Part shown: positions 1 through 64,000 of the stretch, in pieces
Position numbering within the stretch: position 1 is the first letter of the stretch
How the letters are laid out: each line of letters starts with the position of its first letter
Origin: an uncultured Dictyoglomota bacterium
GTDB lineage: Bacteria > Dictyoglomota > Dictyoglomia > Dictyoglomales > Dictyoglomaceae
DNA: 64,000 bases
NCBI GenBank assembly: GCA_964654465.1
Contig: CAZZIO010000029.1
Span: 1 to 64,000 of the forward strand
Reading direction: 5' to 3'
The notes under the pieces: model-generated
Database searches by the model: none
What the model saw: only the letters and a program-made list of their open reading frames with translations
What the model was told of the DNA's origin: nothing
Translations under genes and position numbers: made by a program

Positions 1-17
1 TCTCGGGGGCTTTTTTA
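1..17. terminator. Half of a probable intrinsic terminator downstream of dnaJ, cut by the window edge
   Basis: TCTCGGGGGC followed by TTTTTT, next to the dnaJ stop; the other arm would lie outside the window. Confidence 0.5.
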
Positions 18-18
18 T

Positions 19-1182
19 TTACTTCTTAAATGCATCCCTAATTTGTTCAAAGATGTTTTTATTTTCTTCTATCTTTATTCCTCTTATTTTTGCAAGCTCA
101 AGAAGGAGTTCTTTTTCTTCCTGGGATAGATTGGTAGGTACTGTGATATAAACTCTTATTTTTTGATCTCCTCTTTTTCCAGGGTTATTTAAATTGGGTA
201 TTCCTTTGCCTTTTAAAGTTATTATCTCATTACTTTGAGTTCCTGGTTTTATTTTTATCTTTTCCTTTCCTTCTAAGGTAGGAATCTCTATTTCTCCTCC
301 TAAAATGGCTGTAATAAAATCTACGGGAAGATCCATCCATATGTCTTCTCCATCTCTCTTGAATATTTTATGAGGTTCTATATGTATATAGATATAAAGA
401 TCTCCATTTGGCCCACCGTTATCTCCTGGTTCACCTTCTCCTGCTAATCTTATTACGTAGCCTTCATCTACACCTGCTGGTATTTTAAATTCAATCTTTC
501 TCTTTTTTCTTACTTTTCCTGTACCGTGGCATTCATGACATGGATTTGTGATTATTTTTCCTTCCCCATGGCATTTTGGGCATGTGGTTATTTGAACAAA
601 TTGTCCAAAAGGTGTTCGTCTTGTAGTTCTTACCTGCCCTGTACCATTACACATATCACAGGTTATAGGTTGTGAGCCTGGTTCTGCTCTTGACCCTTTA
701 CATGTAGGGCAAGTTTCCAATCTTGTTACAAAAAATTCCTTTTTTCCTCCAAATGCTGCCTCTTCTAATGTAATGTTAATATCATATCTTAAATCTGCTC
801 CTTTTCTTGAAGTTCTTTGTCTTTCTCTTCTTCCAAAGAGATCCCCAAATATACTGTCTCCAAAGAAGTTTTCGAATATGTCTTCAAAAGTTCTACCAAA
901 GTTTCCAAAATCAAAATCACCTGGGTTCCACCCTTGTTGGAAATCTCCATATCCTGCAAAATCTCCTACACTTCCAAATTGATCATACTGGGCCCTTTTT
1001 TGTGGATCAGAGAGCACCTGATATGCTTCATTTATTTCTTTAAATTTTTCTTGAGCTGAAGGATCCTTATTTAGATCAGGATGGTATTGTCTAACAAGCC
1101 TTCTGTAAGCTTGTTTTATTTCATCCTGGGTGGCATTTCGTGGCACACCCAGGATTTCATAATAATCTTTTTTGGTGGGCAT
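19..1182 (-). CDS. dnaJ: Chaperone DnaJ
   Basis: J domain with HPD, G/F-rich linker, four CxxCxGxG-type repeats ([32 protein letters not shown]). Confidence 0.98.
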
Positions 1183-1183
1183 A

Positions 1184-3004
1184 TTAGTTCACCTGGTAAT
1201 CTCCATCTATAGTTTTTCCTCCTGGATTATCATTGGGATTTTGACCTTGAAAATTTCCAGTTGCTCCTGTAGACTGATACATGAATTGACCTATTTCACC
1301 AAGAGCTTGAGTTAATTCTTCTATTCCTTTTCTTACTTGTTCCACATTTATTCTGTCTGGTTTTATTAATTCTTCTAGATTTCTAATTCTATCTTCTACT
1401 TTTTGGACCAAGTCTTTACTTACTTTATCTCCATAATCTTTTATAGTCTTTCTTGCAGTATAAATAAGGTGTTCTGCTTGGTTTTTGGTTTCAATTTCTT
1501 CTCTTCTTTTTCTATCTTCTTCTTCAAATTTCTTTGCCTCTTCGGTCATTCTTTTAATTTCTGCTTCTGAGAGTCTAATAGCATTTGATATGGTTATTCT
1601 TTGTTCTTTTCCTGTAGCCTTGTCCCTTGCAGATACATGGACAATTCCATTTACATCAATATCAAAGGTTACCTCTATTTGAGGTACACCACGAGGGGCA
1701 GGTGGAATTCCATCCAATATAAATCTTCCAAGGGAGATATTATCCTTAGCAAGGGCTCTTTCTCCTTGTAGAACATGAATCTCTACACTTGTCTGATAAT
1801 CAGCAGCTGTTGTAAAGATTTGACTTTTTGATACAGGAATAGGAGTGTTTCTCTCAATAATTTTTGTAAATACTCCACCAAGAGTCTCAATCCCAAGGGA
1901 AAGAGGAGTTACATCTACAAGAACTATGTCTCTTATCTCTCCTCCTATTACACCAGCTTGTATAGCTGCACCAAGCGCAACAGCCTCGTCTGGGTTTACA
2001 TTTCTTTGAGGTTCCTTACCAAAATGTTTCTTAATCCATTCTTGGATACTTGGCATTCTTGTAGAACCACCTACAAGGATTATTTTATCAATCTGGGATG
2101 GTGAGAGTCCTGCGTCTTTTAATGCCCTTTCTGTAGGTTCTTGGGTTTTTTCTACTAAATCATATGTCAATTCTTCAAATTTTGCCCTTGTAAGGGTATA
2201 GGAAAGATGAAGTGGAGTATTTCCTTTCATGGCTATGAATGGAAGGTTGATCTCTGTAGATAATTTTGAAGAAAGTTCTATTTTTGCTTTTTCTGCAGCT
2301 TCGTATAATCTTTGAAGGGCGGTTCTATCTTCTCTTAAATTAATTCCATGTTCTTCCATGAAGTTATCTATAAGCCAATTTACAATTCTTTCGTCAAAAT
2401 CGTCTCCTCCTAATCTATTGTTCCCAGCTGTTGCGATTACTTCAAATACTCCATCACCAATCTCTAAAATGGATACATCAAAAGTACCACCGCCAAGATC
2501 GAAAACAAGAATCTTTTGGTGTCCTTCTTTGTCAAGTCCATAGGCAAGAGCTGCTGCTGTAGGTTCATTTATAATTCTTACTACTTCTAATCCTGCAATG
2601 GCACCTGCATCTTTTGTGGCTTGTCTTTGGGCGTCAGAGAAATAAGCGGGACATGTTATTACTGCCTTTTCTATAGGCTCACCTAAGTAGGCTTCTGCGT
2701 CTTTTTTGAGTTTTCTTAATATCATGGCAGAAATTTCTTGAGGAGTATATTCTTTGTCATCTATCTTTACTTTATAATTGGTTCCCATGTGTCTCTTGAT
2801 TGATTTTATAGTTCTTTCTGCATTTACTATGGCCTGTCTCTTTGCAGGTTCTCCTACTAAAAGTTGTCCATCTTTGGTAAAAGCAACAACAGATGGGGTA
2901 AGTCTGCTCCCTTCTGCGTTTGGAATAATAACTGGTCTACCACCTTCTAAATAGGCGATAAGAGAGTTTGTAGTTCCTAAATCAATTCCTACAATTTTAG
3001 CCAT
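1184..3004 (-). CDS. dnaK: Chaperone DnaK (Hsp70)
   Basis: [27 protein letters not shown] motifs; lacks the proteobacterial-type N-terminal insert ([15 protein letters not shown]). Confidence 0.99.
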
Positions 3005-3504
3005 TATTCTCTACCTCCTTTTTCTATTTTTTTTGATACTATAACTTTTGCAGGTCTCAGTAATTTATTTTTAAATAAATATCCAGGTGCTATCTCTTTA
3101 ACTATTAAATTATCCTCTCCATCCTCAATCTCTTCTATACCAACTGCTTCATGAAGAGATGGGTCAAAAGGTTTTCCTAAAGTATCAATCCTTGTAACTC
3201 CTTCTTTTTGAAGGAGATTTTCAAATTGTTTATATATCATTTGAACTCCCTCTATAATAGCATCTTTTTTTCTTGTATGCTTCATACTTTCTAAAGCCAA
3301 ATGAAAATTATCCATTATATCTACGATTTCTTTTAAAAGTCTTGCATTGGCAATTTCTTGCCATTCTTCCTTTTCTCTCCTAAGTCTTTGACGGAAATTT
3401 TCAAATTCTGCTTGAAGTCTTACATATTTAATTTCCCAATCTACCTCTTGGGGGGCCTCTGAGACTACCTCATCTTTTTTAACTTCTATTTCTTTTTCCT
3501 CCAT
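3004..3504 (-). CDS. grpE: Nucleotide exchange factor GrpE
   Basis: [20 protein letters not shown]...LLRPAKVIV; start moved to ATG 3504 behind the RBS GAGGTG (3511-3516) because the track start lies inside the CIRCE. Confidence 0.97.
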
Positions 3505-3527
3505 GTCTTTCACCTCTATTTTAAATT

Positions 3528-3554
3528 TTAGCACTCTTTAACGGTGACTGCTAA
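3528..3554 (-). promoter_or_regulatory. CIRCE element (HrcA operator)
   Basis: TTAGCACTC-N9-GACTGCTAA, one mismatch from TTAGCACTC-N9-GAGTGCTAA, between the promoter and the grpE RBS. Confidence 0.95.
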
Positions 3555-3564
3555 ACCATATATA

Positions 3565-3592
3565 AGTTTATAATTTATATTAATAATGTCAA
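3565..3592 (-). promoter_or_regulatory. Sigma70-type promoter of grpE-dnaK-dnaJ
   Basis: TTGACA-N16-TAAACT just upstream of the CIRCE. Confidence 0.65.
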
Positions 3593-3608
3593 GAGAATAT
3601 AAAGCCTA

Positions 3609-3637
3609 TTGATTTCAATTATATAAATAGCTAAAAT
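3609..3637 (+). promoter_or_regulatory. Sigma70-type promoter of the recF-rgy operon
   Basis: TTGATT-N17-TAAAAT. Confidence 0.6.
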
Positions 3638-3676
3638 ATATATAGTAAAAATTAATATATATGAAGGGGGGATATT

Positions 3677-4702
3677 ATGGAGAAGAAGAGAATGGTTATT
3701 GAAGAATTAAAATTAAAAAATTTTAGAAATTTTTCTGATTTTTCTGTAAATTTTAAAGATGGAGTAAACGTAATTTATGGTCCAAACGGTTCTGGAAAAA
3801 CCTCCATATTGGAGGCTATTTCCTATCTTTCGAATCCCAGATCTTTTAGAGGAGCGAGAGATTTTCAAATTTTAAAAATTGGAGAGAATTATTTTGAGGT
3901 AGAAGGTAAAGTATTAAGTGGAGATGAGAGACATGTAATAAAGATAACCTACTGGCAAGATGAAAGTAAAAAAGAAAAGATAGCTTATCTTGATGGATTT
4001 AAAGTTAAAAGGTTCAGAGATATTCAAGAGATTTTTATCGCCATACCTTTTAGCTTCAGAAACTATTCTATGATTGATGGATATGCAACTCAAAGGAGAG
4101 ATTTCTTTGATGATATATTCTCTCTGATTGATTTAGATTATTATGAGACACTAAGAAATTATGAAAAACTTTTAGAAGAGAGAAATGAAAATCTTAAAAT
4201 GGATGAAATAGATAGAAATTATGTGTTATACTTAGCAAAAGAGATGCAACCATTGGCAGAAAAGATTGTGGAGAAGAGGGAAAAGATGATAGAGGAATTA
4301 TCTCAATATCTTGATCCTATATTTAGGATAGAATATAAGAGTGAGTTCAAAGGTAAAAATATAGCAGATTATATTGAGGAAGATATAGCAAGAGGTGTTA
4401 CTACTGTGGGTCCTCACACTCAGGATGATTATATTCTGTATTACAAAGGAAACCAAGCTAAACATTATGCTTCAGAAGGGCAAAAAAGATTATTCTATCT
4501 ATCTATTGTCCTTGCTTTTAAGAGTTTAATAGAAAAGACAAAGCATTACGAGCCAGTATTCCTTTTTGATGAGCCTGTAAATGTTTTAGATGCACATTTA
4601 TTGGAAAGATTTATTTCTAATCTTTCAGGACAAGTTATTATTGCTACTTTATCACCACTTCTTGGAGCTCATAATATAGGCCTAACCTTAGAGGAGGAAT
4701 GA
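3677..4702 (+). CDS. recF: DNA replication/repair protein RecF
   Basis: LKNFRN, Walker A GPNGSGKT, ILEAI..SFR, TTVGPH, signature SEGQKR, Walker B LFDE. Confidence 0.88.
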   Translation: MEKKRMVIEELKLKNFRNFSDFSVNFKDGVNVIYGPNGSGKTSILEAISYLSNPRSFRGARDFQILKIGENYFEVEGKVLSGDERHVIKITYWQDESKKEKIAYLDGFKVKRFRDIQEIFIAIPFSFRNYSMIDGYATQRRDFFDDIFSLIDLDYYETLRNYEKLLEERNENLKMDEIDRNYVLYLAKEMQPLAEKIVEKREKMIEELSQYLDPIFRIEYKSEFKGKNIADYIEEDIARGVTTVGPHTQDDYILYYKGNQAKHYASEGQKRLFYLSIVLAFKSLIEKTKHYEPVFLFDEPVNVLDAHLLERFISNLSGQVIIATLSPLLGAHNIGLTLEEE

Positions 4703-7700
4703 TGGAAGCGATATTTAGAAATCTTTGCCCGAACTGTGGGGGAGATATATCTTCAGAAAGGCTTCTTGAAGGGCTTCCCTGTGAAAACTGTATGCCTGAT
4801 AAAAAGGTCGGGGAAGCCCTTTGTAGTTTGATATCTCTTAAAGGTCTTAGGGATTATTGTAAGCTAAAGGATGAGTATGAAAAGTGGGAAGAAATATTTA
4901 GAAATTTTGTCGGTTTTTATCCATGGGAATTACAGAAATTCTGGGCAAGAAAACTCCTTCTTGGTAGGTCTTTTGCTCTTCTTGCTCCAACAGGTATAGG
5001 TAAAACATCCTTAGGGCTTGCATCTTCTATATACTTTGCTAAGAAGAACAAAAAGTCTTATATTATTCTTCCTACAAGACTTTTAATACTTCAAAGTTAT
5101 GAAAAATTGAAGGATAAAGTGAGAGAAAAGGACCTTTTGGTTTTTGGTCTTGATGAAACTAAGAAGGAAAAGGAAGAAAAAAGGGAAAGGCTTATCAATG
5201 GGGATTTTAAAATTCTTATTACAACCTCCATGTTTCTTTATAAAAATGTGGATATAATTCCTCGAGATTTTTCTTTTATATTCGTAGATGATGTGGACTC
5301 TTTTCTAAAAACTGCAAAAAATATTGATAAGGCTTTATATCTTTTAGGTTTTACCGAGGAGGATATAGAGAAAACTTTAAAGTATATTAAACTAAGAAGA
5401 AATTATAGTGAAGAAAATCAAGAAGATATAAAAACTCTTCAAGAAGAGATACTAAAGATAAGCAAAAAAGCAAAAGGTGTAATGGTAGTATCTTCTGCTA
5501 CTAGTAATCCAAGATCTGAAAGAATTAGATTATTTAAAGAGCTTTTATCTTTTGATGTGGGTAGGCCTGTATTTTACTTGAGAAATGTGGAAGATGTTTA
5601 TGAAGAGGTGGAGGATTTAGATAAAATTCTTATTGAGAGAGTAAAGAGATTTGGAAAGGGTGGATTAGTATTCTTATCATCGGATTATGGAAGGGAGCAT
5701 ATTGATAGAATAAAGAATCTTTTAAATCAAAATAGTATTTCTTGTGAATCTTATGATAATCTTACGGAAGAGGTCTTAGAGGATTACAGACAAGGGAAGA
5801 TACAAGTTCTTATTGGTATATCCTCTTATAGAAATCCTTTAGCAAGAGGACTTGATCTTCCTGAAGTTATTAGATATGCGATTTTTTATGGTGTACCTAA
5901 AATTTCAGTAAATCTTGATCTGGAAGGCAATGTAAGGCATTTACTTTTAGCTTTATCCTCTTTAAGACCACTTATAGCAAGAGACAAAAACCTTGAAAAA
6001 TACATAGCTACAGTTGATAGGTGGTTAAAAACTTTAAATAGGTTCTCCAATGTGATAAATCCGCCAAAGGATAAAGTTGATGAATTAAGAGACAATATAA
6101 AAAGATTTATTCTATCGAGAGAGATATATCATAAGATAAATACATCTGATGATATATCAATTAGAGAAGAAAATGGAAAGTGGTCTCTTGTGGTAGCTGA
6201 TATTACGGGATATTTGCAGGCATCAGGTAGAACTTCAAGATTATATGTGGGGGGAATATCTAAAGGTTTGAGTTATATACTCGTGGACGATAGAAAGGTA
6301 TTTAATAACCTGATAAGAAAAGCACGCTGGTGGTTTAGTTCAGATATAGTTTTTAAGAATGCAAATACAGTAGACATAGATAAGATACTACAAGAGATAG
6401 ATGAGGATAGAGTAAGAGTTAGAAGAAGAGAGGGAAGAAGAGACGACTTCCTAAAACCTGTAATGGTAATTGTGGAATCTCCTCATAAAGCAAGGACTAT
6501 AGCAAATTTTTTTGGGAAACCTATTTCTAGAAATATAGATGGTCAGGAGCTCTATGAGGTTATTACGGAAGATAAATACTTGGTTATTACATCATCCTTT
6601 GGGCATATTTTCGATTTAAATAAGGAAGTGGGATATTTTGGGGTGTTAGAAAATGGAAAATTTATTCCAGTCTATGAAACAATAGAGGGAAAGGAAAATA
6701 TTGTAAATGCCTTAAGGGAAGCCAGTAAGGAATTTGATCAGATTCTTGTAGCTACCGATCCTGATACCGAAGGAGAAAAAATATCGTGGGATCTTAAAAA
6801 TCTTTGTGCTATTTTTGCTAAGGATATTAAGAGAATGGAATTTCATGAAGTTACAAAGAGAGCCATATTAAATTCTTTAAAAGAGTTTAGAGATGTAAAT
6901 GAAAATTTGGTTAAGGCTCAAGTAGTGAGGAGAATATCGGACAGATGGGTAGGATTTGAGCTTTCTCAGCTTATTCAAAAGGTATTTTCTCGAAATTATT
7001 TATCTGCTGGAAGAGTACAGACTCCAGTTCTTGGTTGGGTAATAGAAAGGGCTAAGGAACATAACAAAAAGATATATTTGGTAATTATTAGAAAAGAAGG
7101 GTTGGAATTGAGATTTGAATTTGAAAATAAGGAAGAAGCCCAAAAGTTCTTTAATTCTTTAACTAAGGTAGAGGTATTAAAGGAGAGAGAAAAGATTGAA
7201 GAAAAGGCCCCTTTACCTCCATATACAACGGATGTAATCTTGAAAGATGCTTCTGATAGATATAAATTATCAGTTTCTCGAACTATGGAAGTTTTACAGG
7301 ATCTTTTTGAAAGGGGATTTATCACCTATCATAGAACTGATTCTACCAGGGTATCCGATACAGGAATAAATATAGCTAAAGAATATATAATTGAACAATT
7401 TGGAGAAGAATATTTTAGAGGTAGAACATGGGGAGAGGGAGGAGCTCATGAATGTATAAGGCCTACAAGAGTCCTTGATGTGGAAGATATTAAATCTATG
7501 ATATATTCGGGAGAACTGGAAGGTTTTACTAAGGATCATTTAGCTATTTATGATCTTATCTTTAAGAGGTTTATTGCATCTCAGATGAGAAATATTGTAC
7601 TTAAAGGCTATGATATCACAATAAAGGTACTTGATAAGGTACAAAGTATGGAATTATTTGAAGAGATAATACAAGATGGTTTTAATAAGGTTGTTCCTAT

Positions 7701-8082
7701 AAAAGTTGTGAGAGTTCCAGAAGGTAAGGTAGACGTGATAAATAACAAATTCTTCTATACCATACCTAAGGTACCTCTTTTTACTCAAGGATCCTTAGTG
7801 GAAGAAATGAAAAAGAGAGGTCTTGGTAGACCATCTACTTATGCTACCATTGTAAGTAGGCTTCTTGAGAGAGGATATGTCATAGAGAAGAATGGATATT
7901 TGATCCCTACACCACTGGGTGAGAAGGTTTATAACTATCTTATTTCTAATGAAGATCGTTTTAGGTTTGTCAAGGAAGATTTTACACGTGAGTTAGAAGG
8001 TTTAATGGATAAAGTAGAAAATGGTGAGGTAGATTATCAGAAGATATTAGAAAGTTTAAGAAATGAACTTAGAAAAAATTAA
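4699..8082 (+). CDS. rgy: Reverse gyrase
   Basis: N-terminal Zn finger CPNCGG..CENC, helicase-like APTGIGKT/DDVD/QASGRTSR, topoisomerase IA ESPHKARTIA, DPDTEGE and catalytic ITYHRTDS. Confidence 0.98.
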   Translation: MMEAIFRNLCPNCGGDISSERLLEGLPCENCMPDKKVGEALCSLISLKGLRDYCKLKDEYEKWEEIFRNFVGFYPWELQKFWARKLLLGRSFALLAPTGIGKTSLGLASSIYFAKKNKKSYIILPTRLLILQSYEKLKDKVREKDLLVFGLDETKKEKEEKRERLINGDFKILITTSMFLYKNVDIIPRDFSFIFVDDVDSFLKTAKNIDKALYLLGFTEEDIEKTLKYIKLRRNYSEENQEDIKTLQEEILKISKKAKGVMVVSSATSNPRSERIRLFKELLSFDVGRPVFYLRNVEDVYEEVEDLDKILIERVKRFGKGGLVFLSSDYGREHIDRIKNLLNQNSISCESYDNLTEEVLEDYRQGKIQVLIGISSYRNPLARGLDLPEVIRYAIFYGVPKISVNLDLEGNVRHLLLALSSLRPLIARDKNLEKYIATVDRWLKTLNRFSNVINPPKDKVDELRDNIKRFILSREIYHKINTSDDISIREENGKWSLVVADITGYLQASGRTSRLYVGGISKGLSYILVDDRKVFNNLIRKARWWFSSDIVFKNANTVDIDKILQEIDEDRVRVRRREGRRDDFLKPVMVIVESPHKARTIANFFGKPISRNIDGQELYEVITEDKYLVITSSFGHIFDLNKEVGYFGVLENGKFIPVYETIEGKENIVNALREASKEFDQILVATDPDTEGEKISWDLKNLCAIFAKDIKRMEFHEVTKRAILNSLKEFRDVNENLVKAQVVRRISDRWVGFELSQLIQKVFSRNYLSAGRVQTPVLGWVIERAKEHNKKIYLVIIRKEGLELRFEFENKEEAQKFFNSLTKVEVLKEREKIEEKAPLPPYTTDVILKDASDRYKLSVSRTMEVLQDLFERGFITYHRTDSTRVSDTGINIAKEYIIEQFGEEYFRGRTWGEGGAHECIRPTRVLDVEDIKSMIYSGELEGFTKDHLAIYDLIFKRFIASQMRNIVLKGYDITIKVLDKVQSMELFEEIIQDGFNKVVPIKVVRVPEGKVDVINNKFFYTIPKVPLFTQGSLVEEMKKRGLGRPSTYATIVSRLLERGYVIEKNGYLIPTPLGEKVYNYLISNEDRFRFVKEDFTRELEGLMDKVENGEVDYQKILESLRNELRKN

Positions 8083-9406
8083 ATTTTCTTTAGCATTATT
8101 TGTAGGAAGACTTGTATATTTGTTTATGAAAATCTTAGGGTTGGATGCAACAACCTTTCCTGGTAAAGTAGTTTTGAAAATAGATCCCCAATTTTTAATA
8201 AAGATAAAAAATAGGTTTAAGAAGATTATTCTTGTTACAGGTACGAATGGTAAGACTACTACTAATAATCTTATTTTTCAGATAATTACAAAATCAGGTT
8301 ATAAGGCTTTAGGAAATCTGGAGGGTGCAAATTTAAGAACTGGTATTGCTACTGCTTTTATTAGAAATCCATCCTATTATGATTTTGGGGTTTTTGAAGT
8401 GGATGAAGGGATATTCCCTTTTGTTTATAAAGATCTTAAACCCCATTATGTTGTTATTACTAATTTTTTTAGAGATCAATTGGATAGATATGGGGAGATA
8501 GATACTACTGTTGAAAAAATTAAAGGGGCTATAAAAGATAGTAAGGAACATATATTAATACTTAATGCTGATGATCCTTTTGTTTCCAGGTTTTCTGACC
8601 TTCCTAATAGAAAAATTTATTATGGCATAGGAAATAAGGTAAGGAAGAAGGATACAGAAGAAATAAAAGAGAGTATATATTGTCCGAAGTGTGGAAAAAT
8701 ACTTAAGTATGAATTTTTTAATTATGCTCAACTTGGTAGATACTTTTGTGAATGTGGTTTTAAAAATCCCGATTATGATTACTATATATTATCAGCAGAA
8801 TATAAAGAAAATTATTGGCTTATTCATATAAAAGATGGGGATGAAGATGTTTTTTTAAACTTTAGATATCCTGGTGTCTATAATTTGTATAATGTAATCT
8901 CTGCTTACTCTGTTGGTAGGGTTTTAGGTATTGATAAAGAAATTTTAAAAAATATAATTTCTAACTTTTCTTTCAGATTAGGAAGATTGGAAAAATTTGA
9001 CTTAGAGGGATATGAGAGGATTCTTGTACTTGTAAAAAATCCTGCTGGTTATAATCAAGTATTAGATACTATTAAAGATGATCCTAATGAAAAAGTACTT
9101 CTTTTAATACTAAATGATAATGTGGCAGATGGTAGAGATGTATCCTGGATATGGGATGTAGATTTTGAGAAGATAAAAGATGATAACATTTCTACCGTAA
9201 TATGCTCGGGAACAAGGGCTGAAGATCTTTTGGTTAGATTAAAATATGCAGAAATACCCCTTAATAAGATTATTTTAGAGAATAATCTTAATACTGCTAT
9301 TCTTAAAATATTAACTTTTAAGGCTAAAACATATATTCTTCCTACCTATACTGCTCTCTTTAAAAGTAGAAAATTGATAATGAAGAGGTTGAGGAATGGA
9401 ACTTAA
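8063..9406 (+). CDS. murT: Lipid II isoglutaminyl synthase subunit MurT (Mur ligase + DUF1727)
   Basis: GTNGKTTT, RDQLDRYGE, CPKC..CEC Zn insert, LVKNPAG, ADGRDVSWIWD, PTYTAL. Confidence 0.92.
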   Translation: MNLEKIKFSLALFVGRLVYLFMKILGLDATTFPGKVVLKIDPQFLIKIKNRFKKIILVTGTNGKTTTNNLIFQIITKSGYKALGNLEGANLRTGIATAFIRNPSYYDFGVFEVDEGIFPFVYKDLKPHYVVITNFFRDQLDRYGEIDTTVEKIKGAIKDSKEHILILNADDPFVSRFSDLPNRKIYYGIGNKVRKKDTEEIKESIYCPKCGKILKYEFFNYAQLGRYFCECGFKNPDYDYYILSAEYKENYWLIHIKDGDEDVFLNFRYPGVYNLYNVISAYSVGRVLGIDKEILKNIISNFSFRLGRLEKFDLEGYERILVLVKNPAGYNQVLDTIKDDPNEKVLLLILNDNVADGRDVSWIWDVDFEKIKDDNISTVICSGTRAEDLLVRLKYAEIPLNKIILENNLNTAILKILTFKAKTYILPTYTALFKSRKLIMKRLRNGT

Positions 9407-10166
9407 GATTCTTCACATGTATCCTGATCTTTTAAATCTTTATGGGGATAGAGGAAATATTATAGTCCTTGAGAGAAGGGCAAGATGGAGAGGGATAAAA
9501 GTAGAGGTTTTAAATTTTACAAGAGATAGAGAAGAAGATATAGAGAAGGCAGATATTATTTTTTTAGGTGGAGGCTCTGATAGGGAACAAGAGCTTCTAT
9601 TTTCTCATATAATTAAGTTCAGGGATATACTAAAGGATTTGATTGAGGAGAACATAGTATTTCTTGCTATATGTGGAGGATATCAGCTTCTTGGCGAATA
9701 TTACTTGAATGCTTATGGGAATAAGATTGATGGATTGTCTATATTAAATTTTTATACAAAGGCTGAAAAAGGAAGACTTATAGGAAATATACTTATAGAA
9801 GTAGATCTTCCTATATATCCAAAGACTCTTGTTGGATTTGAAAACCATGGTGGAAGAACATATCACAATTATAAGTCCTTAGGTAAAGTTATTAAAGGAT
9901 ATGGGAATAATGGAAAGGATTTTACTGAAGGTATTATCTATAAAAATCTTATAGGTACTTATCTCCATGGACCTCTTCTTTCAAAAAATCCTCATCTTGC
10001 GGATTATATTATAAAAAGAGCATTAGAAAGAAAGTATAATATGGAAATTGATCTTCCTAAATTGAATGATAAAGAAGAGTTTTGGGCTCATTATAGGATT
10101 ATGGAAAGGATACTAAAGAAGGAGGGGGGATATAAAATCCCCCTCCCCAAGAGGCTATTTCTCTAA
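9396..10166 (+). CDS. gatD: Glutamine amidotransferase GatD (CobQ-like)
   Basis: NLYGDRGN, AICGGYQLLG, GFENHGGRT, TYLHGPLL; overlaps murT. Confidence 0.92.
   Translation: MELKILHMYPDLLNLYGDRGNIIVLERRARWRGIKVEVLNFTRDREEDIEKADIIFLGGGSDREQELLFSHIIKFRDILKDLIEENIVFLAICGGYQLLGEYYLNAYGNKIDGLSILNFYTKAEKGRLIGNILIEVDLPIYPKTLVGFENHGGRTYHNYKSLGKVIKGYGNNGKDFTEGIIYKNLIGTYLHGPLLSKNPHLADYIIKRALERKYNMEIDLPKLNDKEEFWAHYRIMERILKKEGGYKIPLPKRLFL
10115..10148 (-). terminator. Intrinsic terminator of the ferritin-like gene, lying inside the gatD 3' end
   Basis: Minus strand GGAGGGGGAT-TTTAT-ATCCCCCCTCC followed by TTCTTT. Confidence 0.7.
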
Positions 10167-10580
10167 TAAAGAACTAAAGGTATCGTGATGCTCTTCCTCA
10201 TCTTTTAATATTTCTTCAAAGATCTTTGCTGTAGTGATATCTCCTTCCGATCTTGCCTTCTCAATAATCTTTTTATAAAGATTTATAGCATTTTCTTCAT
10301 CTTTAACATCTTGTTCTAACATCTCTTTCAAATTTTCTCCTACGAAGATAGGAGATGGTTTAGTGGTAGGAATTCCTCCAAGATAAAATAATCTTTCTGC
10401 TATAATTTCTGCATGTTTCATTTCTTGAATTGCTATTTTTCTTAGTTCATCTTTTACAGCAAAATGTTCAGGACCTCTCCATTGTACATGCTGCCAAATA
10501 TATTGAATGGATACTTGAAGCTCTCTTGCTATAGCGTCATTTAAAAGATCTAACAGTTCTTTTGATGCCATGTTGTTCAC
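10155..10580 (-). CDS. Short bacterioferritin/ferritin-like protein
   Basis: Di-iron pattern ARE..QY, QEMKH, DEE..LY, EEEH; true start may be ATG 10571. Confidence 0.88.
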   Translation of the reverse strand: MNNMASKELLDLLNDAIARELQVSIQYIWQHVQWRGPEHFAVKDELRKIAIQEMKHAEIIAERLFYLGGIPTTKPSPIFVGENLKEMLEQDVKDEENAINLYKKIIEKARSEGDITTAKIFEEILKDEEEHHDTFSSLLEK

Positions 10581-10598
10581 TCCCCTCTTAAAATATTT

Positions 10599-10635
10599 TT
10601 ATATTTATTATAAGTTTATTTCTTTTTAAAAGCAA
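10599..10635 (-). promoter_or_regulatory. Promoter of the ferritin-like gene with an overlapping Per-box-like site
   Basis: TTGCTT-N17-TATAAT; TTATAATAAATATAA (10599-10613) is one mismatch from TTATAATNATTATAA. Confidence 0.6.
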
Positions 10636-10639
10636 CTTC

Positions 10640-11899
10640 CTATTCCTTTGCAATTTTTACAAGTAGAGGCATTAATTCAGTTCCTTTAATTCTTCCAATG
10701 CTTCCTTTTGCACAAGCACTCTCCCCAAAATAATCTAAGCCATCAGGTGTAATTCCCGAAGTTATGACCATTAATGGTACAGGATCTTCAGAATGGGATT
10801 TTAAGGAGCAAGGAGTTGCATGGTCAGCAGTTACAGCAATTACTACATTAGATAGATCCAATTTAGGTATTAAATTTTCAAAGAAAACAGAATCTATCTT
10901 CTCTATACTTTCGATTTTTTTATCATATAGTCCATCGTGTCCTGGTACATCTGGTCCTTTTAGGTGAGCATAAACTCCATCATAATGTTCTAATGCATAT
11001 AACACTTTGTCTGCCCAAAGTTTATAATCAGTGGAATCTTCTATGGGTACTTCTTTCATACCTGTAAGAAGAGCTATTCCTCTTTCTACAGGCATTTCTA
11101 CAATACTTCCAAAGTTAAGTCCATATAAACTTTGTAGTGTAGGAACCTTCGGTAGAGAATCACCAGCATCTCTCAAGAGAATTATATTTGCTGGTTTTTT
11201 ACCTTCTTCCTTTCTCTTTTTATTTATCTCAGAATTTTTTAATACCTCAAAAGCTTTCATTACAAACTCATTAGTAAGTCTTGCAGATTCTTTTGCTTCT
11301 TCTGAATCATCAAGAGGCACACATTTTTGAACTTCCTTAGATGGATTTGCAATAGCAATGCTATAAGGTCCATGTCTCTTATACCCTGGATCTATATTTT
11401 CTACATTAGCTGAAAGTTTGCCATCCTTCTTTCTTATAACCAGAACTCCTCTGTGCCCTACTGTCGCTTTAAAAATAAAATCAGCACCATCTAATTTAAC
11501 CTTTTGATTTACTTCTTCTGCTAAGGCTTTTGCTTCTTCAGTTGATAAATTTCTTCCAGCTCTTCTGTCTAATATTTCAAGAGTTTCTTCATTTACTGTT
11601 GCAAAATTGGCTCTCCATGCCAAATCTCCATCTCTTACTTCAATATCAGCACCATGAGCCTCTAATGGACCTCTTCCAGTATAGTATTTATCTACATCAT
11701 AACTTAAGATACTAAGTACTGCTGCATCTGATTCAGGAGCTATGCCAGGCCCAATAGGATCCATAAGCCCAAGTTTTGCCTTTTTGGCTAATGCATCCAT
11801 ATTGGGAGTTTTGGCTACTTCTAATTCGGTCTTTCCATTTAGTTTTGGATCAGGAGTGCCTCCCAGTCCATCTAAAACTATGTAGAGTATTTTTTTCAT
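10640..11899 (-). CDS. apgM: Cofactor-independent phosphoglycerate mutase, archaeal type
   Basis: VLDGLG, TPNMD, PESD, GRGPLEAHG, DRRAGR, HLKGPDVPGHDG, TADHATP. Confidence 0.9.
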   Translation of the reverse strand: MKKILYIVLDGLGGTPDPKLNGKTELEVAKTPNMDALAKKAKLGLMDPIGPGIAPESDAAVLSILSYDVDKYYTGRGPLEAHGADIEVRDGDLAWRANFATVNEETLEILDRRAGRNLSTEEAKALAEEVNQKVKLDGADFIFKATVGHRGVLVIRKKDGKLSANVENIDPGYKRHGPYSIAIANPSKEVQKCVPLDDSEEAKESARLTNEFVMKAFEVLKNSEINKKRKEEGKKPANIILLRDAGDSLPKVPTLQSLYGLNFGSIVEMPVERGIALLTGMKEVPIEDSTDYKLWADKVLYALEHYDGVYAHLKGPDVPGHDGLYDKKIESIEKIDSVFFENLIPKLDLSNVVIAVTADHATPCSLKSHSEDPVPLMVITSGITPDGLDYFGESACAKGSIGRIKGTELMPLLVKIAKE

Positions 11900-12043
11900 T
11901 TTTCTCCTCCTTTCTAAAGATTTGATTTAACATAGTAAAATTTTATCATGAAGATTATTTGAATGGTATTGCATTTTTTTTAAAATTTGTGATAAATTAA
12001 AAGAAATTATTCGAATGATTAAAGAGGGGGAAGGTATAAAAAT

Positions 12044-13711
12044 ATGGTTATAATGCAATGGCTGAAATTAAAAGATCTCTTACCTACATTCATATATAAC
12101 CATATAAATTATCCTGTATTTTTTACAGATGAAAATTTAAAATTAATCTTCTATAATAAGGCTTTTGAACAAACTTTTCTAAAAAGTAATGAGAAGGTTA
12201 TAGGGAAAAAACTTTTTGATGTAGTCCCTCAATTTAAAGATAAATCCCTTTACTACATGAGAGCTATGAATGGTGAGAAAATTGACTTATATGAGAGTTA
12301 TAAAGAGTTTTCTATTTATCCATTGGCTAATGATGGGGAAATAATGGGAACGGTTACAACCATAGAGGATAAGATTGATGAAATAAATTTTAATAATTTG
12401 GTAGAGGTTTTTCAGGGATTAGGAAGAAAAAACAACTTGGATAATGAGAAAATCATATTTGATAAGATTATCCATATGTTTGAAGCAAAATTTGGTTGTG
12501 TAATACTTTTGGACAATGGAGATTTAAAATTTAGGCATTTTACTGAATCCTTAGAAGGAGAATTTAAAAAAGATGATGATAGATATGCATATTATCATGT
12601 AATAAATAAAGATAAAGTAATGTATTTTCCAGATGTGAGAAAAAGCCAAATAAAGACAATGACACTAAAATCGTTATCCACTATTGGAATTCCTTTAAGG
12701 AAGAATAATTCTATTTTGGGAATACTCATTTTAGAGTTTAAAAAGATAGATCCATTGGATGATAAACTTACATCCTATCTATTGATATGGTCAAATTTAC
12801 TTGCAGATGTGATTTTTGAAAATCTTCTATGGGAAACTCATAAAGAGTTAGAAGATAGGTTTAGACTTCTTTCGGAGCAATCCCTAATTGGGGTCTGTAT
12901 TGTTCAAGATGAGAAGATTGTATATGTCAATCCTCAACTTATAGAAATTTTGGGTTATCCTTTAGAATTTAACAATATTAATGATTTGGCAAAGTCGGTG
13001 GTTTCTGAGAATAGGCAGAGATTCTTATTAAGGTATAAGGAATTGACTGAAAGAAAGCTTGGTTATATTATTGATGAATTCAAGTGCATAAGAAGCATAG
13101 ATAGAAAGCCTGTTCACATTGAGGTCTGTGCTGTAAATACCACATATAAGGGTAAACCGGCTGTATTATATACATTTTTGGATATTACTTATAGAAAAGC
13201 CTTAGAAGAAGAGTTAAAACAGATCTCTAATACCGATCCCCTAACATCCCTATATAATCGTAGGGGATTTATTACATTGGCTGAACATACCATAAGTTTG
13301 ACAAAGAGATTGAAGAAAAAGCTTGTACTCATATTTATTGATCTTGATAATTTGAAGGTAATAAATGATAATTTGGGGCATAATGTGGGAGATATGGTTC
13401 TTAAAGAAACTGCTGAAATTCTAAGAAGCACATTTAGAGAAAATGATATTTTGGCAAGAGTTGGTGGAGATGAGTTTGTAGTACTAGGAATTATAGAAAA
13501 GGATGAGGATAAGGATGAACTAATTACAAGATTAAACAAGAAGATTGAGGAGAAGAATAGTATGGAAAATAGAATGTATAGACTTTCTTTGAGCTATGGA
13601 AGTATCATCTTTAGCCCAGATGAACAAAAATCTATTGAAGAGCTTCTTAATAAAGCGGATATTTTAATGTATGAAAATAAAAAGAAGAAAAAAGCATTAA
13701 CTAACGGTTGA
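12044..13711 (+). CDS. PAS/GAF/PAS sensor diguanylate cyclase
   Basis: TDPLTSLYNRR, DLDNLKVINDNLGH, intact GGDEF with RxxD I-site (RENDILARVGGDEF). Confidence 0.93.
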   Translation: MVIMQWLKLKDLLPTFIYNHINYPVFFTDENLKLIFYNKAFEQTFLKSNEKVIGKKLFDVVPQFKDKSLYYMRAMNGEKIDLYESYKEFSIYPLANDGEIMGTVTTIEDKIDEINFNNLVEVFQGLGRKNNLDNEKIIFDKIIHMFEAKFGCVILLDNGDLKFRHFTESLEGEFKKDDDRYAYYHVINKDKVMYFPDVRKSQIKTMTLKSLSTIGIPLRKNNSILGILILEFKKIDPLDDKLTSYLLIWSNLLADVIFENLLWETHKELEDRFRLLSEQSLIGVCIVQDEKIVYVNPQLIEILGYPLEFNNINDLAKSVVSENRQRFLLRYKELTERKLGYIIDEFKCIRSIDRKPVHIEVCAVNTTYKGKPAVLYTFLDITYRKALEEELKQISNTDPLTSLYNRRGFITLAEHTISLTKRLKKKLVLIFIDLDNLKVINDNLGHNVGDMVLKETAEILRSTFRENDILARVGGDEFVVLGIIEKDEDKDELITRLNKKIEEKNSMENRMYRLSLSYGSIIFSPDEQKSIEELLNKADILMYENKKKKKALTNG

Positions 13712-13714
13712 TAA

Positions 13715-13759
13715 AAGTGAGCTATATCACTTAAAGAGACTTCTAACTTATTGTATACT
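13715..13759 (+). promoter_or_regulatory. CRP-like site plus -10 element upstream of the PEGA gene
   Basis: AAGTGA-GCTATA-TCACTT (13715-13732) and TATACT (13754-13759). Confidence 0.6.
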
Positions 13760-13794
13760 CATCTAAAAAGAACTTCAAAGGGAGGTTAGAGTGT

Positions 13795-15855
13795 ATGAGG
13801 AAAGGTGTGTTTGTTTTTCTTTTATTGTTAATCCTTTCTATAGGTATTTCTTATTCTCAGGAAAAAATACAAATCCAACCTGAAAAAGAATGGGAAAAAA
13901 TTATAATAGTACCAAATCCTGAAACATCTTTAAGTCTTGATTTGTGGTTAAATAAACCAGAAGGAAGCATATATAAGGTTGGGGAAAATTTAATAATATA
14001 TGCAAAGGCTAATGATGATGCTTATCTTTATATTTTTGATATAACACCAGATGGTCAATTTACTTTGATATTTCCTAATTCTTATTCAAAAGATAATTTT
14101 ATAAAAAAAGATAGAACATATACTTTTCCTGATAAGCCGACTTATAGATTTAAGGTAACTCCTCCGTTTGGTAAGGAATATATTGTAGGAGTTATAACTA
14201 AAAAACCTATTGAGTTTTTTCCTGGTAAGAAGTTTGAAACTATGGCTCCTGGAAGTGTTATAGAAAAAAGTATAGAGAAAGCATTAGAAACTCTTCAAAA
14301 GTCTCTAAAGAAGGAAGAAGGAAAAACATGGGCTCAAAAGGTCACATATTTTTATGTACAACAAGAGGTACAATCTAAATCTAAGATAAATATCTATTCT
14401 AATCCTTCGGGAGCTCGTGTATATCTCGATGGTCAATTACAAGGAAATACTCCTGTTACCTTAATGCTATATCCTGGGAACTATAGGATAACTCTAAAAA
14501 AGGAAGGTTATGAAGATTATTCAACAAATATAGTAGTTCAAGAGGGTAGAGATAGAGATTATACTTTTAATCTTAAACCTGTGTATGGAAATTTGAGGGT
14601 GGACACTGAGCCTAAAGGGGCAAGTGTCTACTTAGATGGTTCCTTTAAAGGGTATACTCCATTGACATTATATAATTTACCTGCCAATAAGACTTATCAA
14701 TTAAAGGTAATCTATCCTGGTTATCAAGAAAAAGTAGAGAATGTCAAAGTATTACCTAATCAAACAAACTATGTATTTTATAGTCTTGTACCTCATTATG
14801 GATCACTAAATATCAATTCCTATCCACAGGGGGCAGATCTTTATCTTAATGGAGTTTATAGAGGAAAGACGCCAATTGTTATCAATAATGTATCACCTGG
14901 AAGATATCAGGTACAACTGAGACTAAGTGGTTATAAGGACTATGTGAGTTTTGTTGACGTATATGCAGGTCAGGTATCTACTTACAACTTTACTCTTGTT
15001 CCTTTACCCGCCACATTAAATATATTCTCTAATCCTTCCTCAGCAGATGTTTATATTAATGGTGTATATAAAGGGAAGACACCCTTATCCCTCACTGATC
15101 TTTCTTCGGGTACCTATAATGTGAAGATTTCTTTAAGTGGATATGAAGAATATAATGAGACAGTCTATCTTGCTCCAGGAGATCTTAAACGGATAAATGT
15201 TACATTAAAACCCATGAATTTAGGAGAAGTGTATATGGATTCAAATCCTAAAGGGGCAAAGATATTTATTGATGGTGTATATAAGGGAACAACTCCTCTA
15301 AATTTAACCCTTATAGAAGGTAGATATAAACTTACATTATCCCTTGATGGCTATGTGGACTTGAATACTGATATATTAGTAAGAAGGGGTGAAAAAAGCA
15401 GTTATCTCTTCACTCTTACACCAATAGTGACTGTAAAAAGATATTACATTAATTTTACTAAAGGTGGATATGATGGAAATCTTATTGTGGTAAAAGCGGA
15501 AAATGTGTTTATGGATAAGGAAGGTAAAGATTATGTTTTGGCTATTCGTCCTACAGGAAAATTTGAGGTTAAAGTACCCCTATTATCTATTTTTAGAGAT
15601 GTGATTTTAAAAATAAATTTCATGTTTGATGAAAAGAATAGTAAAAAAGAAGAAATTGATCCATTCTTAGTGATTTATGTTAATGGAAAGACGGTAACAT
15701 TACCATTATCTATTGAGGATAAAGATTTTATTCTCTTAAAGTATAATATAAAAGACTTGTTTAATGTAAATCAGGAGAATTTAATATCAATTCAGCTATT
15801 GGAAAATTCAGGGATTAATGTTAGGATAAAAGAAATTGTGGTAGAGGTGAGATAA
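13795..15855 (+). CDS. Secreted DUF4384 + five-PEGA-repeat surface protein
   Basis: Signal peptide; YKVGE..YLYIFDITPDG..LIFPN (DUF4384-like); five SxPxGAxVYxxGxxxGxTP...GY repeats. Confidence 0.88.
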   Translation: MRKGVFVFLLLLILSIGISYSQEKIQIQPEKEWEKIIIVPNPETSLSLDLWLNKPEGSIYKVGENLIIYAKANDDAYLYIFDITPDGQFTLIFPNSYSKDNFIKKDRTYTFPDKPTYRFKVTPPFGKEYIVGVITKKPIEFFPGKKFETMAPGSVIEKSIEKALETLQKSLKKEEGKTWAQKVTYFYVQQEVQSKSKINIYSNPSGARVYLDGQLQGNTPVTLMLYPGNYRITLKKEGYEDYSTNIVVQEGRDRDYTFNLKPVYGNLRVDTEPKGASVYLDGSFKGYTPLTLYNLPANKTYQLKVIYPGYQEKVENVKVLPNQTNYVFYSLVPHYGSLNINSYPQGADLYLNGVYRGKTPIVINNVSPGRYQVQLRLSGYKDYVSFVDVYAGQVSTYNFTLVPLPATLNIFSNPSSADVYINGVYKGKTPLSLTDLSSGTYNVKISLSGYEEYNETVYLAPGDLKRINVTLKPMNLGEVYMDSNPKGAKIFIDGVYKGTTPLNLTLIEGRYKLTLSLDGYVDLNTDILVRRGEKSSYLFTLTPIVTVKRYYINFTKGGYDGNLIVVKAENVFMDKEGKDYVLAIRPTGKFEVKVPLLSIFRDVILKINFMFDEKNSKKEEIDPFLVIYVNGKTVTLPLSIEDKDFILLKYNIKDLFNVNQENLISIQLLENSGINVRIKEIVVEVR

Positions 15856-15862
15856 AATTATG

Positions 15863-15882
15863 GGGAGGACATTAGTCCTCCC
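15863..15882. terminator. Stem-loop after the PEGA gene (terminator or mRNA stabiliser)
   Basis: GGGAGGAC-ATTA-GTCCTCCC; no clear U-tract on +. Confidence 0.55.
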
Positions 15883-15899
15883 TACATAAATAAAATTCA

Positions 15900-16427
15900 A
15901 TGAAAAATTGTCCATGTTGTTCAAATGTTCTTATTCCTAAAAAAGTTTCATCCCACTATGGTGTTTATTTAGAGATAGATCAATGTGAACATTGTGGGGG
16001 GATATGGTTTGATAAATATGAATTGGTATCTATGAAGCCTGATGATGTTTATTCTTTAGATATAGATTTTAAGGATAATATAAATTGTAATTCTCTTAAA
16101 TGTCCTAATGATGGTACATCTTTAAAACTTTTGAGAGATCCTATAATTCCTAAGGATGTTTTAATTTATTATTGTGTTAACTGTTTTGGAATGTGGGTAC
16201 CTATACAATCTTTAAGGAGATATAAAGAATATCAAAAAGAGCGTATAGAAACAAGAAAGAAGCAAAAAGAAACGAGTTTACCAAAGGATTTAGATTTAAA
16301 AATAGAGGAAATATTATCAAAGAATGTTGAAAACAATAAAATTGAAAATATGGAGATGGAAATATCTAAGTTTATTTCAATAGTGATTTTAATTTTGAGA
16401 ATCCTTTCATTTTTTATAAGAAAATAA
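15900..16427 (+). CDS. Tandem zf-TFIIB-type zinc-ribbon protein with C-terminal membrane helix
   Basis: CPCC..IDQCEHCGGIWFDKYEL and CPND..YYCVNCFGMW; hydrophobic C-terminus. Confidence 0.8.
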   Translation: MKNCPCCSNVLIPKKVSSHYGVYLEIDQCEHCGGIWFDKYELVSMKPDDVYSLDIDFKDNINCNSLKCPNDGTSLKLLRDPIIPKDVLIYYCVNCFGMWVPIQSLRRYKEYQKERIETRKKQKETSLPKDLDLKIEEILSKNVENNKIENMEMEISKFISIVILILRILSFFIRK

Positions 16428-16441
16428 AGGGGGTCTAAAAT

Positions 16442-17434
16442 ATGGAAAATTTTAAAGATTATCCTCCTTTTTTTAAGAAAAAAGTGCCTTTAAAAAGTAT
16501 AGTATGGATTATTTTATTTGTTTTGATATTGGTATCTTTATCATTAAGTTTTTACTTTGTGGGACCCGCAGAGGTGGGAATAGTCAAAAGATTTGGAAAG
16601 ATTGTAGCGGTACATGATCCTGGTTTACATTGGAAATTACCCTTTATAGATCAGGCAATAAAAGTGGATGTAATGGCCATTAGAAGGTTAGAGATAGGAT
16701 TTAGAACTATAACTTTAAATCCCCCTCAATATAGAAATGTTCAGGAAGAATCTCTTTTGCTAACTAAAGATGGAAAAATTGTGGATTTAGATTTCGTAGT
16801 TCAATATCAAATATCTGAGCCTGTTAAATATATTAGTTATGTGAAAGAAGGAGAAAAACTTTTGAGGGATTTGGCACAAGCATCTATGAGACAAGTAGTG
16901 GGGGGTTATCTTTTTGATGAAATTTTGACTGTTTCAAAAGAAGAAATTCAAAATGATGTAAAGATTTTATTACAAAATATCCTTAACAGTAATAATTTTG
17001 GAATTAAGATTCTCAATGTACAATTACAAGATGTGATCCCTCCAGATCCAGTACAACCTGCTTTTCAAGATGTAATAAATGCTAAATCTGAGAAGGATAA
17101 ATTAATATTAGAGGCTCAAGCTTATTATAATAAGCTTGTTCCAGAGGCTGAAGGACAAGCAGCAAAGATTATTGCAGAAGCAGAGGCTTATAGAACAGAA
17201 CAAATAGAAAAAGCTAAAGGAGATGCTCAGAGATTTAAAGCTTTACTTGAAAGATATAATAAAACGCCTTCTCTTATAAAGACAAAACTTTTTATGGAAG
17301 CAATGGAGATGATACTCCCTCAAGTTAAGATTATAGTCATAGATGATCCTAAGGGTGGAATGAAGATATTTAATCTTCCTGGAGATTTATTCACCCAAAC
17401 CATGACTATTAGACAGGAAGGTGATAATAAATGA
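16442..17434 (+). CDS. hflK: FtsH modulator HflK
   Basis: TM + SPFH domain; LLTKDGKIV, PPDPVQPAFQDV, EAQAYYN..PEAEG, AKGDAQRF. Confidence 0.93.
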   Translation: MENFKDYPPFFKKKVPLKSIVWIILFVLILVSLSLSFYFVGPAEVGIVKRFGKIVAVHDPGLHWKLPFIDQAIKVDVMAIRRLEIGFRTITLNPPQYRNVQEESLLLTKDGKIVDLDFVVQYQISEPVKYISYVKEGEKLLRDLAQASMRQVVGGYLFDEILTVSKEEIQNDVKILLQNILNSNNFGIKILNVQLQDVIPPDPVQPAFQDVINAKSEKDKLILEAQAYYNKLVPEAEGQAAKIIAEAEAYRTEQIEKAKGDAQRFKALLERYNKTPSLIKTKLFMEAMEMILPQVKIIVIDDPKGGMKIFNLPGDLFTQTMTIRQEGDNK

Positions 17435-18279
17435 AGTGGGGAATTACTTTTTTTATAATAATGATAATATTTTTTGTTATTTTTTTATTTTCTGCTTTTA
17501 CTGTAGATATAACTAAGCAAGCTGTAATATTAGAATTTGGTAAACCAGTAAGAGTTATAAGGGAACCTGGTTTATATTTCAGAAAACCATTTATCCAACA
17601 AATAGTATTTTTTGAGAAAAGAATTCTTGAATATGATTCAGAGCCTACCTTAGTGGTAACTAAAGACAAGAAGTCTATGATTCTTGATTCTTTTGCTTTA
17701 TTTAGGATAGCTGATCCTGTATTGTTCTTAAAAACTGTAAGAAATGAGATTGGAGCTCAAGCTAGACTTGATGATATTATCTACAGTGAAATGAGAAGAA
17801 TAGTAGGACAATACGATTTTGATGATATTGTTTCTATAAAGAGAGAAGAGGTATTTGAGGAAGTAACAAAGTCATCTCAAGAAAAGGCAAAGGAGTTGGG
17901 GATAGAGATAAGTACTGTTAGAATGAAAAGGGTGTCTGTTCCAGAGGAGAATTTAAGAAAGATATATGATTCCATGATTGCTGAAAGGGAAAGACAGGCC
18001 GCTCTTTATAGAGCAGAAGGTCAAAGAGAGGCACAAAGAATAAAATCGGAGGCTGAAAAGAAAAAAGTAGTTATACTTTCTGAAGCTTATAGAAAGGCTC
18101 AAGAGTTAAAAGGTAGTGGAGAATCGGAGGCAAGTAGAATTTTACAATCAGCATTATCTTCTAATCCTGAATTTTATCAATTTTTAAAGAGTCTTGAGAT
18201 ATATAAAAAGACTCTTCCCGGTAATGTACTTATTATCACGCCAGATTCTGAGATTTTTAAATATTTAAGAAGTAAATGA
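17431..18279 (+). CDS. hflC: FtsH modulator HflC
   Basis: TM + SPFH domain; TKDKKSM, MIAERERQA, RAEG, PEFYQFLKSL, PDSEIFKYL. Confidence 0.93.
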   Translation: MKWGITFFIIMIIFFVIFLFSAFTVDITKQAVILEFGKPVRVIREPGLYFRKPFIQQIVFFEKRILEYDSEPTLVVTKDKKSMILDSFALFRIADPVLFLKTVRNEIGAQARLDDIIYSEMRRIVGQYDFDDIVSIKREEVFEEVTKSSQEKAKELGIEISTVRMKRVSVPEENLRKIYDSMIAERERQAALYRAEGQREAQRIKSEAEKKKVVILSEAYRKAQELKGSGESEASRILQSALSSNPEFYQFLKSLEIYKKTLPGNVLIITPDSEIFKYLRSK

Positions 18280-18280
18280 T

Positions 18281-19606
18281 TTATGAATTGGAATTTCTAA
18301 GTTTATTTTGAATATCTTGTATAGCCTTTTTTATAGAGAGGTCTGATTGATAGAGCTCTTGGATTTTTTCATAGGCATGTAGTACTGTGGTATGGTCTCT
18401 TCCTCCCAGTTCTTCTCCAATTTTGGGCAGGGAGAGATCTGTTAATGTTCTTGCTAAATACATAGCAATTTGTCTTGGTATAGCGATCTCTTGAGATCTT
18501 CCCTTTCCTTTTAATTGTTCTATACTTATGTGAAAATATTCAGCTACGGTTTGTAATATATTATCTATAGTAATATTCTTTATTTGGGGTTGAATAATGT
18601 CTCTTAGTACAGTTTTAGCTAACTCTAAATTTATAGGCATATTATTTAGAGAGGCAAAGGCTATAGTTCTTATTAAAGCTCCTTCCAATTCACGTATGTT
18701 AGATTGTATTTGAGAGGCAATAAATTCTATAACCTCGTCAGGTACCTTAGCTTTTTCGGCTTCTGCTTTCTTTTTCAATATAGCAATACGGGTTTCTAAA
18801 TCAGGAGGTTGAATATCTGCTATAAGTCCCCATTCAAATCTTGATCTTAATCTATCCTCTAAAGTAGGAATCTCTTTGGGGACTCTATCGCTGGTTAGTA
18901 CAATTTGTTTTCCAGCCTCATATAATGCGTTAAAAGTATAGAAGAACTCTTCTTGAGTTCTTTCCTTACCAGCCAAGAATTGGATATCATCAATGAGTAA
19001 GACATCTATATTTCTATATCTACTTCTAAATTTTGTCATTCCGTCTTCTTTGATGGCATCAATTAACTCTACTGTAAATTTTTCCATAGAGGCATAAACT
19101 ACTCGAGTTTTAGGGAACTTCTCTTGGATAAAGTGACCAATAGCATGGATTAAGTGAGTTTTTCCTAAACCTACGCCTCCATAGATAAGAAGGGGATTAT
19201 AAGCTTTACCTGGATTTTGACTTACAGCTAACGCAGCTGCATGGGCAAAGCGATTGCTATCACCTACTACAAAGGTGTCAAAAGTATACTTAGGATTTAA
19301 GTTATTATATGATGTAGAAAAATATTCGTTTCTCTTTTCTTCTGGGATGGTTTCTTCCTTTTCATCAGCTAATATTTCAACTTTTAGATCTTTCTGGGTT
19401 ACTTTCCTAATTACCTCTTCGATAAGAGGTAAGTAGTATTCTTCTAACCATTCTTTTGAAAATTTGTTGGGTGTTTGGAGTATGACTTTTTCTCCCTCTA
19501 TATAAAGAGGTTTTAAGGTTTTAATCCAAGTTTCAAAGCCAGGTCTACTTATCTCCAAGGACAAATATGATAGTGCCTCTTCCCAGATATTATTAATATC
19601 TTTCAT
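18281..19606 (-). CDS. dnaA: Replication initiator DnaA
   Basis: [58 protein letters not shown]. Confidence 0.99.
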
Positions 19607-19649
19607 GAGAGAGTTTCTCCTTGTAATTCTTTTTTAAGATACAAATGTA

Positions 19650-19678
19650 ATTTTAGCAAATATACCCTTAATATACAA
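19650..19678 (-). promoter_or_regulatory. dnaA promoter
   Basis: TTGTAT-N17-TAAAAT with extended TG (TGcTAAAAT). Confidence 0.6.
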
Positions 19679-19803
19679 ATTGAAAAAATTTTTTCTTTGA
19701 TATCTAACAATTAGTTTTTATCTTAATCTGAAAAATGGCAATTTAAAGGGTAAGAGTTAAAAATAATGTGGTTTTTAATCCTTTATTATTATATAATTGA
19801 ATT

Positions 19804-20484
19804 ATGGATTTGAAGGAATTTCTTAAAGGGGTCCCTATATTTTCAGATTTTTCTGAAGAAGAATTAAATAAGCTATTAGAGATAGCTAAGAAAAAAGATT
19901 TTAAAAAAGACACTGTCATCTTCCAAAAGGACGAAACGGGTAATTTCTTCTTTTTGATATGTTCTGGAAAGATAAAAGTTATTTTAGAGACGGAGGAAGG
20001 TAAAGAAGGAATTCTTTCCATTCTTTATCCCACTGAGTTTTTTGGAGAGATGTCTCTTCTTGATGGTGAGCCAAGGTCTGCTACTGTAGTGGCTTTAGAA
20101 GATACATCGGTAATGATAATAAATCGCGAAGATTTCTTAAATCTACTTTATAATCATCCTCAAATAGCCCTTAAGATATTAAGAACTCTCTCTTTAAGAT
20201 TAAGAAAGGCTAATAGGCAGATTGAAACTCTAATGTTTCTTGATGCTCCAGGCAGAATAGCCAGAGTGATAATTGATATAGCAATGGAGAGAGGTCATCC
20301 TATAAAGGATGGAATACTTATTGATTTAGATTTTACAAGACAAGAACTTGGAAATATTGTGGGTATTTCTCGAGAAACAGCAATTAGGGTGCTTAAATCT
20401 TTTGAAGATGAGGGTATAATTGATATAAAGAAAAATCATATTCTTATAAGAGATATCTCTAAGCTTAGAGAAAAAATATATTAA
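19804..20484 (+). CDS. Crp/Fnr family regulator, CRP-like
   Basis: cNMP pocket FGEMSLLDGEPRSAT; HTH TRQELGNIVGISRETAIR. Confidence 0.93.
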   Translation: MDLKEFLKGVPIFSDFSEEELNKLLEIAKKKDFKKDTVIFQKDETGNFFFLICSGKIKVILETEEGKEGILSILYPTEFFGEMSLLDGEPRSATVVALEDTSVMIINREDFLNLLYNHPQIALKILRTLSLRLRKANRQIETLMFLDAPGRIARVIIDIAMERGHPIKDGILIDLDFTRQELGNIVGISRETAIRVLKSFEDEGIIDIKKNHILIRDISKLREKIY

Positions 20485-20490
20485 TCAGGA

Positions 20491-21402
20491 ATGGTAGAGT
20501 ATCAACTCATAGTGGAAAATAAGGATGAAATTGATAGAATAGATAAGTATTTAGTTAAAAAAGTTCATCTTTCCCGTTCTCAGATTCAAATTCTTATAGA
20601 TGAAGGTTATGTAAAGGTTAATGGATTTATAGTTAAAAGCAGTTATAAGGTTAAGCCTGGAGATATTATTAATGTGATAATTCCTCCTCCTGAAAATACT
20701 GAAATTATACCTAAGGATATACCCATTCAGATAATTTACGAGGATAATGATCTTTTGGTTATAAATAAGCCACGAGGAATGGTTGTGCATCCTGCCCATG
20801 GTCATTATCAAGATACCCTTGTAAATGCTCTTTTGTATAAAGTAAAAGATCTTTCAGGAATAGGAGGAGAACTAAGACCTGGAATAGTGCATAGATTAGA
20901 TAAAGATACAACAGGACTTTTAGTGGTAGCTAAGAATGATTTTTCTCATCAGAAATTATCTGAGCAATTAAAGAATAGAACTCTAAAAAGGGTATATTGG
21001 GCTTTATGTGAGGGGGAGATTCCTTGGGATGAAAAAAGGGTAGAACTTCCAATGGCAAGGCATCCAGTTTACAGAAAGAAAATGGCTATAGTTTATAATG
21101 GTAAGATATCTATTACTAATTTTAAAGTTTTAGAAAGGTTTAAGGGATATACTTTGGTATCTGCAAGTTTAGAGACAGGAAGAACTCATCAAGTTAGATT
21201 ACATTTATCCCATTTGGGCTTTCCAATTGTAGGTGATGAGATTTATGGTAGGATTGATAAGAGATTTGGTGTGAAAGGTCAGCTTCTTCATGCAAAGGAG
21301 ATTTCTTTCATACACCCGCGAACGTATGAAAGAATGAGTTTTTCTGTCCCTTTACCATCTGACTTTGAAAGAGTCCTTAAACTCTTGAGACAAAAATATT
21401 AA
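20491..21402 (+). CDS. rluD: RluA/RluD family pseudouridine synthase
   Basis: S4 domain, NKPRGMVVHP, HRLDKDTTG, TGRTHQVR. Confidence 0.92.
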   Translation: MVEYQLIVENKDEIDRIDKYLVKKVHLSRSQIQILIDEGYVKVNGFIVKSSYKVKPGDIINVIIPPPENTEIIPKDIPIQIIYEDNDLLVINKPRGMVVHPAHGHYQDTLVNALLYKVKDLSGIGGELRPGIVHRLDKDTTGLLVVAKNDFSHQKLSEQLKNRTLKRVYWALCEGEIPWDEKRVELPMARHPVYRKKMAIVYNGKISITNFKVLERFKGYTLVSASLETGRTHQVRLHLSHLGFPIVGDEIYGRIDKRFGVKGQLLHAKEISFIHPRTYERMSFSVPLPSDFERVLKLLRQKY

Positions 21403-23115
21403 GGCTTCTTCAGGTTTGGCAAAAATGGTTTTTTCATTTTTATATATTACAAAACCTGGCTTAGCTCCTTTAGGTTTTTGCAAATATCTTCTGAAGGTAT
21501 AATCAACAGGTACATAGGTGGAATTTCTTCCTTTACTAAAGTAGGCAGCTAAAGCTCCTGCTTCATATAAAGTGCTATCTGGAACTTCCTTATCTTGAGC
21601 CTTGATTATCACATGAGCACCTGGAATTCCTCTGGCATGTAACCATATATCTTCAGGCTTTGCTAAATTAAAAGTTATATGATCATTTTGTTTATTGTTC
21701 TTACCGACATAAATTTCAAAACCATCGGAGCTTATAAATTTGTAAGGTTCCGATTTTTTGATTTTCTTTTGGCTTTTCTCTTTCTTTTCTTTTATATATC
21801 CTTCCTTTTCAAGTTCCTCTTCTATTTCCATTAGTTCTGAGAGGGAATTTGCATTTTCAATAGAAAATTCAATAGAATTTAGATAAAACAATTCTTCCTC
21901 TAATTTACTTTTATAATCTTTCAAAATAGAGATTCCTCTTTTAAGTTTTTTATATTTTTTAAAATATTTTTGGGCGTTTTCAATAGCAGATAGACTTGGA
22001 TCTAATTCTATTTCTATATATTCATTAGGATTATAGGGATTAAGAAAGGTTACTTTTTCAAGCCCCTTTCTTATTGAGCTTTGGTTAAGAATAAGAATTT
22101 CTCCTTTTATTTTAAAGATTTCCGAATCTTCGCCTTCTTTTATTTGAGAATCTAACTCTTTTATTTTTTCCTCAACCTTTTCTATATTGGTTTTTATAAT
22201 TTCCAACAATCTATTTTTTTTCTGAGTGAATAATGCTTTTTCAAAGGCATAAGAATATATATAGTCTACCAATTTATAGACCTTATCAAACTCTTTTTTC
22301 TCTAAATCTTCATACTCTTTGAGGGGAAAAAGGGAGAAAGTAATAGGTTCACCATTTATTAGATAGGCGATAGGTTTGAATTCTCTTCTTATTATTTTTT
22401 CTTTGATATTTAAAAGTCTTTCTTTTAATATATTCTTCTCTGTTAGAGTAAGTATATTTGCCATCTTATTTCCTATATCTTCTATAATTTCATTTACTAT
22501 ATGAGGATTCATATGGGATATTTCTTTTAGTATGAGATCTCTTATTGGGATGTCCTTATTTAGAAGACTCTCAAGTTTGTCTTCCGTTAATTCTGAGATA
22601 GGTATCTTTATGCTTTTAGGGGGATAAATATAGTTTGCTCCAGGTATGACTTCTCGAAATCTGTTTATCTCACTTGGAACATGTTTTATGGCATCTATTA
22701 TTATATTATTCTCATTTACCAGTATGAGATTACTATATTTTCCCATAAGTTCTAATATTACCTTTTTACTTTCTTCAGGAAAGGTTTTAATCTTAAATTC
22801 TATAATTCTTTCTTGGGGTATTAGGTAATAATCTAAGATTCTTCCCCCCTCCAAATGTTTTCTTAAAAGCATAGAAAAGGAGGGGGGTTTTGATGGGTAT
22901 GGGAAATTTTTTCTGGTTAACTGTATTCTATATAATTGGGGATGAACAGAGAGAACTAAATTATATCTTCCATTATGAGGAGAATAAATTTCCCAAAATA
23001 TGTCAGTGCTTCCTATCTGATATATTTTTTCAATGATAGAATCAATTATTATATCTTTTGTCTCCTCATAAAAAACTTCTAATGTTAGTAGATCAAAGCT
23101 TACTTTTAAATTCAT
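21352..23115 (-). CDS. rqcH: Ribosome quality control factor RqcH (FbpA/NFACT)
   Basis: FSMLLRKHLEG, ELMGKYSNLIL, NAQKYFKKYKK, GKNNKQND, WLHARGIPGAHV, KPKGAKPGFV. Confidence 0.92.
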   Translation of the reverse strand: MNLKVSFDLLTLEVFYEETKDIIIDSIIEKIYQIGSTDIFWEIYSPHNGRYNLVLSVHPQLYRIQLTRKNFPYPSKPPSFSMLLRKHLEGGRILDYYLIPQERIIEFKIKTFPEESKKVILELMGKYSNLILVNENNIIIDAIKHVPSEINRFREVIPGANYIYPPKSIKIPISELTEDKLESLLNKDIPIRDLILKEISHMNPHIVNEIIEDIGNKMANILTLTEKNILKERLLNIKEKIIRREFKPIAYLINGEPITFSLFPLKEYEDLEKKEFDKVYKLVDYIYSYAFEKALFTQKKNRLLEIIKTNIEKVEEKIKELDSQIKEGEDSEIFKIKGEILILNQSSIRKGLEKVTFLNPYNPNEYIEIELDPSLSAIENAQKYFKKYKKLKRGISILKDYKSKLEEELFYLNSIEFSIENANSLSELMEIEEELEKEGYIKEKKEKSQKKIKKSEPYKFISSDGFEIYVGKNNKQNDHITFNLAKPEDIWLHARGIPGAHVIIKAQDKEVPDSTLYEAGALAAYFSKGRNSTYVPVDYTFRRYLQKPKGAKPGFVIYKNEKTIFAKPEEALIFLSQEFKDSFKVRW

Positions 23116-23118
23116 TTT

Positions 23119-24063
23119 TTATTTAGGTGCATTAGCAAGAATCTTTTCTATTTCGTCTAAAACATCAGGAGATAAAGTAATGTCACCTGCTTTTAATGTT
23201 TCTTTAAGTTGTTCAGGTCTTGTGGCACCTACTATAGCGGAAGTTATTTCAGGTCTTCTTAATATCCAAGCTAAAGCAAGCTGGGACATAGTTATTCCTA
23301 TTTCTTGGGCTAATTTTGTTAATTTTCTAACTTTTTCTATATTTTCTTCATTTAGTTCATTCTTAAGCCAATCGCTCCATTCTGCTCTGCTTCCTGCAGG
23401 GATTCCATTATTATATTTTCCAGTTAATATTCCTTGGGCAAGAGGAGAAAATACTGTAATACCTATTCCATGTTTTGCACATGTGGGTATGATTTCTGGC
23501 TCTATATGTCTATCCAGCATATTGTAGCGAGGTTGTTCTACTTGAGGTAAGTAAGCATTGTATTTAATGGCAGTACCTACTGCACTTTCAATTTGGGCAG
23601 CTGTCCATACACTGGTTCCCCAATATAATATTTTACCTTGATGAACAAGATCATCCATAGCTCTTACAACTTCATCGATGGGAGTTTCAGGGTCAAATCG
23701 GTGACAGAAATATAGGTCTAAATAGTCTACTCCAAGTCTTTTTAGAGATCCATCTATAGATTCCATAATGTGCTTTCTTGATAGTCCCCGATCATTAATA
23801 TTATCACTCATAGGCCAGTATACTTTACTGGAGATAACAAGATCTTGTCTTCTAAAGTCCTTTAATATTTTACCGACTACCCTTTCTGCTTCTCCTTTTG
23901 CGTATACATCTGCAAGATCTATAAAATTTACACCATTATCTATTGCTGTAAATATACATTCCCTTGTACGGTCATAATCTACCTTCTCTCCAAAGGTAAG
24001 CCATGCTCCAAGTCCAATTACGCTTAACTTTATTCCTGCTCTACCTAATTTTCTATATTGCAT
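23119..24063 (-). CDS. Aldo/keto reductase (Kv-beta-like)
   Basis: GLGAWLTFG, DLADVY, SSKVYW, GLSRKHI, FCHRFD, SPLAQGILTGKY. Confidence 0.93.
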   Translation of the reverse strand: MQYRKLGRAGIKLSVIGLGAWLTFGEKVDYDRTRECIFTAIDNGVNFIDLADVYAKGEAERVVGKILKDFRRQDLVISSKVYWPMSDNINDRGLSRKHIMESIDGSLKRLGVDYLDLYFCHRFDPETPIDEVVRAMDDLVHQGKILYWGTSVWTAAQIESAVGTAIKYNAYLPQVEQPRYNMLDRHIEPEIIPTCAKHGIGITVFSPLAQGILTGKYNNGIPAGSRAEWSDWLKNELNEENIEKVRKLTKLAQEIGITMSQLALAWILRRPEITSAIVGATRPEQLKETLKAGDITLSPDVLDEIEKILANAPK

Positions 24064-24078
24064 TTTGGAAACCTCCTT

Positions 24079-24375
24079 TTATAAATTTTTTATTTCTAAA
24101 ATTTCTCCATTTTCGGTTTCTTTTGAAAGTATACTCCAGTTTGGTGAAAACTCAATATGTAGTCTCATTAAGTTGGGACATTTTGTTCCTAATACATCTT
24201 TGTATAGATCATATTTTATAATCTGATCCGTTTCCCCAAATTCAGGATTTGCTTCTTCCTTAGGTCTTATTCTTACATCTATGATTTCTCCACATCTTTT
24301 ACATTTTACTGATACAATGAAACTTTGAGATAGAGTGGTTGTGGAAGAGAAAAGTTTTTTAAGCCAATTAAACAT
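24079..24375 (-). CDS. Hypothetical protein with CxxC
   Basis: RBS GGAGGT upstream; amphipathic MFNWLKKLF, VKCKRCGE; first gene of the hyp-AKR-rqcH string. Confidence 0.75.
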   Translation of the reverse strand: MFNWLKKLFSSTTTLSQSFIVSVKCKRCGEIIDVRIRPKEEANPEFGETDQIIKYDLYKDVLGTKCPNLMRLHIEFSPNWSILSKETENGEILEIKNL

Positions 24376-24441
24376 TTCTCAAAGACCTCCATTTTTATTC
24401 AGATTTTTCATATTTCTATTTTAACATTAACAAAGATATTA

Positions 24442-24502
24442 TTGACAAATTAAACAGATTGTTGTTAAATTATAGTAGAATTATTTTCAATGAGGAACTA
24501 AT
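24442..24502 (+). promoter_or_regulatory. Promoter and ROK-type operator of the ROK-ABC operon
   Basis: TTGACA-N18-TAAATT with extended TG, then ATTATTT-N9-AACTAAT (24480-24502). Confidence 0.65.
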
Positions 24503-24521
24503 AGAAAGGAAATTAGTATTT

Positions 24522-25712
24522 ATGGTATTTATAAGAACAGGGAGAGGCAGTAGAGCGAATCAGCAAAGGGAAGTTAATAAAACTATAGTTTTAAATGCTT
24601 TTTTGAGATGTAGAAATATCTCTCGTACAGAACTTGCCAGAAGGTTTAGTCTTAGTAAAAGTACAATTACAAGGCTTATAAACAGTCTTATTTCTGAAGG
24701 AATGATTGTAGAGATTCAACCTTATGTAACCAAGAGGATTGGTAGAAGGGCTATAATGTTAGGGTTAAATCCTGATTATCGGAATGTTATAGCTATAAAA
24801 GTAGGTGTTACTCATTCTACCATTGCAAGGGTTGATTTCTCTATGAAAATAAGGTCTGTAAAAAGTTTTGTAACGCCCAAAAATCCTAATGAGTTTATAG
24901 ATAAAGTAGTTCAATATACAAAGGAGCTGTTCCCTGATGGTCTTGGTAAGACTCACGCTATGGGTATAGGAATTCCTGGAATAGTGGATAATACTTTTAA
25001 GAATGTAGTAGTAGCTCCCAATATTAATTGGAGGAATTTACCCCTTGGAGATATGATAACAGAAAGATTCAGAAGGGAATTTTCTGTTGATATTCCTGTG
25101 AAAATGGATAATGAGGCAAATATGGCAGTGGTTGCAGAAGGAATGTTGGGGGAAAGAATAGAATTATCTGATGCAAATATTGTGTACATATTTATAGGAG
25201 AAGGTGTGGGAACAGGACTAATATTAGAGGGGAAACTCTATCGTGGGAAGGCAAATACAGCAGGTGAATTTGGGCATATGACAGTAAGTAGAGATGGAAT
25301 AAAGTGTAAATGCGGAAATTTGGGATGTTGGGAAAGATATGCATCTTTGGGAAGTGATAATGCGAAAAAGGCTGGATTTGATCTTGAAAAAGAATTTGCA
25401 GAGATTCAAGATGAGAAAGTTTTAGATTCTTATATTGAGGATATAAGTATTGGAATAATAAATATAATAAATGGTCTTAATCCTGATGTAATTATCCTTG
25501 GTGGTCCACTTATAAAGAACGATACAAAGGAGATTTGGGAAAATATAAGACAGAAACTGGTTGATATAGTAAGGCGGAAAAGTATAACTGAAGATGCTGG
25601 CAAAGTTAAGATAGAGCTTACTTCTTTCCTGGAATATCCTGCAGAGCTTATTGGAGCAGGTATTTGGGCTTTCTGGGATATATTTGAAGGGCCAGTACTT
25701 TCAACTATGTAA
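24522..25712 (+). CDS. ROK family transcriptional repressor
   Basis: N-terminal HTH (ISRTELARRFSLSKSTITR), NEAN, GVGTG, AGEFGH, CKCGNLGCWE; start moved to ATG 24522, downstream of the promoter. Confidence 0.93.
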   Translation: MVFIRTGRGSRANQQREVNKTIVLNAFLRCRNISRTELARRFSLSKSTITRLINSLISEGMIVEIQPYVTKRIGRRAIMLGLNPDYRNVIAIKVGVTHSTIARVDFSMKIRSVKSFVTPKNPNEFIDKVVQYTKELFPDGLGKTHAMGIGIPGIVDNTFKNVVVAPNINWRNLPLGDMITERFRREFSVDIPVKMDNEANMAVVAEGMLGERIELSDANIVYIFIGEGVGTGLILEGKLYRGKANTAGEFGHMTVSRDGIKCKCGNLGCWERYASLGSDNAKKAGFDLEKEFAEIQDEKVLDSYIEDISIGIINIINGLNPDVIILGGPLIKNDTKEIWENIRQKLVDIVRRKSITEDAGKVKIELTSFLEYPAELIGAGIWAFWDIFEGPVLSTM

Positions 25713-25807
25713 GATAATGTATATTTAAACCCCACAAAAAAGGAGGTGTCTATCCTAATATCCTTTATCCTTAGATTCTAAAATTCTATTTGGGGGGAGG
25801 TTTTATT

Positions 25808-27052
25808 ATGTATCGTAAAATTTTAAGTCTTTTGTTAATCTTTTTAGTACTATTGACTTTTACATCCATTGCTCAATCAAAAGGTAAATTAGAAATTTTT
25901 AGTTGGTGGACTGCAGGAGGAGAGGCTGAGGGACTTCAGGCTTTGATTGAAATTTTCCAGAAAAAATATCCTGGTGTAGAAGTTATTAATGCTACAGTGG
26001 CAGGAGGAGCTGGTGCAAATGCAAAGGCAGTTCTTAAGACAAGAATGTTGGGTGGAGATCCACCAGACACATTCCAAGTTCATGCAGGTCATGAGTTAAT
26101 AGATACATGGGTAAAAACAGGGTTTATGGAGCCTATAACTTTCCTCTATAAGCAAGAAGGTTGGGAGAAAGTAATGCCAAAAGGTATACTTGACATTGTG
26201 TCTTATAATGGACAGTACTGGTCTGTACCAGTAAATATTCATAGAGCTAATGTATTATGGTATAACAAAAAGATTTTTGCAGAGAACAATTTAACTCCAC
26301 CTAAGACTTTTGACGAGTTCTTTAAGGTAGCTGAAGTATTGAAAGCTAAAGGAATTACACCTTTTGCTCTTGGAACAAAAGATGGATGGGAAGCTGCTCA
26401 TGTATTTGAGACTGTATTGATTGGAAAACTTGGTGCTGAGGGATATAAGGGATTATGGAATGGAAAAACAAAGTGGTCCGATCCTAAGGTGACTGATGCT
26501 TTAGAAACCTTTAAGAAAATGTTAAGTTATGTAAATTCTGATCACTCAGCAAGGACATGGGATGAAGCTTGTGCATTAATTGTAGATGGTTCTGCAGCTA
26601 TGACTATCATGGGAGACTGGGCTGTCGGTTATTTCTATGCTAAGGGATTTGAAGATTTTGGATGGGTTCTTGCTCCTGGTAATGCTGGAGTTTTTGATGC
26701 TTTATCTGATAGTTTTGGACTTCCAAAAGGAGCTAAAAATAGAAATAATGTTATAGCCTTCTTGAAAGTTCTTGGATCAAAGGAAGGACAAGAAGCTTTT
26801 AATCTTAAGAAAGGATCAATTCCAGCAAGGACAGATGTTGATAAATCTAAATTCCCAGCTTATCAGAGATCTTGTATGGATGATTGGTTAAAGCATAAGA
26901 TAGTTCCAAGCGTAATGCATGGTGCAGCCGCTTCTGAAGGATGGGTAACAGAATTTAAGGATGTGATTTCCCTCTTTGTGGTAAGACCAGATGTAAAGAC
27001 TACCCAGAGAGCCCTTGTTAATGTGGCTATTAAAAATGGAGTAAAACAATAA
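25808..27052 (+). CDS. Sugar ABC transporter solute-binding protein (glucose/mannose, GtsA/Thermus GBP-like)
   Basis: Signal peptide; LEIFSWW, VINATVAGGAG, GGDPPDTFQVHAG, PVNIHRAN, MGDW, KGSIPARTD; ATG 25808 follows GGGGGAGG. Confidence 0.9.
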   Translation: MYRKILSLLLIFLVLLTFTSIAQSKGKLEIFSWWTAGGEAEGLQALIEIFQKKYPGVEVINATVAGGAGANAKAVLKTRMLGGDPPDTFQVHAGHELIDTWVKTGFMEPITFLYKQEGWEKVMPKGILDIVSYNGQYWSVPVNIHRANVLWYNKKIFAENNLTPPKTFDEFFKVAEVLKAKGITPFALGTKDGWEAAHVFETVLIGKLGAEGYKGLWNGKTKWSDPKVTDALETFKKMLSYVNSDHSARTWDEACALIVDGSAAMTIMGDWAVGYFYAKGFEDFGWVLAPGNAGVFDALSDSFGLPKGAKNRNNVIAFLKVLGSKEGQEAFNLKKGSIPARTDVDKSKFPAYQRSCMDDWLKHKIVPSVMHGAAASEGWVTEFKDVISLFVVRPDVKTTQRALVNVAIKNGVKQ

Positions 27053-27063
27053 GAGAATTTTTA

Positions 27064-27089
27064 AGGGGGGAGGGTTTTACTCTCCCCCT
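27064..27089 (+). terminator. Stem-loop between the binding protein and permease genes
   Basis: GGGGGAGGGT-TTT-ACTCTCCCCC with no U-tract; typical stabiliser or leaky terminator. Confidence 0.65.
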
Positions 27090-27103
27090 GATAACTTTTA
27101 AGG

Positions 27104-28003
27104 GTGGTGAAGATATTGCAAAAGGATAAATTGTATTCTTTTCTTTTTATTCTTCCATCAATCATATTGATAGCTATTTTTGTGTATTTTTTTATTTTTT
27201 GGACTGGATTTATTTCTCTTACTGATTGGAATGATATATTTCCAAGTTTTAGTATCGTTGGATTAAAAAATTACATAGAACTTTTTCAGAATCTTCGCTT
27301 TCAAATATCTATGAAAAATACATTAGTTTTTACAGCTCTATTTCTTATATCATCTTTAATTTTAGGTTTTCTTCTTGCCATCCTTTTAGATCAAAAGATA
27401 AAAGGAGAAAACATATTTAGAAATATTTATCTGTTCCCTATGGCTATATCTTTTGTAGTAACAGGTGTTATATGGAGATGGATATTAAATCCTGGTACTA
27501 TAAATAATCCTATTGGGCTAAACCAAATCTTGGATAAAATTGGGCTTTCTTTCTTGAAAAGTGGCTGGTACACAGATCCAAAAATAGGAATAAAAGCTGT
27601 AGTTATAGCTGCAGTATGGCAAATGTCAGGATATGTAATGGCTATGTATTTAGCTGGAATAAGAGGAATTCCAAATGAATTATTTGAGGCAGCTCAGGTA
27701 GATGGAGCTAATATGTGGCAAGTTTATCGATATATTGTTTTACCTCTCTTAAGGCCAATAACCTTGGGTGCCATAATAGTTTTAGGCCATATATCTTTAA
27801 AAATTTTTGATCTGGTTGTTGCAATGACAGGTTCTGGAGCAGGTTTTTCTTGTGATGTTCCTGCCTTATTCATGTATGATACTACCTTTAGAGGGAATCA
27901 TTTTGCACAAGGAGCAAGTATAGCAATAATTCTTCTTTTAATGGTGGGGGTTTTAATTATTCCTTATCTAAAATATAGCCTCAAATCGGAGGTTAAGAGA
28001 TAA
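27104..28003 (+). CDS. Sugar ABC transporter permease
   Basis: Multiple TM helices; EAA loop ELFEAAQVDGA. Confidence 0.95.
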   Translation: MVKILQKDKLYSFLFILPSIILIAIFVYFFIFWTGFISLTDWNDIFPSFSIVGLKNYIELFQNLRFQISMKNTLVFTALFLISSLILGFLLAILLDQKIKGENIFRNIYLFPMAISFVVTGVIWRWILNPGTINNPIGLNQILDKIGLSFLKSGWYTDPKIGIKAVVIAAVWQMSGYVMAMYLAGIRGIPNELFEAAQVDGANMWQVYRYIVLPLLRPITLGAIIVLGHISLKIFDLVVAMTGSGAGFSCDVPALFMYDTTFRGNHFAQGASIAIILLLMVGVLIIPYLKYSLKSEVKR

Positions 28004-28845
28004 TGAGATTAGGAAGATTATTAATATATTTTTTCCTGATACTTTTTGCAATCTTTTACTTGACACCCGTATATGTGCTTGTGGTTACAAGTCTAAAAAG
28101 TTTTGCAGAAGTTGATCTTAAGACCATGTGGAGACTTCCCAAAACTATTAGTTTTGAAAGTTTTATACAGGCATGGAAAGGAGATCCAAAGAGAGGACTT
28201 AGGGGGCTTTCTCAGAATTTTATGAATAGTGTGTATTTGGTTATTCCTGCTACTATTCTTTCTGCCTTCTTGGGTTCTATGAATGGTTATGTACTTACAA
28301 AATGGAGATTTAAAGGAGCAGATATACTTTTTCCTATGCTTTTATTTGGTATGTTCATACCTTATCAAAGTATTCTTATACCTTTAGTGCAGGTATTACA
28401 GAAGATAAAACTTTATAGTACTATTTCAGGTCTTATATTTGTGCATATAGTATATGGTATTCCAATAACTACCCTTATTTTTAGAAATTATTACTCTACT
28501 ATTCCTTCAGAACTGATAGAAGCTGCTAAAATAGACGGGGCAGATTTTGTTGGTATTTATAGGAGAATTGTTCTTCCAGTGTCTATGCCTGCATTTGCTG
28601 TGGTTATGATATGGCAATTTACTTCTATATGGAATGATTTCTTATTTGGACTTGTAGTTGCCCCTAATCCTTCTGTTCAGCCTATTACAGTAGCTTTGAA
28701 TAATCTTGCAGGAAGTTATTTTGTACAATGGAATATTCAGATGGCAGGTGCTTTAATAACAGCTTTGCCTCCTCTTTTAGTATATATATTTCTTGGTAGA
28801 TATTTTATGCGAGGCTTGCTATCAGGTTCTTTGTCAGGTATTTAA
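28003..28845 (+). CDS. Sugar ABC transporter permease
   Basis: EAA loop ELIEAAKIDGA, WNDFLF. Confidence 0.95.
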   Translation: MRLGRLLIYFFLILFAIFYLTPVYVLVVTSLKSFAEVDLKTMWRLPKTISFESFIQAWKGDPKRGLRGLSQNFMNSVYLVIPATILSAFLGSMNGYVLTKWRFKGADILFPMLLFGMFIPYQSILIPLVQVLQKIKLYSTISGLIFVHIVYGIPITTLIFRNYYSTIPSELIEAAKIDGADFVGIYRRIVLPVSMPAFAVVMIWQFTSIWNDFLFGLVVAPNPSVQPITVALNNLAGSYFVQWNIQMAGALITALPPLLVYIFLGRYFMRGLLSGSLSGI

Positions 28846-28849
28846 TAAG

Positions 28850-28887
28850 AAAGGGGAGCCTTTTAATATAAAAGCTCCCCCCTTTTT
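28850..28887. terminator. Bidirectional terminator between the ABC operon and glgP
   Basis: AAAGGGGAGC...GCTCCCCCTTTTT. Confidence 0.85.
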
Positions 28888-28889
28888 AT

Positions 28890-30602
28890 TTATCTATTTT
28901 TAAAATATGCTTCTGTAATATATCTCTTCATCATCCTATGCGTATTGAAGTATGAGGCTAAATTAGAGATAGAGTTTTTCATGATTTTAATCCAATCATC
29001 GCAATGATGATAATAGGTTGGTAAAATTATATATTCAAGCTTATTATATAAATCATCAATTTCTTCTTGAACATGATTTTCTAAGCTTTTTTCCTCCAAT
29101 GGTGAGGGACCAATGGACCAACCAGTATATCCTTCTACATGGCCTTCTATCCACCAACCATCTAGTACACTAAAGTTAATTACACCATTATGAGCGGCCT
29201 TCATGCCACTGGTACCAGAAGCTTCTAATGGTCTTTGGGGGGTGTTTAACCATACATCTACACCTGCTACAATCTTTTTAGCCATATCCATATTATAATC
29301 TTGTAAATATACAATTTTGATATCTTTTTCTAATTCTTTGATGTATTCATATATTTCTTTAATTAGTTTTTTACCTTCTATGTCTTTGGGATGAGCTTTA
29401 CCAGCATAAACAATCTGAATAGGTCCTTTTCTTTTTACCTTTTTAAGTCTATTAATGTCAGAAAATAAAAGGTGGGGTCTTTTATATGCTGTAGCTCTTC
29501 TTGCAAAACCTATTGTTAACACATTTTCTTCAAATTTTACTCCTGTTTGGGCATATATATAATCTATAAGATCCCTTTTAGCTCGTTTATGGGCAAGCCA
29601 AATTTCCTCGCTTGGAATAAATTGGGCTCTTGTAAGAAGTTCGGGTTCAGTTGCCCATCCTGGAATATATTTGTCAAAAAGTTCTCGAAATGGGGTAGAA
29701 GTCCAAGTAAAGGAATGAACTCCATTAGTTATGGCATATATTCTATGGCCAGGGAACATGGAAAGAGATATTTCTTGATGCCTTTTTGCAACACCATTTA
29801 TATATCCGGAAAGATTTAAAGCAAGAAGAGTCATATTAAGAACATTTTCTCCTGCGAATTTTTTAATTAAATCTATAGAGATATAATTTCCCAAAATTCT
29901 TGAAACAAGGTCGTATGTAAATTTATCATGTCCAGCCTCTACAGGAGTATGGGTTGTAAAAATACATTTCTCCTTGACATTCTCTACTACTTCTTCTAAG
30001 GATTTACCATTATTTAATTCATCTTTTAAAAGTTCTAAGGTGAGAAGAGCAGAATGTCCTTCATTTAAATGATATTTTCTAATTCTAAGTCCTAACTCTT
30101 TTAATACTTTTGCTCCTCCTATTCCCAATACTATTTCTTGCTTTAGACGGTAGGATAGATCGCCACCATATAGGATATCAGTAATAGTTTTATCTTCTTC
30201 AGAATTTTCTGGTAGATTGGTATCTAAGAATATGACAGGTACAACATGTCCGTGAATAGACTTCCAATAGTATACCCAAGGTTGAATATATACTTTTCTA
30301 CCTTCAATTTCAACAAAGGTTTTAATTGGAAGAGGAGACATATATTTTTCTGGATCCCAGGTAGCTGGTTGTTCTATTTGAGTACCATCTTCTTTTATTA
30401 CTTGTTTAAAATATCCTTTTCTACTTATCTGAGTAATTCCAATAAATGGAATGTTTAAATCAGCAGCTGTTCTTACTGTATCACCTGCTAGAACACCTAA
30501 GCCTCCACTATATGTTGGTATATCAGAAGTTAAAGCTATTTCCATAGAGAAGTAGGCAATAACCTCTTCTTTTTTTAAACGGTCAAATATGGCTGTATTC
30601 AA
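28890..30602 (-). CDS. glgP: Alpha-glucan phosphorylase, short form
   Basis: YFSME, YSGGLGVLAGD, HLNEGH, FTTHTP, ARRATAYKR, EASGTSGMKA; TTG start 8 nt after GGAGGT. Confidence 0.95.
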   Translation of the reverse strand: MNTAIFDRLKKEEVIAYFSMEIALTSDIPTYSGGLGVLAGDTVRTAADLNIPFIGITQISRKGYFKQVIKEDGTQIEQPATWDPEKYMSPLPIKTFVEIEGRKVYIQPWVYYWKSIHGHVVPVIFLDTNLPENSEEDKTITDILYGGDLSYRLKQEIVLGIGGAKVLKELGLRIRKYHLNEGHSALLTLELLKDELNNGKSLEEVVENVKEKCIFTTHTPVEAGHDKFTYDLVSRILGNYISIDLIKKFAGENVLNMTLLALNLSGYINGVAKRHQEISLSMFPGHRIYAITNGVHSFTWTSTPFRELFDKYIPGWATEPELLTRAQFIPSEEIWLAHKRAKRDLIDYIYAQTGVKFEENVLTIGFARRATAYKRPHLLFSDINRLKKVKRKGPIQIVYAGKAHPKDIEGKKLIKEIYEYIKELEKDIKIVYLQDYNMDMAKKIVAGVDVWLNTPQRPLEASGTSGMKAAHNGVINFSVLDGWWIEGHVEGYTGWSIGPSPLEEKSLENHVQEEIDDLYNKLEYIILPTYYHHCDDWIKIMKNSISNLASYFNTHRMMKRYITEAYFKNR

Positions 30603-30858
30603 TCTCTCATACCTCCCTTTTTTTGTTTTAAATTCTTCTTAATAATATAACAAAAATCATGCGACTTCAAATAGGTAAAATTAAACGAATATTAGAAGAT
30701 AACAGGTTTTTATTAATTCTTAACACATGTTAGTTATATATAAAATATTTTACTTTTAGTAAAATATGATAAAATTTATAGATCTTAATATTGAAAAATA
30801 TAAAATTTTATTTTATAATTATTAAAAATCTATATTAATAAATGGAGGTATAAGGAAT

Positions 30859-31644
30859 ATGGATGATGAATTAAAAAGAATTTTAAAACTTTTAGAAGAA
30901 GGAAAAATAAAAGCTGATGAAGCTGAGAAACTTATTGAGGCTCTTGAGGAAAGGAAAGAATCAAAGAGGAAGGATAAATTTGGGTTTGTTAATATGGGAG
31001 AGATTGTAACCGATGCTTTAACTTCTGCTTTTTCTATCATACCGGGCGTTATAGTAAATAGTATGAAGGGGATAAAGCATGTAGATGAGGAATATGAATG
31101 GTCAGAGGATAAACCACTATTTTTAGAGATTACAGCAGGTGATTTAGGTATAGATGTTTGGCAAGAAGAAAAGATAAGGATAAGGGGAGAAGGTGTATTC
31201 ATTTTAGAAAATAATTTGATTAAATTTTCTGCAGGAGATTTTAATTTGAATTTACCGAAATTAAACACGGTTAAGATGAAAGTTTCCGCAGGGGATGTAA
31301 AGGGAAAATTAGTTGCGAAGGAAAGTGAGATTCTCATAAAAATGGGTGATGGTGATTTATATATAGAGAGTGAGAAATTTAGGGCTGAGGTAAATATGGG
31401 AGATTTGGATATTGTCTTTGCTAAAGCTCCCTCTCAAGGAGAATTAATTTGTAATACTGGAGATATGTCCATAGTACTTCCTGATGATTTTGATGGAAAA
31501 TTAGTAGTAAAAGTTACGATGGGTGAAGCATCTGTCGAAAGAAGGCCAGATATGATTGTGAAAGGTGATACATATATATATGGGAATGGTGAGAAATCAG
31601 AAATTATTATAAGATGTTCAATGGGTAATATAAATATTAAATGA
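30859..31644 (+). CDS. SHOCT-like + DUF4097 (YvlB/LiaX-like) protein
   Basis: RILKLLEEGKIKADEAEKLIEAL followed by repeated (A/M/T)GD beta-strand units. Confidence 0.75.
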   Translation: MDDELKRILKLLEEGKIKADEAEKLIEALEERKESKRKDKFGFVNMGEIVTDALTSAFSIIPGVIVNSMKGIKHVDEEYEWSEDKPLFLEITAGDLGIDVWQEEKIRIRGEGVFILENNLIKFSAGDFNLNLPKLNTVKMKVSAGDVKGKLVAKESEILIKMGDGDLYIESEKFRAEVNMGDLDIVFAKAPSQGELICNTGDMSIVLPDDFDGKLVVKVTMGEASVERRPDMIVKGDTYIYGNGEKSEIIIRCSMGNINIK

Positions 31645-31660
31645 ATTTATTATCCTAATA

Positions 31661-31732
31661 CTCCCCTAAGGAGATTTTGATTTTTACAAGTTAATAAGTT
31701 ATACTAAACAAAATTTTTATACCTTAGGGGAG
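31661..31732 (+). promoter_or_regulatory. Beta-mannosidase promoter enclosed by an 11-bp inverted repeat covering the RBS
   Basis: CTCCCCTAAGG (31661-31671) / CCTTAGGGGAG (31722-31732); TTGATT-N17-TATACT (31677-31705) between them. Confidence 0.65.
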
Positions 31733-31743
31733 GATTTTTAGTT

Positions 31744-34185
31744 ATGGATGTCATTAAATTAGATGGTGAATGGGAGTTTAGAAATACAAAAGAGAGAAAA
31801 TGGCTTAAAGCTAAAGTACCAGGTTGTGTTCACTTAGATTTAATGGATAATAATTTAATACCAGATCCTTTTGTGGGGGAAAATGAACTAAAGGTTCAAT
31901 GGGTAGAGGAAGAAGATTGGATATATAGGAAAAAATTTAATATAGATAAGGATTTCTTAAAGCATTCTGCTATAGAATTGGAATTTGAAGGAATTGATAC
32001 TTTTTCTGAAGTTTATCTCAATGGGAAGAAAATAGGAGAAACAGATAATATGTTTATTCCTTGGTGTTTTGATGTAAAAAATATATTAGTAGAGGGGGAA
32101 AATCTTCTTGAAGTGAAGCTTTTGTCACCTACAAAAACGCTTAAAGAAAGAGCAGATAATTATCCATATAAACTTCATGGAGGAGATTTTTCTCCCCGAG
32201 TTTTTGGTAGAAAGGCTCAATATTCCTTTGGATGGGACTGGGGACCAAGACTTGCTACTTCAGGTTTGTGGAAGTCAGTGAAAGTAAAGGGTTGGGATAA
32301 AGCGAGAATTTTAGATGTATGGGTTCCTTTAAGGAATTTAGGTAATCCTGCCCATATAAATCTGGAGCTTGATATAGAGATTCAACAAGCTATGAGTGTA
32401 GATGTGGCGTTTAGGATCTCACATAAAAAGCCTGTTTTGGAACAAAGATTAAGATTTACCCTCCCAGAAGGAAGAGTATTTTTAAAGATACCATTAACTA
32501 TAAAAGATCCTAAACTTTGGTATCCGCAAGGATATGGTGAACAGAACTTGTATAAAATACAACTGATTCTTTTGGATGAGAAAGGTGAGGTTTTAGATAA
32601 AATAGAGGAAACTTTTGGAATAAGAAAAGTAGAGCTATATACAAAAGAAGACGAGAAAGGTGAATCTTTTATTTTCAAAGTAAATGATGTACCCATCTTT
32701 GCTAAGGGGGCAAATTGGATACCAGCGGATAGTTTTCTTCCAAGATTAAGAGAAGAAGATTATAGATTTCTTCTAACAAAAGCTAAAGAAATGGGAACTA
32801 ATATGCTTAGAGTTTGGGGTGGTGGAATATATGAAAATGATATATTTTACGACTTGTGTGATGAACTTGGCATAATGGTTTGGCAAGATTTTATGTTTGC
32901 ATGTGCGGAATATCCAGATGATGAGAAATTTTTAGAAGAAGTACAGAGGGAAGCAGAATTTGTTGTTAAGAGATTAAGAAATCATCCTTCTATTGTTTTA
33001 TGGTGTGGTAATAATGAGAATAATTGGGGCTATGTAGCAAAATGGTGGGGTGAAAGAGATAAGTTCTGGGGAGAGGAGATATATAGTAAAGTTTTGCCAG
33101 ATGTATGTGCCAGACTTGATTTAACAAGGCCATATTGGCCAAGTAGCCCTTACGGTGGAAGGTATCCAAATAGTGAGGAGGCGGGAGATAGACATAACTG
33201 GGATATATGGCATGGATGGAAAGACTTTAAAGAGTATCTTAAAGATAATTCTAGATTTGTAAGTGAGTTTGGAATGCAGGCTCCTCCTGTTTCAGAGACT
33301 ATCAGAAAGTTTATTACTTCTGAGAAAGAATATCATCCTCAAAGTAGGGAAATTGAATTTCATAACAAGGCTTATGAGGGTACAGAAAGAATATTAAGGT
33401 ATATTTCTGGTTATTTTAAAATTACATCTGATATGGATGATTACATATATCTTTCTCAAATCATCCAAGGGTTAGCGTTAAAAACAGGAATAGAACACTG
33501 GAGAAATAATAAGTTCCATACTGCAGGAGCACTGATATGGCAACTTAACGATTGTTGGCCGGTAGTGAGTTGGAGCATAATTGATTATTATAAAAACTTG
33601 AAACCTTCTTACTATTTTGTAAAAAGGTCTTTTAAGAATCTGAAAGTAAATATAGAACCAAGAGACGGTAAACTTTTAATCTTTGTAGTTAATGATACCC
33701 TGCAATATTTTGAGGGTAAAATAGAATATGCATTTAGTACTTTTAAAGGAAAAAGGAGAGGTAAGAAGGAAACTGCTCTTGATCTTTCTCCTAATACATC
33801 TCTAAATGCTATAACAGTTCCTTTGGAAGAAGTAGATAAATATGGAGAATTTTTCTATGTACAACTTTTTGATGAAAAGGGTAATTTAGTTGATCAGAAC
33901 GAATATTTCTTTGTTCCATTTAAACATTTAGAACTCCCTAAGGCAGAAGTTATTTATACTGTAGAGGAGCTTGACAAAGAAATATATAGAGTACTTTTGG
34001 AAAGTGATTTCATTGCTTTATTTGTAGCATTGGAACTTCCAAATGCGGAATGGGAAGATAATTATTTTACTATTTATCCAAAAGATAAATATGAGGTAAT
34101 TTTTAGAGCTCCCTATACTCTTAAAGAGATAGAAGAAAATTTAAAAATTAAAGGATTGAATTTAAAAAAGGTAAGAAAGGCTTAA
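31744..34185 (+). CDS. Beta-mannosidase, GH2
   Basis: RKAQYSFGWDWGPRL, KGANWIP, RVWGGG, WQDFMFAC, WCGNNE (acid/base), SEFG (nucleophile), WQLNDCWP. Confidence 0.95.
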   Translation: MDVIKLDGEWEFRNTKERKWLKAKVPGCVHLDLMDNNLIPDPFVGENELKVQWVEEEDWIYRKKFNIDKDFLKHSAIELEFEGIDTFSEVYLNGKKIGETDNMFIPWCFDVKNILVEGENLLEVKLLSPTKTLKERADNYPYKLHGGDFSPRVFGRKAQYSFGWDWGPRLATSGLWKSVKVKGWDKARILDVWVPLRNLGNPAHINLELDIEIQQAMSVDVAFRISHKKPVLEQRLRFTLPEGRVFLKIPLTIKDPKLWYPQGYGEQNLYKIQLILLDEKGEVLDKIEETFGIRKVELYTKEDEKGESFIFKVNDVPIFAKGANWIPADSFLPRLREEDYRFLLTKAKEMGTNMLRVWGGGIYENDIFYDLCDELGIMVWQDFMFACAEYPDDEKFLEEVQREAEFVVKRLRNHPSIVLWCGNNENNWGYVAKWWGERDKFWGEEIYSKVLPDVCARLDLTRPYWPSSPYGGRYPNSEEAGDRHNWDIWHGWKDFKEYLKDNSRFVSEFGMQAPPVSETIRKFITSEKEYHPQSREIEFHNKAYEGTERILRYISGYFKITSDMDDYIYLSQIIQGLALKTGIEHWRNNKFHTAGALIWQLNDCWPVVSWSIIDYYKNLKPSYYFVKRSFKNLKVNIEPRDGKLLIFVVNDTLQYFEGKIEYAFSTFKGKRRGKKETALDLSPNTSLNAITVPLEEVDKYGEFFYVQLFDEKGNLVDQNEYFFVPFKHLELPKAEVIYTVEELDKEIYRVLLESDFIALFVALELPNAEWEDNYFTIYPKDKYEVIFRAPYTLKEIEENLKIKGLNLKKVRKA

Positions 34186-34695
34186 TTTACAAATAGGACA
34201 GAAATTATAGCTTTTTCTATCGGTGTCTGATATAGAATTAGAAAAATGCATGACACACTCTGGGTTTGGACAATGGGAGAGACCCAGAGTGTGTCCAAGT
34301 TCATGGACCGATTCTTTTAAGGTGCGGATATATAAAATTTCATGATTTTTCGGTAATCTGTAGAAACTATTATCTAATCGTGCTATACTTACTAAGGCTT
34401 CTTTTCCATTAAGTTTTGCTTGCCCAAATATAAAATTAAGTCCATGGGTATATAAATCCACATTCGTTATTCCAAGGACCTTAAAACTATCGGGTATTTT
34501 TAATTTGGTAAGTATGTCAAGAAAAGGTAAAGAAAGGTATTGATTTCTTTCAGGATTGTAAGTATTGCTGGGTATAGGTAAGTTAAAGTATGTTTTTACA
34601 GGAAAAGGAATAATCTTAGGAAGATTTGCTGAAAGAAAGTCTAAAATATCTTTATCTATATTATCAAAAGGAACCAAATATATAAATTTTTCCAT
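34162..34695 (-). CDS. Archaemetzincin-family Zn protease (M54)
   Basis: GLNFIFGQA, HELGHTLGLSHCPNPECVM..D.K...FCPIC. Confidence 0.92.
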   Translation of the reverse strand: MEKFIYLVPFDNIDKDILDFLSANLPKIIPFPVKTYFNLPIPSNTYNPERNQYLSLPFLDILTKLKIPDSFKVLGITNVDLYTHGLNFIFGQAKLNGKEALVSIARLDNSFYRLPKNHEILYIRTLKESVHELGHTLGLSHCPNPECVMHFSNSISDTDRKSYNFCPICKLSLSYLF

Positions 34696-34703
34696 TTTTT
34701 TAT

Positions 34704-34735
34704 AAAGAGGGAGAGGGATTACTCTCCCTCTTTTT
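34704..34735. terminator. Intrinsic terminator after the GH130 gene
   Basis: AAAGAGGGAGAG-GGATTA-CTCTCCCTCTTT with A/T tracts on both sides. Confidence 0.8.
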
Positions 34736-34739
34736 ATTT

Positions 34740-35735
34740 TTATTCATATTTTATTCCATCTTCTTTTAGAAAATCAATTATCTCATCCACATACGCAAAA
34801 GCAAGAGCAACTACTGTATCCGCACCGCCATAATAGATGGCAAGCCTACCTGTCTCAGCATCACATAAGGATGCACAAGGAAATGCTACATTAGGTACAT
34901 CTCCTACACATTCATAATATTCTTGAGGGGAAAGTAGATAAGAACGAGCTCTATATTTTACTTTCCATGGTTTTTCTAAATCTAAAAGGGCAGCACTAAA
35001 GCTATATACATAACCATTACAAGAAAGTAATACTCCATGATAGATTAAGAGCCAACCCTCGCTAGTTTCTATAGGAGTAGGACCTGCTCCTATTTTAAGG
35101 GATTGCCATCCAGTAAGTCCTGCTGACATAACAAATCTATGACAACCCCAATGGATCATGTCTGGACTCTCGCTATAGAATATATCCCCAAAAGGTGTAT
35201 GACCTCTGTCAGAAGGTCTGCTTAACATAGCATATTTGCCATTTATTTTTCTTGGAAAAAGTACTCCATTTCTATTGTAAGGTAAGAAGGCATTTTCTAA
35301 TTGATAAAATTCCTTAAAATCAAAGGTATATCCTACTCCTATGGTTGGTCCATGGTAACCGTTACACCATGTAATATAATATCGATCTTCAATAAAAGTA
35401 ACTCTTGGATCATATTTGTATTCACTTACCAATGGATCCTTAGTTTCTTGTATGAAGTTAATAGGTTCCTCTTCAATAGTCCAATTAATTCCGTCATCAC
35501 TAAATCCGGCGTGCAAGTTCATTGATCTTGCTTTGTCGTCAACTCTAAAAACCCCTGCAAATTTTCCATTGAATGTAACTACTGCACTGTTAAATATGCT
35601 GTTTGCTCTTTTAATATGGTTCCTTTTGATGATGGGATTCTTAGAATATCTCCATACTACATCATTACAACCTTTTGGGCGTTCTTCCCAGGGTAAATTT
35701 GGAATCTTTTCTCCAATAATTTGGACTTTACCCAT
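34740..35735 (-). CDS. GH130 beta-1,4-mannooligosaccharide phosphorylase
   Basis: [55 protein letters not shown]. Confidence 0.92.
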
Positions 35736-35762
35736 AATTTAAAGCCTCCTTTTTTTCTATTT

Positions 35763-35791
35763 ATGTTAACTTAGATGTTCTGTTAAGTCAA
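35763..35791 (-). promoter_or_regulatory. GH130 promoter
   Basis: TTGACT-N17-TAACAT. Confidence 0.55.
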
Positions 35792-35887
35792 TAAATATCA
35801 GTGAAAATAGTAACATAAAAGTGGGGTTTTGATAATTGAAATTAATAATAAATTGGATTTAATTTATGGGGATAATAATAAATAAAT

Positions 35888-35962
35888 TGGCTCCTCGGGC
35901 AGGATTCGAACCTGCAACCCGCCGGTTAACAGCCGGCCGCTCTACCGTTGAGCTACCGAGGA
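35888..35962 (-). tRNA. tRNA-Asn (GTT)
   Basis: TCCTCGG/CCGAGGA acceptor stem, GCTC/GAGC D arm, CCGG-CTGTTAA-CCGG anticodon arm, GTTCGAATC, encoded CCA. Confidence 0.98.
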
Positions 35963-35986
35963 GCGAATAAGTTATTGTTGTAAAAA

Positions 35987-36015
35987 ATTATATAAAAAAC
36001 TTTTTGGAAAATCAA
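35987..36015 (-). promoter_or_regulatory. tRNA-Asn promoter
   Basis: TTGATT-N17-TATAAT. Confidence 0.7.
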
Positions 36016-36113
36016 GTACTATATATTTTTTTAATTATTACCCTCTTCCCAAAAACTTTTTGCTTTAGTAATATATCAAAGGTTATGTATAAAACTTTGA
36101 TAAAGGAGGATAA

Positions 36114-37457
<1,344 letters not shown>

Positions 37458-37475
37458 CAAGTTAAAAGCCCTTCC

Positions 37476-38612
37476 TCAGAAAAGAGTAAGTTGATTTTTA
37501 GAAGAGGAAGGGCTTTTTCCATTTATAAGAATGAAATTTTTGCACTTTTCTATTGGAATTCCTATTTTCTTTAATTCTTTTAAATCTTTTATCTTATTTT
37601 CTCTTCTCGCTTTGATTATTCTTGAGGCAAAGGCTGGACCTATTCCAGGAATTCTTATGAGTTTATCATATGGTGCAGAGTTTATCTCTATAGGGAAAAA
37701 TTCAGGATGATTTTTAGCCCATACTGTTTTAGGATCTTCATCCGGAGGTAAATTTCCATTCTCATTAAACACAAGTTCTTCTATATCAAAACCATATTTT
37801 CTTATTAGAAAATCAGCTTCATATAATCTTACTTCTCTCCAAGTAGAAGTAGGTGGAAGGTCGGATAAAGGAGTAAGGGGAATAGGCTGAAAAGCGCTAA
37901 AATAGGCTCTTGATAAATGATAATTTTTATAGAGATTGAAGGTAAGGTTAAGAATTTCTTTATCCCTTTCTTGTGATGCACCAACTACAAATTGAGTTGT
38001 TATACCTGCTTTTGTCCTTAACCCCTTTTTATATAATTCTTTTAAAGTTTCCAATTTTTGAAGAAGAAAATTAAAATTCTTTTCAGGCGCAATTTCTTTT
38101 AGATATTTTTCTGATGGGGCTTCCAAATTTATAGAAATTCGATCTGCATATTTTATAGCGGTCTCTATATAATCTAAAGAAGATTCTGGGAGTATTTTTA
38201 AATGAATATATCCTTTAAAATTGTGAACTTCTCTAAGTATTTCTACCGATTTTAGCATTTGTTCCATAGTATATTTAGGTGATTTAGTTATTGCGGAACT
38301 TAAAAATAATCCATCTACCAAATTCTTTCTATGAAGTTCTAAGAATAATCTAACAAGCTCATCTGCTGTAAGAGTTACTCTTTGAAATGGTCTATTAGCT
38401 CTGTTAGCACAATAATAGCAGTTATGAATACAATCATTTGAGAGTAAAATTTTTAAAAGTCTTACTGTCTTTCCATCAGGAAGGACTGTAGGATAGATCC
38501 AACCGCTTATGGATGGCTTTCTTTTTATGGCTTCTTGAGAACATAAAAAGGACCCACATAGATCGAACTTTGCTGATTCTGCTAATATTTCGATTTTATC
38601 GCTTATATGCAT
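37476..38612 (-). CDS. Putative DNA modification/repair radical SAM protein with HhH
   Basis: LKILLSNDCIHNCYYC, GLFLSS, YIHLKI, SINLE, TQFVVGA, RLYEADFLIRKYGF, RIPGIG. Confidence 0.88.
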   Translation of the reverse strand: MHISDKIEILAESAKFDLCGSFLCSQEAIKRKPSISGWIYPTVLPDGKTVRLLKILLSNDCIHNCYYCANRANRPFQRVTLTADELVRLFLELHRKNLVDGLFLSSAITKSPKYTMEQMLKSVEILREVHNFKGYIHLKILPESSLDYIETAIKYADRISINLEAPSEKYLKEIAPEKNFNFLLQKLETLKELYKKGLRTKAGITTQFVVGASQERDKEILNLTFNLYKNYHLSRAYFSAFQPIPLTPLSDLPPTSTWREVRLYEADFLIRKYGFDIEELVFNENGNLPPDEDPKTVWAKNHPEFFPIEINSAPYDKLIRIPGIGPAFASRIIKARRENKIKDLKELKKIGIPIEKCKNFILINGKSPSSSKNQLTLF

Positions 38613-38656
38613 TTTGTCATCTATGAGGGTCCTTTTTTAAAATAAAAAAATATCAA

Positions 38657-38764
38657 TTAAGCCTTTTTAAGTTCTTTTAAAAGTAGCTTTAGCCTTTCCT
38701 TTTTCCTTTTTTCTCTTGCCTTTCTTCTTTTCCTCTTAAGTATTACCCTCCATTGTTTTCCCAT
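38657..38764 (-). CDS. 35-aa highly basic protein, not in the ORF track: MGKQWRVILKRKRRKAREKRKKERLKLLLKELKKA
   Basis: ATG 6 nt after GGGGTG; extended -10 TGaTATAAT at 38805-38813; fills the ftsB/radical SAM gap. Confidence 0.75.
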   Translation of the reverse strand: MGKQWRVILKRKRRKAREKRKKERLKLLLKELKKA

Positions 38765-38818
38765 TTCTTTCACCCCTGCTATAAGTTTAGTTTTATCAAA
38801 TGATATTATATCAAAATA

Positions 38819-39172
38819 CTACTTTTTAAAAAGATCTATTATTTTATCCCAAAGATTTTTCTCTTCTTCTTTTTTCTCAATTATTAGGATTGGCTCTTCA
38901 TTAGGTTTTGCCATAAAAAGTTTTTCTCTTGCAATTTTCTCTATTATATATGGATCATCTGTATTGTAAGCTATCTCTCTTAATTCTTTAACTTTTTTTT
39001 CAAGGACTGATTTTCTTTGATAAAGTTCCTTTAGTTTTTGGGAATAAGTTATATAATCTCTAATCCCCATATATATAGATGGGCTTAGATATAGAAAAAA
39101 AAGAACTAAAAGTATTTTGCTTATAGGATTTCTTTTCTTTCTGTCCTTTTTAAGATATTCTTGCCACCCCAC
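38819..39172 (-). CDS. Septum formation initiator, FtsB/DivIC family
   Basis: Basic N-terminus, one TM, coiled coil, DPYIIEKIAREKLFMAKPNE. Confidence 0.85.
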   Translation of the reverse strand: MGWQEYLKKDRKKRNPISKILLVLFFLYLSPSIYMGIRDYITYSQKLKELYQRKSVLEKKVKELREIAYNTDDPYIIEKIAREKLFMAKPNEEPILIIEKKEEEKNLWDKIIDLFKK

Positions 39173-40895
39173 GATATATTACTCCTCTTTCAGGGTCTAT
39201 AGTTATAATCTCATTATCTCTTAATTTTTCAAAGAGATTTTTGGCTCCAACTATTATACCTAATCCCTTACTTCTCCATGGGATTAATGATGGTGGAATT
39301 TTTTCATCTTCAATAACAAGACCGACTAATTTGTCAAAGAGAGGTTCTATCTCAAGATCATAAGACTTTATCAGTAATATAGCTCCATCTATCTCTTTAC
39401 TAAGAGCTTCCTTAGGGTTTTGAGCTAATATAACCTTGGCGGTTTTGGAATCTCCACCAAGTCCATGTCCTTGTCCTATGATATCACTTATTACATGTAC
39501 CTTTATAAGATTTGTCATACCAGAGATTCCCATGGGTATACCAGCAGTGATTACAACTGTGTCTCCTCTTTTAACATATTCTTTTTGAAGAAGTAACTTG
39601 GTAGATTTTTCAAACATTTCATCGGTAGTGTAAAAAATCTCAGTTAAAAGTGGAATTACACCCCAAGATAGGTTGAGTCTTCTTCTTACTTCAGAAAAGT
39701 GGGTAATGGCAAATATGGGAGCATTGGGTCTATATTTTGATATTTGTCTTGCTGTAAAACCACTATGAGTAGCTGTTACAATTGCTGAAGCTTTTATTTC
39801 TTTGGCTATTTGGCATGTGGAGAAGGTTATAGCTTTAGTTATAGTAGTATTACAATCTGTTTCTTTTAAAAAATCGTCATATGGAAAGCTTTCTTCAACT
39901 TTCTTTGCAATTTTATCCATCATTTTTACGCTTTCTATGGGATATTTACCCATTGCAGTTTCGTTTGATAACATAATAGCATCTGTACCGTCTAATATGG
40001 CATTTGCCACATCACTTACTTCTGCCCTTGTGGGAGTAGGATTACTTACCATAGATATTAACATCTGGGTGGCTGTAATTACAGGTTTTCCTGCTAATCT
40101 TGTTTCCTTTATTATTCTTTTTTGAATTAAGGGAACTTCCTCATTTGAAATCTCTATTGCTAAATCTCCTCTTGCTACCATTATAGCATCTGCTACTTCT
40201 AATATTTCTTTAAAATTATTTACTGCTTCTCTTTTTTCAATTTTGGCTATTACAGGAATTTTGGCATCATGTAATTCAAGGAATTCTTTTAACTCTATTA
40301 TATCTGAAGCTCTTTGCACAAAGGACAATGCAATGTAGTCTACCTTGTTTTCTATGCCAAATATGGTATCTTTTTTATCCTTCTCTGTAAGAGGTGAAAC
40401 TCTTAATTTAGAGTCTGGGAAATTAACTCCTTTTCTTTCTGAAAGATAACCCCCATGAATAATTCCACATACTAATTTGTCTTCTTTTTTATCCATGACT
40501 TTCAATTCTATAAGTCCATCATCTATAAGTATTCTATCTCCAATATTTACATCCTCTAATAGATAGGGGTAGTTAACATAAAGAATTTTCTCGTTGCCTA
40601 TAGTTTCCTTAGGAGTAAGATAGATTTCTTCTCCATCTTTGATAAATATTTTGTCCTTTTCTAATTCTCCTATCCTTATTTTAGGTCCTTGAAGGTCTTG
40701 AATAATAGGAATTGGTTTGTCTAATTCTTCTGAAAATTTTCTTATAAGTCTTATTCTTTCTCCATGGACATTATAATCTCCATGGGAGAAGTTTAATCTT
40801 GCCACATCCATTCCTGCTCTAATAAGTTCCTTTAATACTTCTTCTTTTTCACTGGCAGGACCTATTGTACATACTATTTTGGTCTTTCTAAACAA
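39150..40895 (-). CDS. pyk: Pyruvate kinase with C-terminal swivelling domain
   Basis: KTKIVCTIGPAS, RLNFSHG, IAKIE, MVARGDL, TATQML, PTRAE. Confidence 0.98.
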   Translation of the reverse strand: MFRKTKIVCTIGPASEKEEVLKELIRAGMDVARLNFSHGDYNVHGERIRLIRKFSEELDKPIPIIQDLQGPKIRIGELEKDKIFIKDGEEIYLTPKETIGNEKILYVNYPYLLEDVNIGDRILIDDGLIELKVMDKKEDKLVCGIIHGGYLSERKGVNFPDSKLRVSPLTEKDKKDTIFGIENKVDYIALSFVQRASDIIELKEFLELHDAKIPVIAKIEKREAVNNFKEILEVADAIMVARGDLAIEISNEEVPLIQKRIIKETRLAGKPVITATQMLISMVSNPTPTRAEVSDVANAILDGTDAIMLSNETAMGKYPIESVKMMDKIAKKVEESFPYDDFLKETDCNTTITKAITFSTCQIAKEIKASAIVTATHSGFTARQISKYRPNAPIFAITHFSEVRRRLNLSWGVIPLLTEIFYTTDEMFEKSTKLLLQKEYVKRGDTVVITAGIPMGISGMTNLIKVHVISDIIGQGHGLGGDSKTAKVILAQNPKEALSKEIDGAILLIKSYDLEIEPLFDKLVGLVIEDEKIPPSLIPWRSKGLGIIVGAKNLFEKLRDNEIITIDPERGVIYRGVARIS

Positions 40896-41113
40896 CTTTT
40901 TTCCCTCCTTTGTTTAATATATATTTTAGTATTATCTGAGAGCGCTCCTTCTAATCCAATCTCAAAACCATCTTCATTAACAACAATATACTCCCCATCT
41001 ATGCATTTTTTATAGATATCCATGTCATAAGAAATCAGGGCATGCTTTACTTGCATGCCCTGAAATACTTCTAACAATTTATTATTTACAAAAACCTTAA
41101 TCTTTTCTTTCAA
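40874..41113 (-). CDS. Hypothetical small protein, possibly beta-grasp fold
   Basis: Sits between the nucleotidase and pyk with coupled spacing; IKVFVNNKLLEVFQGMQVKHAL. Confidence 0.7.
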   Translation of the reverse strand: MKEKIKVFVNNKLLEVFQGMQVKHALISYDMDIYKKCIDGEYIVVNEDGFEIGLEGALSDNTKIYIKQRREKSCLERPK

Positions 41114-41114
41114 A

Positions 41115-42629
41115 TTACTTTATAATTATACTCCTTCCTTCCACCTTTGGATTTATAGGAGAATGTTTTTTCAAGTATTCTACAAAAACATCTCTTAACA
41201 TATCTCCGTAGATAATATTTTTGCCTCTTGTGAAAGCTGTAAATTTGTCTCCACCCGCAGCAAGAAAATCATTGGTTACTACTCTATAAACCTTGTTTAA
41301 ATCTAAGGGTTCATTCCCAACAAAGACCTCTATCACCCTTGATCCTATAGGTCTTGTCATATTATATTTTACTCTAATTCCTGAAGTTTGTAAAATACCC
41401 TTTTCTAAGGTAGCGCTTTGTTCTAAAAGATCTAATATGTCTTTTCCTGTTAGATCCATTATTACCAATACATTATCAAAGGGAAGTAGAGTATATACTT
41501 GTTCCATTGTTATTTTACCCTTAGGGATATCTGTTCTTATGCCACCGCTATTTTGGAATGCAATTTGGGCATTACTTGCTTCTAACATTGCATCACATAT
41601 TACATTACCTACGTTTGATTCTTCATTATAATTTCTTACAAGATCCACAAGAGTTTCCCCTACAATTTTCGAAAATTCTTCTTTAAGTTGAGCATTATAT
41701 TTGTCAATTATTTCGGCTACATTAGGGTCATATTTATCCTCGGGTCCTGCAAAAACAGTTTTTAGTTCTTTTTCTTTTGTAAAACCTAAAATTAAACCAG
41801 TTTCAGGTTGTACTTTTAAATCTAAAACCCCTAAATATATACCATTGTATCCTGCTTGTACAATAATTGTTCCTCTAACTATTAAAGGATCTGTAACTAC
41901 TGTATGGCTATGTCCTCCTACTATTACATCAATTCCAGGAACCTTTTCTGCAAGGGCTTTATCTGCAGCATAACCTAAGTGGGATAATACTATTATTAAA
42001 TTGGCTCCTTGGTTTTTTACTTCCCTAATTAAGTTAGGGAGTACTTTTTCAGGTTCTATAAAAGTTAAATCTTTAACATAATCAGGTTTTACTATATAAG
42101 CAGTTTCAGTAGTTGTAAGTCCTATTATTGCAATTTTAAGACCTTTTCTCTCAATAATGATATAGGGTTTAACATTTGGAAGATATGTTTCATCTTTTAA
42201 TATATTTCCCGCTAAAAAGGGAAAATTGGAGGATTTTATCCATTGTTGCAGAGTATCTTGTCCCCAATCAAATTCATGATTTCCAATGGTCATGGCATCA
42301 AACTTAAGATAATTCATTATTTTAATAACGGGTTCGCCTTTAAATATATTTGATATAGGAGTACCTTGGAACATATCTCCAGCAGAAAGAAGTATGGTGC
42401 CTTCTGGATTCTTAGCTCTTTCTTCGTTTATCATATAGGCTAAATAGGCTCCGCCACCTACTGGAATTTTCTCACTAATGCTTTTCACAATGTATGGTAG
42501 AAGTCTTCCATGAAAATCATTGATGTGGAGTATCTTTATATCTATTAAATTGGAAGTTTGAGAGAAAGAGAGGCTAATAAGAAGAAATAAAATCAACAGG
42601 AGAAGGAGAGTTTTTTTTAAATACCTCAT
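41115..42629 (-). CDS. Secreted 5'-nucleotidase / bifunctional metallophosphatase
   Basis: Signal peptide, HINDFHG, AGDMFQG, GNHEFDWG, GGHSH, NSGGIR, LPFDN, FLAAGGD. Confidence 0.93.
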   Translation of the reverse strand: MRYLKKTLLLLLILFLLISLSFSQTSNLIDIKILHINDFHGRLLPYIVKSISEKIPVGGGAYLAYMINEERAKNPEGTILLSAGDMFQGTPISNIFKGEPVIKIMNYLKFDAMTIGNHEFDWGQDTLQQWIKSSNFPFLAGNILKDETYLPNVKPYIIIERKGLKIAIIGLTTTETAYIVKPDYVKDLTFIEPEKVLPNLIREVKNQGANLIIVLSHLGYAADKALAEKVPGIDVIVGGHSHTVVTDPLIVRGTIIVQAGYNGIYLGVLDLKVQPETGLILGFTKEKELKTVFAGPEDKYDPNVAEIIDKYNAQLKEEFSKIVGETLVDLVRNYNEESNVGNVICDAMLEASNAQIAFQNSGGIRTDIPKGKITMEQVYTLLPFDNVLVIMDLTGKDILDLLEQSATLEKGILQTSGIRVKYNMTRPIGSRVIEVFVGNEPLDLNKVYRVVTNDFLAAGGDKFTAFTRGKNIIYGDMLRDVFVEYLKKHSPINPKVEGRSIIIK

Positions 42630-42666
42630 TGTTTTTTAATCCTCCTTTGGAAAGATTATGTTTTAA

Positions 42667-43905
42667 TTATAACAAGAATCTTATAAATATAAAAATTCCG
42701 AATGAAATTCCACTTTTCATTATATACTTGTAAACTTTATTCCAATCAGCATTAAAATATTCCCTTGTAAGAACTAAACAAAGATGCATAGGAGATACCA
42801 TTACTCCTAGATATCCGCTTAAGAATGCCAATAAGATGTATTTTAATGGATTAACATATGGAAGCATTCCCACTAATATTGGAAAGCTAATTCCAATAGA
42901 AGCAGAGGTAACTCCAGTTAATATGCCAACTATAAAGGGTATCAAAAAGAAAATAAGAGGGGTTGGAATGAAAGAAAAGTTAAGTAAATAGGCAATATCT
43001 GATACTGCTCCTGTAACTTCTAACATTTTTTTGAAGATCATTACCCCTAATATCAAGATTAGATTCTGTGGTTTTATTGAAGTCTTTAATGTATTAAAAA
43101 TTTGGTGTGTATCAAAACGAAATATGACAAAAAGCAAAATAACAATTCCTAAAAGAACATATAAAAGATCAAAATGAAGAAAGATTACAGCAAAGATTAA
43201 TATCAAAATAGGTAGGAAGGAGATTATAAAATCTTTAATGGGATTTTGAGAAATTGATATACCTTGGTTTTCTAAATTTTGATCTTGAGCTTGTTCTAAG
43301 GAATCGATCTCTTTAGAAGGCATTTTATAAAAGGAAAAAAGTAAACCTATAGCAAGTACGAATAATCCATATGGTAATGCTTCTTTTACAAGAATGTTTA
43401 TAGGAGTTTGGGTTAGAGCTGAAACCAATATAATTCCTGGATATATAGGTAGAAATGGTTCCCATATATGCCTAAGCCAATAATTTATATAGCTTTTTCT
43501 TTCAGGTTCTAAATTATCATTGTCTGTTGATTCTTCTATGAAAGGTGCAGAAAAAAGAGCTCCGCCTACAGATGGAAGAAGGCCCATTATGATTGGCATA
43601 GATATCAAACGAATTTTATCGTCTTTAATCAAAGTTTTTAGCGAATTAACCATTTTTTTTAATACTTCTTTTTCTTTTAATATGGATTCAAATACTGCTA
43701 TGAGATATAGGATTAAAAGAAGACTAATAGTATTCCAGTCTTTAACTGCTTCAAAAAAGGATTTTAAAATAGTATTTATGGATAGGCCAAAGCTTATACC
43801 CATAATTATGCTTCCACCTAAAAGTGCCCAATGAAGAGGGAATTTTTTGGATATTAATACTACAATAATACCAAAAATAATGGTTACCTTTAAGAGAGCT
43901 ATCAT
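42667..43905 (-). CDS. DUF401 family membrane protein
   Basis: GLLPSVGGALFSAP, NYWLRHIWE..P.YPG, SPMHLCL. Confidence 0.85.
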   Translation of the reverse strand: MIALLKVTIIFGIIVVLISKKFPLHWALLGGSIIMGISFGLSINTILKSFFEAVKDWNTISLLLILYLIAVFESILKEKEVLKKMVNSLKTLIKDDKIRLISMPIIMGLLPSVGGALFSAPFIEESTDNDNLEPERKSYINYWLRHIWEPFLPIYPGIILVSALTQTPINILVKEALPYGLFVLAIGLLFSFYKMPSKEIDSLEQAQDQNLENQGISISQNPIKDFIISFLPILILIFAVIFLHFDLLYVLLGIVILLFVIFRFDTHQIFNTLKTSIKPQNLILILGVMIFKKMLEVTGAVSDIAYLLNFSFIPTPLIFFLIPFIVGILTGVTSASIGISFPILVGMLPYVNPLKYILLAFLSGYLGVMVSPMHLCLVLTREYFNADWNKVYKYIMKSGISFGIFIFIRFLL

Positions 43906-43906
43906 C

Positions 43907-44803
43907 TTATATCACCCCTATCCATAAGTTTAATGTGATAAGAGAAATTAATGTGGAATAAATTATTACATGGGAGGCAAAAACAGAGTCCAAATCAAAT
44001 TGTAAAGCAAGCACTAAGGCTGTTAGCATGGATGGCATAGCAGATTCTAATACAGTGACTTTATAGGGTACATCGGTTATTCCTAATACTCTTGAAAAGA
44101 TTAAAGCAAGAAAGGGAAATAAGAGAAGTTTTAAGGTAATACCTGAGATAATACCTAATGTGGATTTATTGTTTTTTTGTGGTTTTGAAAAGGATAAACC
44201 TAAAAGAAACATCATGAGTGGTGTTGTGGCTTTTCCTAATATGGAAAGACTATCGATTAAAAAATCAGGAAGTTTATAGGGTGAAATTATAAATCCTAAA
44301 ATTAATCCCCATAAAGGGGGATTATTTACTACTTTTTTTATTGTAAAGTTAAGATTTACTTTCTGAGCACTTAGCAAACTTATCAAGATAATACCTATTG
44401 TGTATATAAAAATAATCATACCTAATTGATCATAAATGATAGCAACAGTTAAACCTTGATTTCCATAAAGTTTCTCCATAATAGGATATCCTAGAAAGGT
44501 TACATTACCACCCACACTTACAAGAAAAAGACTTCCAATGGTTTTTTTGTTTAGATTTAGTCCAAAACCTATAAGTAGAGCAAGAATACCAGTTATGATA
44601 CTAACTATCCATTCTACAATTACTACTTTATATAATGAAATTTGTGGGGGGTTAGTGTAAATAGAATAAAATACTAAAGCAGGTAAAGAAAAGTTGTATA
44701 CGAATTTTGAAAATATTTCTCTATCTTCTTCTCTAAATATCTTATATTTAGAGATAAATCCTAATAAACTAATTAAAATCAGAGTTATTAATGTTTTTGA
44801 CAT
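43907..44803 (-). CDS. AEC family transporter
   Basis: SLPALVF, GNVTFLGYP, NPPL, PLMMFLLG, ESAMP. Confidence 0.88.
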   Translation of the reverse strand: MSKTLITLILISLLGFISKYKIFREEDREIFSKFVYNFSLPALVFYSIYTNPPQISLYKVVIVEWIVSIITGILALLIGFGLNLNKKTIGSLFLVSVGGNVTFLGYPIMEKLYGNQGLTVAIIYDQLGMIIFIYTIGIILISLLSAQKVNLNFTIKKVVNNPPLWGLILGFIISPYKLPDFLIDSLSILGKATTPLMMFLLGLSFSKPQKNNKSTLGIISGITLKLLLFPFLALIFSRVLGITDVPYKVTVLESAMPSMLTALVLALQFDLDSVFASHVIIYSTLISLITLNLWIGVI

Positions 44804-46031
44804 TTTTCTTTGGATCCTCCACTTTATATACGAAATATAGAATATTTATTATTCCTAAAATGAGTAAGCAATGAAAAAGAAAGTAATATCCTTTTGTATC
44901 TGCAATTTTTCCTGCCAAAATAGGAGCTATAAAGGAAAAAGGTGCAAAAATAAGATTGATAGATCCTAAATAAAGTTCTCTTCTTTGGGAAGGGGAAAGA
45001 TCAAGTATAAAGGCTAAATCTCCAACATAGAAAGCACTATTTATAATTCCGATAAAAATATAAACCGTATAGAAAGAAATTATATTATTTGCAGTTAAGA
45101 GAAGAATAAGAGATATTAATGTTGAAATTCTTCCCAAAAGGAGGGTTATCTTGTGACCAAATTTATCTCCTATGGGGCCTATGATAAAGGATGAAAGAGC
45201 TTGGGAAATTAAAAGGATGCCTGTAAAGTCTGCAACTATCTTATCTGGAATTTTAAATTGTTTTACAGAGAAAACTGATACAAAACTGATAAAGGATAAT
45301 GAAAAGGTGTTTAGAATTCTTGAGATTGTATAATTTCTAAAATTTTTATCTTTAAAGACTATCTTTATACTTTTGATATACTCAGTGAGGGATGTATCTT
45401 GAACTTCATTTTCGTCAGGTTCCTCTCTGGTCAAAGATAGGAAAACAAAGGATATTAATAGAGCTATTCCAGCACAAAGGAAAGAATAGCCAAAGTTTAT
45501 TGGAAATTGATAGGTGGAAAGGAAATATCTCGCTAAAAAAGCACCTCCAATCCCCATTATAGCTCCCAAACCATTTCCCATTGCGAAAAAGGTTCCTCTT
45601 TTACTTGGATGTATTACCTTACTTATCATGCTCATCCAAGGAGGTCCTAAAAATCCCATTGAAAATGTTGCAATGGCAAGTAAAAATAATGACAGATATA
45701 AAGAAAGTTTTGGAAAAGGAGATGCTAAAAAGAAGGCTATAAAAGACATAAAAAGATATGGAAGTCTTTCTCCCATGGTTACTTTTAATACTAATTCTAT
45801 TTTTCTTTTATATCTTTCTGAAGCTCTTGCACCTAATATGGCTGGAATTGCCCATCCTAAGTTTGCAATTGCAGGAATTAATCCAATCTCAAGATTTCCA
45901 GCACCTAAATTCTTGGCAAATAAGGGTAAGAGGGTCTGAATAGAACCAAAGGTCATTCCCAAATTAAAGAATGCATTATCTATGGCATTGACTATAAAGT
46001 TCCAGCTATAATCCTTTTCTCTTAGACTCAT
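44769..46031 (-). CDS. MFS transporter
   Basis: About 12 TM helices, GPIGDKFGHK motif. Confidence 0.88.
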   Translation of the reverse strand: MSLREKDYSWNFIVNAIDNAFFNLGMTFGSIQTLLPLFAKNLGAGNLEIGLIPAIANLGWAIPAILGARASERYKRKIELVLKVTMGERLPYLFMSFIAFFLASPFPKLSLYLSLFLLAIATFSMGFLGPPWMSMISKVIHPSKRGTFFAMGNGLGAIMGIGGAFLARYFLSTYQFPINFGYSFLCAGIALLISFVFLSLTREEPDENEVQDTSLTEYIKSIKIVFKDKNFRNYTISRILNTFSLSFISFVSVFSVKQFKIPDKIVADFTGILLISQALSSFIIGPIGDKFGHKITLLLGRISTLISLILLLTANNIISFYTVYIFIGIINSAFYVGDLAFILDLSPSQRRELYLGSINLIFAPFSFIAPILAGKIADTKGYYFLFHCLLILGIINILYFVYKVEDPKKNVKNINNSDFN

Positions 46032-46142
46032 AGCTTTTATAATATCAAATTTTTAATCTTCAGATAAGACTAATATTAAATGAAAAATTTAATGTATAAT
46101 TTAAAATCAAGAAAATAATTATTTGTTGGGAGGATTACTTTT

Positions 46143-47072
46143 ATGGGATATATGAAGGGAAGAGATCTACTTTCTATTTTGGATCTTTCAAAAGAAGAAA
46201 TGGAGTATATATTTTCTCTTGCTAAAAGTTTGAAAAGTGATTTTCTTTCTGGAAAAAAACAGCATGATTATCTGAAAGGAAAAACAGTAGCCTTATTTTT
46301 TGAAAAACTATCTACCAGGACAAGAATATCTTTTGAGGTAGGAGTATATCAATTGGGAGGATATCCTCTTTATCTTAATGTTCAAGATATGCAACTAAAG
46401 AGAGGAGAAACAATTTCTGATACAGCGAGGGTACTTGAAAGATATGTGGATGGTATAATGGCAAGGGTTTATCAACATTCAACTTTAGAAGAGTTAGCAA
46501 AATGGGCTAATATACCGGTGATAAATGGACTTTCTGATTTGGAACATCCATGTCAAGTTATTTCTGATTACTATACTATTTTTGAAAAAAAGGGATATAA
46601 AAGATTAAAGATAGTTTATCTTGGTGATGGAAATAATGTGGCTAATTCGTTAATTTTGGCCGGAGCTCTTTTAGGTATGGAGATAGTATGCTCATCTCCA
46701 AAAGAATATTATCCTCCTTTAGAGATTATAAGAAAAGCTGAGGATTTAGCTAATAAAACAGGTGGAAGTGTGCAAATTATAGAAGATCCAAAAGAAGCAG
46801 TAAAAAATGCTGATGTTTTATATACAGATGTATGGGTAAGTATGGGACAAGAGGAAGAGAAAGAGTTAAGGAGAAGGGTTTTTCCTCCATATCAGTTAAA
46901 CAAAGATCTTGTTAGTTTGGCAAAAGATGATGTTATAGTAATGCATTGTCTTCCTGCCCATAGAGGTGAAGAGATTACAGATGATGTTATGGATGGGGAA
47001 CATTCGGTGGTTTTTGATCAAGCAGAAAACAGACTACACGTACAAAAAGCTATCTTGGCTTTGTTTATTTGA
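46143..47072 (+). CDS. argF: Ornithine carbamoyltransferase
   Basis: STRTRISFE, HPCQ, GDGNNV, TDVWVSMG, HCLP, QAENRLH. Confidence 0.97.
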   Translation: MGYMKGRDLLSILDLSKEEMEYIFSLAKSLKSDFLSGKKQHDYLKGKTVALFFEKLSTRTRISFEVGVYQLGGYPLYLNVQDMQLKRGETISDTARVLERYVDGIMARVYQHSTLEELAKWANIPVINGLSDLEHPCQVISDYYTIFEKKGYKRLKIVYLGDGNNVANSLILAGALLGMEIVCSSPKEYYPPLEIIRKAEDLANKTGGSVQIIEDPKEAVKNADVLYTDVWVSMGQEEEKELRRRVFPPYQLNKDLVSLAKDDVIVMHCLPAHRGEEITDDVMDGEHSVVFDQAENRLHVQKAILALFI

Positions 47073-47110
47073 TGCTTTTTTAAAATTCATTTTTAATGTA
47101 AAATATTTCT

Positions 47111-49114
47111 ATGAGAAGTGTTTTCATTAAGATAGGTATACTTTTAGTATTCTTTGTATTACTCTTAGGTTTGTCCTCTTTAACCTTTTTTAAGGTATGG
47201 GAGAAACAAACTATAGATCTAAGATTTCATATTAGGGGAGAGACAAAACCCTCAGAAGATATTGTTATTGTTGGTATAGACGATAACTCAATTGAAGGTA
47301 TTGGAAATTGGCCTTGGGAAAGATCTATTCATGGTAGATTTCTTGAAGTTCTAAGAAAAGAAAATCCTAAACTTGTAGTTTTTGATATTTTGTTTGATAC
47401 CAAAACAGCTAAGGATACCATATTTGCTAAAAGCTTGAAATCCTTTAAGAAAGTTGTTTTATCTAATTATTTATATACTTATTTTGATAAAAGGCTTAAT
47501 ATAAGTCTACTTTCTCTAAAAGAACCGGTAGATATAATAAAGGAAGCTTCTCTTGCTACGGGTTATAGTAATGTATTAATAGATGACGATAATAAGGTCA
47601 GAAGGGCAAGACCTTATGAAGTGAATGAAACAGGTATTAAATACTATTCATTACCGCTTGTGGTTTATGGGATAGTTAGAAATGAATTTCCATATAAATA
47701 TATTTATAAATTACCTGAGTTCTTTTATATAAATTTTAGGGGTGGAGAAGGATCATTTAGATATTTTTCCTATATAGATGTTTTAAATGGGAGATTCACT
47801 CCTAATACTTTTAAGAATAAGATTATTTTTGTGGGAGCTGTTTCTCCTATGTTAAAAGATACTTTTCTCCATCCTTTTTCAGGATATTTATCTCCTTCTG
47901 GAAAATCATATTCATATATGCCGGGTGTAGAAATCCATGCTAATATTCTTGATAATTTGTTAAATAATGATTATTTTAAAACCATAATTTTCCCTTTAAT
48001 TCTAATAATTAATTTTCTTTCTGTATTTTTTACAGGTATTTTTTTAGGTAAAAAGATGGTTTTGAATGTTTTTATAACTATCTTTCTTATCTTGTTATAT
48101 TTTGGACTTTCTTATTATTTGTTCTTGAAACATATTATAGCTCCTGTGGTTTCTCCTTCTCTTGGGATGGTATTGGGTTTTTTAGGAAATTTGGTATATC
48201 AGAGTATACTGCCTAAGGAAAGATTAGAAGGAATTACTATTAAGAAAAGATATAAAATATTGAAAAAACTAGGATCTGGGGGTATGGCTTCAGTTTATTT
48301 GGCAAAAGATTTAGTTACTAAGAAAGATGTTGCCATAAAAATACTTCATCCCCAATATGCAGAAGATAAAGAGGTCTTAGAAAGATTTTATAGAGAAATA
48401 CAAGTATGTAAAGATCTTGATCATCCTAGTATCGTTAAGGTGCTTGATCATGGAAAAGAGGATGATCATGTATTTATGGTAATGGAATATGTGTCAGGGA
48501 AAGATTTGAAGAAAATTATGGAGGAGAAAGGTCCTATACCTGTGGATTTAGCAGTGGAAATTATAAAAAAAGTTGCTTGTGCTCTTTCCTATGCAAATTC
48601 AAAAAATATTGTACATAGAGATATAAAACCTCAAAATATTATGATAACTAATGATGGTAAAGTAAAACTCATGGATTTTGGAATTGCCCGAATAGGGGGA
48701 CTTACCACATTAACTCAGACAGGTATTTTTATGGGTACTCCTCAGTATGCATCTCCAGAACAGTTAGAAGGTAAAAAAGTAGATATTAGATCTGATATTT
48801 TTTCCTTAGGAATAGTTTTTTATGAAATGTTAACGGGATTATTACCTTATGCTGAAGAAACAACTATTTCTCTTATGTTAAAAAGATATCAAGAAGAATT
48901 ACCAGATGTAAGGAGTATCAATCCCAATATACCTGAGGGAATATCTATGATTATTAAAAAAATGACTGCCCGTTTTCCAGAATTTAGATATCAAACTCCA
49001 GAAGAATTAATTGATGACCTCAATAGAGGTTATCCTTTACATCCTTATGAAGAGAAAAATATTTCATCTTCAGATACAATTATAAGAAGGGATAAAGATA
49101 AAAAAGATAATTAG
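47111..49114 (+). CDS. CHASE2-domain membrane Ser/Thr protein kinase
   Basis: IVIVGIDD..G.WPWER, FDILF, D.D..VRR, MPGVEIHAN, three TM helices, then GSGGMASV, VAIK, HRDIKPQN, DFG, SPE. Confidence 0.95.
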   Translation: MRSVFIKIGILLVFFVLLLGLSSLTFFKVWEKQTIDLRFHIRGETKPSEDIVIVGIDDNSIEGIGNWPWERSIHGRFLEVLRKENPKLVVFDILFDTKTAKDTIFAKSLKSFKKVVLSNYLYTYFDKRLNISLLSLKEPVDIIKEASLATGYSNVLIDDDNKVRRARPYEVNETGIKYYSLPLVVYGIVRNEFPYKYIYKLPEFFYINFRGGEGSFRYFSYIDVLNGRFTPNTFKNKIIFVGAVSPMLKDTFLHPFSGYLSPSGKSYSYMPGVEIHANILDNLLNNDYFKTIIFPLILIINFLSVFFTGIFLGKKMVLNVFITIFLILLYFGLSYYLFLKHIIAPVVSPSLGMVLGFLGNLVYQSILPKERLEGITIKKRYKILKKLGSGGMASVYLAKDLVTKKDVAIKILHPQYAEDKEVLERFYREIQVCKDLDHPSIVKVLDHGKEDDHVFMVMEYVSGKDLKKIMEEKGPIPVDLAVEIIKKVACALSYANSKNIVHRDIKPQNIMITNDGKVKLMDFGIARIGGLTTLTQTGIFMGTPQYASPEQLEGKKVDIRSDIFSLGIVFYEMLTGLLPYAEETTISLMLKRYQEELPDVRSINPNIPEGISMIIKKMTARFPEFRYQTPEELIDDLNRGYPLHPYEEKNISSSDTIIRRDKDKKDN

Positions 49115-49572
49115 AGGCATTTAAATACTAAGACCACATCTCCTAATTGTATGATGTCTCCATCATGTAAAAGTTCCTTATTAACTTTTAATCCATTTAC
49201 CATTGTTCCATTAGCACTTCCCAAATCCTCTATAAAATATTTATCCTCACTTCTTATTATCTTAGCATGAAATCTTGACACTGTTGGATTAACTATTACA
49301 ATGTCATTTTCCCTTTCTCTTCCAATAGTTGTTTCGTCTTTAATAATTTTAAAGTCTTTACCTCTATCTTCTCCATGTTTTATGATTAAGTATGCCCAAT
49401 TTATAGGAAGAAGTGTAGCATCCATTTTCATAGTATTAGAAGTGCCAGTTATTATATCATTTTTACCCATCTTTTGGATATTGATTTTCCCTTTTTCCTT
49501 TCTTCTCAAATAAATATCATATATTAATAGGGCAATAAAGATTACTAATAAAATAACTAAAAAAATATTCAA
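49111..49572 (-). CDS. Membrane-anchored FHA domain protein
   Basis: N-terminal TM; IGR, VSRFHA, DLGSANGTMVNG; TTG 49572 preferred because AAAGGGGGAAGG precedes it (track start 49590). Confidence 0.93.
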   Translation of the reverse strand: MNIFLVILLVIFIALLIYDIYLRRKEKGKINIQKMGKNDIITGTSNTMKMDATLLPINWAYLIIKHGEDRGKDFKIIKDETTIGRERENDIVIVNPTVSRFHAKIIRSEDKYFIEDLGSANGTMVNGLKVNKELLHDGDIIQLGDVVLVFKCL

Positions 49573-49659
49573 TTTCCTTCCCCCTTTCATTTAGATCTTT
49601 ATTGATGATTATATAAGAAAAATCGAAATTTGGCAATGATTGTTAAAGTTTATTAAAAT

Positions 49660-49690
49660 AATGCATAAAATTGCATTTTTATGGTATAAT
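49660..49690 (+). promoter_or_regulatory. ARG-box-like palindrome over the -35 region of the argG operon promoter
   Basis: AATGCATAAAATTGCATT (49660-49677); extended -10 TGgTATAAT (49682-49690). Confidence 0.65.
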
Positions 49691-49720
49691 TTTTCAAAAT
49701 TGATTGGGAGGTATATGGTT

Positions 49721-50914
49721 ATGAGTAAAGACAAAGTAGTGCTTGCATATTCTGGAGGATTAGATACCTCTGTAGCGATAAAATGGCTTATGCAAAAATA
49801 TTCATTAGATGTAATAACTTTGACAGTAGATATTGGGCAGGGAATAGATTTGGAAGAAATAAAGAAAAAGGCTGAAAATTTAGGGGTAAAGAAGGCTTAT
49901 GTTCTTGATTTAAAAGAAGAATTTGTAAATGATTATATAATTCCTGCTATAAAAGCTAATGCAATGTACGAAGGAGTTTATCCTCTTGCCACAGCTCTAT
50001 CAAGACCTCTTATTGCTAAATATTTAGTTAAAGTGGCAAAGGAAAATGGAGCAAAGTATGTAGCTCATGGGTGTACTGGAAAAGGAAATGATCAGGTTAG
50101 AATAGATCTTGGGGTGAAGGCCTTAGCACCAGATTTAGAAATTATTGCTCCAGTTAGGGAATGGAATTTTTCGAGAGAAGAAGAGATTGATTATGCAATA
50201 GAGAATAATATACCTATACCTGTTTCAAGAAAAAGTCCTTTTAGTATTGATGAGAATTTGTGGGGAAGAAGTATAGAGGGTGGAATTTTAGAAGATCCAT
50301 GGCAGGAGCCTCCAGAGGAAATTTATCAATGGACAAAATTAGAGAAGGAAGAACCATCTTATATTGAAATTACTTTTGAAGAAGGAATCCCTGTAGAATT
50401 AAATGGTGAAAGAAAAAATCTATTACAAATAATAGAAAACTTGAATGAGATCGTTGGTTCATATGGGATAGGAAGAATAGATCATATTGAAAATAGACTT
50501 GTGGGAATCAAATCTAGAGAAATTTATGAGGCACCCTCTGCGGTGGTAATAATAAAGGCTCATGAAGCTTTAGAAGATATGGTATTACCAAGAGAACTTG
50601 CACATTTTAAGAAGATTCTTGAGGGGAAATATGCTGAACTTGTATATTATGGCCTTTGGTTTGATCCTTTTAGAGAAGCTATTCAAGCCTTTATGGATAA
50701 AACTCAAGAAAGAATCACAGGAAAAGTAAGGATAAAGCTTATGCCTTGGAATTTTTCTGTAGTAGGAAGAATGTCTCCCTACTCTTTGTATGATCATGGG
50801 CTTGCTACTTATGATAAAGGAAGCACCTTTTCTACTGAGTCAGCAGTAGGTTTTATAAAACTTTTTGGACTTCAAAATTATCTATATGCATTAAGGGGAA
50901 ACCAAAATGATTAG
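49721..50914 (+). CDS. argG: Argininosuccinate synthase
   Basis: [39 protein letters not shown] 49721 is 8 nt after GGAGGT. Confidence 0.98.
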
Positions 50915-51917
50915 AGTAGGTATTGTAGGTGCTTCTGGATATGTAGGACAAGAACTTACTCGGATCTTGTTGAAACATGGAAAAGTAGAAAAAATATATC
51001 TTTTTACTGACCATTTTGAAGGTGCTGATATATTTAGAGGTGACAAGTTAATAATAAGGGAAAGAAAAGATTACCAAGAATATGTGGATGATTTAGATTT
51101 ATTCTTTTTTGCCCTTGGAAATGGGGAGCTTTTAAAAATTTTATCAGAAAGTAGAGTTCCAGAAAGATTCATAGATTTAAGTGCAGATTTTAGATTTAAA
51201 AATCCTTATGAGTATGAGAGAATTTATGGTATAAAACATACATTACCTAATGTATTAGAGGAAGTTGTATATGGACTTCCAGAGATTTTTAGAAAAGAAA
51301 TAAAAAAGGCAAAATATATTGCAAATCCTGGGTGTTATCCTACTGCTTCTATTTTAGGGATATATCCATTGATTAAGGAAGGAAAGACTTTTGGATCTGC
51401 AATTATAGATGCAAAATCTGGGATTTCAGGTGCAGGTAGAAAACCTTCTGATAAAAATATATATGGAAACATTGCAGAAAATTTCCAGGCTTATTCTATT
51501 CTAAATCATAGGCATCAGCCTGAAATAGAGAATGTGATTAAAGAATTTGGTTATATAAAAGTTTTATTTGTACCTCAACTTTTACCAACCTTTAGAGGTA
51601 TATTTGCTTCCATATATGTACCTTTAAATGAAGAGATATCTTCTGAAGATCTTTTTGAAATTTACACGAATATATATAAAAATGAACCTTTTGTTAAAGT
51701 TCTTCCTCCTTTTACTTCCCCAGAAATTAAGAAAGTAAGAGGGACGAATTGGGTATTTATAAGTGCTCAAGTAGATAAGAATACTAAAAATGCATTAATA
51801 TTTGTGGCTATAGATAATTTGATAAAGGGAGCTGCGGGACAAGCAGTACAAAACATGAATATTATGTTTGGTTTTTCAGAGGAAGAAGGACTTGATTTTT
51901 TACCTTTATATCCATAG
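50907..51917 (+). CDS. argC: N-acetyl-gamma-glutamyl-phosphate reductase
   Basis: [49 protein letters not shown]. Confidence 0.97.
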
Positions 51918-51934
51918 ATTAAGGAGAGATAAAT

Positions 51935-53110
51935 ATGGTATGGAAATTTGATGAAATTTATTTAACTGATATAAATGGTGTAAAAGCAGCAGGTGTATCC
52001 TGTGGCTTAAAAGAAGATAATAAATTGGATCTTGCTCTAATTGTGCTTGATAAACCAGTTTTTGCTGAAGCTATGTTTACTAAAAATACTGTTAAGGCTG
52101 CTCCTATTATTGTTTCTAAGAGGCATTTAGAAAAGTGTGGCATGATCCAAGCAATTGTTATAAATAGTGGGCAAGCAAATGCATGTACTGGAGAAAAAGG
52201 AATAAAGGATGCAGAGATGATGGCAGAAAGAGTTGCTCAAAATTTAGGTATTGATAAGGAATTAGTTTTTGTGGCATCTACAGGTAAAATAGGAGCATAT
52301 CTGGAAATGGATAAGATAGTTAGTGGAATTGATTTGGCATGTAAGGTTTTATCTAAGAATTCAGGAAGAGAAGTAGCCGAAGCAATTATGACTACTGACA
52401 CTTTTCCCAAAATGTCATCTGTTAAATATGGTGATGTAATAATATCTGGAATAGCAAAAGGAGCAGGTATGATTCATCCTGATATGGCAACCATGTTGGT
52501 TTTTATAGGCACAAATGCTAAATTGGGAAAAGATGCTATGAAGAAAGTTCTTAGAAGAGGTGTGGGTAAATCATTTCATCAGATAAGTGTAGATGGATGT
52601 ACCAGCACAAATGATACGGTTCTTTTTTTTGCTACTTCAGAAAAGGAAATTAAAGAGAATATTTTTCAAAAAGGATTTGACATGTTAACTGAAGATTTGG
52701 CAAAGATGATAGCAAAAGATGGAGAAGGGGCCACTAAATTGATTGAGGTTAGAATTGAAAAGGCGGAAAGTTTGAAAAAAGCAAGGGTTTTAGGAAGAGC
52801 TGTTATTACTTCTAATTTAGTAAAAGCTGCTTTTGCAGGTGGGGATGATAATTGGGGTAGAATATTAGCAAGTATTGGTCAAACAGGATACAACATCGAT
52901 TTAGACAAGATAGAGCTTTATATTGGTGAATATTTAGTTTTTGCAAAAAATGAACCTTTAAGGTATAATTCTCAGGAAGTCAAAAATTATTTAAAAAATA
53001 GGGAAGTTATGGTGCGTATAGTATTAAATGAAGGTAGATATAATGCAGTTTCATGGGGATCAGATTTGACGGAGGAATATGTAAAAATAAATGCATATTA
53101 TAGGACATGA
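51935..53110 (+). CDS. argJ: Ornithine acetyltransferase ArgJ
   Basis: NSGQANACTG, KGAGMIHPDMATML, DGCTSTND, DGEGATK. Confidence 0.97.
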   Translation: MVWKFDEIYLTDINGVKAAGVSCGLKEDNKLDLALIVLDKPVFAEAMFTKNTVKAAPIIVSKRHLEKCGMIQAIVINSGQANACTGEKGIKDAEMMAERVAQNLGIDKELVFVASTGKIGAYLEMDKIVSGIDLACKVLSKNSGREVAEAIMTTDTFPKMSSVKYGDVIISGIAKGAGMIHPDMATMLVFIGTNAKLGKDAMKKVLRRGVGKSFHQISVDGCTSTNDTVLFFATSEKEIKENIFQKGFDMLTEDLAKMIAKDGEGATKLIEVRIEKAESLKKARVLGRAVITSNLVKAAFAGGDDNWGRILASIGQTGYNIDLDKIELYIGEYLVFAKNEPLRYNSQEVKNYLKNREVMVRIVLNEGRYNAVSWGSDLTEEYVKINAYYRT

Positions 53111-53120
53111 GGTGGAAAAA

Positions 53121-54284
53121 ATGGAAGATAGATTTTTTCCTGTTTATAAAAGGTTTAAGCCCGTCTTTGTAAGGGGTGAAGGTGTTTGGCTTTTTGATAG
53201 CAACGGAAATAAGTATCTGGATTTAAGTAGTGGTATTGGAGTTAATGCTTTAGGACATGCCCATCCTCATATAGTTGAAAAGGTCAAAAATCAGATAGAA
53301 AAATTAGCTCATGTATCAAATCTATTTTATAATTTACCGCAGTTTGAACTTTTAGAAAGACTTGCCTCCCTTACAAAAAGGGAGGCATTTTTTTTATCTA
53401 ATAGTGGTGCTGAGGCTGTTGAGGCAAGTATTAAATTGGCTCGTAAGTTTTTTCAGGGTAAAAAGTGGAAGATTATAAGTACGCAAAATTCTTTTCATGG
53501 TAGAACATATGGTGCTTTATCCGCTACTGGACAAAAGAAATATCATGAGGGTTTTGAACCTTTAGTACCTGGATTTACTTATGTCCCTTTTAATAATATA
53601 GAGGTATTAGAGGAAACTATAGATGAAGAAACATGTGCTATTATATTGGAACCTATACAAGGTGAGGGCGGTGTTTATCCAGCTGACAAGGAATATCTTA
53701 AAAGGATAAGAGAGATAACTAAGGAAAAAGGAATTCTTCTTATCCTTGATGAGATTCAGACTGGAATTGGAAGGACAGGATATTTTCTAGCTGAGGAGTT
53801 TTATGAGATACAAGCGGATATAATTCTTCTTGCAAAAGCTTTAGGGGGAGGACTTCCATTAGGGGCTGTTTGTACCACTAAAGATATAGCAAGTGCTATG
53901 ACTTCTGGCAGTCATGGAACTACTATGGGAGGAAATTTAGTTGCTTGTTCTGCTGGAATTGCAGTACTGGATACTATTGGTAATGAGAAATTTTTAAGGG
54001 GGGTTAGGGAGAAGGGTTCCTATCTTCAAGGAAAACTTCTGGAGTTAAGAAATGAAACTCCATTGATAGTAGATATAAGAGGTAGGGGATTAATGTGGGG
54101 AATAGAGTTAAAGATTAAAGTAAGAGATATTTTAGAGGAATTAATTGAGAAAGGTGTGGTAGCCTTATCCGCAGGTGAAAATGTACTAAGACTACTGCCT
54201 CCTCTTATCATAGAAAAAGAAGAAATAGATTATGGCATTTCAAAAATAAGAGAAGTTTTATTAAAGAGGAGTGAAAACTTATGA
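53121..54284 (+). CDS. argD: Acetylornithine aminotransferase
   Basis: NSGAEAVE, SFHGRT, EPIQGEGG, DEIQTG, AKALGGG, HGTTMGGN; ATG 53121 follows GAGGTGG. Confidence 0.94.
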   Translation: MEDRFFPVYKRFKPVFVRGEGVWLFDSNGNKYLDLSSGIGVNALGHAHPHIVEKVKNQIEKLAHVSNLFYNLPQFELLERLASLTKREAFFLSNSGAEAVEASIKLARKFFQGKKWKIISTQNSFHGRTYGALSATGQKKYHEGFEPLVPGFTYVPFNNIEVLEETIDEETCAIILEPIQGEGGVYPADKEYLKRIREITKEKGILLILDEIQTGIGRTGYFLAEEFYEIQADIILLAKALGGGLPLGAVCTTKDIASAMTSGSHGTTMGGNLVACSAGIAVLDTIGNEKFLRGVREKGSYLQGKLLELRNETPLIVDIRGRGLMWGIELKIKVRDILEELIEKGVVALSAGENVLRLLPPLIIEKEEIDYGISKIREVLLKRSENL

Positions 54285-55354
54285 GCAAAGAGGCGATTCT
54301 TGTTTTAGAAACAGGCCATAGTTTTATTGGAGAAAGTTTTGGACATAAAGGAGAAACAATAGGTGAGATAGTTTTTAACACCAGCATGGTAGGATATCCC
54401 CAAGTACTTACTGATCCATCATATGCCAATCAAATAATAGTCTTTTCCTATCCTTTAATAGGAAATTATGGGATAGATTCTGAAAGATTAGAAAGTAATA
54501 AGATTCATTGTGTAGGTGTTGTTGCAAGAGAATTTAATGATTATAAATTTCATTGGAATAGTGATAAATCCTTAGAGGAATTTTTGATAGAAAATAGGAT
54601 AATTGGTATCCACAAAATAGATACAAGGGCTATAGTTCGTGAAATAAGGAAATTTGGCACTATGAAAGCTATTATTTCCACCGAAGAGAAAGACCCCTTT
54701 GTGTTAGTTAAAAAGCTTGGAGTTTATGATTTTAATTATTTAGATCTTGTAAGAAGGGTTACTACTACAATTCCTTACGAAATAAATGAGGACGGGAATA
54801 AGAAAATTGCCCTGATAGATTTTGGAGTAAAAAGAGGAATAATAAGAGAGCTTCTAAAGTATAATTTAAGAATAAAAGTTTTTCCAGCATGGGCATCCTT
54901 TGAAGATATTAAAAGCTATAATCCAGATGGAATAGTTCTTTCAAATGGCCCTGGAGATCCTTCCAATGTTCCATATGTACAAGAGACTATAAGGAGAATA
55001 TTAAAACTGGAAAGACCGATTCTTGGTATATGCCTTGGAATTCAACTTCTTTCATTAAGTGTGGGGGCTCGAACCTATAAATTAAAATTTGGACATAGAG
55101 GAGCTAATCATCCTGTTTATCATGTGGACTCTGGAAGGACTTTTATAACTTCTCAGAATCATAGTTATGCTGTTGATGATAGAACTCTACCACCAGGTTT
55201 TGAAGTAAATTACTATAATCTTAATGATAATACGGTGGAAGGAATAAAGCATGATTCCTATCCTTTAATAGCTGTACAGTTCCATCCTGAGGCATCTCCT
55301 GGTCCATGGGATACAAAATATATTTTTGATGATTTTTACAATCTAATTTCATAG
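54281..55354 (+). CDS. carA: Carbamoyl-phosphate synthase small subunit
   Basis: TDPSY, SNGPGDP, GICLG, FGHRGANHP, QFHPEASPGP. Confidence 0.98.
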   Translation: MSKEAILVLETGHSFIGESFGHKGETIGEIVFNTSMVGYPQVLTDPSYANQIIVFSYPLIGNYGIDSERLESNKIHCVGVVAREFNDYKFHWNSDKSLEEFLIENRIIGIHKIDTRAIVREIRKFGTMKAIISTEEKDPFVLVKKLGVYDFNYLDLVRRVTTTIPYEINEDGNKKIALIDFGVKRGIIRELLKYNLRIKVFPAWASFEDIKSYNPDGIVLSNGPGDPSNVPYVQETIRRILKLERPILGICLGIQLLSLSVGARTYKLKFGHRGANHPVYHVDSGRTFITSQNHSYAVDDRTLPPGFEVNYYNLNDNTVEGIKHDSYPLIAVQFHPEASPGPWDTKYIFDDFYNLIS

Positions 55355-55368
55355 AGAGGTGAAAGAGA

Positions 55369-58300
55369 TTGTCTAAAAAGTATAAAAAAGTACTTGTGAT
55401 TGGTTCAGGACCAATAGTTATTGGTCAAGCTGCAGAATTTGATTATTCAGGTACTCAAGCTTGTAGAGCTTTAAAAGAAGAAGGGATTGAAGTAGTACTT
55501 ATAAATTCTAATCCCGCAACAATCATGACAGATTGGGAAATGGCAGATAGGATCTATATAGAACCTATTACTGCTGAAGTGGTAGAAAGAATTATTGAAA
55601 AAGAAAGACCAGATGGTATAATTGCTACTCTTGGTGGACAAACAGGCTTGAATTTAGCAATGGAACTTGCATCTAAAGGGATTATTGAGAAATATGGAAT
55701 TCCTCTTTTAGGGTGCTCGTTAGAATCTATAAGTATGGCAGAGGATAGAGAACTTTTTAGAAAGAGGATGGAAGAGATTGGTGAACCTGTTTTACCAAGT
55801 ATTGTTGTAAGATCTATGGATGAAGGAAGAAAAACTTTAGAGCTTATTGGCCTTCCTTTAGTGATAAGGCCAGCTTATACCTTAGGAGGTACTGGTGGGG
55901 GAATAGTAGAAACAGAGGAAGAATTTGAAAAAGCGTTATTGAGAAGTTTAAAGTTGAGCCCTGTAAGTCAAGCCCTTCTTGAAAAAAGTGTGGTAGGTTG
56001 GAAAGAAATAGAATTTGAAGTAATGAGAGATAGAAAAGGAAATGTAATAACAGTATGTAGTATGGAAAATGTTGATCCTATGGGAATTCATACTGGTGAT
56101 AGTATTGTTGTAGCACCTACTCAGACTCTTAATGATATAGAATATCAAATGCTTAGGAGTGCTTCTTTGAAAATTATAACAGCTTTGAAGATTGAAGGTG
56201 GATGCAATATTCAATTTGCTTTAAATCCATATAAAAGGGAATACTTTGTGATTGAGGTTAACCCAAGAGTAAGCAGATCATCAGCATTGGCTTCAAAAGC
56301 TACAGGTTTTCCAATAGCCAGAATTACAGCTAAGATTGCTATTGGAAAAACCTTGGATGAAATAAAAAATCCGGTAACTGGAGAGACTTACGCAGCTTTT
56401 GAACCTACATTAGATTATGTGGTAGTTAAGATTCCAAAATGGGGATTTGAAAAATTTAAAGTTAAGAATAGGAAACTTGGAACACAAATGCAAGCTACTG
56501 GTGAGGTCATGGCTCTTGGTAGAACTTTTGAAGAGGCTTTACTTAAAGCTTTGAGGTCCTTAGAAGTTGAAGCGGGATTATTTGATAGAAGATTTTCTTA
56601 TATGTCAGATGAAGAGATAAGAAATGGATTGAAAAATGCGGATGATAGAAGATTATTCCTTATAGCTGAAGGATTTATGAGAGGTTATTCCATAGAAGAA
56701 GTTTATGATCTAACTAAAATTGATAAATTTTTCTTAACAAAAATTTATAACCTTATAGAAATATCCAAAATATATAAAGATAAATCTCTTAATGAAATTT
56801 CACCTGAAGAGTTAAAGAGTCTGAAAAAGATTGGATTTGGAGATTATGATTTGTCATGTTTCCTTAAGGCTACAAAAGAAGATATTTTCGCCTATAGAAG
56901 ACTTCATAAAATCTTTCCAGTATATAAGATCGTAGATACCTGTGCTGCCGAATTTTCTGCTAATACTCCCTATTACTACTCCACATATGAAGATGAGAAC
57001 GAAGCTCAGAAAAATCCACAAAGGTCAGTAGTGGTCATAGGTAGTGGACCTATAAGGATAGGACAGGGAATAGAATTTGACTATTGTACAGTCCATGCAG
57101 TTAAGGCAATAAAAGAAGAGGGACTTGTTTCTATAATGATTAACAATAATCCTGAGACGTTAAGTACAGATTTTGATATGTCTGATAGACTTTATTTTGA
57201 ACCTCTTACAAGTGAAGATGTGACTAATATTATGGAACAGGAAGAACCTCTCGGATTTATCTCCCAATTTGGAGGACAGACAGCTATAAACTTATCTAAG
57301 AATCTGGAAAAAAGAGGGTTTTATCTACTTGGTACTTCTCAAAAGAGTATTGATTTGGCAGAAGATAGAGAAAAATTTGATAGATTTTTAAGGATGAATA
57401 AAATACCACGACCTAAAGGATTTTATATAAGAAGCTTAGAAGAGGCAAAAGAGGTAATAAAAGAGATTGGTTTTCCTGTATTATTGAGGCCTTCATATGT
57501 TTTGGGGGGTAGGGCAATGATAATTGTAAAAGATATGGAAACTTTGGAAAGTTATTTTAAAAGAAGGGATATAATTCTTCCCTTATGGATGGATCAGTTT
57601 ATTGTTGGTAAGGAAGCAGAGGTTGACATACTCTGTGATGGCAAGGAGGTTTTTATTCCGGGAGTTATGGAGCATATTGAGAGGGCAGGAATTCATTCTG
57701 GAGATAGTACCGCTGTTTTTCCACCTTATTCTCTATCAAATGAAATCATAGATACTATAGTGGATTACTCTACTAAAATAGCTTTAGGACTTGAAGTTAA
57801 AGGACTTTTAAATATTCAATATGTGATCTCTGATAAGACAAACGAAGTATATGTTTTAGAAGCAAATCCAAGAGCATCAAGGACTGTACCCTATTTAAGT
57901 AAAGCATTAAAACTTCCTTTAGTTAAATATGCAACTAAAATTGCTTTAGGATACACCATAAGAGAGCTTGGCTTAAAACCTGGCCTTTATCCGAAACCAA
58001 ATTATTATGCTATTAAGGCTCCTGTATTTTCCTTTACCAAGATTAAGGGTGCTGAAGTAGAACTTGGCCCCGAAATGAGATCTACAGGTGAAGTTATGGG
58101 AATAGATTATGAATGGGCTAAAGCTCTTTATAAGGCTCTTTATGCCAGTGGTATTAAAATTCCAATAAATGGAGGGAAAATATTTGTAACCTCTGTTTTC
58201 TCAGCCCCATGGGAAAAACTAATTTTAAAGGGTTATAAACTTTATTCTCTTGAAGATAAAGAAGGATTTATAAAAGTGAATTTCAAGGATGATGAAATGT

Positions 58301-58536
58301 CTACCCTTGCATCTTACGAATTCGACCTTGTTATTGCTATAGACGATAAGGATAAAGGTTGGAGAAGAGCTTGTTATGATATTGGGTTGCCATGTATTGT
58401 TACAGAGGATATGTTTAATGCAGTTATAAAAATGCTTGATGAATTTGGAGATTTGGATGTAGATTATAGAGCTGTTCAAGATTTTTATAAGGAGGAAGTA
58501 TGGCTCTCTGGGGAAGCCGTTGGAGAAAATCATTAG
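55369..58536 (+). CDS. carB: Carbamoyl-phosphate synthase large subunit
   Basis: [61 protein letters not shown]. Confidence 0.98.
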
Positions 58537-59942
58537 ATAAAGCTGTGGAAGAATTTACTTATTCTTTGGATTTTGACAAAAGGCTATTTAAAGTTGATTT
58601 AATTGGTACTTTAGCCCATGTATTAATGCTTAATAAAATTGGTCTAATAACAAATTGGGAGATAAAAGTTTTAGTAGAGGAAATTAAAAATCTTTATGAA
58701 TTGTTAAAAGATGATATTGATAATATAAAGGATAGTGAAGATATTCATACGTATGTAGAAGAAAATCTAACTCAAAAAATCGGTGATATAGCCAAGAAGA
58801 TGCACTCTGGAAGGAGTAGAAATGATCAAGTTGCGTTAGATTTGAGGCTTTACTTAAGAGAAGAAGCATATGAACTTTCTCAGTTGATCTTGAAAATTAG
58901 AGAAAATCTTTTATATATAGCGGAGAAATATATAGATTTTCCTATACCTGGTTATACTCATCTACAAGAAGCACAGCCAGTCTCTATAGGGCACTATTTT
59001 TTGGCTTATGATTCAATGTTTGCAAGAGACTTAGAAAGATTGGGTGAACTTTATAAAAGATTGGATGTAATGCCTCTTGGTTCTGGAGCTTTAGCAGGAA
59101 GTAATCTACCACTTGATAGATATTATGTAGCAGAAATTTTAGGGTTCTCAGAAGTATCAGATAATAGTATGGATTCGGTGGCTGATAGGGATTTTGTAGC
59201 CGATTTTATATATTTTTCATCTCTTGTTTTTACTCACCTATCTAAGCTTTCTGAAGAGATTGTTATATGGTCTACACAAGAATTTTCTTTTATTAGACTT
59301 CCAGAAGAATACTCCACAGGTAGTAGTATGATGCCTCACAAAAGAAATCCTGATGTAGCTGAACTTACCCGTGGAAAAACAGGGAAGGTTATAGGTAACC
59401 TTGTGAATATTCTAACTATTTTGAAGGCTTTACCCTTAAGTTATAATAGAGATCTCCAGGAAGATAAACCTGCAGTTTTTTTAGTGATAGACGAATTAAA
59501 ATTGGCATTAAAAGTATGGAGTAATTTTATACTGAATTTAGAATTTAATATGGATAGAATAGAAAAGATTTTAAGAAATGATTTTCTCTATGCAACTGAT
59601 ATAGCAGAATATTTAGTCTTAAAAGGGATGCCCTTTAGGGATGCTCATAAAACGGTGGGAGAAGTAGTAAAGTATTGTGAAGATAATTCGAAGAGTTTTA
59701 AGGAACTTAGTATAGATGAATGGAAAAATTTTTCTCCCCTTTTTGACGAAGAAATTTTTAAATTATTAAATCCAGAAGAAAGTATCAAATCTAAGAAAAC
59801 ATGGGGAAGTCCTAATCCATCATTAAATAGAGAGGTAATAAAAAAGAAAAGACAGTCTATAGAAGATCAAAAATTAAAATGGGAGCTTATAAAAGATAAA
59901 CTGCCAACTATAGACAAGATTATCGAAAGAATTATTTTGTAA
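58500..59942 (+). CDS. argH: Argininosuccinate lyase
   Basis: [37 protein letters not shown]. Confidence 0.98.
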
Positions 59943-60924
59943 GATCCTTAATAGGTACAAGATCTTCATATTTATAAAGTATACTCATGGCTTCGTTCAT
60001 AGCATCAATATTTGATTCAATGACTCCTGCTAATGGGTTTAAACCTCCTATAATTACTAAACCTGTAGATCCTTGAGTTACTGGAATACCAAATAGCTCT
60101 TGGTTAGGTTTTCCCAAATAGATTTTACCTTTTATTCCAAGGTCTCTTATTTCTTCTATAACTTTCTCAGTCTCATCCCTTGCTGTGTTTGGGAGTTCTC
60201 TAAATGTTGCGAGTACTTTACCTTCTCCATTTTTAACCACGGATAATATAGATGTCATTCTACTTTTAATAAATACTTCTAAAGGATCTAAAGTAGAACC
60301 ATTATAATTTATGGCTTCTAAAAATCTAACTGGCTCATGATTTTTAACTTCTAATACTCCACCAAATTTAGCATCTAAAGGAATGCCTCTTTTTAATAAA
60401 ATTCCATGTATTGTTACACTGCATACTGTACCAACAATTACCTTTTTTTCTGGAACAATTATACCAGGGGTAATTTCTTCTTCCTCTTTGTCAAAGATGA
60501 TTGTTTTGTCGCTTACTCCATATCCTTTTTTAAGGATCTCTTTTATTATTTGAAGGGATTTTTTGAGGTCTTTTTTATTGATTATAGATAAGTTTAAAAT
60601 TACATTGCCTTTTCCACTTTTATCTAAGGTTACTTGATAAGCTAAATTTAGAATTTTACTAATAATAAATCCTAACTTATCTGCAACTAAAGCTTTTTTG
60701 ATTTCTTCTCTACCTTTATCTGTTATGATTCTTCCTTTTTTACCATCTACTTTGGTTAAGCCCCTTTCGTCCATTATCTTTAGGTGATACCTAACTGCTC
60801 TTTCGGATAGTTCTATACCTTTTTCTACCAATTTTTTTGATATAGTGTTAGCTCCTACAGGTTCTGTATAGTTATTTAATATTTCAAGAATTGCAACTAA
60901 TTTTCTTTCTATATCTTTATTCAT
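59932..60924 (-). CDS. nrpR: NrpR-family regulator (winged HTH + one DUF128/NRD domain)
   Basis: SERAVRYHLKIMDERG, GNVILN, TVCSVTIHG, FGGVLE, Y.GSTLDP, IGGLNP. Confidence 0.88.
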   Translation of the reverse strand: MNKDIERKLVAILEILNNYTEPVGANTISKKLVEKGIELSERAVRYHLKIMDERGLTKVDGKKGRIITDKGREEIKKALVADKLGFIISKILNLAYQVTLDKSGKGNVILNLSIINKKDLKKSLQIIKEILKKGYGVSDKTIIFDKEEEEITPGIIVPEKKVIVGTVCSVTIHGILLKRGIPLDAKFGGVLEVKNHEPVRFLEAINYNGSTLDPLEVFIKSRMTSILSVVKNGEGKVLATFRELPNTARDETEKVIEEIRDLGIKGKIYLGKPNQELFGIPVTQGSTGLVIIGGLNPLAGVIESNIDAMNEAMSILYKYEDLVPIKDLTK

Positions 60925-60933
60925 CTCTTATCT

Positions 60934-61194
60934 TTAATGGATATATGGTGAGGGAGGAAAGAGTAAATCCCAATCTTCATCTTGATTTAGCCAACCTTCT
61001 TGCATAAGAAACTTTTTTGTGGCTAAAGCAAGAAATTGAGCAAGTAGAAAATAATCATCATCTATATTCCCATCAAGCTCATCTTTCAATCTTTCAGAGA
61101 GTTCTAAACGATCTACATAACTCTCTAAGGCTGTATAGTAAAAAGTTATCAATTTTTCTTCCCAATCAAAGTTTTTTTTAGGATTCTTATTCAA
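60934..61194 (-). CDS. Hypothetical acidic protein
   Basis: TTG start 6 nt after AGGGAGGA; stop 9 nt before nrpR. Confidence 0.75.
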   Translation of the reverse strand: MNKNPKKNFDWEEKLITFYYTALESYVDRLELSERLKDELDGNIDDDYFLLAQFLALATKKFLMQEGWLNQDEDWDLLFPPSPYIH

Positions 61195-61212
61195 TATTAA
61201 TCCTCCCTAAAA

Positions 61213-61392
61213 TTAGTCTTTTTTAAGATTTATCTGTACAGAGGGATCTTCTAATACCCATCTTAGTAAAACAATCATCTTTTGAGCTGTTTCTCTTCTT
61301 ATATATTCAGGCCCAAAGTTATCTAATAATTTAGAGTGCTTGTAGTTACTTAGTTCTTGAATTAGCTGTTTTATTTCTTCTGGCTTTCTCAT
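61213..61392 (-). CDS. 59-aa protein, not in the ORF track: MRKPEEIKQLIQELSNYKHSKLLDNFGPEYIRRETAQKMIVLLRWVLEDPSVQINLKKD
   Basis: GGAGGT at 61403-61408, ATG 61392, stop just before the RBS of the next gene. Confidence 0.8.
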   Translation of the reverse strand: MRKPEEIKQLIQELSNYKHSKLLDNFGPEYIRRETAQKMIVLLRWVLEDPSVQINLKKD

Positions 61393-61515
61393 AATCTTTT
61401 CAACCTCCTATACAATATTTCTTTTAGTATTTCTCGGATAGTTTAGCATAGATTAATGTATTAAGCAAGTTATGTTAGAATTTGAGTAGTAAAAAAAGAA
61501 AGGGGGAAAGATTTT

Positions 61516-62295
61516 ATGGAATTAGTATGGTCAACAAGTAATATTTGGAATTTATCCTTAGAAGAGGTTTTGTTATTAGGAAAAGATTTTTCAAAATATG
61601 TAATATTAGATATGGGAAAAATTAGAGGTTTTTTGAAAGAAAAGAGCATTGATAATTTGAAAAATTTGTTTCATGAATATGATTTAAAAACACTTATGAT
61701 TATTCATGATGAAAAGGTGGGAGAGAAATTTGATGAGGAAAAGATTAAAGAGATTTTAGTTTTGTCTCATCGTTTAAACATACCTTATTTTTTTATTAAT
61801 TCAGATATAAAACCTGAAAATCTTAGTTTTATTGTTGCCATGGAAGTTTTTAAAAGGAATTTGGAAAGATTGAAGGAGATAGTTGATATTCCATTAGTGA
61901 TTAAAAATAACTTTTATGGAATTGTAAACACATTTGGAAAAGCATATAAATTGGCAAGAAGCTTAGATAATGTTTTCTTGTATTTTGATATATTTCATTA
62001 TTATTTGTCTGGTGAAGAGCTTGATGTTTTTATGGATAAAGATCTATCTTTAATCAAGTTTGTTGTATTGAAAGATGCAGAGAATGTTCCGAGATATTAT
62101 TTAAGAGAGCATCAACAACTCTTTCCTGGAGATGGGGTTATCCCTATTACTCAGATTTTTAGTTATCTAAGGGAAGGGGGTTTTGATGGATATGTGGTAC
62201 CAGAGATAAGAAGACCTGAATATGATAAAATGCAACCAAAAGATTTTGTGAATATTTTATTTGAAAAGTCTAAAAACATATTGAGTAATATTTAA
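61516..62295 (+). CDS. Sugar-phosphate isomerase/epimerase-like TIM barrel (IolE/IolI family), divergent
   Basis: YFDIFHY, LKDA, LFPGDGVIP, GFDGYVVPE. Confidence 0.75.
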   Translation: MELVWSTSNIWNLSLEEVLLLGKDFSKYVILDMGKIRGFLKEKSIDNLKNLFHEYDLKTLMIIHDEKVGEKFDEEKIKEILVLSHRLNIPYFFINSDIKPENLSFIVAMEVFKRNLERLKEIVDIPLVIKNNFYGIVNTFGKAYKLARSLDNVFLYFDIFHYYLSGEELDVFMDKDLSLIKFVVLKDAENVPRYYLREHQQLFPGDGVIPITQIFSYLREGGFDGYVVPEIRRPEYDKMQPKDFVNILFEKSKNILSNI

Positions 62296-62299
62296 TTTT

Positions 62300-62412
62300 T
62301 ATGTAAAAAATTTTCTCCATACAATCTATTGACTAAATATCTTTTTCTATGTTATTATTTGTAATGTAGTATTTAACGATAATTTTTGTTTATGAAGAAA
62401 AATTTCTTCTGA
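62300..62412 (+). promoter_or_regulatory. rpiR promoter flanked by two related palindromes
   Basis: TATGTAAAAAATTTTCTCCATA (62300-62321); TTGACT-N18-TATTAT with extended TG (62329-62358); TATGAAGAAAAATTTCTTCTGA (62391-62412). Confidence 0.65.
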
Positions 62413-62422
62413 GGTGTTAAAA

Positions 62423-63268
62423 ATGGAAAATAATGTTTTGGAAAAAATAAAGGAGAAAAAACATTTATTTAGAGAGTCAGAGGAAAAAGTTGCTAATTAT
62501 ATATTGACTCGTTGGCAAGAAGTTTTGCACCTTCCAATTACAGAATTAGCTGAAAGAATTGGGGTTAGCGAGGCTACTATAGTAAGAATGTGTAAAAAAA
62601 TGGGTTTTAGAGGTTTCCAGGAATTAAAAATAGCGTTGGCTATGGATAAGATTCAACCTATAAAAACAGTACATCAGGCTGTTCAGGAAGGGGATGATTT
62701 GGAAACAATTTTAAAGAAGATTTTTTCAGCAAATATAAGAGCCATGGAAGCTACTTTGAATGTATTATCTGTGAATGAACTTGAAAGGGCTATTGATGCT
62801 CTTTGTAATGCAAGGCAAATTCAAATATATGGAGTTGGTGGCTCTGGTCCTGTTGCCCTTGATGCTCAGCACAAGTTCATGAAAACAGGTATTCCTACAG
62901 TAGCCTATATAGATAGTCATATGATGGCTATGTCTGCTAGTATTTTAGAACCTCAGGATGTTGCTATTGGAATATCAGCATCTGGTAGTAGTAAAGATAT
63001 AGTGGAAGCACTGGCATTAGCAAAAGAAAGAGGTGCCACAACTATAGGGATTACACACTATGCTAAAACCCCTATGGATAGAGTTTTAGATATTAAACTA
63101 TCTGTATCCTCTGAAGAGACTTTCTATAGAACTGAAAGTACTTCAGCTAGGATTGCTCAACTTTCAATAATAGATACTCTTTATATTGGTGTTGCTCTAA
63201 AAAGATTAGATAAGACTATAGAAAACTTGAGGCTTACTCGAGAGGCAATAGTTCCTAAGAGATTTTAA
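62423..63268 (+). CDS. RpiR/MurR family regulator (HTH + SIS)
   Basis: ITELAERIGVSEATIVRMCKKMGFRGFQELK, YGVGGSG, ISASG, SARIAQL; ATG 62423 follows GAGGTG. Confidence 0.95.
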   Translation: MENNVLEKIKEKKHLFRESEEKVANYILTRWQEVLHLPITELAERIGVSEATIVRMCKKMGFRGFQELKIALAMDKIQPIKTVHQAVQEGDDLETILKKIFSANIRAMEATLNVLSVNELERAIDALCNARQIQIYGVGGSGPVALDAQHKFMKTGIPTVAYIDSHMMAMSASILEPQDVAIGISASGSSKDIVEALALAKERGATTIGITHYAKTPMDRVLDIKLSVSSEETFYRTESTSARIAQLSIIDTLYIGVALKRLDKTIENLRLTREAIVPKRF

Positions 63269-63286
63269 AAGAAGGGAGCGAGGCGT

Positions 63287-64000
63287 TTGGGATTTAAAGT
63301 ACTTATTACTCCGAGAAGCTTTGAACATATAAAAGATAAGTTTTGGGGGTTGTTAAAAGATGCAGAGATAGAAGTTGTCATGAATCCCTATGGTAGGGTT
63401 ATTAAAGAAGATGAAATGGTAGAACTTGTTAGAGATATGGATGGAATTATTGTTGGTATAGATCCAATAACAAAAAAAGTAATTGATAATGCAAGAAAAT
63501 TAAAGGTCATTTCAAAATATGGGGTTGGTGTTGATAATATAGATTTAGAGGCAGCAAAAGAGAGAAATATTGTTGTTACAAATACTCCCAATGCTAATAG
63601 TAATGCAGTGGCAGAGTTAACTGTAGGTTTAATTATCTCTGTATTAAGAAACATTCCCCTTTCTGATAGGAGGGTAAGGGAAAAGAAATGGGATAGATTC
63701 ATAGGTTATGAATTATATGGAAAAACCCTTGGAGTAATAGGTACAGGAAGTATAGGAAAAAGGGTTATAAAGTTATTAAGAGGCTTTGATTTAAATATCC
63801 TTTGTTACGATAAGTTTCCAGACTATGAATGGGCAGAGAAAGAAAATGTTAAATATGTAGATTTCAACGAGTTATTAAAGAGGTCAGATATTATAACTAT
63901 TCACATTCCATTAACAGAAGAAACAAGACATTTAATTTCTGAGAGAGAACTATCATTGATGAAGAAAACAGCAATAATAATAAACACATCGAGAGGTGGA
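63287..64000 (+). CDS. D-2-hydroxyacid / phosphoglycerate dehydrogenase family, 3' end outside the window
   Basis: TTG start; KVLITPRSF, SKYGVGVDNID, NTPNANSNAVAE, GVIGTGSIG, HIPLTEET, INTSRGG; frame open to the edge. Confidence 0.92.
   Translation, partial: MGFKVLITPRSFEHIKDKFWGLLKDAEIEVVMNPYGRVIKEDEMVELVRDMDGIIVGIDPITKKVIDNARKLKVISKYGVGVDNIDLEAAKERNIVVTNTPNANSNAVAELTVGLIISVLRNIPLSDRRVREKKWDRFIGYELYGKTLGVIGTGSIGKRVIKLLRGFDLNILCYDKFPDYEWAEKENVKYVDFNELLKRSDIITIHIPLTEETRHLISERELSLMKKTAIIINTSRGG

Follow-up and report, generated by a model that had tools for sequence, protein, structure and literature searches.

A short gene for a hyper-basic peptide appears to be conserved in Dictyoglomaceae and in at least one unrelated bacterial order

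We identified a 35-codon open reading frame in the window (the whole stretch of 64,000 nucleotides of Dictyoglomota DNA analysed here) that is very probably a real protein-coding gene. Its hyper-basic product appears to belong to an unnamed family of 31–53-aa proteins with a patchy but wide distribution. This family is a core gene in Dictyoglomaceae and in one unrelated bacterial order or more. It has no entry in Pfam, NCBIfam or PDB and was recognised from sequence alone; it shows strong purifying selection, a promoter and a Shine-Dalgarno sequence of its own, and near-universal presence in two unrelated lineages. The ribosome is our best guess at the partner of the peptide, and we put the probability that the protein is bound to the ribosome or to rRNA at roughly 0.4. 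To our knowledge, every discovery to date of a tiny basic protein of this kind in ribosomes (bS22, bL37, bL38) began with unexplained cryo-EM density, since gene callers and family libraries miss them.

The small gene and its neighbours

The gene lies on the minus strand at 38657..38764, with an ATG start at 38764-38762 and a TAA stop at 38659-38657. The encoded peptide, MGKQWRVILKRKRRKAREKRKKERLKLLLKELKKA, contains 11 lysines and 7 arginines (18 of 35 residues) together with 3 glutamates, and has a computed pI of 11.9 and a computed mass of 4445 Da. A GGGGTG Shine-Dalgarno sequence (38771..38776, minus strand) is followed by the ATG 6 nt further on. An extended -10 element, TGATATAAT (38805..38813, minus strand), starts 6 nt past the stop of the upstream gene, and the end of its hexamer is 40 nt from the ATG. 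Every checkable detail that the first-pass annotation had given of this arrangement (a K/R-rich frame of 35 codons, 18 of them K/R, a GGGGTG ribosome-binding site, and TGaTATAAT about 40 nt upstream) was accurate. Its remark that the frame is missing from the list of open reading frames agrees with the absence of the exact 35-aa sequence from about 15 billion predicted proteins. Our own listing of open reading frames gives this frame as 38 aa from an upstream GTG; the start that is conserved is the ATG with its Shine-Dalgarno sequence.

The upstream neighbour is a DivIC/FtsB-like gene (38819..39172, minus strand; Pfam DivIC, E 2.9e-11) with a GTG start at 39172, itself preceded by a pyruvate kinase (pyk) ORF at 39150..40895 on the minus strand. 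The 3′ end of pyk and the DivIC/FtsB-like ORF overlap by 23 nt on the minus strand, likewise in related loci, which suggests translational coupling of these two genes. Downstream, 44 nt from the small ORF and on the same strand, is a radical-SAM gene (37476..38612, minus strand) that matches NCBIfam TIGR03916 with 355 bits against a cut-off of 343.5. This model describes a putative DNA modification/repair radical-SAM protein of the rSAM_link_UDG type. Further downstream are a 446-aa ORF on the plus strand (36117..37457) with the look, by eye only, of a family-1 glycoside hydrolase, and a tRNA-Asn(GTT) gene (35888..35962, minus strand). An Rfam search over the window returned only a tRNA; as the mRNA of the small ORF also folds worse than shuffles (z = +2.0), we rejected a structured-RNA reading of the locus.

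Conservation among relatives

Our first six-frame search covered 41 genomes, including 10 of the same family (three genera) and 30 of other families. The small ORF is present in all 10 same-family genomes. Conservation in relatives, on which the first-pass annotation had made its proposal depend, is full: all 10 related loci that are complete have an unbroken frame, always with an ATG start and a length of 33–35 codons. These ten do not include L006, an eleventh locus, which a contig end truncates. Fourteen alignment columns are invariant among the ten peptides.

The ORF is far beyond chance, and the changes among its relatives point to a constrained protein. Across 45 pairs (Nei-Gojobori), pN is 0.01–0.27 vs a pS of 0.31–1.0, such that synonymous sites are near saturation and the protein is hardly altered; loci L002 and L004, for example, differ by 14 synonymous changes and 1 non-synonymous change. 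As a frame control, the synonymous share of differing codon pairs is 47% in frame vs 3% and 14% in the two shifted frames.

The signals ahead of the gene are conserved as well. Each of the 10 complete loci has a TATAAT hexamer about 40–50 nt upstream, extended by TG in 8 of them, and all ten have a GGAGG-type Shine-Dalgarno sequence, which also precedes the homologues in other lineages. The small ORF's TGnTATAAT element is not listed by a two-hexamer promoter scan because its -35 is poor; support for the element comes from its conservation in relatives.

A search of genome contigs with the A2 profile gave 132 pattern matches, with none confirmed by tblastn, a check unsuited to a low-complexity query of 35 aa. 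A degenerate DNA pattern was adopted for this reason. It matched 4 records among 185,579 species genomes, 3 of them Dictyoglomaceae; the fourth has its peptide and gene order in common with one of the three genera, g3. The pattern also matched 10 metagenome contigs. All 13 further contigs carry the -10 TATAAT, and pyk and the ftsB-like gene are upstream of the small ORF in 13 of the 13 further loci examined. The Dictyoglomaceae-type set comprises 23 loci, with 15 distinct DNA sequences and 13 distinct peptides. In one metagenome contig (L026), the small ORF ends early, at 29 aa (...KERLKMLT), and the usual C-terminal codons follow out of frame; the cause is an indel introduced by sequencing or assembly, or else a frameshift that occurs naturally.

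Genera g1 and g2 have the order pyk, ftsB-like gene, small ORF, radical-SAM gene. In genus g3, a gene of about 190–203 aa on the opposite strand lies between the ftsB-like gene and the small ORF, and other genes replace the radical-SAM gene next to it. The placement downstream of ftsB named at first pass is borne out, by direct adjacency in g1 and g2 and by the pyk/ftsB-like genes upstream in the further loci, with one gene intervening in g3. The small ORF, its -10 element and its Shine-Dalgarno sequence are kept in g3 despite the changed neighbours. With the -10 element kept in 10 of 10 relatives, g3 included, the earlier proposal of an own promoter stands, and the small ORF appears to be an independent unit. 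The gene inserted only in g3 starts MSKFEIIDLTLEL... and was seen at loci L007-L011, L019, L022 and L023.

Only two metatranscriptome runs hold parts of the window, and their contigs cannot show ends, strand or level. In a hot-spring metatranscriptome (X2), a 313-nt contig with about 94% identity covers 38634-38920, from the small ORF through its promoter into the final 100 nt of the ftsB-like gene; the flanking genes are covered by no further X2 contig. X2 also holds short purine-rich pieces, likely from other organisms. The second run (X1) has one long contig over the whole stretch, which may be DNA. These data give a weak hint that the small ORF is transcribed in a relative.

A wider family

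The family as a whole has the N-terminal signature M-[GS]-x-x-[WYH]-x4-K-R-x-R-x-K-x-x-x-K-R-x-K, and the consensus of its full-length homologues outside Dictyoglomaceae is MGKQ[YW]..-EKRKRRK..-KR.K. Members match the profile from residue 1, have a short open frame with an ATG and a Shine-Dalgarno sequence, and bear the mark of protein-level selection. The window peptide itself matches the family profiles with E-values of 3.8e-17 (A2) and 9.6e-14 (A5), being a row of both; independent members, by contrast, turned up in searches with profiles that did not yet include them.

When 1.84 billion representative proteins were searched with a HMMER profile, only 4 matched (E<=1e-3), 2 of which (P0003 and P0004) are clearly unlike the Dictyoglomaceae forms. 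This number understates the family because such ORFs are rarely called, and six-frame searches found many more. In 401 genomes searched with the A2 profile and then with A5, full-length matches were found in 9 of 390 genomes from outside the family, representing 8 of 272 other families. Each of them covers the query from position 1 to position 29 or beyond, in open frames of 37–72 aa that begin with an ATG after a Shine-Dalgarno sequence. Three further matches at E<=0.01 (G121, G296 and G386) were partial within longer frames or lacked a start and were set aside as chance. Among the 30 other-family genomes of the first 41-genome search, three weak matches had been seen (E 0.04, 0.24 and 3.2). 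Two are internal to long frames (337 and 556 aa), and the remaining one, from G038, has an open frame of 45 aa and is a true family member by the wider profile.

The family is near-universal in the order of genome G399, which comprises three families with genomes of 3.3–8.6 Mb. There the A4 profile matches 31 of 37 genomes, and 21 of the 22 of high quality, with the first or second query position as the start of every match. Typical sequences from this order are MGKQYNPREKRKRRKRYIKR... Loci with family members span 33–57% G+C. The first-pass suggestion of a lineage-specific peptide in a thermophile is not supported by this distribution, which takes in 8 or more other bacterial families and nearly the whole of an unrelated order with genomes of 3.3–8.6 Mb.

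In an alignment of 22 sequences, M1, K10, R11, R13 and K19 are invariant, K15 and R20 are conserved in more than 90%, and most sequences have W, Y or H at position 5; at other basic positions, K and R swap freely. The invariant arginines are encoded by AGR codons in Dictyoglomaceae and mostly by CGN codons elsewhere. Among 14 other-lineage sequences, the synonymous share of differing codon pairs is 55% in frame vs 5% off frame. The codon switch and the frame-specific synonymous change indicate that the likeness is at the protein level and is not a shared purine-rich DNA composition. The ESM Atlas returned only unnamed clusters. Of the three best, two (one of 35 aa and 78 members, one of 36 aa and 86 members) were common to the window peptide and a member from the other order, a result at the level of a lead only.

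The neighbours of homologues in other lineages vary (HAD nucleotidase-like, thiolase-like, dnaJ and others), and gene context gives no functional clue. No family gene was found in a ribosomal-protein operon, the neighbours being ftsB, the radical-SAM repair gene, and HAD nucleotidase-like, thiolase-like and dnaJ genes. In the other order, the small ORF often follows a same-strand gene of about 190–210 aa (L053, L056, L058, L076, L081, L082) with a ...RVLIDLDGV(I/V)RDF... motif that is HAD-like by eye, and this gene is preceded by one starting ...ALILGSSSGFGAA... Separately, an ORF of 138–142 aa at G000:C34:20030-20122 (L017), with equivalents in G002, G003 and G005, contains a weakly similar basic stretch (E about 0.2–1). 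Kept in four same-family genomes, it is probably an unrelated basic protein.

Predicted structure and proposed role

AlphaFold2 run on A2 predicts one continuous helix over residues 3–34 with a pLDDT of 93.5, and the conserved basic residues lie on all faces of the predicted helix. This arrangement, together with the fixed identity of K or R at particular positions, suggests that the helix is enclosed by a ligand which is highly conserved in its turn. Burial in rRNA would suit such a peptide better than would a role as a DNA-groove binder or a bulk polycation.

We propose that the helix of the 35-aa protein may be buried in a conserved structured RNA, with the ribosome as the best candidate. 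There it would neutralise phosphate charge and stabilise the RNA fold, a mode of action that would resemble that of other very small basic proteins of the ribosome (bS22, eL41, Thx and bL37). Several points speak against a ribosomal role: only 8 of the 272 other families sampled have the gene, it lies outside ribosomal-protein operons, the peptide resembles no solved ribosomal protein in sequence, and so basic a helix might just as well bind DNA or some other RNA. Occupation of the particular h44/h45 pocket used by bS22 and eL41 is unlikely. A fuller version of the proposal is offered tentatively and is doubtful as a whole: the peptides may form a new bacterial family of rRNA-buried micro-proteins, unrelated in sequence to bS22, eL41, Thx and bL37 and part of the core of the ribosomes of Dictyoglomota and of at least one other large order. 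They would then be either a third independent solution at h44/h45 or the occupant of a cavity not yet known to hold a protein.

The literature searched yielded no ribosome structure or proteome of the Dictyoglomus lineage, no paper containing any of four short strings from the family peptides and, among the titles listed, nothing relevant on Dictyoglomus ribosomal or small proteins. Dictyoglomus species are cultivable, and the hypothesis is consequently open to ordinary methods.

Alternative explanations

There is a modest chance that the peptide is a small basic protein with another specific partner, such as an acidic protein or another conserved RNA (tRNA, RNase P, SRP or tmRNA), and that it may share ancestry with the N-terminal part of DUF6800. 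DUF6800 proteins are uncharacterised basic proteins of about 53–62 aa, and the likeness to the family is weak and confined to the first 22 residues (M-G-basic ... R-E ... R-R ... K ... K). When A5 was compared with 7 DUF6800 proteins by hhalign, residues 1–22 of both aligned with a score of 16.3, vs 9.4 ± 2.0 for shuffles, of which 1 in 150 was as high. Among ESM Atlas clusters that bear a Pfam domain, DUF6800 also comes closest to two family members (0.88 and 0.87), the domain being present in 19% of cluster members. However, the HH-suite probability of the alignment is just 6%, and the DUF6800 model (PF20607, cut-off 25 bits) has no match at E<=10 in the peptide, in 15 members or in the six-frame translation of the genome. 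Moreover, DUF6800 proteins have a C-terminal part of their own, ending in an SPF or APW motif, that is missing in the family, and the model matches 7 of 401 genomes overall and 0 of 11 from the window's family (E<=0.001).

A nucleoid-associated or general nucleic-acid-binding peptide, which compacts or protects DNA, or binds RNA non-specifically, is rather improbable; a small nucleoid protein was the alternative raised at first pass. The composition (18 of 35 K/R, pI 11.9) and the single predicted helix would suit such a peptide, as would the position of the family genes, never in ribosomal operons. The invariance of K or R by position across distant lineages points to a well-defined binding site that is itself conserved, as opposed to charge in bulk. 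In addition, the occurrence of the family in genomes of 3.3–8.6 Mb, at loci of 33–57% G+C, argues against a DNA protectant specific to thermophiles.

The first-pass annotation had likened the peptide to eL41 and bS22 and had named Thx as a further family for comparison. The chance that it is a true, extremely diverged member of bS22/mS38 (COX24_C) or of eL41 is slim, and this kinship is largely refuted at the level of sequence. The peptide is of the same size class, starts with MG, has a central run of six basic residues and is predicted to be helical. Nevertheless, Pfam and NCBIfam gave no match for the 35-aa peptide and, for 15 family members, gave only hits of E>=0.2 to one or two members each. 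Neither Ribosomal_L41 (PF05162, cut-off 22.3 bits) nor COX24_C (PF08213, cut-off 23 bits) matched the peptide, the 15 members or the six-frame whole genome at E<=10. The only hit in the genome to Thx (PF17070, cut-off 29.7 bits) was below threshold and elsewhere, at C40:182064-182090 (12.6 bits, E 0.52), and the Thx comparison also came to nothing.

To compare profiles directly, we aligned 14 bS22 sequences (A3) from the COX24_C matches of a survey in which 15 of 151 sampled genomes matched, 10 of them over the cut-off, and 0 of 11 genomes of the window's family. As a positive control, the A3 profile matches 19 distinct PDB sequences (bS22, S22, mS38 and AURKAIP1/COX24, including 7jil_5, 9i5v_10 and 8fmw_V), whereas the family profiles A1 and A4 match 0 at E<=10; a search of PDB with the single peptide returned only a designed helical protein (E 0.18). 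The narrow A2 alignment scored 15.3 against A3 in hhalign, vs 9.8 ± 2.1 for column shuffles, of which 4 of 200 were as high. This signal is gone with the wider A4 (10.7 vs 11.0 ± 2.5; 104 of 200 as high), and we treat it as compositional because it was not reproduced. The A3 motif is M-G/S/P-S-V ... K-K-R ... K-H-K ... R-H, and its hallmarks, Ser3 and the histidine of KHK, are missing from the A4 and A5 family alignments. The nearest Pfam-bearing ESM Atlas clusters do include COX24_C (0.84 and 0.80), again as a lead only. By these comparisons, the family appears to be no recognisable relative of eL41, bS22 or Thx.

COX24_C was found in 0 of the 15 carriers of the family tested, namely 11 genomes of the window's family (including G000), G253, G357, G372 and G399. 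With bS22 in no more than 15 of the 151 genomes sampled, and with carriers from few independent lineages, this absence carries no information. The six-frame survey itself recovered bS22 (COX24_C) ORFs of 23–32 aa in those 15 of 151 diverse genomes (L033-L047), two of them with a GTG start. It adds to the picture of bS22 as a protein far more widespread than annotated.

Lastly, a regulatory leader peptide (uORF) that acts on the gene downstream, or a frame open by chance within a purine-rich spacer, is scarcely credible and already contradicted: the frame is short, lies 44 nt upstream of a same-strand radical-SAM gene and has no terminator-like site within 38400-39300, but purifying selection on its amino acids reaches non-basic positions and spans codon families, the downstream gene varies by genus and lineage, and the RNA of the small ORF is less structured than shuffles (z = +2.0), such that no attenuator-like fold is visible. 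Retention of the ORF in g3, and a hairpin with a T-run directly 3′ of its stop in L007 and L011, likewise count against a leader role.

Comparison with bS22, eL41 and Thx

bS22 is a small-subunit protein of mycobacterial, Bacteroidota and Borrelia ribosomes. The Borrelia report describes it as unannotated there and found only through cryo-EM density, and its authors expected further such proteins (10.1101/2023.04.16.537070). bS22 was reported to be likewise unannotated in P. gingivalis (10.1101/2023.04.16.537070; PMC12123416). According to the same sources, it sits between h44 and h45 and contacts 23S rRNA; eL41, described as a bS22 analogue, and mS38 fill its pocket, possibly by convergence (10.1101/2023.04.16.537070; PMC12123416). 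Because unrelated basic helices can serve the h44/h45 site, the negative sequence comparisons leave room for a protein that works like bS22.

The family resembles bS22/mS38 in size (31–53 aa vs 29–33 aa for bS22), in its MG start, in its extreme basicity and in being helical. Like bS22 as described in these reports, it has a patchy phyletic spread, is missed by gene callers and is encoded outside ribosomal operons (10.1101/2023.04.16.537070; PMC12123416). Unlike bS22, it has an aromatic residue at position 5 and the pattern KR-x-R-x-K...KR, and AlphaFold2 predicts one straight helix where that of Borrelia bS22 is reported to be bent (10.1101/2023.04.16.537070). eL41 likewise consists of one strongly basic helix, a few dozen residues long. 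It differs in that its Pfam model, on which this comparison is based, has no match here, and the motif resemblance raised at first pass involves a different spacing. Thx is comparable as a tiny basic ribosomal peptide, and in the link to a thermophile lineage, and differs in having no match here.

bS22 has been reported to modulate aminoglycoside access to h44, which implies that such peptides can matter for antibiotic action (PMC10081302; PMC12123416). Were the present family not ribosomal, it would still be a conserved core microprotein. If it is ribosomal, it would be one more component in the inventory of the bacterial ribosome and, together with eL41 and bS22, would show unrelated basic helices repeatedly filling pockets in rRNA.
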